Source of the DNA: Hemiscyllium ocellatum
Taxonomy: Eukaryota
Assembly: GCF_020745735.1 (NCBI RefSeq)
Contig: NC_083409.1
Span: 13,577,259-13,641,258 of the forward strand
Length of the DNA stretch: 64,000 bases
Reading direction: 5' to 3'
This document shows, piece by piece, positions 1 to 64,000 of this stretch (positions are counted from its first letter, which is position 1; the number at the start of each line of letters is the position of its first letter). The position numbers and the translations under genes were made by a program. Below the pieces are notes generated by a model. The model did no database searches and was not told the DNA's origin. It saw only the letters and a list, made by a program, of their open reading frames with translations.

Positions 1-1994
1 AGTTAAGAACCATATAAAGTTAAAAGAGAAAAAGTATAACAGAGCAAAGATAAGTGGGAAAACAGAGGACTGGGAAGCTTTTAAAGAACAACAGAGGATT
101 ACTAAGAAGGAAATACGCAGAGGCAAAATGAGGTACGAAGGTAAACTGGCCAATAATATAAAGGAAGATAGTAAAAGCTTTTTCAAGTATGTGCAAGGCA
201 AAAAAATGGTTATGACTAAAATTGGGCCCTTGAAGACAGAAACAGTGGAATATATTACAGGGAACAAAGAAATGGCAGAAGAATTAAATGGGTACTTCAG
301 ATCTGTGTTCACTGGGGAAGACACAAGCAATCTCCCTGAGGTAACAGTGACTGAAGGACCTGAACTTAAGGGAATCTGTATTTGCCAGGATTTGGTGTTG
401 GAGAGACTGTTAGGTCTGAAGGTTGATAAGTCCCCGGGGCCTGATGGTCTACATCCCAGGGTACTGAAGGAGGTGGCTCGGGAAATCGTGGATACGTTGG
501 TGATGATTTTCCAGAATTCGATAGATTCGGGATCGGTACCTGAGGATTGGAGAGTGGCTAAAGTTATACCACTTTTTAAGAAAGATGGGAGAGAGAAAGC
601 AGGAAATTATAGACCAGTTAGTCTGACCTCAGTGGTGGGAAAGATGCTGGAGTCTATTATAAAGGATGAGATTACAGCACATCTGGATGGTAGTATCAGG
701 ATAAGACAGAGTCAGCATGGATTTATAAAGAGGAAATCGTGCTTGACTAATCTTCTGGAGTTTTTTGAGGATGTAACTCTGAGGATGGATGAGGGAGATC
801 CAGTAGATGTAGTGTACCTGGACTTTCAGAAAGCTTTTGATAAAGTTCCACATAGGAGGTTAGTGAGTAAACTTAGGGCGCATGGTATTGGGGACAAAGT
901 ACTAGATTGGATTTAAAATTGGTTGGCTGATAGGAAACATTGGGTAGTGATAAACGGCTCCATTTCAGAATGGCAGGCAGTGACCAGTGGGGACCGCAAG
1001 GATCCGTGCTGGGACCACAGCTTTTTACAATATATGTTAATTATATAGAAGATGGTATCAGCAATAACATTAGCAAATTTGCTGATGATACAAAGCTGGG
1101 TGGCAGGGTGAAATGTGATGAGGATGTTAGGAGATTACAGGGTGACCTGGACAAGTTAGATGAGTGGGCAGATGCATGGCAGATGCAGTTTAATGTGGAT
1201 AAATGTATGGTTATCCACTTTGGTGGCAAGAACAGGAAGGCAGATTACTACCTCAATGGAATTAATTTAGGTAAAGGGGCAGTACAGAGAGATCTGGGTG
1301 TTCTTGTACACCAGTCAATAAAGGCAAGCATGCAGTTACAGCAGGTAGTGAAGAAGGCTAATAGCATGCTGGCCTTCATAACAAGAGGGATTGAGTATAG
1401 GAGCAAAGAGGTGCTTCTGCAGCTGTACAGGGCCCTGGTGAGACCACACCGGGAGTACGGTGTGTAGTTCTGGTCGCCAAATTTGAGGAAGGACATTTTG
1501 GCTATTGAGGGGGTGCAGCGTAGGTTCACGAGGTCAATTCTGGAATGGCGGGATTACCTTACACTGAAAGACTGAAGCGACTGGGCTTGTATACCCTTGA
1601 GTTTAGAAGACTGAGAGGGGATCTGATTGAGACATATACGACTATAAAAGGATTGGACACTCTGGCAGCAGGAAACATGTTTCCGCTGATGGGTGAGTGC
1701 CAAACCAGAGGACACAGCTTAAAAATTTAGGACAGAGATGAGGAGAAACTTCTTCACCCAGAGAGTGATGGCTGTATGAAATGCTCTGCCCCAGAGGACA
1801 GTGGAGGCCCAGTCTCTGGATTCATTTAAGAAAGAGTTGGATAGAGCTCTCAAAGATAGTGGAATCAAGGGTTATGGAGATAAGGCAGGGAGTGGATACT
1901 GATTAGGAATGATCAGCCATGATCATATTGAATGGCGGTGCAGGCTCGAAGGGCCCAATGGCCTACTCCTGCACCTATTGTCTATTGTCTATTG
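1..1994 (+). mobile_element. CR1-clade LINE, 3' part of ORF2 (reverse transcriptase) and 3' tail, disrupted
   Basis: ORFs 128-916 and 940-1467 carry YRPVSLTS, YLDFQKAFDKVPH, QGSVLGP and FADDTK motifs; premature stop at 914-916 and frameshifts; ends in short (CTATTGT)n tail near 1973-1994. Confidence 0.93.
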
Positions 1995-2539
1995 TTGTTA
2001 GTCTCAATGTTGCCACAGATTAAGTTCTCCCAGAGATTCATAATTCATTCCAGATTTTAAACAAGGGAGGGATGTTGTGCGGAGACAGATGGGAAGGCAT
2101 GGAGAGGAAACAAAAAGGAGAGAGAATTGCATTGCTGTTACACCGTTCATGAGCTCAGGATGTTCAAAGATGTTTTACAGCTAATGGAATACTTCCAAAG
2201 TCTAGTCATTGTTGTAATGTTGGGGGGTAGGGGGGAATGACAGGATCCCCAAACAGAAGGAATGCCAAAAATGCTATCACTATGAGAGTGGAAAGGTCGG
2301 GTGGGGATAGTGACAGTGATGCCCTCCACAGAGAGAGGGGAAGGTACACTGACACATTTAAAACTGTATCAACACAAGTGAGAAATCAAAAACCACCCAC
2401 TCCATCATGAGTCTTCCCATATTGTTGGTTTGATCAGTGACGTAGCAAGGAAGCAGCAGCTGCCCCATGAACTCCAACAAAAGAATGAGAACAGGCTCTT
2501 CATACGGAGCTGGCTCCCGAGAATCCAATTCAACAGCAG

Positions 2540-3700
2540 GGACCAAAGAACAAGGAACAATACAGCACAGGAACAGGCCCTTTGGCCCTCCCAGCCTGTG
2601 CTGACACATTTTGCCCTTCCTGACTGAAACTGTATTCACCTACAGGATTCATATCCCTCTATTCCCTTCCTATCCATGTATTCATCCAGATGTTTCTTGA
2701 ATGCTGCCATTGTGTCTGCTTCCACCACGTCCACTGGCTGTGTGTTCCAGCCCCTCACCACCGCTTCTGTGAAATACTTACCTCACACATCTGTTTTAAA
2801 TCCCCACCGCAACCCCCCCCCCCCCCCCCCCCACACCTTGAACCTGTGTCCCCTAGTAACTGACCCCTCTACCCTGGGAAAAACCCTCATATTTCCCACT
2901 CTCTCCATGCTATTCACAATTTCATCCATTTCTATTAGGTTGCCCTTCAACCTCCTGATTCCAATGAAAACAAATCCAGTCTATCCAACCTTCCTTCATC
3001 ACCAAAACCCTCCATATCAGACAGCATTCTTGGTATTTTTTTCTTCTGTACCCTCTCCAAAGCATCGACATCCTTCTGGTCATGGTGACCAGAACCATAT
3101 GCAATATTCCCAGTGTGGCCAAACTAAAGTTCAGTAAAGCTGCAGTGTAACTTGTCTATCCTAATCCTCAGTGCTCCTCCCAATGTAGCCAAAGCTGCCA
3201 TTGGCCTTTTTTACTACCTTAGGTGCTGCCACCATCAGTGATCTGTGAACATGTACATCCAGATCCCTCTGCATTTCAATACTCCAATGGATTCTGCCAT
3301 TCACTGTGCAGGTATTCTGCCACCTGTATTTCATCTTACAAAATGCATCATTTCACATATATCATGTGCCATTTAAATGTCATGTGCCGTTTTCTATCCA
3401 TGCATCCAAATGATCTGTGTCCTGCTGTAGCCTCTGATAATCTGATCATTAACTGCAACTCCAGCAATCTTTGTGGCATCCACAAACTCATCAATGAGAC
3501 TAGCCATGTTTTCGTCCAAATCACTGGAGACCATGAACAGCAAAGGTCCCATCATTGATCCCTGCAAAACCCCACAAGACACAGCCTCCATTTTGAAATC
3601 CATCCTTCCATCACTACCCTCTGTCTCCTCTGACTCAACCAGTTCTGTGCCCAGTGCTGGGAACATTTTAGACAAGACACCTTGTTGCCAGCTCGTTACT
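2540..3700 (-). mobile_element. Degenerate CR1 LINE 3' fragments
   Basis: Minus-strand remnants GVLQGSMMGPLLF / FVDATKI and the CR1 3' UTR (ACAGCACAGGAACAGGCCCTTTGGCCC reading on plus). Confidence 0.7.
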
Positions 3701-4130
3701 GCAACTTGATCCAGTTCAGTCAGAAAGAGACAAAGGACAATGTGCAGATTGTTGAACAGGCCCCTACACCTGGGCCTGAGGGAGGGGCCCAAGCTCCAAC
3801 ACACTACACACGAAATTTCAGACAGAGTGGGGTCATGAAATCTGTCCATATGTTCCTTTGGGACCGGAAAGGAATGAGGAAATAGAGGCAATTGTAGAAG
3901 AGTCAATAAGGATTAAAGCAAGATTGAAGGAGAGTTTTGGAAAGGTTTTAGTGGAGAAAATATACTTTTTGCCACCCAATGCTGACGTAGTCTCCGTGTG
4001 TCACATCATGAATAAAACAGCACACTACGAGGACAATCAAAAGTTACACAAAATTACTTCTTTTTGATATATCATAGCACGCAGACCATTTTCATTGTGG
4101 TGCAATTAGGTATCCTGGTTCAAAAGATGT

Positions 4131-4161
<31 letters not shown>

Positions 4162-4224
4162 TTCCTCGTTTGTACAGATCGAGCTGGTTAGATCCTCACA
4201 CAGCCCCAGTTTATTTGGACTGTT

Positions 4225-4350
4225 CAGTAATGTGGGGATGCCGATGTTGGACTGGGGTACACCTGATGAAGTAGCAGCGCTTCGGAAGCTTGTGATTTCA
4301 AATGAATCGGTTGGGCTAGAACCTGGTGTAGTGTGTCCTCTGACTTTGAA
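4225..4350 (+). mobile_element. Penelope-like pseudo-LTR fragment with degenerate hammerhead core
   Basis: CAC-CTGATGA-A-GTAGCAGCGCTTC-GGAAGCT-TGTG at 4260-4294; related to copies at 15170-15385, 54829 and 62400-62590. Confidence 0.55.
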
Positions 4351-7300
4351 ACAGCTGCTTTCTAGTTACTATGGAGGACTTCCACAGCTACTGAAGACTA
4401 TGGGTAATGACTCCTTCCATTAGCTGCAAACACACCAGTAGTCATTCCAGTGGATTCTAGTGGGAATGACCAATCAGTTGCTTTGACCTAGTTCCCCAGT
4501 TAATCAGGCCATGGCTGACCTGGAATACATTCTCCCTTTGTCCTGTAAACCGTACTGCCCTGAGTAAATGGCTACTGAAACCCAACCTCAACAGCTTTTT
4601 ATTTTGGATTGAGGGTTCCAGATTTCCATCACTCTATCCGAAGGAAATTTTCCTGAAATTGCCTGAATTACAATTTTGACATGCCTCTTGTACTGGACTC
4701 TGGGACTGGAGAAAGCAATTTACATCAACATTGTTCATCATCTCTGGGGAAAAGTAACGCTGATGTAGCCTGTTCTCTCTCATTAACAGTTTCTGATCTG
4801 AAGGTGACATCACAGGCTGGATACTGAGAGGGTGGATCCTGTTATCGGGCAGACGAAAACTGGAGGGCCAGTTTAGCACAAAGTAGTCTCCCATTGAAAA
4901 GGAAGGAGGGGTTTTCTTGCTGAGGGTTGATAGCCTGTGGAATTCTGTTCTGTACATGGGAATGGAGGTTCACTCATGGAGTTGGCACAAGGTTAAAGTA
5001 GACAGATTTTTTGATGAACAAGGCAATTAAGGATAATGGGAGGGGGTGGGGAAGCAGAAAGTACAGGTGAGACAACACCCAGATAAGTAGTGATCTTCTT
5101 TATTGACAGAGCAGCTCCCAAAAGGCCTGCTCCTGCTCCTGGGCCCTATGTTCTGGCAGTGGCTGCAGCAATCCTGGACCCCCAGCTTTCCTTTGTCACT
5201 CACTGACAAAAATGACAAAAGTTAAAATTATTTTCTTTAACAAGACCAACTCAACTCTTGTTGCAGTCATTTTCTTTGCTGGATTTTAATTTCAGCAGGG
5301 TTTTAGAAACACATCATTTGCCTTATGTTGCAGTGGAGACAGACACAGGGCAGTGAGGCCTCAGAGAGCACCGAGAGCTTTCACTCTGCACAACAAGGCT
5401 GTCAGCACAAGCATCTGGTGACAGGATTGTAGGGGGTTGAAAAGGAGAGAGTCACGGAGAAAAGAGACCTTATAGTTCAAAATAAAACCTCTTCATATAT
5501 TCCCACACTCTAATGAATTAATGTTAGAGGATTAGAAACCCAGAACGGTGAGAGTGTGCTGGCTCAGAGGCTAAAAGGCAGAGAGCAAGGAGCTGCATTA
5601 TTCCTTCTCATTATTATTTCTGCTTCATCATTGGTGAGCTTCATAATTATTGCCCACCCCCAGTTGCTTGGACGAAGTTCTTTGCTGAGCCAGATCATGG
5701 GGTCATTAAAAATGGATCATGTCACAGTGGGGCAGGAGTCACAAACCGGGCTCCCTCACCGAAAGAACATTTGTGAACATCACATTGAATTTCATGTCTA
5801 TTTTGTACAGATTCCAGCGCCTTCCTTTCCAGATATTACATGGCTCACCACCGCCCTCTCCAGGACAATTAGGGAAAGGCAACCAATAACCAACACGTCA
5901 ACGCCTGCCCCATCCCGGGAGAAATCAGGAGAAATGATGTAAAATTAAAATAATCAAACTGGTGAGGCTTGAATTAATCTCTTTGAAAGACTGGACTCTC
6001 AGCCAGAAACAGAGCCATGACATGGGTGACCCTGGTTTGTCAGACTGAAAGGTGAAGTGTCCTTTGGATTGACACTGGGATCAGCAAAAAATGAATTACT
6101 CTCAAAGATCGAGCAAACAGCTATCAAAGTGGGTCACCAAACTGCAGAGTACAGCACCTGCAGCACCGCGTCCCCATCTCTATCCTTGCTGTTGCCCTTC
6201 CCTAACTGTCCTGGAGAGGGCGGTGGTGAGCCATGGGTTTCTTGAAGAGGGTCTGACAGAGGGACAAGGTCATGTCCTCGGCCTGAGCACAACTGTCTGA
6301 CCTTCTGTGCTTTTCCAGCGCCACACTTTTTGACTCCGAGTAAACTATCCTTCAGGAGAATGAGCTGTGGCACAAGAGGAAACGTGGGAGTATTGGAAAG
6401 GCACCGGCAGCCTGGTCAGCCTGCAGAGGGGCAGAAACAGATTTGATGAATGAGATGATATCCTTCTAAGCTGAAATACAGACTTAGGCTTTCAGAGCTA
6501 CACAGTTTACATTGTTACTGACGGTGACTCCATGGGCAATGTTCCTGCTTCAGAGTCAAATGGTCACCTCAGAAATGAGAACACAGAATCCAGGTTGAGA
6601 CTGCAGTGAACTCTGGCACAATGTTATGTATGAGATGCTCATTTAAAGCCCCACCAGCACCACCCAGACCCCAATCCCTCCACCTCAGGGGGCTCGACAA
6701 GTCCCATTCTGAAGAGATTCCCTCAGGTATCCTGCTCAATATTCAACTAATGCCACCAAAAAGATTTGTCTCATCATTCGTTTGCTGATTTTGGGACGTC
6801 AGCATTTTGTCTTGTGAAGGTGATTGCACTGTGCAGGCAGCTTTAAATATCCTGGGATGATTACAAAAAAACACTGCACCAACAAGTGTTCTTTCTTCCT
6901 GTCACATAACAGGGGAGCTAATCAGTAACTGAAAATCCACACTGAAGGCAAACACTGAAGCTTCAGCTGAAAGGCTTTTTGCACCATGTTAACCTGCGCC
7001 CTGGGCATTTCCTTCCAGTGTCCGAGATGGTTACCAGGCTGGGATGGAGGCTTACAGGAGGCTGGAAGAGCACAGCAAGCCAGGCAGAATCTGGAGGTGG
7101 AGCAGTCAACATTTCGGGTATAACCCTTCTTCAGAACTGCAGGTGGGGGTAGGGGAGCTGCAAATCAAGGTGGGATCAGTTGTTTGGGCGGGTGGGGGTA
7201 ATGGTGGAGTGGTAGGCATTAATGGATGAACACAGGTAGAGGGTTTGAAGTGGTTGGTTGATGGGAGGAATGAATTCATTTGGTGGCTAAAAGGGAGGGT

Positions 7301-8339
7301 CTGTAAGTGGAATAGATGGAGGAGGGGGACTGGAAAGGGAGTCAAAAGTTGGGAAAGGGAGGCTTTTTGAAACTAGAGAATTCAATGTTGATTCCTCTGG
7401 GTTGTAAGCTTCCCAGGCAAAAGATGATTATTTGTTCCTCCAATTTGCAGTCTGATTGCTTGTTGCAATGGAGGAAGCAGAGGATGGTCATGTCTGAGAG
7501 GGAATAGGAAGGGGAATTGAAATAGGCAGTGACTGGGAGGCCAGGTCAGCCTTTGTGAGCATGGCTGAGATGCTCAGCAAAACATGCCCTTAGTTTATGT
7601 TTGGTCTCACTGATGCAGAGAAGACCACAACGGGTGCACCGGATACAATAAACTAGGTTGGAGGAGAGGCAGGTGAACCTCTGTCTGACCTGGAAGGACT
7701 GGGGCCCTGGATGGAAATGACAGGGGTGGTGTGTCGGCAGGTTTTGCATCTTTTACGGTTGCAGGGGAAGGTACCAGGGTTTTGTTGGGGGAGGTGGGGG
7801 TAGGTGTGAAGTGTGGTGAAAACCAAGGATTGGCAAAGGGAACAGTCCTTGTGGAAGGCAGAGAGGGGTGGGGAGGGTAAGATGTTCATGGTGGTGGGGT
7901 CTAGCTGGAGTTGGCAGAATTGTTTGAGGATGATACGTTGGATGCGGAGATTGGTGGGGTGTAAGTTGAAGACAAGGGGAACCCTGTCTTTATTGAATTT
8001 TGGAGGGGGGTGTTTAGATTTGGAGAGCAGAGAATGGAGGAGGTGCGGTGGAGGGCTTTCTGGATGGCAGAGCTGGGAAAAGTACATGATTAAAAATAGG
8101 TGGACATCTGGACACTTAGGAGGGGAGCGTCTCCTCGTTCGAGCAGATGTGACGGAGATGGAAGAATTGGGAAAACGGGGTGGTGTTCTTGCAGGATACT
8201 GGTTGGGAGGAGGTGTTGTCCAGATACTTGTGTGAGTCTGTGGGTTAACAGTAAATGTCTGTTCCTAGACTGTCACCGGAGATGGAAATGGGGCGGTCAA
8301 GAAAGGAGAAAGATTTGTCCAAGATAGACTACGTGAATT

Positions 8340-8885
8340 TAAGAGTAAAAAGTGAGGTCTGCAGATGCTGGAGATCAGGGCTGAAAATGTGTTGCTGGTT
8401 AAAGCGCAGCAGGTCAGGCAGCATCCAAGGAACAGGAAATTCAACGTTTCGGGCACAAGCCCTTCATCAGGAATGAGGAAAGTGTGTCCAGCAGGCTAAG
8501 ATAAAAGGTAGGGAGGAGGGACTTGGGGGAGGGGGCGATGGAGATGCGATAGGTGGAAGGAGGTCAAGGTGAGGGTGATAGGCCGGAGTGGGGGTGGGGG
8601 CGGAGAGGTCAGGGAGAAGATTGCAGGTTAGGAAGGTGGTGCTGAGTTCGAGGGAATCGACTGAGACAAGGTGGGGGGAGGGGAAATGAGGAAACTGGAG
8701 AAATATGAGTTCATCCCTTGTGGTTGGAGGGTTCCCAGGCGGAAGATGAGACGCTCTTCCTCCAACCGTCATGTTGTTATGTTCTGCCGATGGAGGAGTC
8801 CAAGGACCTGCATGTCCTTGGTGGAGTGGGAGGGAGAGTTAAAGTGTTGAGTCACGGGGTGGTTGGGTTGGTTGGGCCGGGTGTG
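8340..8885 (-). mobile_element. Younger Penelope-like 3'/pseudo-LTR fragment nested in the older PLE
   Basis: Close similarity to 26881-27420 (CTGCAGATGCTGGAGATCAG...GTGGTTGGGTTGGTTGG); interrupts the older PLE reading frames. Confidence 0.75.
8439..8474 (-). ncRNA. Minimal type I hammerhead ribozyme motif in PLE pseudo-LTR
   Basis: Sense sequence attc-CTGATGA-a-gggc(ttgt)gccc-GAAAC-GTT-gaat: helix I attc/gaat, helix II gggc/gccc, conserved core; cleavage triplet is GUU. Confidence 0.65.
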
Positions 8886-10039
8886 AATTTGAGGGCAGGT
8901 TAGAAGTTGTTAGCAAAGTAGATGAACAGCTCCAGTTCAGCCTGGGTGGTGGATGCAGCACTGATGCAGTCACTGATGTAATGGCGGAAGATTTGGGGAG
9001 CGGTGCCTGTGCATGTACTGGTGAGGTGTTGTTTGATGTAGCCAACAACAAGCAGACATAGCTGGGACCCATGGCCACCCACTGGATTTGGAGGAAATGG
9101 GAAGAGTTGAAGGAAGCTGACAGATCACATGGAAATGTTTGGAAAAGGTTCACAAGGGCACAGTCCAGGCTTCCTGCAAATATCAGCCTTCCTTCCATTG
9201 TAGTGCTTCTTCATAGGAGCTTCTCTATGGTGGTTTCAAGTACACATTCTCCGTGGAAATATCACAGACTTTACTGAAATGGAATGAACTGAAAGAAGAG
9301 AAGGAAATGGGAAGAATTAACCAGACAAGGGTGAGCATCAAGAGAGATGGGAGTGTGTGGAAGACTCTGTGTCATTAAAAAGTCCCAAAGGAGTTTCACA
9401 AGAAAATCTCAAATCTTTACAAGGATTTAACAGGGAGATAACTTACTGACATCAAACAGGTTGGGTGTTAGGGACCCTGTGCCTCTGGTGCCTAACTCTA
9501 TACGAGACATTACAGTCAAGGATGGTTGATGTGTAAATAAAGGGTGACTTGATGATGTGGAGTTATTTCATGATCAATGACCGCGGGCATAGATTTAAGG
9601 GAAATGGCAGAAGATTAAGAGGGAATGTGAGGAAACACACTTTCATGCAGAAGGTGGTGGTAATTTGTAACTTGCTTTCTGTAAGGGTAGTTGAGGCAGA
9701 AGCTCTCCCATAACATTGACGTACTTTGATGTGCAGCTGTGATGCCAAGACATACAGGGCTACGGGCCAACTGCTGGAACATGGAATTAGAATAGTGAGG
9801 TGGTTGTTCGGCTGGCTTTGGCTCATTGGGCCGAAGGGCCTTGTTCTTGTAGACCTGTTGTAGACATCTGACTCTGCCAGGACTCCAGCAATGTGGCTGA
9901 CCCTGCCATTTGAAAGGCCGAGCAAGCCACTCAGTTTCAGGGCAGGTAGGGATGGAGAACAAATGCTGGTCTTGTCAGTGACACCCACATCCCAGGAAAG
10001 AATAGACGGCCTCAGTGGTAACACCGTCACCTGAACCTG

Positions 10040-10250
10040 CAGGTTTCAAGCCCCACTCCAGACACTGGAGCACTATCCTGAGGCTGGCAAAGGCAAAGGC
10101 GCCATCTGCTGGATGATCGGTTAAACCACTGCCCTCTCAGGTCGATGTGAATATAAGGGCTTTGTGACCATCTCAGGGAAACTCTCCCCAGTGTGCTGAC
10201 CAATGCTTCTCTTATAACCAATGGCATTAAAACAGATACAAGAGTAAAAT
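10040..10250 (+). mobile_element. DeuSINE-like (SacSINE1-type) SINE relic
   Basis: Resembles, from memory, the shark DeuSINE consensus (CAAGCCCCACTCCAGACACTGGAGCAC ... CTGCCCTCTCAGGT); similar relics near 2120-2340, 6640-6890 and 16180-16590. Confidence 0.45.
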
Positions 10251-13077
10251 ACAGCAAATCTCAAATAAAACAAGATGCTGGAGAAAGGGAACAGGTGCAG
10301 CCGCTTTAGAGAGAGGAGGGAATAATGTTTTGGATTCAGTGATGTTTTATCAAAAAGAAGCCACAGTTTTTGATGATTTTATTTCATTTTAACCTGTTTT
10401 ATGTTATTTTGTTTTATTTAAATCTTGTGTATCAAATTTCAGCCGGCTTGGTTGGCACCACATCGACATATATCCATTGCCTCCACACTGACCCTCAGTA
10501 ACAGCTGTGAGCACTATCTACAAGATACATTGCAGATGTTCAGCAAAGATCCTGAGAGAGCACCTTCCAAACCCATGACCAAGTCCATCAAGAAGGACAT
10601 GGTAGCAGATACACAGGAACACCACTCTTTGCAAGTTCCCCTCATTGAAATATATCGCTGTTCCTACATTGTTATTGGGTCAGACTCATGGAATTCCCTT
10701 CCTCCGCACATTGTGGGTCTACCTACAGCACACAGACTGTAACAGTTCGAGAAAGCAGCTCCGCGCCACTGTGTACATGACAATGAGAGATGGACAGTAA
10801 CAAGGCTGGTGCAAAGTAAGAGCAGGTGTGATTAGGGATCTGAAAGTGAGAATGTGATGGTTCAGTTCCTCCTGGACATCTCAAGGTTTGTATGAACTTT
10901 TGGTCTCCTAATTGCAGAAAGAATATAAATCCATTGGAAGTGTTTCAGAGGAGTTTTACCCGACTGATCCCTGGTATGAGGGGGCTGTGTGGTGAGGAAG
11001 GATTGGAAAGGCTGGCCTTGATCTCACTGGAGTTTCGAAGAGTGGGGGGTTTTCCTGTCCCACTGTATTCTCCAAACCCTTACCTGACCCCCTCTTGGGT
11101 CATACCCTCCTGCCCCTTACTAACATGGAATCGGACTGCCCAGTCCTGAGGCTTACACCTTCCATCTGGAACAAAGTCTCCAGGTATCGCTGCCCCTCCC
11201 TGATGTATCAGGATTCTTACAACTCAGCTTCCAATCCAAACCCCCTGAGTGGGAGTTGCTGTAGATTTATACAGTCACTACAGATGTATTTACCCTGAAT
11301 CATTTCAGTTTAATGAACAAATGCTGATCCTACTTACAAATGAAAGAAATCAATTCTTTCATGAAATTGGTAATTGTCCTCAGTCTCTGGATCAATGTTT
11401 CAGTGCTTTTCATTTCTAGGATTTCCCTATTTGAGGTTTCCTAAGCATACTATTTATATGGTTCCTTACACAAAGCTCTTCCCAGCTGATCTGGTCAACA
11501 GACTCCTGTCCCCTTGTTTATTATTTTGCTATTTTCAAACCAAGTGCATGTGCAGGCTCCCATCAGCTGAAGTGACAGTTCCAAACCAGTTTGGAAAAGC
11601 AAAGGTAGACCTCCTTCCCACAGTTCACCGAACTCCCACATTGACCAAACCTCCCAGCATCCCCCTCTGTGCCAGCTGCACTGAGTGTCAACTGCAGGAT
11701 ATAGGCTGCCCTGTATTTATACTGGTGCTAATTGATATCACTTTGTTCTGTCGTGCTATTAGAGTCATAGAGACAGCACAGAGACAGAACCTTCGGTTCA
11801 ACTTGTCCACGCTGACCAGATATCCCAACGCAATCTAGTTCCACTTGCCAATGCTCAGGATCTGGGTTAAGTTAGATCATTTCTCAGTCTGAAGCTTCCT
11901 TCTTTCAGCCTGAGAAATACGTTACTTTTATAACCAACAAATGTGACTTTAATGCTGGAATCTGTTTTGAAGATTAATGGGCTCAATGGTTTGATTCAAT
12001 GTGGTAAGATAAGAAATATCTGTGTCACTTGCTGTAATCCAGTCTTCTCTAACCAATCCCTTCAGGGGCCAGGATGAGTGTGAGGAGATTGGGTTTTGAT
12101 GGAACTACCCACAGACTCAAGTCAAAAGAAGCAAAGCAAAAAAGACAGGTGGATCGAATACAAGAGAGCACATTATGAGGGAAAACCAAAGGAGAGAGTG
12201 ACAACACTGAATTGCTTCTTGTGTCATCCTCTGCGCCCTTACGTTTCACAGTGTCAGCTCCACATCCTTCCATTGACTTTGTCATTGAGAGCCAACGGTT
12301 CCTTTCCCACAGCCCTTTTTAAAATGCCCTGCCCGGGGAATCACTCAGACAGAGAATATTTCACCTTTTCTGGGAAGGTTGGAGAAATATTGGATGTCGA
12401 TGAGCTGCTTTCTCAGACTTCAGTGTCTGACAGAAGGATGTGTGTAGGCTGTGGATTCTGGAGACAGATCACTGAGATATTCCTCACTCCCATCAACACC
12501 TGACTTTATTCTGACATCAGTTTCTATTCTTCATTATAAAGTACCCCCACCAGTTTCAGACTAGACATTTCACACCCAGCCCCCATTTCCTCACATTGGA
12601 ATCAAGAACCAAACTTGCCCCATCTCAGGATTGCCCTCTGAATGTGGTGTCAGTGTGCTAATGCTGTGTTTGATGAAAGAGCCACAGTGGAATCTGGGAC
12701 TGAATCCAAGGCGTTTCTGATCCACCAGCAGCCTCCTTGCTGTGTGAGATTCTGTTTGGATAAGATTTCAGCCCCATGGTTCCCACTGATACGAGAACCA
12801 TGGAGTGAGATTGCTGGAGCCACATGTGAACTGAGGAACACAACAGTCAGGACAATGAGCTGCTCTGGAATCCACCCTGAGCCCTGGATGATTGTCACTG
12901 AGATGGCCCAGGGGCTACAGAATATGACAGCAGGAGGTGGAACCAGTTTATCATTGACTGTACCCCCCCCAGCCATGACTCCCAGACTCCCCCAGACTGA
13001 ACATTCTCAATCTGACCCCAGGGACACACGGGGCAATTCCATCTCATTTGAAGAGTAAAGAAAACCCAGCTCTAATT

Positions 13078-13575
13078 TATGGAATATTTATTACCCAAAC
13101 CCTGTGGAATTGTTATTCTGAGTTCCAAGATTCTGCTGATCATATTGATCAATAGAGTGTCCCCAGTGACCCTGATCTGAATTGCTTGGCTCAGGATCTT
13201 GCTGTCCCTGATGGATGGGTTGGTGTGGAGGGGGAATTGCCATCAGAATACTTTGTACCAAGGATGGATCAAGTTAGTATAGTGGGTGACAAGGTGGCTC
13301 AGTGGTTAGCACTGCTGCTTCATAGTGCCAGGGATCTGCGTTCGATCCCTGCCTCAGGAGAATATCTATGTGGATTTTGCACATTCTCTCCAAATACAAA
13401 TCAAATGCTGTATGGAATATTTACTTTGCAAACCCTGTGGTATTGTTGTTCTGGGTAGCAAGATCCTGCTGGTCAAATTGATCAATAAAATGCGAACTGA
13501 ACTGCTTGGCTCGGGATCTTGCTGTGCTTAAAGGATGTGTTGGTGTTCAGGGGAATTCCCATCAGATTATTGTGT
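13078..13575. repeat. Diverged direct duplication (~170-bp unit) separated by an HE1 SINE 5' fragment
   Basis: ATGGAATATTTA..CAAACCCTGTGG..TTGATCAATA..GCTTGGCTC.GGATCTTGCTGT..GGGGAATT.CCATCAGA occurs at ~13078-13250 and ~13412-13570; SINE head at ~13285-13390. Confidence 0.8.
13551..13560. promoter_or_regulatory. Palindromic NF-kB consensus site GGGAATTCCC (candidate 3' enhancer motif)
   Basis: Exact 10-mer; a one-mismatch paralogue GGGAATTGCC at 13232-13241 in the other repeat unit. Function untested. Confidence 0.4.
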
Positions 13576-13719
13576 TCCCCATTGCCCCCTCTATTCTCCC
13601 CTTCCTGCTCCATACCTGGGGGTGGGATGGAGCTTTTCACTTCGTACACCTATCCCTGAGGACTCAGCTCTGGCCATTCCCAAAGCACACACAGAGACAG
13701 AGTCTGAATCTTCTTCATC

Positions 13720-13725
13720 TTTATT
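13720..13725 (-). terminator. Probable polyadenylation signal of the C exon transcript
   Basis: First AATAAA I found on the minus strand 3' of the C stop (~530 nt away), followed ~20 nt later by a GU-rich stretch (TCTGTCTCTGTGTGTGCTTT). Confidence 0.6.
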
Positions 13726-14253
13726 CTCTTTTCCAGATTGACATTGACAGAAAACAGTCAGCAATTAACAGCCCAGACAGAGGAAGCTGCACAAATTCAC
13801 AGCCACAATGGAGCTTGAGGAAAACACTTGTGGAGATTTTCTCAATAACATGAGAATCCTGTCCCTTTAAACAGTGACAAAACCTTAAATTGGAACTGGC
13901 GGCTGAGCAGAAAGGAGGTCTGTTTTACTGAAACAGAGACTTTTGAGGTTCACATTGTTTTTGCACAGCTGACAGTCTTTAGCATCTTCGGAGAGGTTTT
14001 ACTTGACATCGCAAGTTAACACTGTCCCCATCAAACACATCCAGGTCAGGGAAAGCATGGGACTAGATAAAGAGTAAAGTTTTCTCTACACTATCCCAAC
14101 AACCAGCCTTAACCCCTGAAGCTCAGAAGTATCTCCAAGCCAGTCCTGAGAAGGAAGAGAGTTGAAATTCAGTGCTGACAATGACCTTTGACCTGCCAGC
14201 TCAGCCCTGTTCTATTTAAAGTTGTGTCTCCTCTGTGGACTGTCTCAAACACT

Positions 14254-14582
14254 CTACACACATTCTGATCTCCTGATGCTCTTGCTGAGGGGAGAGGGGA
14301 GGGTCACGTGGGTGAGGGCACAGGAGAAGCGAGCGTTGGACTCCCAGTCAGACCCAGAGAGGGTCAGCAGGCTGCTGACACTGTAGGTGCTGTCCGAAGC
14401 TCGCAGGTAGTTGCTGGTCTGAACCCCATCCGAAATGACTGCACCGTCCTTCTTCCACTGCACCTCCAGCTCATCGGGATAGAAGTGATTGGCAAGGCAC
14501 ACCAGGGTGGCAGTGCCCTTGGCATTGACCTGCTCCAGGGAGGGGGGCAGCAGGGTCAGCTTGGGCTGAGAGTTGTCACGGA
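14254..14582 (-). CDS. IGKC: Immunoglobulin light-chain constant exon, kappa type (cluster 1)
   Basis: Acceptor tctttcag at 14590-14583; phase-1 exon encoding (I)RDNSQPKLTLLPPSLEQVNAKGTATLVCLANHFYPDELEVQWKKDG...YSVSSLLTLSGSDWESNARFSCALTHVTLPSPLSKSIRRSECV*. Both C1-set Cys, the Trp and the penultimate interchain Cys are present; no stop or frameshift. Confidence 0.96.
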
Positions 14583-15169
14583 CTGAAAGACAAGAGAAAC
14601 AATTTTAATCCCTGCCTTTTGAAGGTACATAAACTCTCTGAACATTAACTGCAAAAACGTTTGAACATTTGTACCCAGTACCTAGCAGACCTGACAAAGC
14701 ACTGGCATTTTAAAAATTGCTTTTTGGGACGTGTACGGCACTGGCAGAGCCAGTCGCTGCCCATCCCTAATTGTCCTTGAGAAGGTGATGGTGACGCAGC
14801 AGAATGATAAGGTACAGTCCTGGACCACCATTTAAGGAATGAATGTGGGCAGCTGGAAGGGCTATCAATGTGGGAGCATTTTAGTGACAGTGATCGGAAC
14901 TCAGTGAGATTGAGATTAGGGATGGAAATGGAGAACCGTGGAGCAAGTGTAAAAGTTTTGATTTGGGAACAATCCATTTTACCAAACTGTGTGGTAATTT
15001 GATAAAAGAGTACTGGAACCATCGACTTGATGGGAGATCAGTGACAGGGCAGTGGGAGGTCTCCAAGGATGAGACAGGCACAGAGATCATTCAGAATCTT
15101 TTCCCAAAAGAGTAAGAGTGGCACTCCCAAAGAGAGAGTCTCAGCAAAGATGTGAAACTATTGATATGA

Positions 15170-15385
15170 TGTGGAGGCTCTGGTGTCCGACTGGGGTGGA
15201 CATGTTCAGGAGTCACATGACACCAGGTTACAGTTCAACAGGTTTATTTAAAATCACGAGCTTGTGAAACGCTGCTCCATCTTCAGGTGAAGCGACTTCA
15301 GTGCTGAAGGAACAGAGCTCTGAAAGCTTGTGATTTGAAGTAAGCCTGTTGGACTATAACCTGGTGTCATGTGACTTCTGACCTC
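15170..15385. mobile_element. Palindromic pair of PLE pseudo-LTR fragments
   Basis: Arms GTCACATGACACCAGGTTA.AGT.CAACAGG and CCTGTTGGACTATAACCTGGTGTCATGTGAC are reverse complements; centre ~15291-15303 beside degenerate hammerhead cores. Confidence 0.7.
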
Positions 15386-16879
15386 AAATGAAGCCCCGTT
15401 AGAGCACAGTGAGAGAACTGTGTGCAGTTCTGGTCACCACATTGCAGGAAGGATGTGATCCCCCTAGAGATGGGGACAGTGGAAGATTTTGTCAGGAATG
15501 AGGAGTATTAGCTTTGAGGAATGATTGGTTTGGCTGGGACTAGTTTCTTTGGAACACAGGAGGCTGAGGGGAGATTTGATCGATGGTGTGTAAAATGATG
15601 AGGGGTTTGGATAGAGTGGGTAGGAAGGACTGATTTCCATCAGCACAGAGGGCAATAACCATGGGGAGAGATTGAAATGAATTGGGGGCAGGGTTCGAGG
15701 CGAGTTGAGGAGTAATTGTTTCACCCAGTGGCTGGTGGGATCAGGACCTCACTAGCTGAAAGGGTGAGAGCGGCAGAAACCCTCATCACATTGAAAAAAC
15801 ACTTGGATATTCACTTGAAACACCAAAGCCTCCAGAGCTATGGAGCAAGAGCTGGTATGTGGGGTGGAGTTCGACACCTCTTTAACAAACCTCCGATCAC
15901 TCACAGCTCGGGAGAACTTTATCCAACAATATTGGAGCAGAGTTGGATCAGCACACTTCAGGAAGGAGTCACGTTGGGTGTCCATGTAGAAGGTTCTAGA
16001 TTTTGTTTCAAATCTTCCAGCTCAGCGCTGGGGTAAGGTCAAATGTGAGGGTGCAAAGAGTCTCAGTGTCCCGGGATCAGACAGTGTCACTGCTCTTAAT
16101 GATCCCATGTTCCCTGGAAGATGGAAGCGTGTATCCAACGGGCAAGGGTCAGGTTCAGGAGACTCCAACCACAAAGAAAGACTTGCATTTATGTTGCACC
16201 TGCCTCCACCTAAGGATGTCGCAGTGGCTCTTTCCATCAGACTGTGCTCAGCAAGATCCCAGAGAGCTGGGTGACAATGAGGCGAGGATCCGATTTTTAG
16301 TGATGCTCATTAGGGAATCAATATTGACCAGGACACCAGGAGACACCGTCCTGCTGTCTGTCTAATAGAGCCATGGAATGGCATCTCTGATATCTGAAAG
16401 GCTCCCAGTGCATCAAAAGAGAGACTTGTATGTCAGGCTCTCCCAAAGCATTTACAGAGAGTGAGGGACTTGTCTGGACACTGGTCACTGTTGTAATGCA
16501 GAAAACACAATTTGTACACAGCAATATCGCGCAATCGTAAATGAGATTATGAAGCATGTTCAGTGATGTTTCAGGGATAAATATTGACCTGAAGTCAACT
16601 CAAAGAGAAAGCAAATGGGTTCACTTGCACAGAACGTGAGAAAATGAAAGGCACAGGAGAAAGTGGGAGTCGTGGTTAGTGATGGGTTTGATTGTTACCA
16701 GAAAATAAAAGGAAGGATCAGAATTTGTGAATGTCATATTGTAACAAGGCAATACAGACAGTAGAAATAACCTAAAGTCTTTGTATGATAACGCATTCGG
16801 AATAAGGTAGACAGAGTGATGCCACAAATTGAGGTTCCCAAAGACTTTAAAATCATTAAAGTGACGCAGGGCTCAGGAG

Positions 16880-18180
16880 AGGTTAGTAAAGTTTCCAGAA
16901 TAATTAATAGGACATAGATTATGGAAAGGGTCAGAAAATTAATTTTAGGCACAGTGCATAAGGGGACAACTATGAAAAGGAGGGTAGTCAATGCAGGACT
17001 GAGGGTGTTGTACCTGAATGCAGGGAGTATCCGAAATGAGGTAAATGAGCTTGTAGCGCAGATTGGAATTGGCAGGTATGATGTTTTGAGTATCACAGAG
17101 ACCTGGCTGTAAGGGGTTGAGGGCTGGGAATGAAATACTCAAGGATGCACATCCGATTGACAGGACATGCTGATGGGCAGATGGGGGTGGGGTTACCTTC
17201 TTGGTAAGAAATGAAATGAGATCAATCACAAGAAGGGATTTAGAGTTGGAATGCATTCAATCTGTGTGGGTAGAGTTGAGGAGTTGCAAGGGAGAAAGAG
17301 CATGATGAGAACTTAGCACAGGACCCCCCAGCAGCAGTCAGGATATGAGGAAGAAAATAAATCAGGTGATAGAGAAGGCCCTGCTATAATAGTCATGAGG
17401 GACTTCAATATGCAGGGAGACTGGAAAATTAAGTTGTTTGGGGATCTCAAGGGTAGGAATTAATGGAATGCTTACGACATGGTTTTTGGAGCAGCTTGTG
17501 GTAGAGATCACTATGGAACAGGCAATTCTGGATTGGGTGATGTGTATTGAAGCAGACCTGATTAGGGAACTTAGGGTGAAGGAATCCCTTGGGGGCATTG
17601 ACCGTAATATGACAGAATTCACCCTGCAGTTTGTGACAGAGAATCTGGAGTCAGTTGTACCGGTAATGCAATTAACTTAAGGTAACTACAAAGACATGGG
17701 GGAGGAGCTGGCCAGAGCTGGGAAGAAAGGAAGCTGAGCATAAGAGAGAATGGAGCAGCAATGGTAGGAGTTTCTGGGGGTAATTTGGGAGGCAGAGCAG
17801 GAATTTAACCCAAGGAAGAAGAAAGGTACTGAGTGGAGGCCAAGGCAACCATGGCTGATGAGGGAAGTCAGGGTCAGCATAAAAGCAAAAGAAAAAACAT
17901 GCAATGTGGTGAAGATTATTGGGAAGCCGGAGGATTGGGAAGCCTTTAAAAAACAGCAGAGAGTAACTAAAAAAAAGGTAAGGATGGGTGTGTAAATAAA
18001 ATATAAGGGTCAGCGAGTTAGTAACATAAAAGAGTATTGCAAGAGGTTTTCTTTAGATATATGAAAGGCAAGAGGGAGTCAATAATAGAAATTGTACCAC
18101 TGGAAAAGGCAGAAGTAGTAATGGGGAACAAAGAAATGGTGGAAAAAGTGCATCGGTGCCTTAAATCAGCTTTCACAGTA
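16880..18180 (+). mobile_element. Degenerate CR1 ORF2 endonuclease region (J-C intron)
   Basis: LYLNAGSIRNEVNEL...YDVLSITETWL apurinic-endonuclease motif; AILDWVMC; many stops. Confidence 0.8.
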
Positions 18181-18789
18181 GTGTGGCAATGCTGCTCATT
18201 TCACAAGTTTGAGTTGTCCTTGGATTTTTTTTTCAAGAGGGGTTGTAAAGGCAGAGGTTCCAATTTGTCTGGGTTAGGGACTTTGCTCATGTCTAACAGA
18301 TACTGCCTAAGGCAACAGTCAGGGAAAAGGCTTTTAGGTTTTATATTAAACACTTGTCCAATAAAAGGAGAGTGGCCAGTTCTTCCAGTTTGCTGTTTTT
18401 GACAAACAGTCGGTTGGAAGCTCCTGGATAAAGAAAGCTGCTGGTGAGAAAGGTTCCCCAATTCAACATTTTCCAGTGGACTCACTGTCTGAAATTCCTC
18501 TCCTGTAAGAACCCCTGTGTTTATATTTACCTTTTTGCCAAGGCTATTACAGCAAATTGGAACAACTCTTTGTCAAGTTACATTTTTTCGTCAGTTAGGT
18601 TTTCAAATAGTTAAGTTATTCTAAATTCTGTTTTCTTTTGATTGTAAATAAATACTCTTCTCCTTCAAGCTGAGTGGTTTGGCCAGTTGTATCATTCCTG
18701 GAATATCCAGGTTACATTTGCTGAACACAATTCGAAAAGGTAAGGTCTGGGCTGCATTCTTAAAATGTTTTGAAGGGTCTGGCCTGGTC

Positions 18790-20230
18790 CATAACAATGT
18801 CACAGAGTCCTACAGCATGGAGACAGGCCATTTGGACCAAACTGGTCCATGCCAACCAAAATGTCCATTTACGCTAATCCTACACTTGGCCCATATCCTT
18901 CTGAATCCTTTCCTTTGCTGTATTTGTCCAAATGCCTTTTAAATGTTATTAATGTACCCACCTCAACCACTTCCACTGGCAGCTCATTCCATATGCGAAC
19001 AATCCTATGTGTAAAAAGGTTGCCCCTCAGGTTCCCTTTTATTCTTTCCCCTCTAACCTTAAACTGATGCGCTCTAGCTCATATTCGCAAACCTTGGGGA
19101 AAAGACCGAGTGAATTCACCCTATCCATGCCTCTCATGATCTTATGAGGTCCTCCCTCAGTCTCCTACACTCTAAAGAAAAAAGTACTCTCCCTTTAACC
19201 CAAACGATTGAATCCTGGCAACATGCTTGCAAATTTCTTCTGCACTCTTTCCAGTTTAATAACATCCTTCCTGGAACAAGGTGACCAAAACTGAACACAA
19301 TATTCCAAGTGTGGCTTCATCAGTGTCCTGCATAACTGCAACATAACTTCCCAACATCTGTAGTCAATGCTCTGACTGATGAAGGGCACTGCAGAAAAAG
19401 CTCTCTTCTCTGCTCTATTTACTGTGACTCCATTTTCAGAGAACTGCTTATCTGAATTCTAAGGACCCTCTGTTCCATTATATTCCTTAAGGTCCTATCA
19501 TTCACCATGAAACTCCTACCTTGCTTTAAATTTCCAAAATACAAGACCTCACATTTGTCTGTATTAAACTCTATTTGTCATTTCTCGGCCCACTTCCCCA
19601 GCTGAGCAAGGTCCTGCTGCAATTTCTGATAACTGTCCGCACTGTCCACAATGCTGCTTATTTGAGTGTCATCAGCAAACTCACTAACCATGCCTTGTAC
19701 ATTCTCATCCAAAACATTGTTATAGATAACAAACAGCAATGGGCTCAGCACTGAACACTGAGGCACTCCACTAGTCACAGGCCTCCAGTACAATAAGGAT
19801 TCTTCCCCTATTACCCTGTGCTTTCTACCATCAAGCCAATCGTGTATCCAATTTGCCAGGTCACCTTGGATTCCATGCGATCTAACCTTCCATAACAGCC
19901 TACCATGTGGAACCTTATCAAAGGCCTCACTGAAATCCATATAGACCACGTCTACCATCCTGCCCTCATCAACCTTCCTGGTAAATTCATCAAAGTACCT
20001 TAACAAATTTGTGAGGCATATTCTCCCACTCACAAAGTCATGCTGACAACTCCTAATCAAATTCACTCTTTCCAAATGCATGTGTACCTTATCTTATCAA
20101 ACAACTTACCCACCACAAATGTTAAGCTTATAATTCCCAGGCATTTGTTTCTCAGCCCTTTTTGAACAATGGCACAATCTTCGCTATCCTCCAGTCTTCT
20201 GGCACCTCACCTGTGGCTAACCATGATGCT
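18790..20230 (-). mobile_element. CR1 LINE, RT and 3' end
   Basis: ORF 19578-20081: YMDFSEAFDKVPHG, GVPQCSVLSP, FADDTQ; ORF 19195-19389: HLEYCVQFWSP. Confidence 0.88.
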
Positions 20231-20259
20231 TAAATATCAGCCAGTACACCTGACCTTCA

Positions 20260-21890
20260 AGAGAGTTGGGAGCAAAAGTGAGTGGAAAGGGCATCACTAA
20301 GGTGGAGGGGTTGAGGCAGCTGAAAGGTCTGAAGGTGGATAAATCATTCAGACCCGATGGACTACACTCCAGAGTTCTGATGGAGATAGCTAAGGTAATT
20401 GTAGGGCCATTGGCTGTGATCTTTCAGAAATCACTGGAGTCAGGAGTGGTCCCAGAAGACTGGAAAATAGTGAATGTAACATCCCTGTTTAAGAAAGGAG
20501 GGAGGCAGAGATGGGACATTATAAGCTGGTTAGCCTGACCTCGGTCATTGGTAAGATTTTAGAGGTCTATCTAAGGGTGAGATTGCAGGTATTTGGAATC
20601 TCACCCTTAAGTCTGGTAAAATTGCAGCCTGGCAAAATTGGGCTGAGTCAGCACAGCTTCATCAAAGGGAGACATGCCTGATAAATCTGTTAGAAATCTT
20701 TGAGGAGGTAACAAGTGAGTTAGACAAAGGAGAGCCAGTGGATGTGATCCATTTGGATTTCCATCAGGCCTTTGACAGGGTACAATAAAGGAGACTGCTT
20801 AGTCAAATCAGAGCCCATGCTGTCAGGAGCAAGGCACTGCGAATTGTAGAGGATTGGCTGGCCGGCACAAAGGCGAGAGTAGGGACAAAGGGATTTTTTT
20901 CTGGATGGCTGGTGGTGCTTTGTGGTGATCCTCAGGGATCTGTGTTGGGACCACAACTATTCACATTATCCATTAACAATCTGGATAAGGAACTGAAGAT
21001 ATTGTTCATATGTTTGTAGATGACACAAAAATTGGTGAAAGGACAGGTGGAGTTGAGGAAGTGGGGGAGATTGCAGAAGGACTTGGTCAGGCTGGGAGAA
21101 TGTACAAAGAAGTGGCAGGTGGAGTACAATGCGGGGACTTGTGAGGCTAGATACTTTGGTGGGAAGAATAGAGACACAGAATGTTTTCTAAGTGAGGAAA
21201 GATTTCAGAAATCTGAAGCACAAAGAGAATTGGGAGTCCTTGCTCAAGTTTCTCTGAAGGTTAACGTGCAGATTCACCATTGGCTGTTTGAAAGGCAGTT
21301 ACAATGTTAGCATTAACTTTAACGTCAGAGGTGTACTGCTGCGTTTGTATAAGTCTGTAATCAGACCACATTTGGAATTTTGGTCTCCTTATTAAGGAAG
21401 GATGTGCTGTCATTGGAGAGGGTCCAGAGGAAAAAGAGAGAAAGAATAAGAATACTCCTGGGAATGAAGGGGGTGTCATATAAAGAGTGGTTGAGGATTC
21501 TGGATCTGTATACAATTGTGTTTAGAAAGATGACGGAGGAATCTTATTGAAACTACAGAATATTGAGAGGCCTGGAGAACATGGAGAAGGTGTTTCCACG
21601 AATAGAAGAAACTCGGGCCCAAAGGCAAAGCCTCAGAGTGAAGAATGATCCGTCAGAACTGAGGTAAGGAGGCATTTCTTCAGCCACAGGGTGGTGAATC
21701 TGCGGAACTCATTGTCACAGAGGTCTATGGATGCCAAGATGTTGAGAGTATTTAAAACAGAGACAGATCGGTTCTTGATCAGTAAGGAGATCAAAAGTTA
21801 AAAGGAGAATGGGGTTGAGAAACACATCACACAAGATCAAATGGCAGAGCAGACTCTCTTGTGACTGGCCCAATTCTGCTCCTATATCTT
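20260..21890 (+). mobile_element. Degenerate CR1 LINE, RT and 3' end
   Basis: LKVDKSFRPDGLHSRVL, PEDWKIVNVTSLFKKG and downstream RT remnants. Confidence 0.82.
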
Positions 21891-21940
21891 AAGTATTTTG
21901 GGTTTATGTAGAGGTTCCTTGAATCCCTGGAAAACTGGAA

Positions 21941-22280
21941 GTACAGTCACTTAGTGGTTAGCCCTGCTGCCTCACAGCGCTATGGGCCCAGGTTTGATTG
22001 TAGCCTCGGGCGTCTGTCTGTGTGGAGTTTGCATGTTCTCCCTGTGCCTGTGTGGGTTTCCTCCGGGTGCTCTGGCTTCCTCCCACAGTCCAAAGCTGTG
22101 CAGGTTCGGTGAATTGGCCATGCTAAATTGCCCATAGTGCAGGTTAGGTACATTAGTCAGGAGTAAATGGACGTTAAAAAGGTAGGGGAATGGGTCTGGG
22201 TGGGTTACTGTTCGGAGGGTCAGCGTGGACTTGTTGGACCAAATGGCCTGTTTCCATACTGTAGGAATTCTGTGATTGTA
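21941..22280 (+). mobile_element. HE1-type tRNA-derived SINE, near full length
   Basis: TAGTGGTTAGCCCTGCTGCCTCACAGCGC head with A/B-box-like region, TGTGTGGAGTTTGCA core and GGCCTGTTTCCATACTGTA tail; similar copy at 51771-52048. Confidence 0.85.
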
Positions 22281-22289
22281 TGGACATTG

Positions 22290-23520
22290 GAAGTACTGGT
22301 TTGTGGGCCCTGCTGTTGCTGTTTCTCAAAAGAACTTTGACAAAAGATAATCAGGGATTGGTGAGAGTGAGCATCAGGTTGCATGAGGGAACTGCTTGTC
22401 CTGCTTCCTGGAATACCATGAGTACAGGAAGTGTGGTCAGTGACAGCAGTTGGAACTCCGGGTTTCGGAGCTTGAGCAGCAGCTGGTGTCAGTGAGGAAC
22501 GTCCGTGAGGCTGAGAGCTCCGTAGAGAGCACGTTTCTAGATGTGGTCACTCTGCAGTTTCAGAGTATGCAGGGAGAGAGGGAATGGGGGAGCAGCAGAC
22601 AGTCCAAAAGGACCAGGCAGCTAGTACAGGAATCCCATGAGTGCATCCCACTCTCCAACCAGGATTCAGTTTGGAATCCTGATCAGAATGATGGTTCATC
22701 TGGGCAGTGCAGCCAGAGCCAAGTCCCTGCCACCATGGGGGGCTCAGCTGTACACGGGGGGCACAAGGAAGACTGGAAGAGCAATAGTGAGAGGAGATTC
22801 GAGAGTGAGGGCATCAATAGGTGTTTCTGCAGCTGCAGATGAGAATCCAGGATGGTGTGTTGTCTCCCTGGTGCCAGGGTGAAGGATGTCACTGAGCGAC
22901 TGCAGAGCACCCTGAGGGGAGAGGGGGAACAGGCAGCAGTCGTGGTCCACATCGGTCCCAGTGACAGTGGGAGAAAAGGGATGTGGTCCTCCAGTCAGAA
23001 TTTAGGGAGTTCCAGAGGGAATTAGCAGCAGGAGCTCAAAAGTAGGAATCTCCAAGATTACCCCCAGTGCCCCACACAACTGAGAATAGAAAGAGGAGGA
23101 TAGCACAGGTGACGGTGGAACTGAAAAGACAGTCCAGGAGGAAGGTCTTTCGATTATTTTAACATTGGGACTGGCTTTGGGGGGAGATGGACATGTACAG
23201 ACCAGACGGGTTGCTCCTGAACAGACCTGGGACTGAGTTCCTTTGGGGTGATTTACTCGTGCTGTTGGAGAGGGTTTAAACTATCTTGGCCTGTGGGATC
23301 CAGGAGCTAATACCAGAGAGGAACACAGAGGTGCACAGAATCCTGGGAGAGATAGATAGCACCAGAATAAGGAATAGAACTTCTGACCCAGTTTCAGAGT
23401 GAGGGAGAGAGAGTAATAAATTCTAAATCAGGGTCACTGTGTAAGGATGGGTCTGCACGGAGTGTTGGGAATAAGACTGGGAAGGTACAGCCACAGAGTG
23501 TTAAGTGGAAATCTGATGTG
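22290..23520 (+). mobile_element. CR1 LINE 5' part: ORF1 (zinc-finger-like and SGNH esterase regions) and start of ORF2, degenerate
   Basis: LRVSELEQQL..VR coiled-coil segment; TGTCTCCCTGGTGCCAGGGT and GTGGTCCACATCGGT esterase-region motifs shared with 43500-44130. Confidence 0.75.
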
Positions 23521-24101
23521 TGTCTCTCACATCGGAAGATAAGGTAATAAGAACATTAGAAATAGGAGCAGGAGTGGGCTATCTGACCCATTGAGGATGA
23601 GGGATGTTAGTTATGAAGATAGACCGAAGACGTTGGGACTGTTTTCCTCAGAGAAGAGAAGGCAGAGGGGAGATTTGATTGAGAAATTCAAAATCAGGAG
23701 GGGTCTGAACAGAGTAAACTAGGAGAAAATGTTCCCACCTGAGAAAGAATTGAGAGGGAGAGGCCATGGATTGAAAATAATTAGTAAAAGAGGCAAAAGT
23801 GAGATGAGTGCGAAACATTTTCAGCCAGTGGGTGGTTAAGGTGTGGAATGCACTGCCTGAGAGTGTGGTGGAGGCAGCTTCAATTGAAACATTCTGAAGG
23901 GAATGAGACTGTTATTTGAAAAGGAACAATGTGCAGGATGACAGGGAGAAGGCAGGAGAATGACACTCAGTGAATTGCTCATTCGGAGAGCCGGTCCAGA
24001 CAGGATGGGTGGAACGGCCTCCGTGTACACTGTAACAATTCTGTGATTGTGTGATTGAGCAGAGTTAAAGCTGGGGGAGGTGGGAGCTCGGTGTCTCACT
24101 G

Positions 24102-24136
<35 letters not shown>
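24102..24136. repeat. (CTG)n microsatellite in J-C intron, paralogous to 61910-61944
   Basis: 35-nt perfect trinucleotide tract; identical length in both clusters. Confidence 0.95.
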
Positions 24137-24497
24137 AGGTCAGTGAGATCAGGGACTGGGACAGGGAGCCAGAGCTCACATCAAACTCTGCCCCGTGTCC
24201 GTCACACTGAGACTGGCAGGAGGCTACTCACTGATTTCACTCCATGCTGCAGGAATGGGACCACAGGCTGCAAATGGACAGAGCTCCTCCACATGGTGAG
24301 TAAAGCTGACTGACTTATATCTTGCTGCTTAAGCAGGGCAATAGGACGACAGAAATACAGCTGGACACCCTGTTAGACACAGTGCTCCTCAATCATTCAC
24401 TGCAGCTCCCCACTAACACCTGCATCAATTCAGCATTTGTGATTTAGAAAGTTTCAGTATTGAAAGGGTTAATAACGGAGGATTGAGGTTTACTTAC

Positions 24498-25061
24498 TCA
24501 GTCTGAGCTTGGTTCCTTTACCGAACGTTAAGGCCAGCTGTAATCCTGCATACAGTAATAGTCAGCGACATCCTCATTCTGAATGTTGCTGATTGTCAGG
24601 GTGAAACTGGTCCCTGATCCACTGCCGGTGAATCGATCGGAGACTCCTGTGAATCGATTTGTTGCAGCATAGATCAGGAGAGAGGGTTTCTGACCTTCTC
24701 GCTGCTGGTACCAGGAAAGCTCATTGTTAACTGATTGACTGGCCGTACAGGTGATGGTTGCGGTCTGGCTCAGTCCCACTGACCGCACCGGGGGAGACTG
24801 AGTCATGATGATGTCCCTACTGATACCTGAGGGATCAGAGAGAAACACAGTGAAGTCAGAACTGTCACAGAAAGAGCCGGTCAAATGAGAGATTGTTGGA
24901 GACACTGAGCATTCCTCTGGTTTCAGCATTTTCCCATCAATCACAAGTCAGTGGAATTGGAGTGAAATGGAGAGCAGCTAAAGATTCAAGGTGGAAGGAG
25001 AGAGATTTGTACCTGCGACACAGAATGCCAGGGGCCAGATCAGCTGGATGTGTGAAATCAT
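24498..25061 (-). pseudogene. IGKV: Pre-joined, out-of-frame Ig kappa-type leader-VJ gene (cluster 1)
   Basis: Leader exon 25061-25013 (MISHIQLIWPLAFCVA/G), GT-AG intron of 186 nt, exon 24826-24498: [16 protein letters not shown]...[11 protein letters not shown] then TAA (24530-24528), fused directly to ACGTTCGGTAAAGGAACCAAGCTCAGACTGA/gtaagt, identical to the cluster 2 J. No heptamer or nonamer remains. Confidence 0.93.
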
Positions 25062-25120
25062 GGTGTGTGCTCCTGTCCCTGTGCCTGGTTCCTGATAAAC
25101 TCTCCCTTCACTGGGCTCTG

Positions 25121-25219
25121 CTTTATAAAGCTCCAGCCTGTGAGAGTCTGACTGGGTGTTCCTCAGTATGTAAATAGCATCAGGCAGAGAGAGCCACGTC
25201 AGCCCCTCACACTTCCTCT
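25121..25219 (-). promoter_or_regulatory. V promoter of cluster 1
   Basis: On minus strand: PU-box AGAGGAAGTG (25219-25210), TGACGTGG (25201-25194), octamer variant ATTTACAT (25175-25168), TATA-like CTTTATAAAG (25130-25121); same order and spacing as cluster 2. Confidence 0.7.
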
Positions 25220-26199
25220 TCTCTCTCTCTATCTCACTCTCTCTGTCTCAGAGTCATTGATGTGAACAGCACTGAATGAGGCCATTTGGCCCATTGTGTC
25301 TGTGCTGGTAAACAAAGATGTGATGACACTAATCTCATCCTCCAGCTCTTGGCCCATGACCCTGGAGGCAACAGCAACACAAGGGAATATCTAAACACTG
25401 CTCCAATGTCATGAGAGTTTGTGACTCAACCAGCCTTTCAGGCAGTGAGTTCCAGACTCCCACCACCCTCTGGGTGAAAACATTTCTCCTCAATTCTTCT
25501 CTCACTCTGCAACTCAACTGGGCCTGGATTCACTCAAGTTTATAAGGATGAGACGGAATCTATTTGAAACATATAAAAGTCTAACAGGCCCGGGCAGTAA
25601 GGAGGTTCCCCTGGTTGGGGAGTCTGGAACCAGGGGACACAGTCTCAGGGAGATACGGGGTAGAACATTTAGGACTGAGATGAGGAAACATTTCTTCACT
25701 CAGAGGATGGTCAACCTGATGAATTCTCTACCACAAACGGCTGTGGGGGACAAGGAACTGAATATATTCAAGAAAAAAAGAGAGATAGTTGTTTTGCATT
25801 TTAACAGCATGAAGGAAATAAGGAGAAAGCAGAAATATAGCAGTGAGAGAGAGGATCAGCCATGTCATACTGAATGACACACAAGATTCAAAGGGCTGAA
25901 TGGCCTACTCCTGCTCCAAGTCTCTATGAGACCATGTCTGTGTTACCTTCAATCTCTGTCCCTGGTTATTGAGTCCTTTACTCTTGTATAAAGTGCCTTC
26001 CTATGCAACGTATCACTGCCAACAATGATCTTATACCTCTCTATCAGGTCCCTCTCAACCTTCAATGCTCCAAGGAAAACAGCCCCAATCTTTCCAATCT
26101 TTCCTCATAGCTAACCCTCCATCCCAGGCAGCAGCCTGGGAAATCTCCTCTGCCCCCTCTCAAGTATAATCACATCCTTCCCAGAATGTTGTGACTAGG

Positions 26200-26540
26200 A
26201 CCTTTCTCTCCCTCTCTCTCTTTTCCCCTATCTGTCTCACATCTGCTACTTTGATCTCTCTACATCTATCTCTCTCTCCCACTGTTAATCTCTCTCATAT
26301 TCCCTCTCTCTCACTCTGTCTCATAGCCACTCTCTCCAACTCACTCACGCTTCCTCACTCCGTCTCATAATCTTTCTCCATCTCTCACTGTCTCTGTCAC
26401 TCGCTCCATCTCTCACTTCAATTGAAAACCTCCAAATGTTATCTGCCCCTCTCTATTTCTCCCTCTGTCTCTCCCTCCTTCTCCACATCCCACTCGACCT
26501 CTACTTCTCTTTCTCTGTCTCACTTCTCTCTCTTTCTCAC
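26200..26540. repeat. CT-rich low-complexity tract upstream of V1 (counterpart 59110-59815, expanded)
   Basis: Degenerate (CT)n; the reverse-complement AG-rich tract upstream of V2 is about twice as long. Confidence 0.8.
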
Positions 26541-26880
26541 AGTGTCCCAGGTGGAGACAGTTGAATTCAGGATAAATCTCTCTCTGCTCTGCCCCACTAA
26601 TGGATGTTAACCCTTGACCCCAGAAGCATGTCTTCTCCTGGAGTAAAGGCCCATTTCTACATCGACCAGGTTTTGGTATCTCTTAGAAAGATGGACAGAT
26701 TGTTGGTAAATGAAGGGCAGTTTTGTGCTGTTGGCCTATTCTCACTGGGGATTGGTTTGGACACAAACCTCATTCCATGAAGGCCCAGCAGAGAGAGGAG
26801 ATCCTCAGGCCGTCAGTGTGAGCTGGAGGGACAGGACAGGCTCTGACCCACTGATCCATCCTGTCTTTGCACAACATGGA

Positions 26881-27665
26881 GGAGAAAGTGAGGACTGCAG
26901 ATGCTGGAGATCAGAGTTGAAAATGTGTTGCTGGAAAAGTGCAGCAGGTCAGGCAGCATCTAAAGAGCAGGAGAATCAATGTTTCGGGCATGAGCCCTTC
27001 TTCAGGAATGAGGAGAGTGTGCCAGGCAGGCTAAGATAAAAGGTAGGGAGGAGTGACTTGGGGGAGGGGCTTTGGAAATGCGATAGGTGGAAGGAGGTCA
27101 AGGTGAGGGTGATAGGCCGGAGTGGGGGTGGGGGCGGAGAGGTCAGGAAGAAGATTGCAGGTTAGGAAGGTGGTGCTGAGTTCGAGGGATTTAACTGAGA
27201 CAAGTGGGGGGAGGGGAAATGAGGAAACTGGAGAAATCTAGATTCATCCCTTGTGGTTGGAGGGTTCCTAGGCGGAAGATGAGGCGCTCTTCCTCCAGCC
27301 ATCGTGTTGCTATGGTCTGGCGATGGAGGAGTCCAAGGACCTGCATGTCCTTGGCAGATTGGGAGGGGGAGTTGAAGTGTCGAGCCACGGGGTGGTTGGG
27401 TTGGTTGGTCAACCACCCCGTGGGCCAACAGACCATAGCAACACGACGCCTCATCTTCCGCCTAGGAACCCTCCAACCACAAGGGATGAACCTAGATTTA
27501 TCCAGTTTCCTAATTTCCCCTCCCACCACCTTGTCTCAGTCAAATCCCTCAAACTCAGCACCGCCTTCCTAACCTGCAATCTTCTTCCTGACCTTTCCGT
27601 CCCCACCCCCACTCCGGCCTATCACCCTCACTATGACCTCCTTCCACCTATCGCATTTCCAACGC
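26881..27665. mobile_element. Penelope-like fragment with fold-back inversion
   Basis: 27426-27660 is the reverse complement of ~27070-27320; 14-bp perfect inverted repeat CCACGGGGTGGTTG / CAACCACCCCGTGG at 27385-27398 and 27410-27423; degenerate hammerhead at 26974-27009. Confidence 0.85.
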
Positions 27666-27667
27666 CA

Positions 27668-27905
27668 ACAGTAAACATGGACGTCAGTTCACGAGAGTGC
27701 TCCATGGAGAAACATGGGCCTCCTTCCCACTGAAGCCCCCAATGGAGACCAGTAAACATGGACATCATTCCTCCTTGAGCCTCCAATAAAGACCAGGAAA
27801 TGTTGGCCTCCTTCCTAATGGACTCTCCAAAGGAGACCAGTAAACATGGACGTCCTTCTGACTGGATACTCCAAGAAGACCAGGAAATGTGGGCCTCCTA
27901 TTCAC
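27668..27905. repeat. Degenerate ~40-bp minisatellite
   Basis: Recurring GACCAGTAAACATGGAC / GACCAGGAAATGTGGGCCTCC cores; the same cores resume at ~29170-29225 after a CR1 insertion. Confidence 0.65.
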
Positions 27906-27929
27906 TTGTCCTTCTAATAGAGACAAGTG

Positions 27930-29165
27930 GATAGTTGAGTTTTTGAAGAAATAGATAAAAATAGATCAGTACACATTGTCGACATGGACTTTAGCAAGGC
28001 CTTAGACAAGATTTCCTATGGTAAACTGCTTAGTAAGATTATATCACAGAGGATCTAGGGAGAGCTAACCAATTGGATATAAAATGGGCCTGAAGGTAGG
28101 AGGCAGAGGTTGGTGAGAGAGGGTTGTTCTTCAGACTGGAGGCCACTGACCAGCCGTCTGCCACAAGAATCGATCCTGGATCCACTGTTGTTCATCATTT
28201 ACATGAACAATTTGGATGAGAAAATAGCAGGAATGGTCAGTAAGTTTGTGGCTGACATTAAAATTGTTGGCATCGTGGACAGGGAAGAAGGTTATCTAAG
28301 AATGCAATGTCATCTTCATCAACTGGGCCAGTGGGTCAACAAATCCAGATGGAGTTTAATTTCGATAAATGCAAGGAGTTGCATTTTGGTAAGACAAACC
28401 AGGGCAGGAATTACACAATTAATGGTAGAGCCATGGGGAGTGTTGTTGAACAGAGAGACTGAGGTGTACAGGTACATAGTTCCTTTAAAGTGGTGTCACA
28501 GGTAGACAGGATGGTGAAGAAGGTATTTGGCACGCTCGCCTTCACTGGTCAAAGCAGGAAGTACAGGAGCTGGGACATCATGTTACAGCTGTACAAGGCA
28601 TTGGGAAGGCCACATTTGGACACTGTGTACATTCCTATTTACCCTGCTATAGGAAGGAAGTTACTGCACTGGTTTGGATAAAAGAAAGATTAACAGGGAT
28701 GTTACCAAGGTTGGTGAGTTTGAATTACAAGGCGAGGATGGATAAGCTCAGAGATTTTTCCAGTGAATGCAGGAGATTGAGGGGTGACCTTAGAGAGGTT
28801 TATAGAATCATGAGGGCCATACATAAGGAGAATAGCCAAAGTTTTTTTCCCCAGAGTAGGGGAGTCCAGTACGAGAAGGAATATGTTTAAGTTGAGAGGG
28901 GAAAGAATTAGAAGGGGCCTGAGAGGCAACCTTTTCACACAGAGGTTGGTGTGTATGTGTAATAAGCTGCCAGAGGAAGTGGTGGAGGGGAGTACAATTA
29001 CTAGATTTCAAGGACATTTTTACAGGAACATGGATAGGAAGGATTTAGAGAGGATTGGGCCAAATGCATGCAGATGGGACTAGTTCAGTTTTGGAAACTT
29101 GGTCGGCATGGATGAGTTGAGCAGAAGGGCCTGATCCCACGCTGTAAACCTCTATGACTCTATGA
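27930..29165 (+). mobile_element. CR1 LINE, RT 3' part and tail
   Basis: LPQESILDPLLF, FVADIK, LQLYKALGRPHL; CR1 3' UTR ending CTCTATGACTCTATGA. Confidence 0.85.
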
Positions 29166-30792
29166 TGATGTAAACATGGGGCACCTTCCCATAGGACCAA
29201 CAAACAGTAAACATGGGCCTCCTTCCTGAGCTGCAAACCCCACATCCTGTCCATCACATAGGTCCCTTATTTCAATCTGCACAACATTGTTTGTCTCTGC
29301 ACTACCTCAGCCTCTTGACCACAGAATCCCCAATTCCTACTCATCCCACCTCCTGACTCTATGATTTCAATGTCTTCTCCCAGCTTCCTGAAGCCACATT
29401 CCATCAACCCCAACTTGTCTGATATGGAGGGTCCCTTCCCTGTCTCACAACTACAGTTGTTCCAGAATCTGACCTCACTGCCAGCCAATTGCCTCCATGG
29501 CCTCCCTCCTCCCTCACTCTGTGTCCTGCTGTAGACTCACATTCCCTCCCTCCCCCTTCCATCTTCTGTCTCTGGTCTCCTGCCCATTGCTGCTTCCTCC
29601 ATCCCATCATTGACGGCAGAGCCTTCAGACCCCGAGAGTATCCTCTCTGCCCTCTTCATCCCTCCCTCTCTCGTTGTTTGTGCTATTGAATATACTGTTT
29701 AGTTCCATCACTTTTGGTTCGCTGTTCCCTTGCCATTGATTTGCTGATTTATTCTAGTAAATCTAGACTGGTGTGTTCTCTGAGTTGGTTCAAGAGTGTT
29801 TTGCTTGAGAAAACACTTCTGTGAACTGGTTTGTCTGTTTCTCCCAGTCTTTGTGTAAAGGTGAGACTAAGTGTGTAAATGCTGTCATTTCATGGAGCAA
29901 TCCAGTCAGTCCCACCCCCTCCCCTACTCGACCCCCAGAGCCTTGCAGGTTTATTTTCATCAAGAGCCCATCCAATCTGCCATTGCAATCACTGAGTGTC
30001 TTCACCTGCCTCACCTGAATGGGCACTAATTTCCAAGTCATTACCAATTGCTGCTAAAAAACATTCTTCCTGAGATTCCGTATCTCTTGCCCAACAAAAT
30101 GTAAGGTAATCTCAATGTGAAGATGGGATTTTGTCTCCACACGGACTGTGCGATGGTCACCCTTACTGATTACTGTCATGGACAGATACACCAGCAGCAG
30201 GCAGGTTGGTGAGGGTGATAGTGAGTATGTTGTTCCCTCTTGTTGGTTCCCTCACCACCTGCCCCAGGTCCAGTCTCGCAGCTGAATCAGGTGGAACCTG
30301 ACCAGCTTGCTCAGTAGTGATGATTCTGAGCAGCTCTGGATGGTGGACTTTGAAGTCCCTTACTCAGGGTATATCCTGCATCATTCCCTCCTTCAGTGCT
30401 CCCTCCAAGTGTTGTTCAACATGGAGGAGGACTGACTGCTCAGTTGAGGTTGGAGGGGAGGGCGGTGCTATGTGGTAATCAGCAGGAGGTTTCCTTCCCC
30501 ATGTTTGACCTGCTGTCATGAGGCTTCATGGGTTCCATAGTTAATGGTGAGGACTCCCAGGGTAACTCCCTTCTGACTGTACACACCACTGTGTTGCTTC
30601 CCCTGCTTGGTCTATCCTGCCAATTAAAAACTGAATGAGGGATCAATTCCGTTCAGGTTTTACAGCTTGGAGACAGAGCTGCTGCTGGGTTCTGTTTCTG
30701 ATCTCCGAGTGCAGGTGTATGTGTTTGTGAGAGAGTGACTGTCCTTTTTCCCATCACTGTGCTGTTTCTGAAAAGAAAAATCCCAGAACCAG

Positions 30793-31050
30793 CCTCCTGT
30801 GCTGTCAGGTTCTTGGGGGTGCAGACAGTTCACAGTTTTCTCCCATCTCAGTAACAAACGTCCAGCTGCTCCGAGCTCTTTATTTCACTTCCTCTTTTGG
30901 TGAAGTTTCAACCTTGTGCTCTGACAGTCTTTGCAGTTATTTTTTACACTGGGGCTTTCTGCTGTGGTCAGAATCTCTACTAATAAGTGTCTGATCAGTG
31001 ACAATCACAGCAACTAAGAGCAGTCAGGACTGAGGAGCCAGGCTCACTGG
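30793..31050 (-). promoter_or_regulatory. Conserved distal upstream block of cluster 1 (candidate enhancer)
   Basis: Reverse-complement homologue of ~55626-55889; contains GAGGAAGTGAAA (30894-30883), E-box CAGCTG (30863-30868) and RUNX motif TGTGGT (30963-30968). Confidence 0.5.
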
Positions 31051-31054
31051 GAAA

Positions 31055-31480
31055 CACATTGGGAAGATCAAAGCCATTCCTCTTCAGCTCCCGGTACAAA
31101 CTCCATCCCTCTCCCTGAGCACTATCTGCTGCTCAACCAGACTCTTTACAAACTTGGCCTCATCTTTGGGGCTGATCTGAGCCCCATATCCTCCATCTCA
31201 CAAAGATCAGCCACTGAAAATCTCTGTCATGTGCATGGGACTCCAAACATGACCATACCAATGTTGTGCTTGCACACATCACAGCCACTGCCCTCCGTAA
31301 CCTTCAGCTCATCCCAAATTCTGCTGCCCCATATCTAAACTCGCATCAAATCCCATTCCTCCAACCCCCTGCGCCCTGTGCCTACATTGGCTCCTGGTCC
31401 AGCAACACCTTGATTTTCAAATTCTCATCCTTGTTCTCAAGTCCCTCCCTGTCCTCCACTCTCCCTATCTCTGTAACTTC
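31055..31480 (+). mobile_element. Ancient L2-like LINE relic shared by both clusters (counterpart ~55255-55625)
   Basis: TTGGGAAGATCAAAGCCAT...CTCCATCCCTCTCCCTG...CTACATTGGCTCCTGGTC resembles shark L2 RT and 3' region from memory; present in inverted orientation upstream of V2. Confidence 0.55.
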
Positions 31481-31719
31481 CTCCAAACTGCCTCACTCAG
31501 TGTGATCAACAAAATTGGATATATGGCTGTCTATTCCTTCATCCAAGTAATTTAGAAATATCGTGAAATGCTGAGGTTCTAGCCCAATTCCCTGGGGACA
31601 CCACTATCCAGATTTTGCTCATTGGAGAGCACACACATTATCCCTCCTCTCTGTCTCCTACCTCCAAACTAATTCCTGACCAAAGATAAATACTTTTCTC
31701 TAACTGGCGAGAATGGGAG

Positions 31720-32740
31720 AAAGCAGAGGGACACAGTGGAAGGATACTTGTCAGACTGGAGGCCTGAGTCTAGTGGAGTGCCTCAGGATTGATGCTGGGT
31801 CCATTACTGTTTGTTATCAATATCAATGATTTAGAAGACATTACAATAGCCGGTATTGTGGACAATGAGGAAGGTTATCAGATATTGTAACAGGACCTTG
31901 ATCAGCTGTGGAAGTGGGAAAAGAAATGATAAATTGAGTTTAAGTATGAGTTCTTGCATTTTGGAAAGTTAAATCAAGGTAGGAGTTTCATGGTGAATGG
32001 TAAGGCCTTCAGGACTGTAGTGGAACAGTGGGATCTCGGAGTTCAGGTGCACAGTTCTCTGAAAGTTGAGTCACAGTTAGACAGGGCAGTGAAGAAGGCT
32101 TTTGGCACACTGGCCGTCATCAGTCAGGGCACTGGGTGTAGAAGTTGGGAAGTTATGTTTCAATTGTACATGACATTGGTGAGGCTGCACTTGGAGTATT
32201 GTGCTCAGTTTTGGTCACCTTGTTATATGAAGGATATTATTAAACTGGAAAGAGTGCAGAATAAATTTACAAGGATGTTGCCAGGTTTCAACATCTATGT
32301 TTTTGGGAAAGGTTGGACAAGCTAGGACATTTTTCTGAAGAGTGTCGGAGACTAAAGGGGAATCTTTTAGAAGTGTATAAGATCTTGAGAGACATGGATA
32401 GGGTGACTGCACTCAGTCTTTGTCCCAGAGTTGGGGAATCAAGGACTAGAGGGCATCAGTTGAAGGTTAGAATAAACGGGAACCTGAGGGGCAACATTTT
32501 TACACAGAGGGTGGTACTCGTATGGAATGAGCTGCCAGCTGAAGTGATTGAGGCGGGTACATTAACAACATTTAAAAGGCATTTGGACAAATACATAGAT
32601 AGTATGTAATTTGAAGGATATGGGCCAAATGGAGGGAAATGGGGTTAGTGTGGATGGATATTTTGGTCAGCACGGTCCAGTTTGGGCCAAAGGGCCTGTC
32701 CCTGTGCTGTAGGACTCGATGACTCTGTGACTCTATAATT
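31720..32740 (+). mobile_element. CR1 LINE, RT 3' part and tail
   Basis: ORF 31954-32325: LVRLHLEYCAQFWSP; typical CR1 C-terminal and 3' UTR sequence. Confidence 0.85.
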
Positions 32741-33309
32741 CCATATGTTTCCATGTTTATGAACAGTCTCTCAAACATAGAAACAGAGGAACTAGGAGCA
32801 GGAGGAGGCCATTCAGCCCTTCGAGTCAGCTCTGCCAGTCAATATGACCATGGCTGATCATCCAACTTAGTCCCCTGTTCCCACTTTTTCTCCATAACCT
32901 TTAATCCCTTTCGCCTTCTTGTAAACATTTAATATTTGGGCTCAACTGCTTTCTGTGACAAAATATTCCACAAGCTTCCCACTCTCTGGCTAAAGAAATG
33001 TCTCCTCATCTCAGTCCGAAATGGCCTTTCCCTTTTCTTTAAACTGTAATTCCCGGTTCTGGACTCTCCAGTCATCAGGAACACAATTCCCGTGTTTACC
33101 GGTCTTATCCTGTTAGGATTTTACAGGTTTCAATGTGATTCCTCTCAAATTTCTAAACCCCAGTGAATATAATCCTAACTGATCCAGTTTCTCATCAGAT
33201 CTAAGTGCTGTCCTCCCAGGAATCAGTCTGGTAAACCTTCGCTGCCCTCCTTCCACAGCCAGAACATTCTTCCTCAGATAAGGAGCCCGAAACTACCCAC
33301 GACAGAATC

Positions 33310-36300
33310 ATAAAATCACACAGTATAGAAGAGGCCCTTCAGCCCATTAACTGTGTACCAGCCAAACTACACTAAACCTATACCAGTCCCACTTTCCAAC
33401 ATGAAGCCCATAGCTTGAATGTTAGGATATTTCAACTGCTCATCCAAGTACTTTTTAAAGTTTGTGAGGTTTCCCACCTCAACTACTTTCCCAGATTGTG
33501 TATTCCAGACCCCCCACCATCCTCTGGGTCAAAAACACTTTCCTCAAAACATCTTGAAACCTCCTATCTTTGACATTGAATGTGAACCAACTTGTTATTG
33601 ACCCTCCCAAGAAGGAGAACAGCTGCTTTCTCTCCTCCCTGTCCATTCCCCTCATCACCTTATACACTTCGATCAGGTGCCCCTCCACCTTCTCTGCTCT
33701 GAAGAAAACAACCCGAGATGATCCAATTTCTCTTCATCACTGAGAGGTTCCATCCCACACAACATCCTGGTGATTTCCCTCTGCACCCCATCCAGTGCAA
33801 TCACCTCCTTCCTACAATGTGGTGACCTGAACTGCACACAGTACTCCAGCTGTGGCCTCACCAATGTTCTGCTTAACTGCAGCATATCCACCTGCTTTTA
33901 TAGCCAACACCTGACATGACAAAGGCAAGTGTCCCCTGTGCCTTCTTAACTGCTCTATTAACCTGTCTTGCCACATTCAGTGATCAGTGGAGAAGCACCC
34001 ACGATCACTCTGTTCCTTTGAGCTTCCTCAGTTCAAAGAACAAAGAGCAATGAAAATTATAGCACAAGAACTGGCCCTATGGCCCTACTAGCCTGCACTG
34101 GTCCATATCATCCACTGAAACCTATCATCAATTTTCCAATGGTCTGTCTCCCTTTGCTCTGTGCCCATCCATGTTTGTATCTAGATATATCTTAAATGAT
34201 GTTATTGTGCCTGCCTCTGGCAACATGCTCCAGGATCAATCACCCTCTGTGTGACGAACTTTCCATACATATCTCCTTTAAATGTTTCCACTCTCACTTT
34301 GAACTCATGACCCAGAGTAATTGAGTCCCCCACTCTGGGAAAAAGCTTCTTGCTATCCACCCTGTCTATATCTCTCATGATTTTGTAGACCCCAATCAGG
34401 TCCCCCCTCAACGTTCGACTTTGTAATGAGAATAATCCTAATCTACTAAGCATCTCTCCATAGCTAGCAACCTCCATCCCAGGCAATCCTGGTGAACCTC
34501 CTCTACACCCTCTCCAAAGCATCCGCATCTTTCTGGTAATGTGGCAAACAGAACTGTACACAGTATTCCAAATGTGGCCAAGCCAAAGTCTGATATAATG
34601 CTAATATGACCTTCCAACTCTTGTACTGAATACCACGTCTGGTGAAGGAAGGTATGCCATATGCCTTCTTGAACACTCTGTCGACCTGTGTTGCCACCTC
34701 CAGGGTACAATGGACCTGAACACCCAGGTCTCTCTGGGCATCAATTTTCCCAGGGTGTTCCATTCACCGTACAGTTTACTCCAGATTTGGATCTTCCAAA
34801 ATTCATCAGATCGCATTTGCCTGGTTTGAACTCCATCCATCCGTTTCTCTGCCCAACTCTCCAATCTGTCTATATTCTGCTACATTCTCTGACAGTCCAC
34901 TTCACTATCTGCTACTCCACCAATATTAGTGTCATCTGCAAACTTGTTAATCAGACCACCTATACCTTCCTCCAGATCATTTATGTATATCAAAAACAAG
35001 AGCGGTACCAGCACGGATTCCTGTTCTCCATTCTGAGAAACACCTTCCATTACTACTGTCTGTCTCCTGTTGCCCAGCATGTTCTCTATCCAGCTAGTGA
35101 CTACACTCTGGACCCCATGCGACTTTAATTTCTTTATGAGGCTGCCATGGGGAACTTTATCAAACGCATTCCTGAAATCCATGTGTATGACATCCACAGC
35201 CCTTCCCTCATCAATCAACTTCATCACTTTTTCAAAAGATTCTATAAAGTTGGTAAGACATGACATTCCCTGCACAACTTCATGCACCCTATAACTGATA
35301 AATCAATTTTCGTCCAAATGTAAATAGATCTTATCCCTCAGTATCTTCTCCAGCAACTTCCCTACCACTACATCAGGCTCACTGGTTCATACCTGGATTA
35401 TCCTGGCTACCCTTCTTAAACATCAGTAATTCTCCAGTCCTCTGGGACCTCATCCATGTTCAAGGTTGCTACAAAGATATCGATTAAGGCCCCAGTTATT
35501 TCCTCTCTTGCTTCCCTCAGTAAGCTGGGATCGATCCCATCCTGACCTGGGGACTTGTGCACCTTGATGCCTTTTAAAATACCCTCCTTCCTTAAACCGA
35601 CTTGAACCTGAGTAATCAAACATCTATCCCCAATTTCAACATCTGTCATTTCCCTCTCCTTGGTGAATACCGACGTAAATCACTCATTAAGAATTTCATC
35701 CATTTTCTCTGACTCCACACATAACTTTCCTCCTTTGTCCTTGAGTGGGCCAACTCTTTCTTTAGTCACTCTCTTGCTCCTTATATATGAATAAAAGGAT
35801 TTGGGATTTTCCTTAATCCTGTTTGTGAATGATATTTTGTGACCCCTTTTAGCCCTTTTAATTCCTCACTTCAGATTGGTCCTACTTTCACGATATTCTT
35901 CCAAAGCTTTGTCTGTTTTCAGCTACCTAGACCTTATGTATGCATCCCTTCTCCTCTTAGCTAGTCTCACAATTTCATCTGTCATCCAGCGTTTCCTAAT
36001 CCTGCCATTTCAATCCCTTATTGACATGTCTGTCCTGACTCTAGTCAACCTCTCTTTAAAAGCCTCCCACATATCAAATTTCAGAACAGAAATGCAGAGA
36101 CTTTTCTTCAGCCAGAGAGTGGTGGGCCTGTGAAATTCATTGCCGCAGAGTGCAGTGGAGGCCAGGACACTAAATGTCTTCAAGGCAGATATTGATAAAT
36201 TCTTGATGTCACAAGGAATTAAGGGCTATGGGAAGAATGTGGGTCAGTGGAGTTGAAATGCCCATCAGCCACGATTGAATGGCGGAATGGACTCAATGGG

Positions 36301-37527
36301 CTGAATGGCCTTACTTCCACTCCTATGTCTTATGGTTTATGGTCTAAATGTGGATTTCCCTTTAACAGCTGCTCCCAATCCACATTCCCCAGCTCCTGCC
36401 AAATTTTTCTATAGTTGGCCTTCCCCCAGTTTATCCGCCTTCCTTTCAGATCACTCTCGTCTTTGTCCATGAGCATTCTAAAACTTATGGAACTGTGGTC
36501 ACTGTTACCAAAATAATCCCCTACTGAAATTTCAACCACCTGGCCGGGCTCATTCCCCAATACCAGGTCCGGTATGGCCCCTTCCTGAGTTAGATTATTT
36601 CCACATTACTCTGTAAAATCCTCCTGGATGCTCCTTACAAATTCTGCTCCATCTTAACTTCTAACATTAAGTGAATCCCAGTCAATGTTGGGAAAATTAA
36701 AATCTTCCATCACCACCACCTTGTTACTCCTACATCTTTCCATAAGCTGTTTACATATTTGTACCTCTATCTCACGTTCACTGTTAGGTGGCTTGTAGGA
36801 TAGCACCAACATTGTTATTGCACCCTTCCTGTTTCTGAGCTCTGCCCATATTGCCCCACTGCTCGAGTCCTCCATAGTGCCCTCCTTCACCACACCTGTG
36901 ATATCCTCTCTGACCTCTAATGCAACTCCTCCATCCCTTTTACCTCCCTCTCGAACCCATCTGATACATCTGTATCCTGGGATATTTAGTTGCCAATCTT
37001 GCCATTCCCTCAACCACGTCTCAGTAATAGCAATAACATCATACTCCCAGATACTAATCCAAGCCCTAAATTCCTCTGCCTTACCTACTACGCTTCTCAC
37101 ATTAAAACAGATGTGCCTAAGACCATTTGTTCCTTTGCGTTCATCATCTGCTCCCTACCTACTCTTAACCTTAGTAACGCTGACTTCAATATCTGGTTTC
37201 TGACGGACTTTAGTTACTCCCTCATTATTGCCCACTAACCTCCTCATTTGGTTCCCATCCCTCTGCTACACTATTTTGAACCCTCCCCAAGAGCGTGATC
37301 AAACACATCCCTCAGGACACTGGTTCCAGTCCTGCCCAGGTGTAGACCGCTCGATTTGTAATTGTCCCACCTCCCCAGGAACCAGTCCCAATGTCCCAAA
37401 AATCTGAACCCCTCCCTCCTGCACCATCTCTCAAGCCACACATTCATCCTGCCTATATTTTCATTTCGACTCTGACTAGCACATGGCACTGGGAGCAATC
37501 CTGAGATTACTACCTCTGAGATCCTAC
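33310..37527 (-). mobile_element. Array of minus-strand CR1 fragments, including an older copy running from RT to ORF1, with a nested plus-strand CR1 tail at ~36080-36345
   Basis: HMDFRNAFDKVPHG and FADDTNIG (34880-35287); WEYDVIAITETWL endonuclease (36654-37100); ORF1 esterase-region WCRREGFRFLGHW (37271-37573). Confidence 0.8.
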
Positions 37528-39170
37528 CATAAGACCAAAAGACCATAAGACATAGGAGTGGAAGTAAGGCCATTCAGCCCATCGAGTCCACTCCGCCATT
37601 CAATCATGGCTGATGGGCATTTCAACTCCACTTACCCACATTCTCCCCGTAGCCCTTAATTCCTCGAGACAACAAGAATCGATTGATCTCTGCCTTGAAG
37701 ACATTTAGTGTCCCGGCCTCCACCGCACTCTGCGGCAATGAATTCCACAGGCCCACCACTCTCTGGCTGAAGAAATGTCTCCGCATTTCTGTTCTGAATT
37801 TACCCCCTCTAATTTTAAGGCTGTGTCCACGGGTCCTAATCTCCTCTCCTAACAGAAACAATTTCCTTGCCTCCACCCTTTCCAAGCCATGTATTATCTT
37901 GTATGTCTCTATTAAATCTCCCCTGAATACAATCCCAGGATCCTCAGCCGTTCCTCATATGTTAGATCTACCATTCAAGGGATCATCCGTGTGAATCTCC
38001 GCTGGACACGTTCCAGTGCCAGTATGTTCTTCCTGAAGTGTGGGGACCAAAACTGGACACAGTCCTCCAAATGGGGCTAACCAGAGCTTTATAAAGTCTC
38101 AGTAGCACAATGGTGTTTTTATATTCCAACCCTCTTGAGGTAAGTGACAACATTGCATTCACTTTCTTAATCACGGACTCAACCTGCATATTTACCTTTA
38201 GAGAATCCTCGACTAGCAATCCCAGAACCCTTTGTACTTTGGCTTTACGAATTTTCTCACCGTTTAGAAAGTAGTCTATGCTTTTTTTTGCCAACCTGCA
38301 AGACCTCGCATTTGCTCATGTTGAATTCCATCAGCCATTTCCTGGACCACTCTCCCAAACTGTCTAGATCCTTCTGTAGCCTCCCCACTTCCTCAGTACT
38401 ACCTGCCTCTCACCTAACTTCGTATCATCTGCAAACTTCGTTATAATGCCCCCAGTCCCTTCATCCAGATCATTAATATATATAATGCGAACAGCTGTGG
38501 CCCCAACACCGAACCCTATGGGACACCGCTCGTCCATTCCGAAAAAGAACCTTTCATTCCAACTTTCTGCCTTCTGTCAGACAGACAATCCTCAATCCAT
38601 CCCAGTAGCTCACCTCGAACACAATGGGCCCTCACCTTGCTCAGCAGCCTCTCGTGTGGCACCTTATCAAAGGCCTTTTGGAAGTCTAGATAGACCACAT
38701 CCACTGGGTTTCCCTGGTCTAACCTACTTGTCTCCTCTTCAAAGAATTCCAACAGGTTTGTCAGGCATGACCTCCGCTTACTGAATCCTCGTTGACTTGT
38801 TCTAATCAGACTCTGCTCTTCTAAGAATTTATAAACCTCATCCTTAATGATGGATTCTAGAATTTTACCAACCACCGAGGTTAGGCTAATTGGCCTATAA
38901 TTTTCCATCTTTTGTCTTGATCCTTTCTTGAACAAGTGGGTTACTACAGCAATCTTCCAATCATCCGGGACTTTCCCTGACTCCAGTGACTCTTAAAAGA
39001 TCTCAACCAATGCCTCTGCTATTTCCTCAGCCACCTCTCTCAGAGCTCTAGGATGTATCCCATCGGGGGCAGGAGATTTATCAATTTTAAGACTTTTTAG
39101 CTTTTCTAGCACTATCACTTTTGTAATGGCAACCATACTCAACTCAGACCCCTGACTTCCTTTATTCAGG
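37528..39170 (-). mobile_element. Younger CR1 copy inserted into ORF1 of an older CR1
   Basis: YLDFQKAFDKVPHE (38516-38935); tail CATAAGACCAAAAGACCATAAGACATAGG shared with 36085-36345 and 46000-46285; host ORF1 resumes at ~39175-39530. Confidence 0.8.
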
Positions 39171-39603
39171 AATTTTAATATGGTTCCTAACTCCCTAAAT
39201 TCTGCTTGTAGGACCTCATTCCATTTATTACCAATATCATTCCTACATGAACCATCACAGCTAGCTGTTCACCTCTGCCTTCAGAATATCCTGCAGCCGA
39301 TCTGAGACATCCCTGAGCCGTATAACTGGGAGGCAACATGCTATTCGTGAGTCTCGTTTTTGACCACAGAACCGCCGACCTACTCCCCTTACAAAGTCCA
39401 AACAAACCATATCCATGGGCCCCCCTTATCAAATCCACTTGCTACATCCTCACACAATTCCAGTCGATTTCCCTTTCGACAATCCATGCTGACTCTGTCC
39501 AGTTCTGTCACTGTTTTCAAAGTGCTAAGCTATAAAATATTTTATAATGAACTTGGGCATTTTCTCCACTGCTGATTTCTGGCTAATTGGTCTAAAATTT
39601 CTT

Positions 39604-39647
<44 letters not shown>

Positions 39648-40254
39648 AATAATTTGTTAAATTAACTCCCTCCACTCTGTAGGATCTATTTCACAGTTGC
39701 CAAACAGATAACCATCAATGTTTCTAATATTTTACAACCACTTCCTGAAGCACTCCTGAAAATAGATTATTTGGCCCTGCTGATTTAACATACTTTAGTT
39801 TTCCCAGAACCATTTTACTCCAACAACTGACTTCCTTCAGCTCCTTCCTCTGATAAAACTCCAAGTTCACCAAAATGTCTGAGATTTATTTGAGAATTCA
39901 TTTGAGCAGAAAGATCCAGAATATGTTTATCTGTCATCTCTTTGTTCCAACTATAACATTATAACACTTGTGTGGAACTTCCTTGAATGTCATCTGGACG
40001 TCCATATAAACAACACATTCCCTTATGTCACACATTAGTGACCTCGTTAAAACATGTAACCAGGTTAATTAAAGATATCTGACCCTTTTTAAATCCATGC
40101 TGACTTACTCTGATCTGCTCATATTTGTCAGACATTCTGTCTCTAAAACCAGATTCAACTACTTCCCAACAATAGACATTCAATAGAGATGTTCATTGTG
40201 AGTGAGGTGAGTAAACAGTGAGCACTGACATGATGGGCTGAACAGCCTCCTCCT

Positions 40255-43200
40255 AGAGTCACAGAGTCAAAGAGATGTACAGCATGGAAACAGACCCTTC
40301 GGTCCAACTTGTCCATGCTGACCAGACATCCCAACCCAATCTAGTCCCACCTGCCAACTCCTGGCCCAGATTCCTCCAAACCCTTTCTATTCATATACCC
40401 ATCCAGATGCCTTTTAAATGTTGCAATTGTACCAGCCTCCACCACTTCCTCTGGCAGCCCATTTCACACTCGCACCACCCTGTGTGTGAAAAAGTTGCTC
40501 TTCAAGTCCCTTTTATATCTTTCCCCTCTTACCCTAAACCCATGCCCTCTATTACTGGACTCCACCAGCCCAGGGAAAAGACTTGGTCTCTTTGCCCTAT
40601 CCATGCCCCTCATAATTTTATAAACCTCTGTAAGGTCACTCCTCAGCCTCTGACACTCCAGGGAAAACATCCCCAGCCTATTTACCCTCTCCTTATAGCT
40701 TAAATCCTTCAACCCTGGTAACATCCTTGTCAATCTTTTCTGAACCTTTTCAAGTTTCACAATATCTTTCTGATAGGAAGGAGACCAGAATTGAATGCAA
40801 TACTCCAAAAGTGTCCTCGGTGACCTCCCAATTCCTGTACACAATACTCTGACCATTAAAGGAAAGCATACCGAATGTCTTCTTCATTATCCTATCTACC
40901 TACAACTCTACTTTCAAGGAGCTATGAACCTGCACTCCAAAGTCTCTTTGTTCAGCAACACTCCCGAAAACCTTACCATTAAGTGTATAAGTCCTGCTAA
41001 GATTTGCTTTCCCAAATGCAGCACCTTGCACTTATCTAAATTAAACTCCATCTGCCATTCCTCAGCCCAATGGCCCATCGGATCAAGATCCTGTTGTAAT
41101 CTGAGGCAACCTTCTTCGCTGTCCATTACACCTCCAATTTTGGTGTCATTTGCAAACTTACTAACTCTACTGCCTATGTTCATATCCAAATCATTTATGT
41201 AAATGACAAAAAGTAGTTGACCCAGGACCAATCCTTATGACACTCCACTGGTTACAGGCCTCCAGTCTAAAAAACATCCCTCCACCACCACCCTCTGTCT
41301 TCTACCTTTGAGCCAGTTCTGTATCCAAATGGCTAGTTCTCCTGTATTCCATGAGATCTAACCTTGCTAACCTGCCTCCCATGGGGAACCTTGTCGAATG
41401 CCTTACTGAAGTCCATTCAGATCCTGTCTAACGTTCTGCCTTCATCAATTCTTTCTGTTACTTCAAAAAACTCAATCAAGTTTGTGAGACATGATTTCCC
41501 ATGCACAAAACCATGCTGACTATCCCTAATCAGTCTTTGCCTTTCCAAATATATGGACATTCTGTCCCTCAGGATTCCTTCCAACAACTTCCTCACAACC
41601 AACGTCTGGCTCACTGGTCTACAGTTCCCTGGCTTGTCCTCACCAACTTTCTTAAATAGTGGCACCAATTAGTGAACCTCCAGTCTTCTGGCACATCATC
41701 TGTGACTATTGAGGATACAAGTATCACAGTAAGAGGCCCAGCAATCACTTCCCTAGCTTCCCACAGAGTTCTAGGGTACACCTAATTAGGTCCTGGGATT
41801 TATCCACTTTTATGCATTTCAAGACATCGAGCACCTCCTCGTCTGTAATATGAACGTTTTTCAAGATATCACCATCTATTTCCCTGCATTCTATATCTTC
41901 AATATCCTTCTCCACAATTAAACTGAAGCAAAATACTCATTTGGTATCTGCCCCATCTCCTGCGGCTCCACACAAAGGTCGCCTTGCTGATTTTTGAGGG
42001 CCCTATTCTCTCCTTAGTTACCCTCTTGTCCTTAATGTATTCATAAAACCCCTCTGTATTCTCCTTAGCCCTATTTGCCAAAGCTATCTCATGTTGTTGC
42101 CCTCCTGATTTCCCTCTTAAGTATACTCCTACTGCCTTTGTATCCATCTAAGGATTCACTAAATCTATCCTGTCTATACCTGACATATGCTTCATTCTTT
42201 TTCTCAACCAAACCCTCAACTTCTCTCATCATCCAATAGTCCCTACACCTACCAGCCTTTCCTTTCACTGTAACTAGAATATACTATCTCTGGACTCAAA
42301 TTATCTCATTTCTGAAGGCTTCCCATTTTCCAGATGTCCCTTTACCTGCGAGCAACTGCCCCCAATCAGCTTTTCAGAGTTCTTGCCTCATATTGGCAAA
42401 ATTAGCCTTCCTCCAATTTAGAACTTCAACTTCTGGATCTGGTCTATACAGAAACCCACACAGACACAGGGAGAATGTGCAAACCCCACACAGACAGTTG
42501 CCTGAGGTGGGAATTGAACCCGGGTCTCTGGCACTGTGAGGCAGCAGTGCTAAACACTGTGCCACCGTGCCTGATACTGGCAAAATTAGCCTTCCTCCAA
42601 TTTAGAACTTCAACTTCAGGATCTGGTCTATCCTTTTCCTTCACTATTTTAAAATGAATAGAATTATGGTCGCTGACCAAAAGTACTCCTCCACTGACAC
42701 CTCAGTCACCTGCCCTGCCTTATTTCCAAGAGTAGGTCGAGCTTTGCACCTTCTCTAGTAGGTACAACCACATACTGAATCAGAAAATTGTCTTGTACAC
42801 ACTTAACAAATTCCTCTCCATCTAAACCCTAAACACTATGGCAGTCCCAGTCTATGTTCGGAAAGTTAAAATCCCCTACTATAACCACCCCATTATTCTT
42901 ACTGATAACTGAAATCTCCTTACAAATTTGATTCTCAATTTCCCGCTGACTACTGGAGGGGGGCTATAATACAATCCCAACAAGGTGATCATCCCCTTCT
43001 TTTTTCTCAGTTCCATACAAATAACTTCCCTGGATGTATTTCTGGGAATATCCTCCCGAAGCACAGCTGTAATGCTATCCCTCATCAAAAATGCCACTCT
43101 CCCTCCTCTTGTGCCTCCCTTTCTGTCCTTCCTGTAGCATTTGTATCCTAGAACATTAAACAGCCAGTCCTGTCCATCCCTGAGCCATGTTTCTGTAATT

Positions 43201-44130
43201 GCTATGATATCCCAGTCCCATGTTCCTAACCACGGCCTATGTTCATCTTCCTTCCTTGTTAGGCCTCTTGCACTGAAATAAATGCAGTTTAATTTATCAG
43301 TCCTACCTTGTTCTCTGCTTTGTCCCCGCCTGCCCTGACTGTTTGACCTGCCTTTGTTCTCAACTTTACCAATCTCAGGTTGAAATCTTTCCTCACTATC
43401 TCCCTGGGTCCCACCCGCCCACCTTACTAGTTTAAATCCTCCCAAGCAGCTCTAGCAAATCTCCCTGCCAGTATATTAGTCCCCTTCCAATTCAGGTGCA
43501 ATCTGTCCTTCTTGTACAGGTCACTTCTACCTCAAAACAGCTTCCAAAGATCCAAAAATGTGAATCCTTCTCCCATACACCAGCTCCTCAGCCATGCATT
43601 CATCTGCTCTATCCTCCTATTCCTGCCCTCACTAGCTCATAGCACCAGGAGTAATTCAGATATTACTACTCATGAGGACCTCCTTTTTAAATTCCTGCCT
43701 AACTCTCTGCAATCTCCCTTCAGAATCTCAACATTTTCCCTTCTATGTCGTTGGTTCCAAAGTGTACAATGAGCTCCTGCTGGTCCCTCTCCACCTTAAG
43801 AACATTCTGCACCCTCCCTGAGACATACTTGATCCTGGCACCAGGGAAGCAACACACCATTCTGGTTTTTCACTACTGGCCACAGAAACGTCTGTCTGAA
43901 CCTCGGGCTAGAGAGTCCCTGAACACAGTCGATCATTTGGAACCCGACGTACCTCCCATTACATTAGAGCCAGTGCCAATACCAGAAACTTGGCTGCTCA
44001 TGCTAATGCTAAGTACCCCTGAGTTTCCATCATCCCCTACATTTTCCAAAACAGCATACTTGTTTGAAATGGGAATAGCCACAGAAGACTCCTGCACTAC
44101 TTGCCTACCTCTCTTGCCTTTCCTGGAGTA
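40255..44130 (-). mobile_element. Near full-length degenerate CR1 LINE (ORF1, endonuclease, RT, 3' tail)
   Basis: ORF1 remnants 43500-44130; WDWDIIAITETWL (42879-43445); HGFVHGKSCLTNLIEFF (41417-41668); LEYCIQFWSP (40464-40856). Confidence 0.88.
42448..42572 (-). mobile_element. HE1 SINE 5' half flanked by a 54-bp direct repeat
   Basis: SINE head GGCACGGTGGCACAGTGTTTAGCACTGCTGCCTCAC on minus strand; flanks 42394-42447 and 42578-42631 differ at one base. Confidence 0.85.
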
Positions 44131-46686
44131 ATGGTCAGAGCCCATGGGATCCAAGGCATTTTGGCAAATTGGATCCAAATATGAGGCAAAGAGTGATGGT
44201 GGAGGGTTGTCTTTGTGATTGGAAGCCTGTGACCAGTGGTGTAAGACAGGGACTGGGGCTGGGATCCTTGCTGTTTGTAATGTACATTAACAAATTGACT
44301 GTGATTGTATAATTAGAAAGTTTTCAGAGGCCACATAAATTGGTGGTGTTATTGATATTGATTTGATTTTTATTTTAGTTTATTGTCACATGTACTCGAG
44401 TGCAAAAGTATTGGAGTACAGTGAAAAGTATGTAACGTCACCTCACAAGGTGCCATCTTAGGTACAAGGACCTCAGTACAGAATCGTTAAGAACAAGGTA
44501 GAAAGAAAGAATAAAGTTCAAAGTTACATGTTGCAGATCTTTTTAGTTTTAAGTAGAAAATGAAGAAATAAAGCTGAAAGTTCAAGTATTAGAGCCTTTC
44601 TTAAGAACTCAGCAACCATGGGATCATACTTTAAGTAATCACCTCGAGACCAGAAGTCCACGCTGAGGCCTTCCCGGGTGGAGAGACAACCATATACAGA
44701 AAGGACCACTATGTGGGATGAGAGACACCCACTCTGGGCCACTCAGAGATCGCTACACTAAGCCGAGTGACCATCACGCTGGGCTGACAGTCTAGCATGC
44801 TGGGCTGAGAGGCCTCCACATCGAACTGAGAGGCCATCATGTTGGACCAAGAGTCTGCCTCATCGGGCTGGAAGGTCTCCCTGCCAGGCCAGGACACTGC
44901 CACACCAAGCCAAGAAGCCACATCATGAGGTCTGAACTAGGTCAGAGGCCTGGCGACTGAGGCTGGGAGTCCGTGCCCGCGAGAAGAAATAAGGGAGAAG
45001 GACAAAAGAAAAACACAAAAGAAAAGGATAAGAGAAGTGGAATAGAAAGAAGAAAAGGATACAGACAGAGCAGATGAACTCGGTCTGAAGTGTCCTACTC
45101 TGCTGCCATCTTGGATTACTGGGTCTCAGGCTACAGTCTGATATTGGTCAGTTGGTAAATTGGGCAGAGCAATGGCAGATGTAATTTAATCCTGATCTCT
45201 CTGAGGTGATCCTACTTGGGAGATCTAATAAGGGAAGGATATACACAATGAAAGGCATGTGCCTTGAGTGTCCTTATGCATGAATCACAGAGGGTTGGTC
45301 TACAGGTACAACAAGCAATTAGGAAGGCAAATGGAATTTTGTCCTTCATTGCTAAAGGGATTGAGTTTAAAAAGCGGGAAGGTTATGTTGCAGCTGTACA
45401 GGGTGTTGGTGAGACCACACCTTGGGTACTGCGTGCAGTAATGGTCTCCTCACTTGGAAAAGGCAATACTGGCACTAGAGGGGTGCAGAGAAAGTTCACT
45501 AGGCTGATACTGGGGTGGAGGGGGTTGGCTTATGAAGGGAGACTGCGTAGACTGGGATATATTCATTGGAACTTAGGAGAATGAGGGGAACCTTATAGAA
45601 ACAAATAAAATTATAAAGAGAATAGACAAGACAGAAGTAGGGAGGATGTTCCCACTGGCAAGTGAAACTAAAACAAGGGGGTTCAGCCTCAAAATTAGGG
45701 GGAGCAGATTTAGGACTGAATTGAGAAGGAACTTCTTCACCCAGAGGGTCATAAAACTATGAAATTCCTTGCTCAATGAAGAAAATGATGCTACTTCAGT
45801 AAATGTTTTAAAGCTAAGACAGACCATCCCTGGAATGGTAAGCCTAATATATGATGAACGGCTGAGGATCGTGGGATTGTATTCATTCGACTTTCGAAGG
45901 GGAGATTTAATAGAAACTTACAAGATAATGCATGGCTTAGAACTGGTGGATGCTGGGAAATTGTTTCCATTAGGTGGGGGTACTAGGACCCGTGGGCACA
46001 GCCTTAGAGTTAGAGGGGGTCAGTTTAAAACAGAACTGAGGAGACATTTCTTCAGCTAGAGAGTGATGGGCCTTTGGAATTCATTGCCACAGAGCGCAGT
46101 GGCGGCTGAAATATTAAATGTCTTCAAGGCAGAGATTGATAAATTCTTAATCTTGCAATGAATCAAGGGCTACAGGGAGAGTGTGGGTAACTGTCGTTAA
46201 ATGCCCATCACCCATGATTGAATGGCGGAGTGGACTCGATGGACCAAATGGCCTTACTTCCACTCCTTTGTCTTATGGTCTTATGTGGAGCTGAGTCCAT
46301 GAAAAGATCAGCCATGATCTTATTGAATGGCAGAGCAGGGTTGAAGGGACAGATGGCCTACTCCTGCTCCTAGTTCTTATGTTCTTATGTTCCTTGGGAG
46401 TACTGAGGAACAAAGGGACCTTAGTGTACAAGTCCATCAATCCCGGAAGGTATCAGCACAGCTAGACAGGGTGGTGAAGAAGGCATATGGGATGCTTGCC
46501 ATCATTAGAAAAAATAATACAGGCATGGACAATTTTCTAAACGGTGAGAAAATTCATAAAGTCAAAGTACAAAGTGATCAAGGAATGCTAGTTCCCGGAT
46601 TCTCTAAAGGTTAACTTGCAGGTTGAATCCATGGTTAAGAAAGCAAATGTAGTGTTGTCATTTATCTCAAGATCTGAAAAAGAGCC

Positions 46687-46722
46687 ATTCCTGAAGAAGG
46701 GCTTATGCCCGAAATGTCGAAT
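46687..46722 (+). ncRNA. Minimal type I hammerhead ribozyme motif in PLE pseudo-LTR fragment
   Basis: attc-CTGAAGA-a-gggc(ttat)gccc-GAAAT-GTC-gaat; GUC cleavage triplet, helices I and II paired. Confidence 0.7.
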
Positions 46723-47389
46723 TTCCTGTTCCTTGGATGCTGCCTGACCTGCTGCGCTTTTCCAGCAACACATTTTCAACTGCTTGCCATCATTAGCCAG
46801 GGTGTAGAATATAGGAAGTAGAAATTCTTGTTGTTACCTGACAGAGCACTGGTTAGGTCATGTCTGGAATATTGTGCACAGTTCTGGTCGTGACACTGTT
46901 GGAAGAACGTGATTGAACTGGAGAGGATGCAGAGGAGATTAACCAGAATATTCCCTGGGATGGAAAGTATTCGTTATGAGGAGAGACTGTGTTTCTCTCA
47001 GATAGACTGTATATGTTTTCTCTGGGGGAAATCTGATTGAGGTATACAAAAATATGAAAGGCATAGACAAAGTCAATTGTGAGAATCTTTTCCCCATGTC
47101 AGACATGTCTATGACCAGAGGGAATAAGCTTACCATGTGAAAAAATGGTTTAGAGGGGTTTTGAGGACTTTTTTCCCCAGAGGGTGGTAGAAATATGGAA
47201 TGTGCAGCTTGAGAAGGTAGTGGAGGCAGCTCCTCTCACAACATTTAAGAAACATCCAGACGAGCACATAAAATGCCAGGGCTTGGAAGGCAATGGACCA
47301 AGTGCAGGTCAATGGAGTTTGGTGATGACTGGTTGGCATCGACATGTCGACAAACAGAAGGGCCTGTTTGTTTGCTGTATGACTCTATG

Positions 47390-50300
47390 ACAATGAAGAG
47401 AAGGATGTGGAAGCATTTTTCATGTTGTTAGTGAAGATAGCAACACAAGCGAGATGGGAAAAACAAATTGGACCTTGTCCATGCAAAAATGAACTTGGGA
47501 AGCACAAGAGGTTTCTACATCCCTGTCAGAGGAATGTTCTCGGGATCATGAGGAGGTGAAAACGGCTATTCTAAGCACATATGAGTTGGCCCCAGAAACA
47601 TACAGACAGATGTTTCAGAACTTACACAAACAGCCTGGACAAACCTGTACTGAGTTTAAGAGAGTTTAACAAAATAACGCTGACAGGTGGATAAGAACAT
47701 TAACAGCTGAGAATACTTACAATGCTCTCAGAGAAGTTATCCTTTGAGAAGAATTTAAAACTTCCTTCACTTCTAGAATCAGAATTCATGTAGATGACCA
47801 AAGGGGAACGACAGTAAGACGAGAAGCAAGAATGGCTAATAATTATAGATCTTGTTAAAACCAAAACCCTGCAGATGCTGGAATCCAAAGTAGACAAACA
47901 GGAGGCGGGAAGAGCACAACAAGCCAAGCAGCATCAGGAGGTGGAGAAGTCACCTGATGGGAGACTGATCCAGAAACCTTTTTCCCATCAGGCCCAGAAA
48001 TGGGAGAAAAATAAAAATTGGGAGAGTCTAAGGAAGGTAGATAGCCAGGGGAGAGAATGGGCAGGAGGGAACAGCCCGAAAACTCCTCCTCAGATTAAGA
48101 AGGAAATTGCTGAGAGTGGAAGTGATGATCAGAAGCTGAAATGTTTCTCTTGGAATAAGGTGGGCTATGTATGTTTGGAATGTTGGAAGTTGAGGCAAAC
48201 CCATGGGATTTATGTGAGTTAGTAAAATGAGTCAGAGAAGGGAACACAGACAGATAATCCCACGGAGCAGGTTGTAGCTGTAACAATAACAAAAAGGCCG
48301 GAGGTGAATTCTGTCATTAGTAAAGGAAGTTGTCAGGTAGATGAGAGGTGGACAGGACTTTTATCAAAAGGAATGGTGACTCCTTTTTCTTCAGCTAAAC
48401 CCAGAACCAAACTGAGAGATACAGGAGCAACACAGTCACTTTTACTGGAGAAATAATTGATTTTCCCTCCAGAGAGCTCGATGGGAGCTAAGGTATTAAT
48501 CAGTGGGATTAGTGGAGAATATGTTCCACTTCCATTGTATACAGTACAACTGGAATGTGATTTGTTATCAGGAGAAGTAATTGTCGGAATGGGAAAACAT
48601 TCCCTGTTGAGGGAGTCGATTTCCTTCTGGGGAATGGTTTGTCAGAACTAAAGGCAGTAGCTTCCCCGATAATTACAGAATGTCCAAAGGAGGGCCAAGA
48701 AACAGAACAATGACAGGAACAGGTTCCTGGTCTCTCTCCTTCGTGTGAGGTAACCAGGGCAATGGTTAAACAAAATCCATCAATAAGGGTTGATGTGACA
48801 CCACAGCAAGTGAAAGGATCGCTGAAACGTTCTGAAAGGGTGAAGATAATCCAGGTGGAGTGGTTGGTATGATGTCACTAATTACAGCAGATCCAAAAAG
48901 CAGATCCTGAATGAAATAAATGAGCACAGTCAGCTCATACTGAGGTCGAGGCTGAAGGAGTTTCAGAGTGTTATTGTGTTCAGAATGGAGCGCTGATGAG
49001 GAAGTGGAGACCCCCTCATAGACCCCCAGAAGAATGGTCGGTTAGACATTGCCTAGTGGTCCCACCCAGCTATCATAGGGAGATAGTACAAGGGGCACAT
49101 GAGACTCCCATGGCAGGTCACATGGGGATTTAGGAAACACAGGCATCCAGAAACAGGTACTTTACTGAGCAACAATTGGATAAAGATGTGGTGCAGTTTT
49201 ATAAAACATGTCTTACTTGTCAAGTTATAGGTAAACCTCAATACAAAACCAGCATCCTTAATTCCTCTCCCAGTTTTTGAGGAACCATCCCGTCATGTAC
49301 AGGTTCGTCAAGTAGTGAGTATAATGGATGACGGGATCAGAAAAAGCTTGAGATCAAAAAAGACCTGGGCACTTCCCAAAGGAAACTTCCTGTTATTAGA
49401 TGAACAAATTCAGAGATATTTGAGACTTCAGACGCTGTATTTTTGAATCTGGAGAAAGATCAACAGGTAGATTTAGTGAGGCTGCTCAGACAATACAAAG
49501 ATGCTTAAATGAGGAGTCGTTGAGGACTTTGGTTCTGTACTTGATGGAGTTTAGAAAGATGAGAGGGAATGTCATTGAAACTTACAGAATACAGGGTGGC
49601 CTGGATAGAGTGGACATGGAGGAGATGTTTCTAATAATAGGAGAGTTGGAGACCCGAGGGCACAGCCTCAGAGTGAAGAGACGATCTTTCGAACTGAGTT
49701 GAGAAGGAATTTCTTCAGCCAGAGTGTCATTAATCTGTGGAACTGCAGAGGGCCTTGGAGGCCAATTCATTGAGTGTATTTAAGAAAGAGATAGATTGGC
49801 TCTTGATTGGTCAAGGGATCAAGATTTACAGGGAAAAGGGAAGAGATTGGGGCTGAGAAACATTATCAACTGTAAATGACCAGACATGATGGGCCAAATG
49901 GCCCAATTCTGCTCCTTTATCTTGTGAACTTGTATTGATACACTTAGATCTATCACATGAATCAAATATAACATGAATTTGGTAATTCAGACAAAATAAA
50001 ACAAAAACCAACCGAAACCGGCAATGGAACAGAGGGCTTCCATGTTGGAGAATCAGCTGATTGAACCATATCAGAGTAATTGGAGTTCTCCTGTAGTATT
50101 GGCTCCTGAACCAAACTGTTCAATTTAATTCTGTGTAGACTCGAGGAATGTGAGTCTCGTCACAAAACCAGATTCATTCCCTATTCCCAGCTGAGAAGGT
50201 TGAATAGAGAGGGTTTGTTGTATATCATTCTTGTATAAAATTGATTTGTTAAAAGGATGTTGACAAGAACTCACTGATAACTAGAACTAAGCGAGTTTCT

Positions 50301-50390
50301 GTATTTATCACACCTAATGGATTATACCCAATGGCAAGTTTTGCCATGTGGACTTAACAACTCTCCAGTCACATTTGAATGATTATTGTG
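47390..50390 (+). mobile_element. Decayed Ty3/Gypsy LTR retrotransposon internal region, Gmr1-like domain order
   Basis: Gag HEEVKTAILSTYELAPETYRQMF (~47550-47620); zinc knuckle CFSWNKVGYVCLECW; protease RDTGATQSLLL (~48415-48450); integrase His/Cys zinc-binding remnant HETPMAGHMG..CLTCQ (~49095-49225); RT PYQSNWSSPVV, KPDSFPIP and LNNSPVTF (~50065-50380). Interrupted by PLE (~47870-47960) and CR1 (~49510-49930) fragments; no LTR found. Confidence 0.78.
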
Positions 50391-50781
50391 AATGTGAACA
50401 AGGTCACACTCCCCCACATTACACTCCATCTGCCCAATATTTCTTCAAAGCCCAGCTGTATCTAATATTCAGCAGGATGGAGAAATAGCCATTTGTAACT
50501 AGAATAAAGATATCTCTGAGAATCACTTTAATAATTGTTTTTATTGAAGCTTTCATTAGTTCTGTGTTGATTGACACAATGCTCTGGTTTGGGCTTTGCT
50601 GTCTGTACAAACCATCTGTAATGTCTTTGCTGCAATGGTTCACATTTACATCATCAAACTCACACTCCAAATATCCCGTCATTATTCTCCATGGGATTCA
50701 CTGGCATTGGCTCAGATCGAACTCCCAGCAGCTGAAATGGAGGGTGGGATACGGCTTAGAGAGCAAGAGATGGAGCACAGG

Positions 50782-50782
<1 letters not shown>

Positions 50783-50834
<52 letters not shown>
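50783..50834. repeat. (GA)n microsatellite
   Basis: Long near-perfect GA dinucleotide run; others at ~4132-4165 and ~39608-39645 as (CT)n. Confidence 0.95.
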
Positions 50835-50839
<5 letters not shown>

Positions 50840-51770
50840 ACACTAAAAGAGAGGGGGATAGAGCTTGGACAGAGAAAGAGGGATGGAACTCAGAGTGAGA
50901 TCTATGCAGCTGAGTTAGAGAGGGGTGGGGAGAGTGAGTGAGTGAGAGAGATGGAGTCAAGGAGTTCTATGTCAAAGATAAATTATACTCTGTTAAAGAT
51001 TGCACTGGATGAATGCTGACTCTCTTACTCTGTGAACACTACCCACAAAGCTGTCTAACTTTGTGTCATTAGCAAACTAGAGTATCTGACTTTCTATGTC
51101 ATTATCCAATGCATTAATAAATAATGTAAATAATTGAGGTGTGCGCACACATTCCTATTGGACACCACTGGTCACATCCTGCCAATTTCAGCGCTTATAC
51201 ATGATCCCTATTTTCTGTCACCTGTCACTCAACCAATTTCGGTATGGCAGTATTTTAGCCTCAATTCTGTGGATTTCTAACTGAGTTGACAGTTTCTTAC
51301 ATGGGATTTTATCAAATGCCTTCTGGAAGTCCCTATAAACAACATCCATTGACATTACTGTGTCCAGTAATTTTGTTTCCTCTTCAAAAATGTTCAATGA
51401 GATTTTTCACCATGACCAACTTGTCATGAATCCATGCTGATTCTCTCTGATTAACTGACCATTTTCAAGGTCTTCAGTTACCCCCATCCTTGATTATAGA
51501 GGACAACAATTTCCACACCACAAACGTTGGCTTAGTGACCTGTAATTCCCTGGCTTTTCTCTAACATCCTTGTTAAATGTGAAATGAAATTTGCAATTTT
51601 CCAGTTCAGAGGTACGACTCCTGAATCCAGGTAACTCTGAAAGATTATAGTCAGGGTGTCTGCAATGTGGTCTATTACTACTTTATCACCCTCAGGTCCT
51701 GAGGATTTGTCACTCTTTAGTTCCATTATTCTCCTTATTACACATGTTATATTGACATTAACTTTATTCA

Positions 51771-52048
51771 GGTGACACAGTAGTTAGCACTGCTGCCTCA
51801 CAGCACCAGAGTCCCAGGTTCAATTCCAGCCTTGGGCAATTGCCTGTGTGGAGTTTGCACATTGTCTGCATGGGTTTCCTCCTACTATCCAAAGATGTGC
51901 AGGTCAGGTGAATTGGCCATACTAAATTGCCCATAGTGTTAATTGCATTAGTCAGAGGGAAAATGGGTCTGGGTGGGTTACTCTTCGGAGGGTCGGTGTG
52001 GACTGGTTGGGCCAAAAGGCATGTTTGCACACTGCAGGGAATCTAATC
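51771..52048 (+). mobile_element. HE1-type SINE inserted in a minus-strand CR1 relic
   Basis: GGTGACACAGTAGTTAGCACTGCTGCCTCACAGCACCAG head through GGCATGTTTGCACACTGCAGGGAATCTAATC tail. Confidence 0.85.
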
Positions 52049-55000
52049 AGTCCCTGACACAGATCCTCTGTTAATTCCTTTGGGACTTCAGGCAAGTCCT
52101 CTTCCTTTTCTACTGCAAATCTTGAGGTAAAGTATTTATTTAACATGGCTGTCATTTCCCCATTGTCACTGACAATATCCCTCACTTTCAGTCTTTAATG
52201 GCCAACATTGCTCCTGACCTCCCAGCTTCCCTTTTATGGAACTGTAACATTTCTCCTTATTGATTTGGTTATCCCTTACATGTTTCCTTTCAGAATCCCT
52301 CTTAGAAGCTGATATGGGGCCCTTTTGTATCCTTCCCATTCAGCGGAATCTGTCCTTATTTTTTGCTATTCTGTGAGTCTTTTTTTAACATTTTATTCTT
52401 TCCCTTATCTCTTTAATTGACCATTGTTGTTTGTTCGCTTTTCCCTCTCAGGTATAAAGTAGCTTTGTTTTGTGTTGAATGTTCCTTTAAATATTCCCCA
52501 CTGTTCTTCAGTTGTTTTACCCATGAGCAGATTTTCCCAGTTTATTGTGGACAGTTTCTGTCACATCTCGTTAAAGTCGACCCTTACCTTAATCTCAAAT
52601 TCTAGCAGCTGATTCATGCTTTTTACTTTCAAATGCGACACTGAACTAGATCATGTTATGATCACTATTTGATAAATGTTCATGCACAAATAGTTACGAA
52701 CTAAATCTGGCTCATTATTCATTACTAATTCCAATATTGCTTGTCCCCTTGTTGTATCCAGGACCTATTGCTGTTGGAAACTATTCTGGACACACAGCAG
52801 CAATTCACTACCTTTCTGACAGAGGGCTTGTCTGTCTCCCAATCTAAGTTAAAGTTAAACTTAAACTTCACCATTAAAATACACTGGCTTTGCTCCACAC
52901 TTGTCTAATTTCTGTATATATACAATCCAGCACCTCAGAGCTGCTGTCAGGGGGGTCTGTATCCAACATCTATTACAGTTTTCGATCCTTTCCTGCTCCT
53001 CAGTCCCACTGAATGTTTTCTCCTCATTATGACCTCCCTCACCATTGAAGCCATTTTTTCCCTCATCAATGAAGCTGCTCCACCTCTTCTGCCATTTCCC
53101 CATATCCACCCTGTGAACCTTCTAACCCGATAGATATCGTTCCCAATCTGAATGATTCTGCAACTATGGCTCAGTAATTGATCCGATACCACAATCTTAA
53201 ATTTGAATTTGTGCCTGCAGATTTGTTGTATTTATTCCTTACACTCCGTGCATTCATATATAGAACTCTTATTTGGTCCATTCACCTAAATCTGTTCCTC
53301 AGCACTGATGCTGTATTCACCTCTTTCTTATTTCTCTCCATCTGTTTAATCAATATCCTTCTGATAGCTTTCCTGATATTGCCCAAATAGGACCTTTTGC
53401 CGATTTTTGCTGATGTTGTTGGTCCCAACACATACAACAACAACTGGATCCTCAACCCCCACCCCTCCACCCCCCAAGTCTGTTATAATTAAAAGCCGGC
53501 TCAAGATGCCCTTACCTTGAAACCAGGCAGGCAACACACCATGTGGGGCTCTCAATCCTGCTCACAAAGGATGCTATCAGTTTCCCTCATTATCAAGACC
53601 CCTCTTTTCTTTGTGCTCCCCCAGTCTGAGTGGCCTCCTGGACCATGGTGCAGTGGTTTCCTTCGTTCATTCATAGGAAATGGACATCTCTGGCCAAGCC
53701 AGCAATGACTGCCCGTAGGAGTCATCGAATTATAGAATCCATACAGCGTGAAACAGGCCATTCAGACCAATGAGTCCACACCAACATTCTGAAGAGCATC
53801 CCACCCAGACTTGTCTCCCTACCTTATCCCTGTAAATCTGCATCTCCCATGGCTAATGCACCTAACCTACACATCCCTACATTTTCCCCAGTTTAGACAT
53901 TATAATTTCTGCCCTATCTTTATCTTTTTATATAATGACTTTGAAACTTACAGAGTTATGGTCACTATCACCAAAATCCTCAAACGACATTTGCCCATTC
54001 TCCCGACAATCCTTTTCCTCATTGACACAGGGAGCATGTACCTCATTCCTGTTGGACAAGGAGCTGAGGCACCTGTAAGGCTAAATCCAGGCTGCATCGG
54101 CCTGTTCACTTTTGGTCACACCCTCCTGTCCCTGACCACTGGCCATAATTTGAAGTATTTAACCTACAAGGTGTGACTGTCTCCCCAAACACAGTGCCCA
54201 GGTAACTCCCCTCCCCCCCCCCCGCCTCCCGGTGTGTTGCAGTGTTTGAAGCTCAGATTCCAGCTCATCAACTCTGAGCTGGAGTGCCTTGAGCAACCAA
54301 CACTTGCTGTAGATGTGGTCACTCTGAGCTACAATGGGCTCCACCACCTTCCCCATCGTACAATTACTACACATCGCCCGGCCCTGTATGTGGAAATTAT
54401 TTGAGGAGTTTTTAATTTATATTTTAAAATTTGCTGCTGGTCTTTAGTTTTTAATCTGTAAAATATTTCCGTCCAGGAGACAGAGAATGTGCCAGCACAG
54501 GAGGAGGCTGTTCAGCCCCTCGTGTCAGTGCTAGCTGTTTACGAACCTCAATCACAATGAACATCTCCATTGAATGTCTGTTGTCAGGAAGTGATTGAGT
54601 CTGTTTTTAGAGACAGAATAACGGACAAATATGAACTGGTCCGAGAGAGTCAGCCTGGATTGACAAAGGTTCAGACATCTTTAACTAACCGGATTACACT
54701 TTGTTAGGAGCTCACTAATGTGGGATATAAGGGAATGTCGATGGCTATTGTCTATAGGGAATTCCAAAAGATATTTAAGAATGTTCCACAAAAGAAACAT
54801 TGATTCAGATCTTACACTCCACAACCATCTGATGAAGGAGCAGCGCTCCAAACGCTGATGCTTCCAAACAAACCTGTTGCATTAGAATCTGGTGTTCTGT
54901 GATTTTTAACATTTACATAACAGTCCAACACCGGCATCTCCAAATCATGGAATTGGATGGAATTTGAGAAATGCATTTACGTTGGGTCAGGAATGAGTCT

Positions 55001-55625
55001 GTCTAGGAGACAGAGAGGAAGGATAATGTGCATGTGTTCCAATGAGCCAGATGTGAGTAGTGGTATTCCCAGGGATCTGTGCTGGGACCACAGCTTTTCA
55101 CGATATTTCTCAGTGACTTGGATGAAGAAACAGAGAGCCGTATATCCAAGATTATTGATCACACTGAGTGAGGCAGCTTGGAGGAGGTCACAGAGATAGG
55201 GAGGGTGGAACAACAGGGAGCAGATTGAGAACAAGGATGGGAATTTGAAAATCGAGGTGTTGCTGGACCAGGAGCTGATGTCAGTCAGCTAGGATTGTGT
55301 CGGTTATAGTGGGGTGGGGAGGCATGGACAGGAGTATGGGGTGGACTTGGTGTGAGTTTGAACACAGACAGCAGAGTTTGGAATGAGTTGATGTTTACGG
55401 AAGTCAGTGGCTGTGATGTGGGCCTGGATAACATTGGAATGGTCTCAAAAACATGGTTGAGATTTTCAGTGGCTGATAATTGTGATGTGGAGGATTTGGG
55501 CCTCAAATCAGCCCCAAAGATGAGGCCAAAGTTGTAAAGAGTCTGGTAGAGCAGCAGACAGTGCTCAGGGAGAGGGATGGAGTTTGTACCGGGAGCTGAA
55601 GAGGATGGCTTTGATCTTCCCAATG

Positions 55626-55889
55626 TGTTTCCCAGTGAGCCTGGCTCCTCAGTCCTGACTGCTCTTAGCTGCTGTGATTGTCACTGATTGGACACTTATT
55701 ATTAGAGATTCTGACCACAGCAGAAAGCCCCAGTGTAAAAAATAACTGCAAAGACTGTCAGAGTACAAGGTTGAAACTTCACCAAGAGAGGAAGTGAAAG
55801 AAGGAGCTCGGAGCAGTTGGGTGTTTGTTACTGAGATGGGAGAAAACTGTGAACCGTCTGCACTCCCTGGAATCTGACAGCACAGGAGG
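55626..55889 (+). promoter_or_regulatory. Conserved distal upstream block of cluster 2 (candidate enhancer)
   Basis: Homologue of 30793-31050; GAGGAAGTGAAA at 55788-55799, ACCACA at 55714-55719, CAGTTG at 55814-55819. Confidence 0.5.
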
Positions 55890-56449
55890 AGGCCATTCAG
55901 CCCATCATGCCTTTGAATGATCCAGTTAATCCCACTGCTCCCCCCTCTCTCCCCGTAACCCAGCAAATCTTTCCTTTACAGCTCAATCTCCAATTCCCTC
56001 TTATAGACCTCATGTCCACAGAGTGAGACTGCCCTGAACCTGGGCTTCAAATTGGCATCTCATTCATTCATTGGGAGACAAACTGCCTGGGCTGGGAAAT
56101 GGAGTTCAGTACCCTGAACATTCCCTCTCCCCTCCTGAGGGACACTTCATTTGGTTTTGCATATTCACCTGTGGGAAGTGGGCTTCACCGGCTGGGCCAA
56201 CATTTTTTACCCTGTCCCTAGTTGCCCTGGAGTAGGTGGTGGGAAGCTGCCATCTTGAATTGTTGTCGTCTACAAGCTGTAAGTTGACCCACAATGCCAG
56301 CATTTTAACCCAGCAAGGCTGAGGGATCAGCGACATATTTCCAAGTCCGGATGCTAAGCTTTTTCGAGGGGAACTTGCAGCTCAGTGTTCCCATGTATCT
56401 GCTGCTCTTGTTCTAAATGGAAGTGAACGTGGGTTGGAAGGGAAACCAA

Positions 56450-56635
56450 AAGAACTGCAGATGCTGTAAATCCGAGACAAAAATAGAAAGTGCTGGAAAA
56501 GCTCAGCAGGTCTGGCAGCATCTGTGAAGAGAAATCAGAGTTAATATTTCATGCTCAACCAGAAATGTCAATTCTGATTTCTCTCCAAGATGCTGCCAGA
56601 CCTGCTGAGCTTTTCCTGCAATTTTTATTTTTGTC
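56450..56635. mobile_element. Palindromic pair of PLE pseudo-LTR fragments
   Basis: GGAAAAGCTCAGCAGGTCTGGCAGCATCT ... AGATGCTGCCAGACCTGCTGAGCTTTTCC inverted arms; centre ~56551-56560 next to GAAATGTC. Confidence 0.75.
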
Positions 56636-59162
56636 CATGGGTTTGGAAGGTGCTATCTGAAGATCGGTGATGAATTTCTGCAGTGCATCTTATCGATAAT
56701 ACACACTGCTGCTATGGAGCGTCAGTGACGGTGAGTTTGGATGCTTTGAGAATGCGATGCCAATCAAGGAGTTTGCTTTGCTCTGGATGGTATCAAGTTT
56801 TTTGAGTGGATAAGAAAGACATAGGATACAATCGACATAGATAGGAAAGGTTTCAAGGGATATGTGTGAAATGCAGGCAAATAAGATGAGTTCACTTCAG
56901 AAAACCTGGTCAGCATGTAGAAGTTTGGCTTAAGGGTTTGTTTCTGTGCTGTATGACTCTGTGACACTATCAATCTATGAATGTTGTTGGAGCTGCACCT
57001 GTCCAGGCAAGTGGGGAGTATTTGCTCACACTCCTGACTTGGTTGACAGGCTTTGGGGGAATCAGGAGGTGAGTTACTGGATGCAGTATTCCTAGCCTCT
57101 AACTTGCTCTTGTAACCACTGTGTTTCTTTGGTGAATCCAGTTGTGTTTCTGGTCAATGGCACCTCAAGAATGTTCATAGTGGGGATTCAGTGATGGTAA
57201 TAGCATTGATTATCAAGAGGCTATGTTTAGATTGTCTCTTATTGGTGATGGTGATTGGCTGGCATTTGCATGGCACCAATGGGAAATGTCACTTCTCAGA
57301 CAAAACCTGGATATTGTCCAGATATTGTTGCATTTGCACGTGGACTGCTTCAGTATCTGAGCAGTTGGGAAGAGTGCTGAGCATTGTGCAATACGAGTTT
57401 GCCTTGAGTTGCAATATCTGTTCGGGGTCTGTCCTATTTAGTACGGTGATAGTACCACACAACACAATGGAGGGGATTCTCAATGTGAAGGTCAGACTTT
57501 GTTTCCACAAGGACTGTGTGATGGTCACTCTTACCAATACTGTCAAGGACAGATGCATCTACAGCCACAAGATTGGTGAGGATGGGGTCAAGCATCTTTT
57601 TCCATCTTTTGGTTCCAGCTGCAGAGCCAGTCCCTCAGCTACATCCATGAGGAACCAACCAGCTCGATCAGTAATGCTGCTGCCGAGCCACTCTCAGTGG
57701 TAGACATTGAAACCCCCCATCCAGTGTACACTCTCTGCTGTCATCACCCTCAGTGCTTCCTCCAAATATTGTTCAACATCCAGGAGAGACTGATTCATCA
57801 GCCGAGGGAGCAAGATATCTTGTAATCACCAGGAGGTTTCCTCGCCCATGTTTAACCTGGTGTCATGAGTCTTTATAGGGTCCAGAGCCAACTTTGAGAC
57901 TTCCCAGGGTAACTCCCTTCTGGCTGCAGACCACTGTGTCATCAGCTCTGCTGGGTCTGCCTTTCTGGTGGGACAGGACACATGCAGGGACAGTGATGGT
58001 GGTGTCTGGGACATTGTCTGTAAGGTGTGGTTCTGTGAGTATGGCTGTGTCAGGCTGTTGCTTGAGTCATCTGTAAGACAGCTCTCCTGAATTTGGCACT
58101 AGCTCCCAGATGTCAGTAAGGAGGACAGAGCAGGGTAGACAGGACTGTTTCTGTCATTGTCTTTTCGGTGTCTAGATCGATGCCTGTGGTCCGTCCGGTC
58201 TCATTTCTTTGTTGAAACATTGTCATAATTGATACAACTGAGAGCCTTGCTCGGCCATTTCAGAGGGCACTAGAGAGTCAACCACATTGCTAGAGGACAG
58301 TGCCGTGTACCTCGGCAGTACATTCCGACCTCCCCCACTTCCCCATTCTGTATATGGAAGGCGGAAGCCTGCCAGCAGGATATTCACCCGCAGGAGCTAT
58401 CACAGCCCGTGTGCAATTCTGTCCCCACATCAAATCCACACAAATCCTGAATTCACATAACACCTTCAATGTCCAAACATTCCAAGAATGTTCACAAAGT
58501 TGCAGTAAGAGGGATGGGGGAGAGGGTGGAGGAACATAAGAACTAGGAGCAGGAGCAGGCAATTCAGCCCCTCGAGCCCACTCCACCATTTAATACAATC
58601 ATGGCTGATCCCATCTCAGACTCAACTCCACTTTCCTGCTCACTCTCCATCATCCTTTAACCCATTACCCATTAAATATCTGTCCATCTCCTCCTTGGTG
58701 TGAGACAGGGAAGGGACCACTCCATTTCAGAAAAGACTGACCATGGAAGGGGAAGGAGAGGGGAAGGGATTGGAACATGTTGTGAATGGACAGGATGGGT
58801 CAGTGGTCAGAGCCTGTCCTGTGCCTCCAACTCACGCTGATGATCTGAGGATCTCCTCTCTCTGCTGGGCCTTCACGGAATGAGGTTTGTGTCCAAACCA
58901 GTCCCCAGTGAGAATAGGCCAACAGCACAGAACAGCACAGAACTGCCCTTCATTTGACCAGAATCTGTCCATCTTCCTGAGAGAGGCCAAACCCTGGTCA
59001 ATGTGGAAATAGGGCCTTACTCCAGGAGAAGACGGGGTCAAGGGTTAACATCCATTAGTGGGACAGAGCAGTGGGAGATTTATCCTGCATTCACTGTCAC
59101 CACCCAGGACACTGTCAGAAAGAGAGAGCAGTGAGGCAGAGAGAGAGATGGAGGGAAAAATA

Positions 59163-59198
<36 letters not shown>

Positions 59199-60304
59199 AA
59201 GAAAGAAAGAAAGAATGAGAGAGAGAGATAGAGGGACGAGCATCTGATACGGTGTAAGATATGTGAGCGGACCAAGACAGAGGTAGAAGGAGGTAAAAAT
59301 GGCGAGGTTGAGGGATAGAGAGAGAAACAAGATGTGACACAGTGTGACTGAGAGGGATGGAGAGAGACAAAAAGACAAGGAGAGAGAGAAAAAGAGACAG
59401 GATGGGTGTGAGACTAAGCATGAAGAGAGTTGAGAGGGAGGGTAGGGTTGAGTGTGAGAGAGAAAGAGAGATGAGTATGGGTAGATTTATAATGACAGAG
59501 AGAGAGGGAAAGAGACTGCAAATTGGGTTTGAGAGAGGGAAGGAGAGAGAAAGAGGGAGGAATAGAGAGTGACAGATAACAATTGGAGGCTTTTAATTGA
59601 AGTGAGAGAGGGAGCGAGTAACAGAGACAGTGAGAGATGGAGAAACAGATGATAAGATGGAGTAAGAAAGCATCAGTGAGTTGGAGAGAGTGGCTATGAG
59701 ACAGAGTGTGTGTGTGTGAGAGAGGGAGAGAACATGAAAGAGATTAACAGTGGGAGAGAGAGATAGAGGTAGAGAGAAAGAAATGGTAGATGTGAGTCAG
59801 AGAGAGAGAGGGACAAGTCCTGGTCACCACACTCTGGGAAGAATGTGATTGTACCTGAGAGGGTACAGGGGAGATTTCCCAGGATGCTGCCTGAATGTGA
59901 GCTTTGGGCACACCTCCTCCCTGCCCAGCCCTGTTAGAATTTTATATGTTTCAATCAGATCCCCTCTCATCGTTCTGAACACGAGTGAGTCCATGGCCAG
60001 GCGAGTTGGAGAGTGAAAGGAGAGTTGAGAAGAAATGTTTTCACCCAGAGGGTGGTGGGAGTCTGGAACTCACTGCCTTAAAGGCTGGTTGAGTCACAAA
60101 CTCTCGTGACATTGGAGCAGTGTTTAGATATTCCCTTGTGTTGCTGTAACCCCCAGGGTAATGGGCCAAGAGCTGGAGGATGGGATTAGTGTCATCAGAT
60201 CTTTGTTTACCAGCACAGACACAATGGACCAAATGGCCTCATTCAGTGCTGTTCACATCAATGACTCTGAGACAGAGAGAGTGACAGAGAGAGAGAGAGA
60301 GAGA

Positions 60305-60403
60305 AGAGGAAGTGTGAGGGGCTGACGTGGCTCTCTCTGCCTGATGCCATTTACATACTGAGGAACACCCAGTCAGACTCTCACAGGCTGCAGCTTTATA
60401 AAG
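60305..60403 (+). promoter_or_regulatory. V promoter of cluster 2
   Basis: AGAGGAAGTG (60305-60314), TGACGTGG (60323-60330), ATTTACAT (60349-60356), CTTTATAAAG (60394-60403), i.e. -158, -140, -114 and -69 from the ATG. Confidence 0.72.
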
Positions 60404-60462
60404 CAGAGCCCAGGGAAGGGAGAGTTTATCAGGAACCAGGCACAGGGACAGGAGCACACACC

Positions 60463-60511
60463 ATGATTTCACACATCCAGCTGATCTGGCCCCTGGCATT
60501 CTGTATCGCAG
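60463..60511 (+). CDS. IGKV: Ig light-chain leader exon (cluster 2)
   Basis: ATG...MISHIQLIWPLAFCIA/G then phase-1 donor gtacaa; 186-nt intron to ccctcag at 60697. Confidence 0.93.
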
Positions 60512-60697
60512 GTACAAATCTCTCTCCTTCCACCTTGAATCTTTCGCTGCTCTCCATTTCACTCCAATTCCACTGACTTGTGATTGAAGGGAAAATGCTG
60601 AAACCAGAGGAATGCTCAGTGTCTCCAACAATCTCTCATTTGACCGGCTCTTTCTGTGACAGTTCTGACTTCACTGTGTTTCTCTCTGACCCCTCAG

Positions 60698-60994
60698 GTA
60701 TCAGTGGGGACATCACCATGACCCAGTCTCCCCCGGTGCTGTCAGTGGAACTGGGCCAGACTGCAACCATCACCTGTAAGGCCAGTCAAAGCATTAGCAG
60801 CTACCTTGCTTGGTACCAGCAGCGAGAAGGTCAGAAACCCTCTCTCCTGATCTATTATGCAGCAACTCGATTCACAGGAGTCTCAGAGCGATTCACCGGC
60901 AGTGGATCAGGGACCAGTTTCACCCTGACAATCAGCAACGTTCAGAATGAGGATGTGGCTGACTATTACTGTCAGCAAGGTGACAGCTGGCCTT
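60698..60994 (+). CDS. IGKV: Unrearranged Ig kappa-type V exon (cluster 2), open frame
   Basis: [98 protein letters not shown]; conserved Cys, Trp and DYYC; mature domain starts at 60709. Confidence 0.96.
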
Positions 60995-61022
60995 CACAGT
61001 GATACAGAACTGAACAAAAACC
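60995..61022 (+). other. 12-bp-spacer recombination signal sequence of V
   Basis: CACAGTG-ATACAGAACTGA-ACAAAAACC: consensus heptamer and nonamer, 12-nt spacer. Confidence 0.97.
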
Positions 61023-61460
61023 TCAATACATAAAGCACTACCTCCTGTCCTGACACATCCCACAGTTACATAAAATGTATAATAATGGACACACAGTCCC
61101 ACCGCCTGAACTGATATATCCACAGTTAGATCTAAACGAAATTGATCAAATTACCCCAAACTAGGATTGGCACTGTCCACGACACACTCCAATCCCTGTG
61201 GTGTCTCAACGGTCACTGAAAGCCTCAAGTTTCCCTCTTACATTCCATGGCCACATGTGAAGAGCAGCTGCAAGATTTAACATCGAAAAATAAATTTCAC
61301 AAACCTCCCGAGCCCAGCTGGAAACAACCCAGAGAGACAGAGAGAGAAAGACACATGAATGAGGGAGAGACAGAGAGGGGCAGGGAGAGGGTGAGAGTGA
61401 GTGAGAGACAGATAGAGACAGGGAGAGGTTGACAGTGATAAGTGGGAAGCAGAGAGCTGA

Positions 61461-61499
61461 GGTTTTTGTACAGCCTCTGCACTGGGAGCTCTCACTGTG
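61461..61499 (-). other. 23-bp-spacer recombination signal sequence of J
   Basis: GGTTTTTGT (61461-61469), 23-nt spacer, CACTGTG (61493-61499). Confidence 0.97.
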
Positions 61500-61534
61500 G
61501 TACACGTTCGGTAAAGGAACCAAGCTCAGACTGA
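61500..61534 (+). CDS. IGKJ: Ig light-chain J segment (cluster 2)
   Basis: G TAC ACG TTC GGT AAA GGA ACC AAG CTC AGA CTG A = YTFGKGTKLRL (FGXG motif), followed by donor gtaagt. Confidence 0.96.
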
Positions 61535-61909
61535 GTAAGTAAACCTCAATCCTCTGTTATTAACCCTGTCAATACTGAAACACACTTTCTAAAATACAGT
61601 TGCTGATTTGTTGAAGGTGTTAGTGGGAAGCTGCAGTGAATGAAATGGTTGATTGAGGAGCACTGTGTCTAACAGGGTGTCCATCTGTATTTCTTTACAT
61701 TCATACCCTCTTTAAAAAAAGCAAGATATAAGTCAGTCAGTTTTACTCACTGTGTGGAGGAGCTCTGTCCATTTACAGCCTGTGGTCCCATTCCTGCAGC
61801 ATGGAGTGAAATCAGTGAGTAGCCTCCTGCCAGTCTCAGTGTGACGGACACGGGGCAGAGTTTGATTTTAGCTCTGGCTCCCTGTCCCAGTCTCTGATCT
61901 CACTGACCT

Positions 61910-61944
<35 letters not shown>
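61910..61944. repeat. (CAG)n microsatellite in J-C intron of cluster 2
   Basis: 35-nt perfect tract, reverse complement of 24102-24136. Confidence 0.95.
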
Positions 61945-62399
61945 CAGTGAGACACCGAGCTCCCACCTCCCCCAGCTTTAACTCTGCTCAATCACACAAT
62001 CACAGAACTGTTACAGTGCACAAGGAGGCCATTCCATCCATCCTGTCTGGACTAGCTCTCCGAATGAGCAATTCACTGAGTGTCATTCTCCTGCCTTCTC
62101 CCTGTCACCCTGCACGTTGTTCCTTTTCAGATAACAGTCTCATTCCCTTCGGAATGTTTCAATTGAAGCTGCCTCCACCACACTCTCAGGCAGTGCATTC
62201 CACACCTTAACCACCCACTGGCTGAAAATGTTTTCCCTCATCTCACTTTTCTTACTTTTCCAATTACTTTCAATCTGTGGCCTCTCGGTCTCAATCCTTT
62301 CACAAGTGGAATCATTTTCTCCCTATTTACTCTGTTCCAGGCCCCCTCCTGATTTTGAATTTCTGGAACAATTCTCCTCGCTGCCTTCTCCAAAGACTT

Positions 62400-62590
62400 G
62401 AAGGTGCCGGTGTTGGACTGGGGTGGACAAAGTTAAAAATCACACAACACCAGGTTATAGTCCAACAGGGGGTTTATTTGGAAGCACCAGCTTTCGGAGC
62501 GCCCCTCCTTCATCAAATGGTTGTCAGCGGTGCTCCGAAAGCTAGTGCTTCCACATTAACCTGTTGGACTATAACCTGATGTTGTGTGAT
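62400..62590. mobile_element. Palindromic pair of PLE pseudo-LTR fragments
   Basis: ATCACACAACACCAGGTTATAGTCCAACAGG ... CCTGTTGGACTATAACCTGATGTTGTGTGAT; centre ~62516-62528 beside CGAAAGCT cores. Confidence 0.75.
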
Positions 62591-63519
62591 CTGTAACTTT
62601 CTCCAAAGAAGACAGTCCCAGATTCTCCAATCTATCTTCATACTGATATTCCTCATCCCTGGAATGATCTTTGTGCATATGTTTGCCAGCTCTACAAAAC
62701 ATTCACCTCCTTCCTGCATTATTCACATTATTTATGTCCCTCATGATTTTATAAACCTCTGTAAGGTCACTCCTCAGCCTCCGGCACTTCAGGGTAAAAG
62801 ATCTCAGCTTTTCCAGCCTCTAATGGTCACGGAGTCATACAGCGTGGAAACAGATCTTTCAGTCTAACTTCTCCATGCTAACTAGATATCCAAAACTGAC
62901 TTCAGCCCATTTGCCAGCATTTAGCCCACATCCCTCTAAACCCTTCCTATTCATGTACCCATCCAAACATCTTTTAAATGCTATAATTGTATCCGTCTCC
63001 AGCACTTTCTCTGACAGCTCGATCCATACACACACCACCCTCTGTGTGACAAGTTACCCCTCAGGTCCCTTTTGGATCTTTTGCCTCTCATCTTAAACCT
63101 ATACCCTCTAGTTTTGGATTCCCTTTCCCAAGGCAAAGACCTGTGATGTACACCCTGTCCATGCCCGTCATGATTTTATAAACATCTATAAGGCCACCCC
63201 TCAGTCTCCGATCCTGCAGGAAAAATAACCCGTCTATTGAGCCTCTTCCGACAGCTCAAACCCTCCAGTTCCAGGCAACATCCATGTCAATCTTTTCTGC
63301 TGAATTTTAAGTTTAACAGCATCCTTCCTATCACAGGATGATCAGAATTGTTCACGTTATTCCCAAAGTAGCCTCACCAATTTCCTGTACAGCTGCAAAT
63401 GATGTCCCAACTCTGATACTTAGTGCAGTGACCAATAAAGGCAAGTGTACCCAACACCTTCTTCATCTCCCTGTCTCCCTGTGACTCCACTGTCAAGGAA
63501 TAATGCCCCTGCACCTGCC

Positions 63520-63707
63520 NNNNNNNNNNNNNNNNNNNNNNNNNNNNNNNNNNNNNNNNNNNNNNNNNNNNNNNNNNNNNNNNNNNNNNNNNNNNNNNNN
63601 NNNNNNNNNNNNNNNNNNNNNNNNNNNNNNNNNNNNNNNNNNNNNNNNNNNNNNNNNNNNNNNNNNNNNNNNNNNNNNNNNNNNNNNNNNNNNNNNNNNN
63701 NNNNNNN
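63520..63707. other. Assembly gap (188 N) within a minus-strand CR1 fragment
   Basis: Run of N; both flanks are CR1 RT sequence. Confidence 0.98.
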
Positions 63708-63899
63708 TGCACCCTGAGGTCACTTTGTTGAGCAACACCCCACAGGGCCCCACCATTAACAGTATAACTCCTGCCCTGGTTTGATTTTCCAAAATGCAAC
63801 ATCTCACATTTATCTAAATTGAACTCCATTTGTCACACGTTTAGATCAGAGCGGTGCTGGAAAAGCACAGCAGGTCAGGCAACATCCAAAGAGCAGGAA

Positions 63900-63935
63900 A
63901 ATCGACATTTCGGGCAAAAGCCCTTCATCAGGATT
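63900..63935 (-). ncRNA. Minimal type I hammerhead ribozyme motif in palindromic PLE pseudo-LTR pair (63845-64000)
   Basis: aatc-CTGATGA-a-gggc(tttt)gccc-GAAAT-GTC-gatt; helix I aatc/gatt covaries with attc/gaat of other copies. Confidence 0.72.
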
Positions 63936-64000
63936 CCTCTAGCCGAAACATCAATTTTTCTGCTCCTCGGATGCTGCCTGACATGCTGTGCTTTTCCAGC

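Follow-up and report, generated by a model that had tools for sequence, protein, structure and literature searches.

A kappa light-chain cluster of the epaulette shark with an out-of-frame VJ joint that probably formed in the germ line

A 64,000-nucleotide stretch of the genome of Hemiscyllium ocellatum (hereafter, the window) contains an immunoglobulin kappa (NS4/type III) light-chain cluster, on the minus strand, in which the V segment (V1) is joined straight to J. We consider it likely that this cluster (cluster 1) is a germline-joined gene with a RAG-type coding joint, which was non-productive from birth and has since drifted as a pseudogene. The window also contains a split cluster from the same family (cluster 2, with V2 and J2), which shows what cluster 1 has lost.

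Cluster 1 has the parts of a complete gene. An octamer-like promoter motif (ATTTACAT, 25168..25175, minus strand) was read directly and is also present in cluster 2 and in split genes from Chiloscyllium; it is a putative promoter element by its position only. TATAAA lies 3' of it (25127-25122, minus strand). The leader exon (25013..25061, minus strand) is intact, begins with ATG at 25061, and is 100% identical to the leaders of kappa proteins from nurse shark and Hemiscyllium. The leader intron (24827..25012, minus strand; 186 bp, GT..AG) is retained and is 98.4% identical to that of cluster 2. The V part of the joined VJ exon (24530..24826, minus strand) has no internal stop or frameshift and ends with TGGCCTT. 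The J part (24498..24528, minus strand) reads ACGTTC GGT AAA GGA ... CTGA and, from ACGTTC onwards, matches the J segment of cluster 2 at 30 of 30 positions. Directly after J, a GTAAGT donor (24497, minus strand) begins a J-C intron of about 9.9 kb (14583..24497, minus strand), whose first 840 bp are 93.3% identical to cluster 2. An intron of this length is usual for the family: the spans of two kappa gene models from Hemiscyllium are 9.2 and 9.8 kb. The kappa C exon (14254..14582, minus strand) has an AG acceptor, is open for 108 codons (14582-14257), and ends with SECV and TAG; it is the only C exon within the window. In short, no damage is seen in the leader, the splice sites, either of the V cysteines, J, or C, and the sole fault is a 5-nt joint with a TAA.

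The junction reads, on the minus strand from 24545 to 24512, TAC AGC TGG CCT TAA CG TTC GGT AAA GGA. Five nucleotides (TAACG) separate CCT from the J codon TTC, which puts J one base out of step. In the V frame, the TAA (24530-24528) acts as a stop, and reading through it gives ...WP-stop-RSVKEP. The letters in the assembly (CCTTAACG) are thus the out-of-frame form. Within the coding joint itself (CCTT-A-ACG, 24526..24533, minus strand), base 24529, and perhaps also 24528, is unaccounted for by the ends of V2 and J2. A search for a heptamer or nonamer between V and J of cluster 1 found none, and the only two recombination signal sequences (RSS) in the window flank V2 and J2.

We made other observations on cluster 1. 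The J-C intron contains some 12 units of a (GCT)n/(CTG)n repeat (24100-24137), about 360 bp downstream of J, and LINE-type reverse-transcriptase open frames (19581-20093, minus strand; 20266-20538, plus strand), which account for part of its 9.9 kb. Splicing J to C as read (24498 with 14581-14584) forms the codon A/TC, or isoleucine, at the boundary, where relatives have serine or asparagine (RLS-RDN...); either a further change specific to this cluster or the use of another acceptor might explain the difference. Finally, 25131-25136 reads CTGGAG in cluster 1 and CTGCAG both upstream of V2 and in L001, a split gene from Chiloscyllium punctatum, so cluster 1 is without this PstI site. The change is among the few non-coding changes that are unique to V1. 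To size joined fragments in nurse shark, Lee et al. made use of an upstream PstI site, of which the missing site appears to be the counterpart.

Both V1 and the C exon group with the kappa/NS4 type, and V, J, and C each occur once per cluster. Kappa-type V regions from Chiloscyllium punctatum and Hemiscyllium ocellatum, and that of the nurse shark NS4 chain, share 82-86% identity with V1. The protein encoded by the C exon is 98% identical to two kappa models from H. ocellatum and 92.5% identical to nurse shark NS4 C; over the kappa proteins of nurse shark, Hemiscyllium, and Chiloscyllium, its identity ranges from 92 to 98%. An exact look-up of the V1 open frame in public assemblies found no record. 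We also considered L001 as a split orthologue of V1, and rejected it: although its CDR3 and the start of its J-C intron resemble V1, overall it is 92.6% identical to V1, as against 92.8% for V2.

Cluster 2 lies on the plus strand and is unrearranged. Its leader, 186-bp leader intron, and V exon (60463..60994) are followed by a 505-bp intervening segment (60995..61499), which lies between a 12-RSS (60995-61022) and a 23-RSS (61461-61499), and then by a J segment (61500..61534) that starts with GTACACGTTC. With a slash at the coding border, the V side reads TGGCCTT/CACAGTG-12-ACAAAAACC (RSS at 60995-61022) and the J side reads GGTTTTTGT-23-CACTGTG/GTACACGTTCGG (61461-61510). There is an N run (63520-63707) in the J-C intron of cluster 2, and its C exon falls outside the window.

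When the two clusters were compared by blastn, 59912-60997 aligned to 25606-24527 and 61504-62390 aligned to 24528-23656. Cluster 1 is without exactly the 505-bp heptamer-to-heptamer segment that cluster 2 keeps, and nothing else is missing. From both sides, the homology breaks at 24527/24528; relative to V2, the V end is untrimmed, and the J end is trimmed by 4-5 nt. Both breakpoints are 0-5 nt from heptamer borders, which is not expected from a chance deletion. Cluster 1 has no RSS remnant, its endpoints are at the heptamer/coding borders, and its genomic context is retained, all of which is typical of germline-joined genes. An origin as a retrocopy was rejected, as the promoter, the leader intron, and the J-C intron are present. 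We also looked in the window for a retained or reintegrated signal joint, and found a single match, at chance level, inside a LINE. These results bear out much of an initial sequence-only reading of the region, which had described V1 as joined to J out of frame, with a stop at the junction and with no RSS or spacer, and which had correctly given the V end (TGGCCTT, before the heptamer) and the J start of the unrearranged paralogue. Its proposal of a RAG-type coding joint is supported by the exact loss of the 505-bp segment.

The divergence between the two clusters is uneven. The upstream 400 bp are 96.7% identical, the leader exon 98%, and the leader intron 98.4%. The V exon is only 90.2% identical: 21 of 76 CDR bases differ, as do 10 of 210 framework bases. 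Put by region, the promoter, leader, and leader intron (25062-25461 and 24827-25012) are 97-98% identical, the J-C intron (23659-24498) is 93% identical, and the CDRs are about 72% identical. To judge by this pattern, the 5' part may have been homogenised within the family, the CDRs may have undergone diversifying change, or both. We considered dating the join from the divergence of V1 and V2, but rejected this because the J-C intron, at 93%, is at odds with the 97-98% of the 5' part.

We infer the following history for cluster 1. In the germ line or in the early embryo, RAG would have cleaved at both the 12-RSS and the 23-RSS of what was then a normal split V-J-C cluster. The piece of about 505 bp that carried both RSS would have been lost, and the coding ends joined by the usual end-joining route. 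J would have been trimmed by about 4-5 nt, with one base, or at most two, unaccounted for by the V2 and J2 coding ends. Between CCT and TTC, 5 nt would have remained where an in-frame joint has 3 or 6, and the gene would therefore have been non-productive from birth. Later it would have drifted as a pseudogene while keeping its promoter, introns, and C exon. With at most one or two unexplained bases and no stretch of N nucleotides, the joint is like published germline joints and unlike joints in shark cDNAs.

We also examined sequencing runs. In contigs of DNA runs from related sharks or the same sharks, the position of the joint is spanned without an RSS. In particular, a contig from run X3 (24451-24572) crosses the joint with 9 mismatches and 1 gap, and a contig from run X36 (24474-24576) crosses it with no gap and with T>A at 24529, which gives CCTTTACG on the gene strand. 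Joined kappa genes are therefore present in these runs. The exact letters of the cluster 1 joint rest on one assembly. Each of the indexed runs contained at most 43% of the sampled words from a 601-bp stretch, and at most 3 of the 6 words across the joint. Short contigs from four runs (Logan; about 100-300 bp, from a multi-copy family) had only the family letter at 24727, 24732, 24770, 24784, and 24818; because Logan contigs lose rare variants in multi-copy families, the non-detection of the V1 letters there is not evidence of their absence. In another contig from run X36, with a depth of 154 (24528-24579), J meets framework 3 through 16 letters, not 50 (...CAG/TATTACAGCTGGCCTT/ACGTTC). It appears to be a joined gene that has lost 34 nt, including the end of framework 3 and the conserved cysteine, and whose joint is one A shorter than that of V1.

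A second joined gene is indicated by a protein model. We searched for other models with an out-of-frame reading of J, and found only P0003, from H. ocellatum (GCA_020745735.1, on a 116-Mb chromosome), which reads ...CMQHSSWP-L-RSVKEP..., with J in the same wrong frame as in V1. Another model from this assembly, P0041, on an unplaced contig of 72 kb, is identical to P0003 in V (115 residues) and C. However, P0041 reads through an intervening segment and the J-RSS into W-LTFGKG, so it represents a split gene (J flank GCTTACGTTC). The gene span is 9753 bp for P0041 and 9235 bp for P0003; that is, the split twin is 518 bp longer. The deduced joint of P0003 is CCTT + TACGTTC, with no added base and out of frame from birth, which agrees with a contig from run X36. 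As judged from the protein models and that one contig, P0003 and P0041 may be a joined/split pair of very recent origin, either two alleles or a very recent duplicate. P0003 resembles V1 in its joint (WP-L-RSVKEP, from CCT TTA CGT, as compared to WP-stop-RSVKEP, from CCT TAA CGT) and in its span of about 9-10 kb. It differs in that its V is only 83% identical to V1 and in that a split twin is known.

How the extra A in the V1 joint arose depends on how the coding ends of the progenitor read. We examined four split relatives from C. punctatum at the DNA level (L001 to L004). In three of the four, CCT TGA lies directly before the heptamer (L001:2350-2366, L002:3240-3256, and L003:930-946, all on C. 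punctatum contigs); L004 ends with CTTTA. With CCT TGA abutting the heptamer, an untrimmed join would always contain a stop; a productive one requires the removal of at least 2 nt. L001, which is among the genes that end with CCTTGA, has nearly the CDR3 of V1 (...GATTACAGCTCCCCTTGA). Its heptamers are degenerate on both sides (CACAATG, 2360-2366; CAAAGTG, 2803-2809), and its rearrangement may have become inefficient. Still other V ends (CCTTGG, CCTCG, and CCTGT) are implied by protein models whose reading continues through the RSS. The J flanks vary as well: the letters before ACGTTC are GTAC, GTTC, GCTT, or GCAT. None of the observed flanks has an A before ACG, so on all of the observed ends, at least one base of the joint is not templated by J.

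Given these ends, CCTTAACGTTC can be derived in several ways: from CCTT, a P nucleotide or two (A or AA), and a trimmed J; from an untrimmed end of the CCTTGA or CCTTAA type and CGTTC, with at most one G>A change; from a trimmed V and an untemplated A; from CCTT + TACGTTC, followed by T>A; or from an in-frame CCT TAC ACG TTC that lost a C. The extra A may therefore be a P nucleotide, may come from the V template, or may reflect a change after joining, and the claim that it is a P nucleotide is under-determined. The sequence-only reading had favoured P-nucleotide chemistry, which is a sub-case of germline joining and not an alternative to it: the hairpin on an untrimmed CCTT end would have opened off-centre to leave A or AA, J would have been trimmed by 4 or 5 nt, and no N nucleotides would have been added. 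We view this account as tentative. V2, in the same window, does end with CCTT before its heptamer, and A or AA is the palindrome of TT; the split model P0041, from the same assembly, also implies a CCTT end; and Lee et al. inferred a 2-base P region in the joined genes R7 and R4. The proposed derivation (full V end, A or AA, and J trimmed by 4-5 nt) therefore fits the ends of V2 and J2, but it requires a V2-like progenitor. Three of the four split C. punctatum genes end with CCTTGA instead, including the one whose CDR3 is so close to that of V1; the protein models imply yet other ends; and these allow other derivations. If the progenitor had a longer end, then either V was trimmed, which excludes a P nucleotide by definition, or the A was templated by V. 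Also, a single base will match any prediction 25% of the time by chance. A V-templated stop is possible but somewhat doubtful: an untrimmed progenitor end of CCTTGA or CCTTAA would have been joined to a J that had lost 5 nt (CGTTC), with no more than a single later G>A and with no P or N nucleotides. Ends of this type (CCTTGA/CACAGTG) are seen in L001, L002, and L003, and CCTTGA + CGTTC is 11 nt, which is the observed length. However, we did not see any CCTTAA end, a CCTTGA end requires an extra substitution, and the only split V in the window ends with CCTT.

The remaining alternatives question whether cluster 1 was broken from the start or was inherited at all. That it was non-productive from birth, as the sequence-only reading had proposed, is the most likely case, because the single frame defect in about 700 coding nucleotides sits exactly at the joint. 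Imprecise joining gives the wrong frame two-thirds of the time, while a random 1-bp loss would have about a 1% chance of falling at the joint. With the frame fault in the joint itself, other disabling lesions are not needed. Alternatively, the join might first have been in frame (CCTT + ACACGTTC, or CCT TAC ACG TTC, encoding Pro-Tyr-Thr-Phe) and one C might then have been lost, either by mutation or as a 1-bp error in the consensus. The true letters would be CCTTACACG or CCTTTAACG if the assembly had an indel error; an in-frame joint before the loss would have been CCTTACACG. The ends of V2 and J2 suffice for this scenario, with J trimmed by 2 nt and no added base, and the read data are compatible with an assembly indel. 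Nevertheless, we consider it improbable: besides the 1% chance that a 1-bp loss falls within the few bases of the joint, the C is not in a homopolymer, the radical replacements in the framework of V1 (described below) argue against selection on the gene, and P0003, another gene of this assembly, shares the wrong frame at its joint. A somatic origin, in which the assembler captured a non-productive allele from a B cell that is not inherited, seems very improbable. It is true that non-productive VJ joints are common in B cells, that the letters specific to V1 are absent from the contigs of all four runs, and that the point changes unique to V1 could, in principle, reflect somatic hypermutation. 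But any single B-cell joint is present in a tiny fraction of cells and should not win the consensus within a chromosome-scale scaffold. Also, somatic kappa joints in sharks usually contain stretches of N nucleotides, as seen in cDNAs, and the joint of V1 does not; by our own reading, the changes unique to V1 are not at AID hotspot motifs; and germline joining in this same family has been proved in nurse shark. We therefore favour inherited DNA.

Changes elsewhere in V1 bear on its age. At positions that are invariant in 25 relatives (from at least 7 species), V1 has three unique replacements: G20R (24818), which adjoins the leader cleavage site; L32R (24784), at framework-1 Leu11; and G37S (24770), at Gly16. 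Other sequences typically have zero or one unique replacement at invariant positions. All four of the lineage-specific changes in the framework of V1 are non-synonymous, as compared to 2-3 unique changes in about 316 non-coding bases. Although these numbers are small, they suggest that V1 is unconstrained and is a pseudogene of some age. The unique replacements also argue against a working gene that was spoiled only by a consensus error. The sequence-only reading had taken the intact C exon as a sign that the event was recent, which we do not support: besides the three radical replacements, we estimate that, at a lineage divergence of about 1%, some 650 coding bases would on average take far less than one disabling hit, so an intact C exon tells us little about age.

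Germline-joined antibody genes are the main evidence for RAG acting on inherited DNA and reshaping antigen-receptor loci during evolution. One further broken example adds little by itself; the genome-wide pattern is of more interest. We speculate that the kappa array of the epaulette shark holds a series of independent out-of-frame germline VJ joints, including V1 and P0003, with at least one joined/split pair that may be alleles. If so, then germ-line rearrangement of antibody genes by RAG continues in a living shark, and the broken joints would be a sample of germline coding-joint chemistry (trimming, P bases, and the absence of TdT) that is free of selection. Within the limited body of literature that we searched, nothing since 2017 surveys joined kappa genes across a whole genome. 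A chromosome-level assembly, unlike cloning in 2000, makes it possible to count all of the joined and split kappa clusters, to pair each joint with its nearest split relative, and to read joints that were never filtered by selection for the reading frame. The apparent pair of P0003 and P0041 would be the best place to view a joining event close to its origin.

Germline joining takes other forms in cartilaginous fish. The lambda/type II genes in all elasmobranchs studied, and the sigma-cart/type I genes in skates, are uniformly germline-joined (Anderson et al. 1995, PMC2192082; PMC5192425). As in cluster 1, V is fused to J inside a V-J-C cluster, in DNA that is inherited, as that of cluster 1 probably is. 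However, those genes are in frame, fixed, expressed, and old, whereas V1 is a sporadic broken member of a family that is mostly split. Non-productive VJ kappa joints in B lymphocytes resemble V1 in another way: they arise by cleavage at the RSS, opening of hairpins, and trimming, and two-thirds of them are out of frame. Unlike V1 as we read it, they are somatic and clonal and are not inherited, and in sharks they usually have N additions.

The closest precedent is the nurse shark. Lee, Fitch, Flajnik, and Hsu (J Exp Med 2000, PMC2193156) described six germline-joined genes among about 50 NS4 genes, namely R4, R7, R18, and RE18 and the pseudogenes R6 and R19; the germline-joined genes of nurse shark that the sequence-only reading had cited were thus already known from this study. 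R19 would regain its frame if one base were taken out of CDR3. Lee et al. inferred a minimum of five independent joining events, 0-49 Myr in age; they read P regions in both R7 and R4, and TdT had left few signs, while shark somatic or cDNA kappa joints usually contain N additions (PMC2193156). They concluded that RAG is still changing the genome, an account that reviews repeat. The nurse shark genes have a leader intron of 186 bp and a V-J segment of 502-524 bp (PMC2193156), figures that the 186-bp introns and the 505-bp segment in the window match. The joined NS4 genes resemble cluster 1 in the type of light chain, in the layout of the cluster, in the 186-bp leader intron, and in the loss of a segment of about 500 bp with no RSS remnant. 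Their joints also have few or no N nucleotides, and two out of these six genes are non-functional, one of them by a frame fault in CDR3. Besides the species, there are two differences. To restore the frame, V1 would need one base added or two removed, where R19 needs one removed. And germline origin was proved in nurse shark by cloning from erythrocyte DNA and by Southern blots, in several animals (PMC2193156), while for V1 we infer it. Overall, V1 is the kind of event that has been described in sharks since 2000, for which germline joints, out-of-frame pseudogenes, and inferred P regions were already known.
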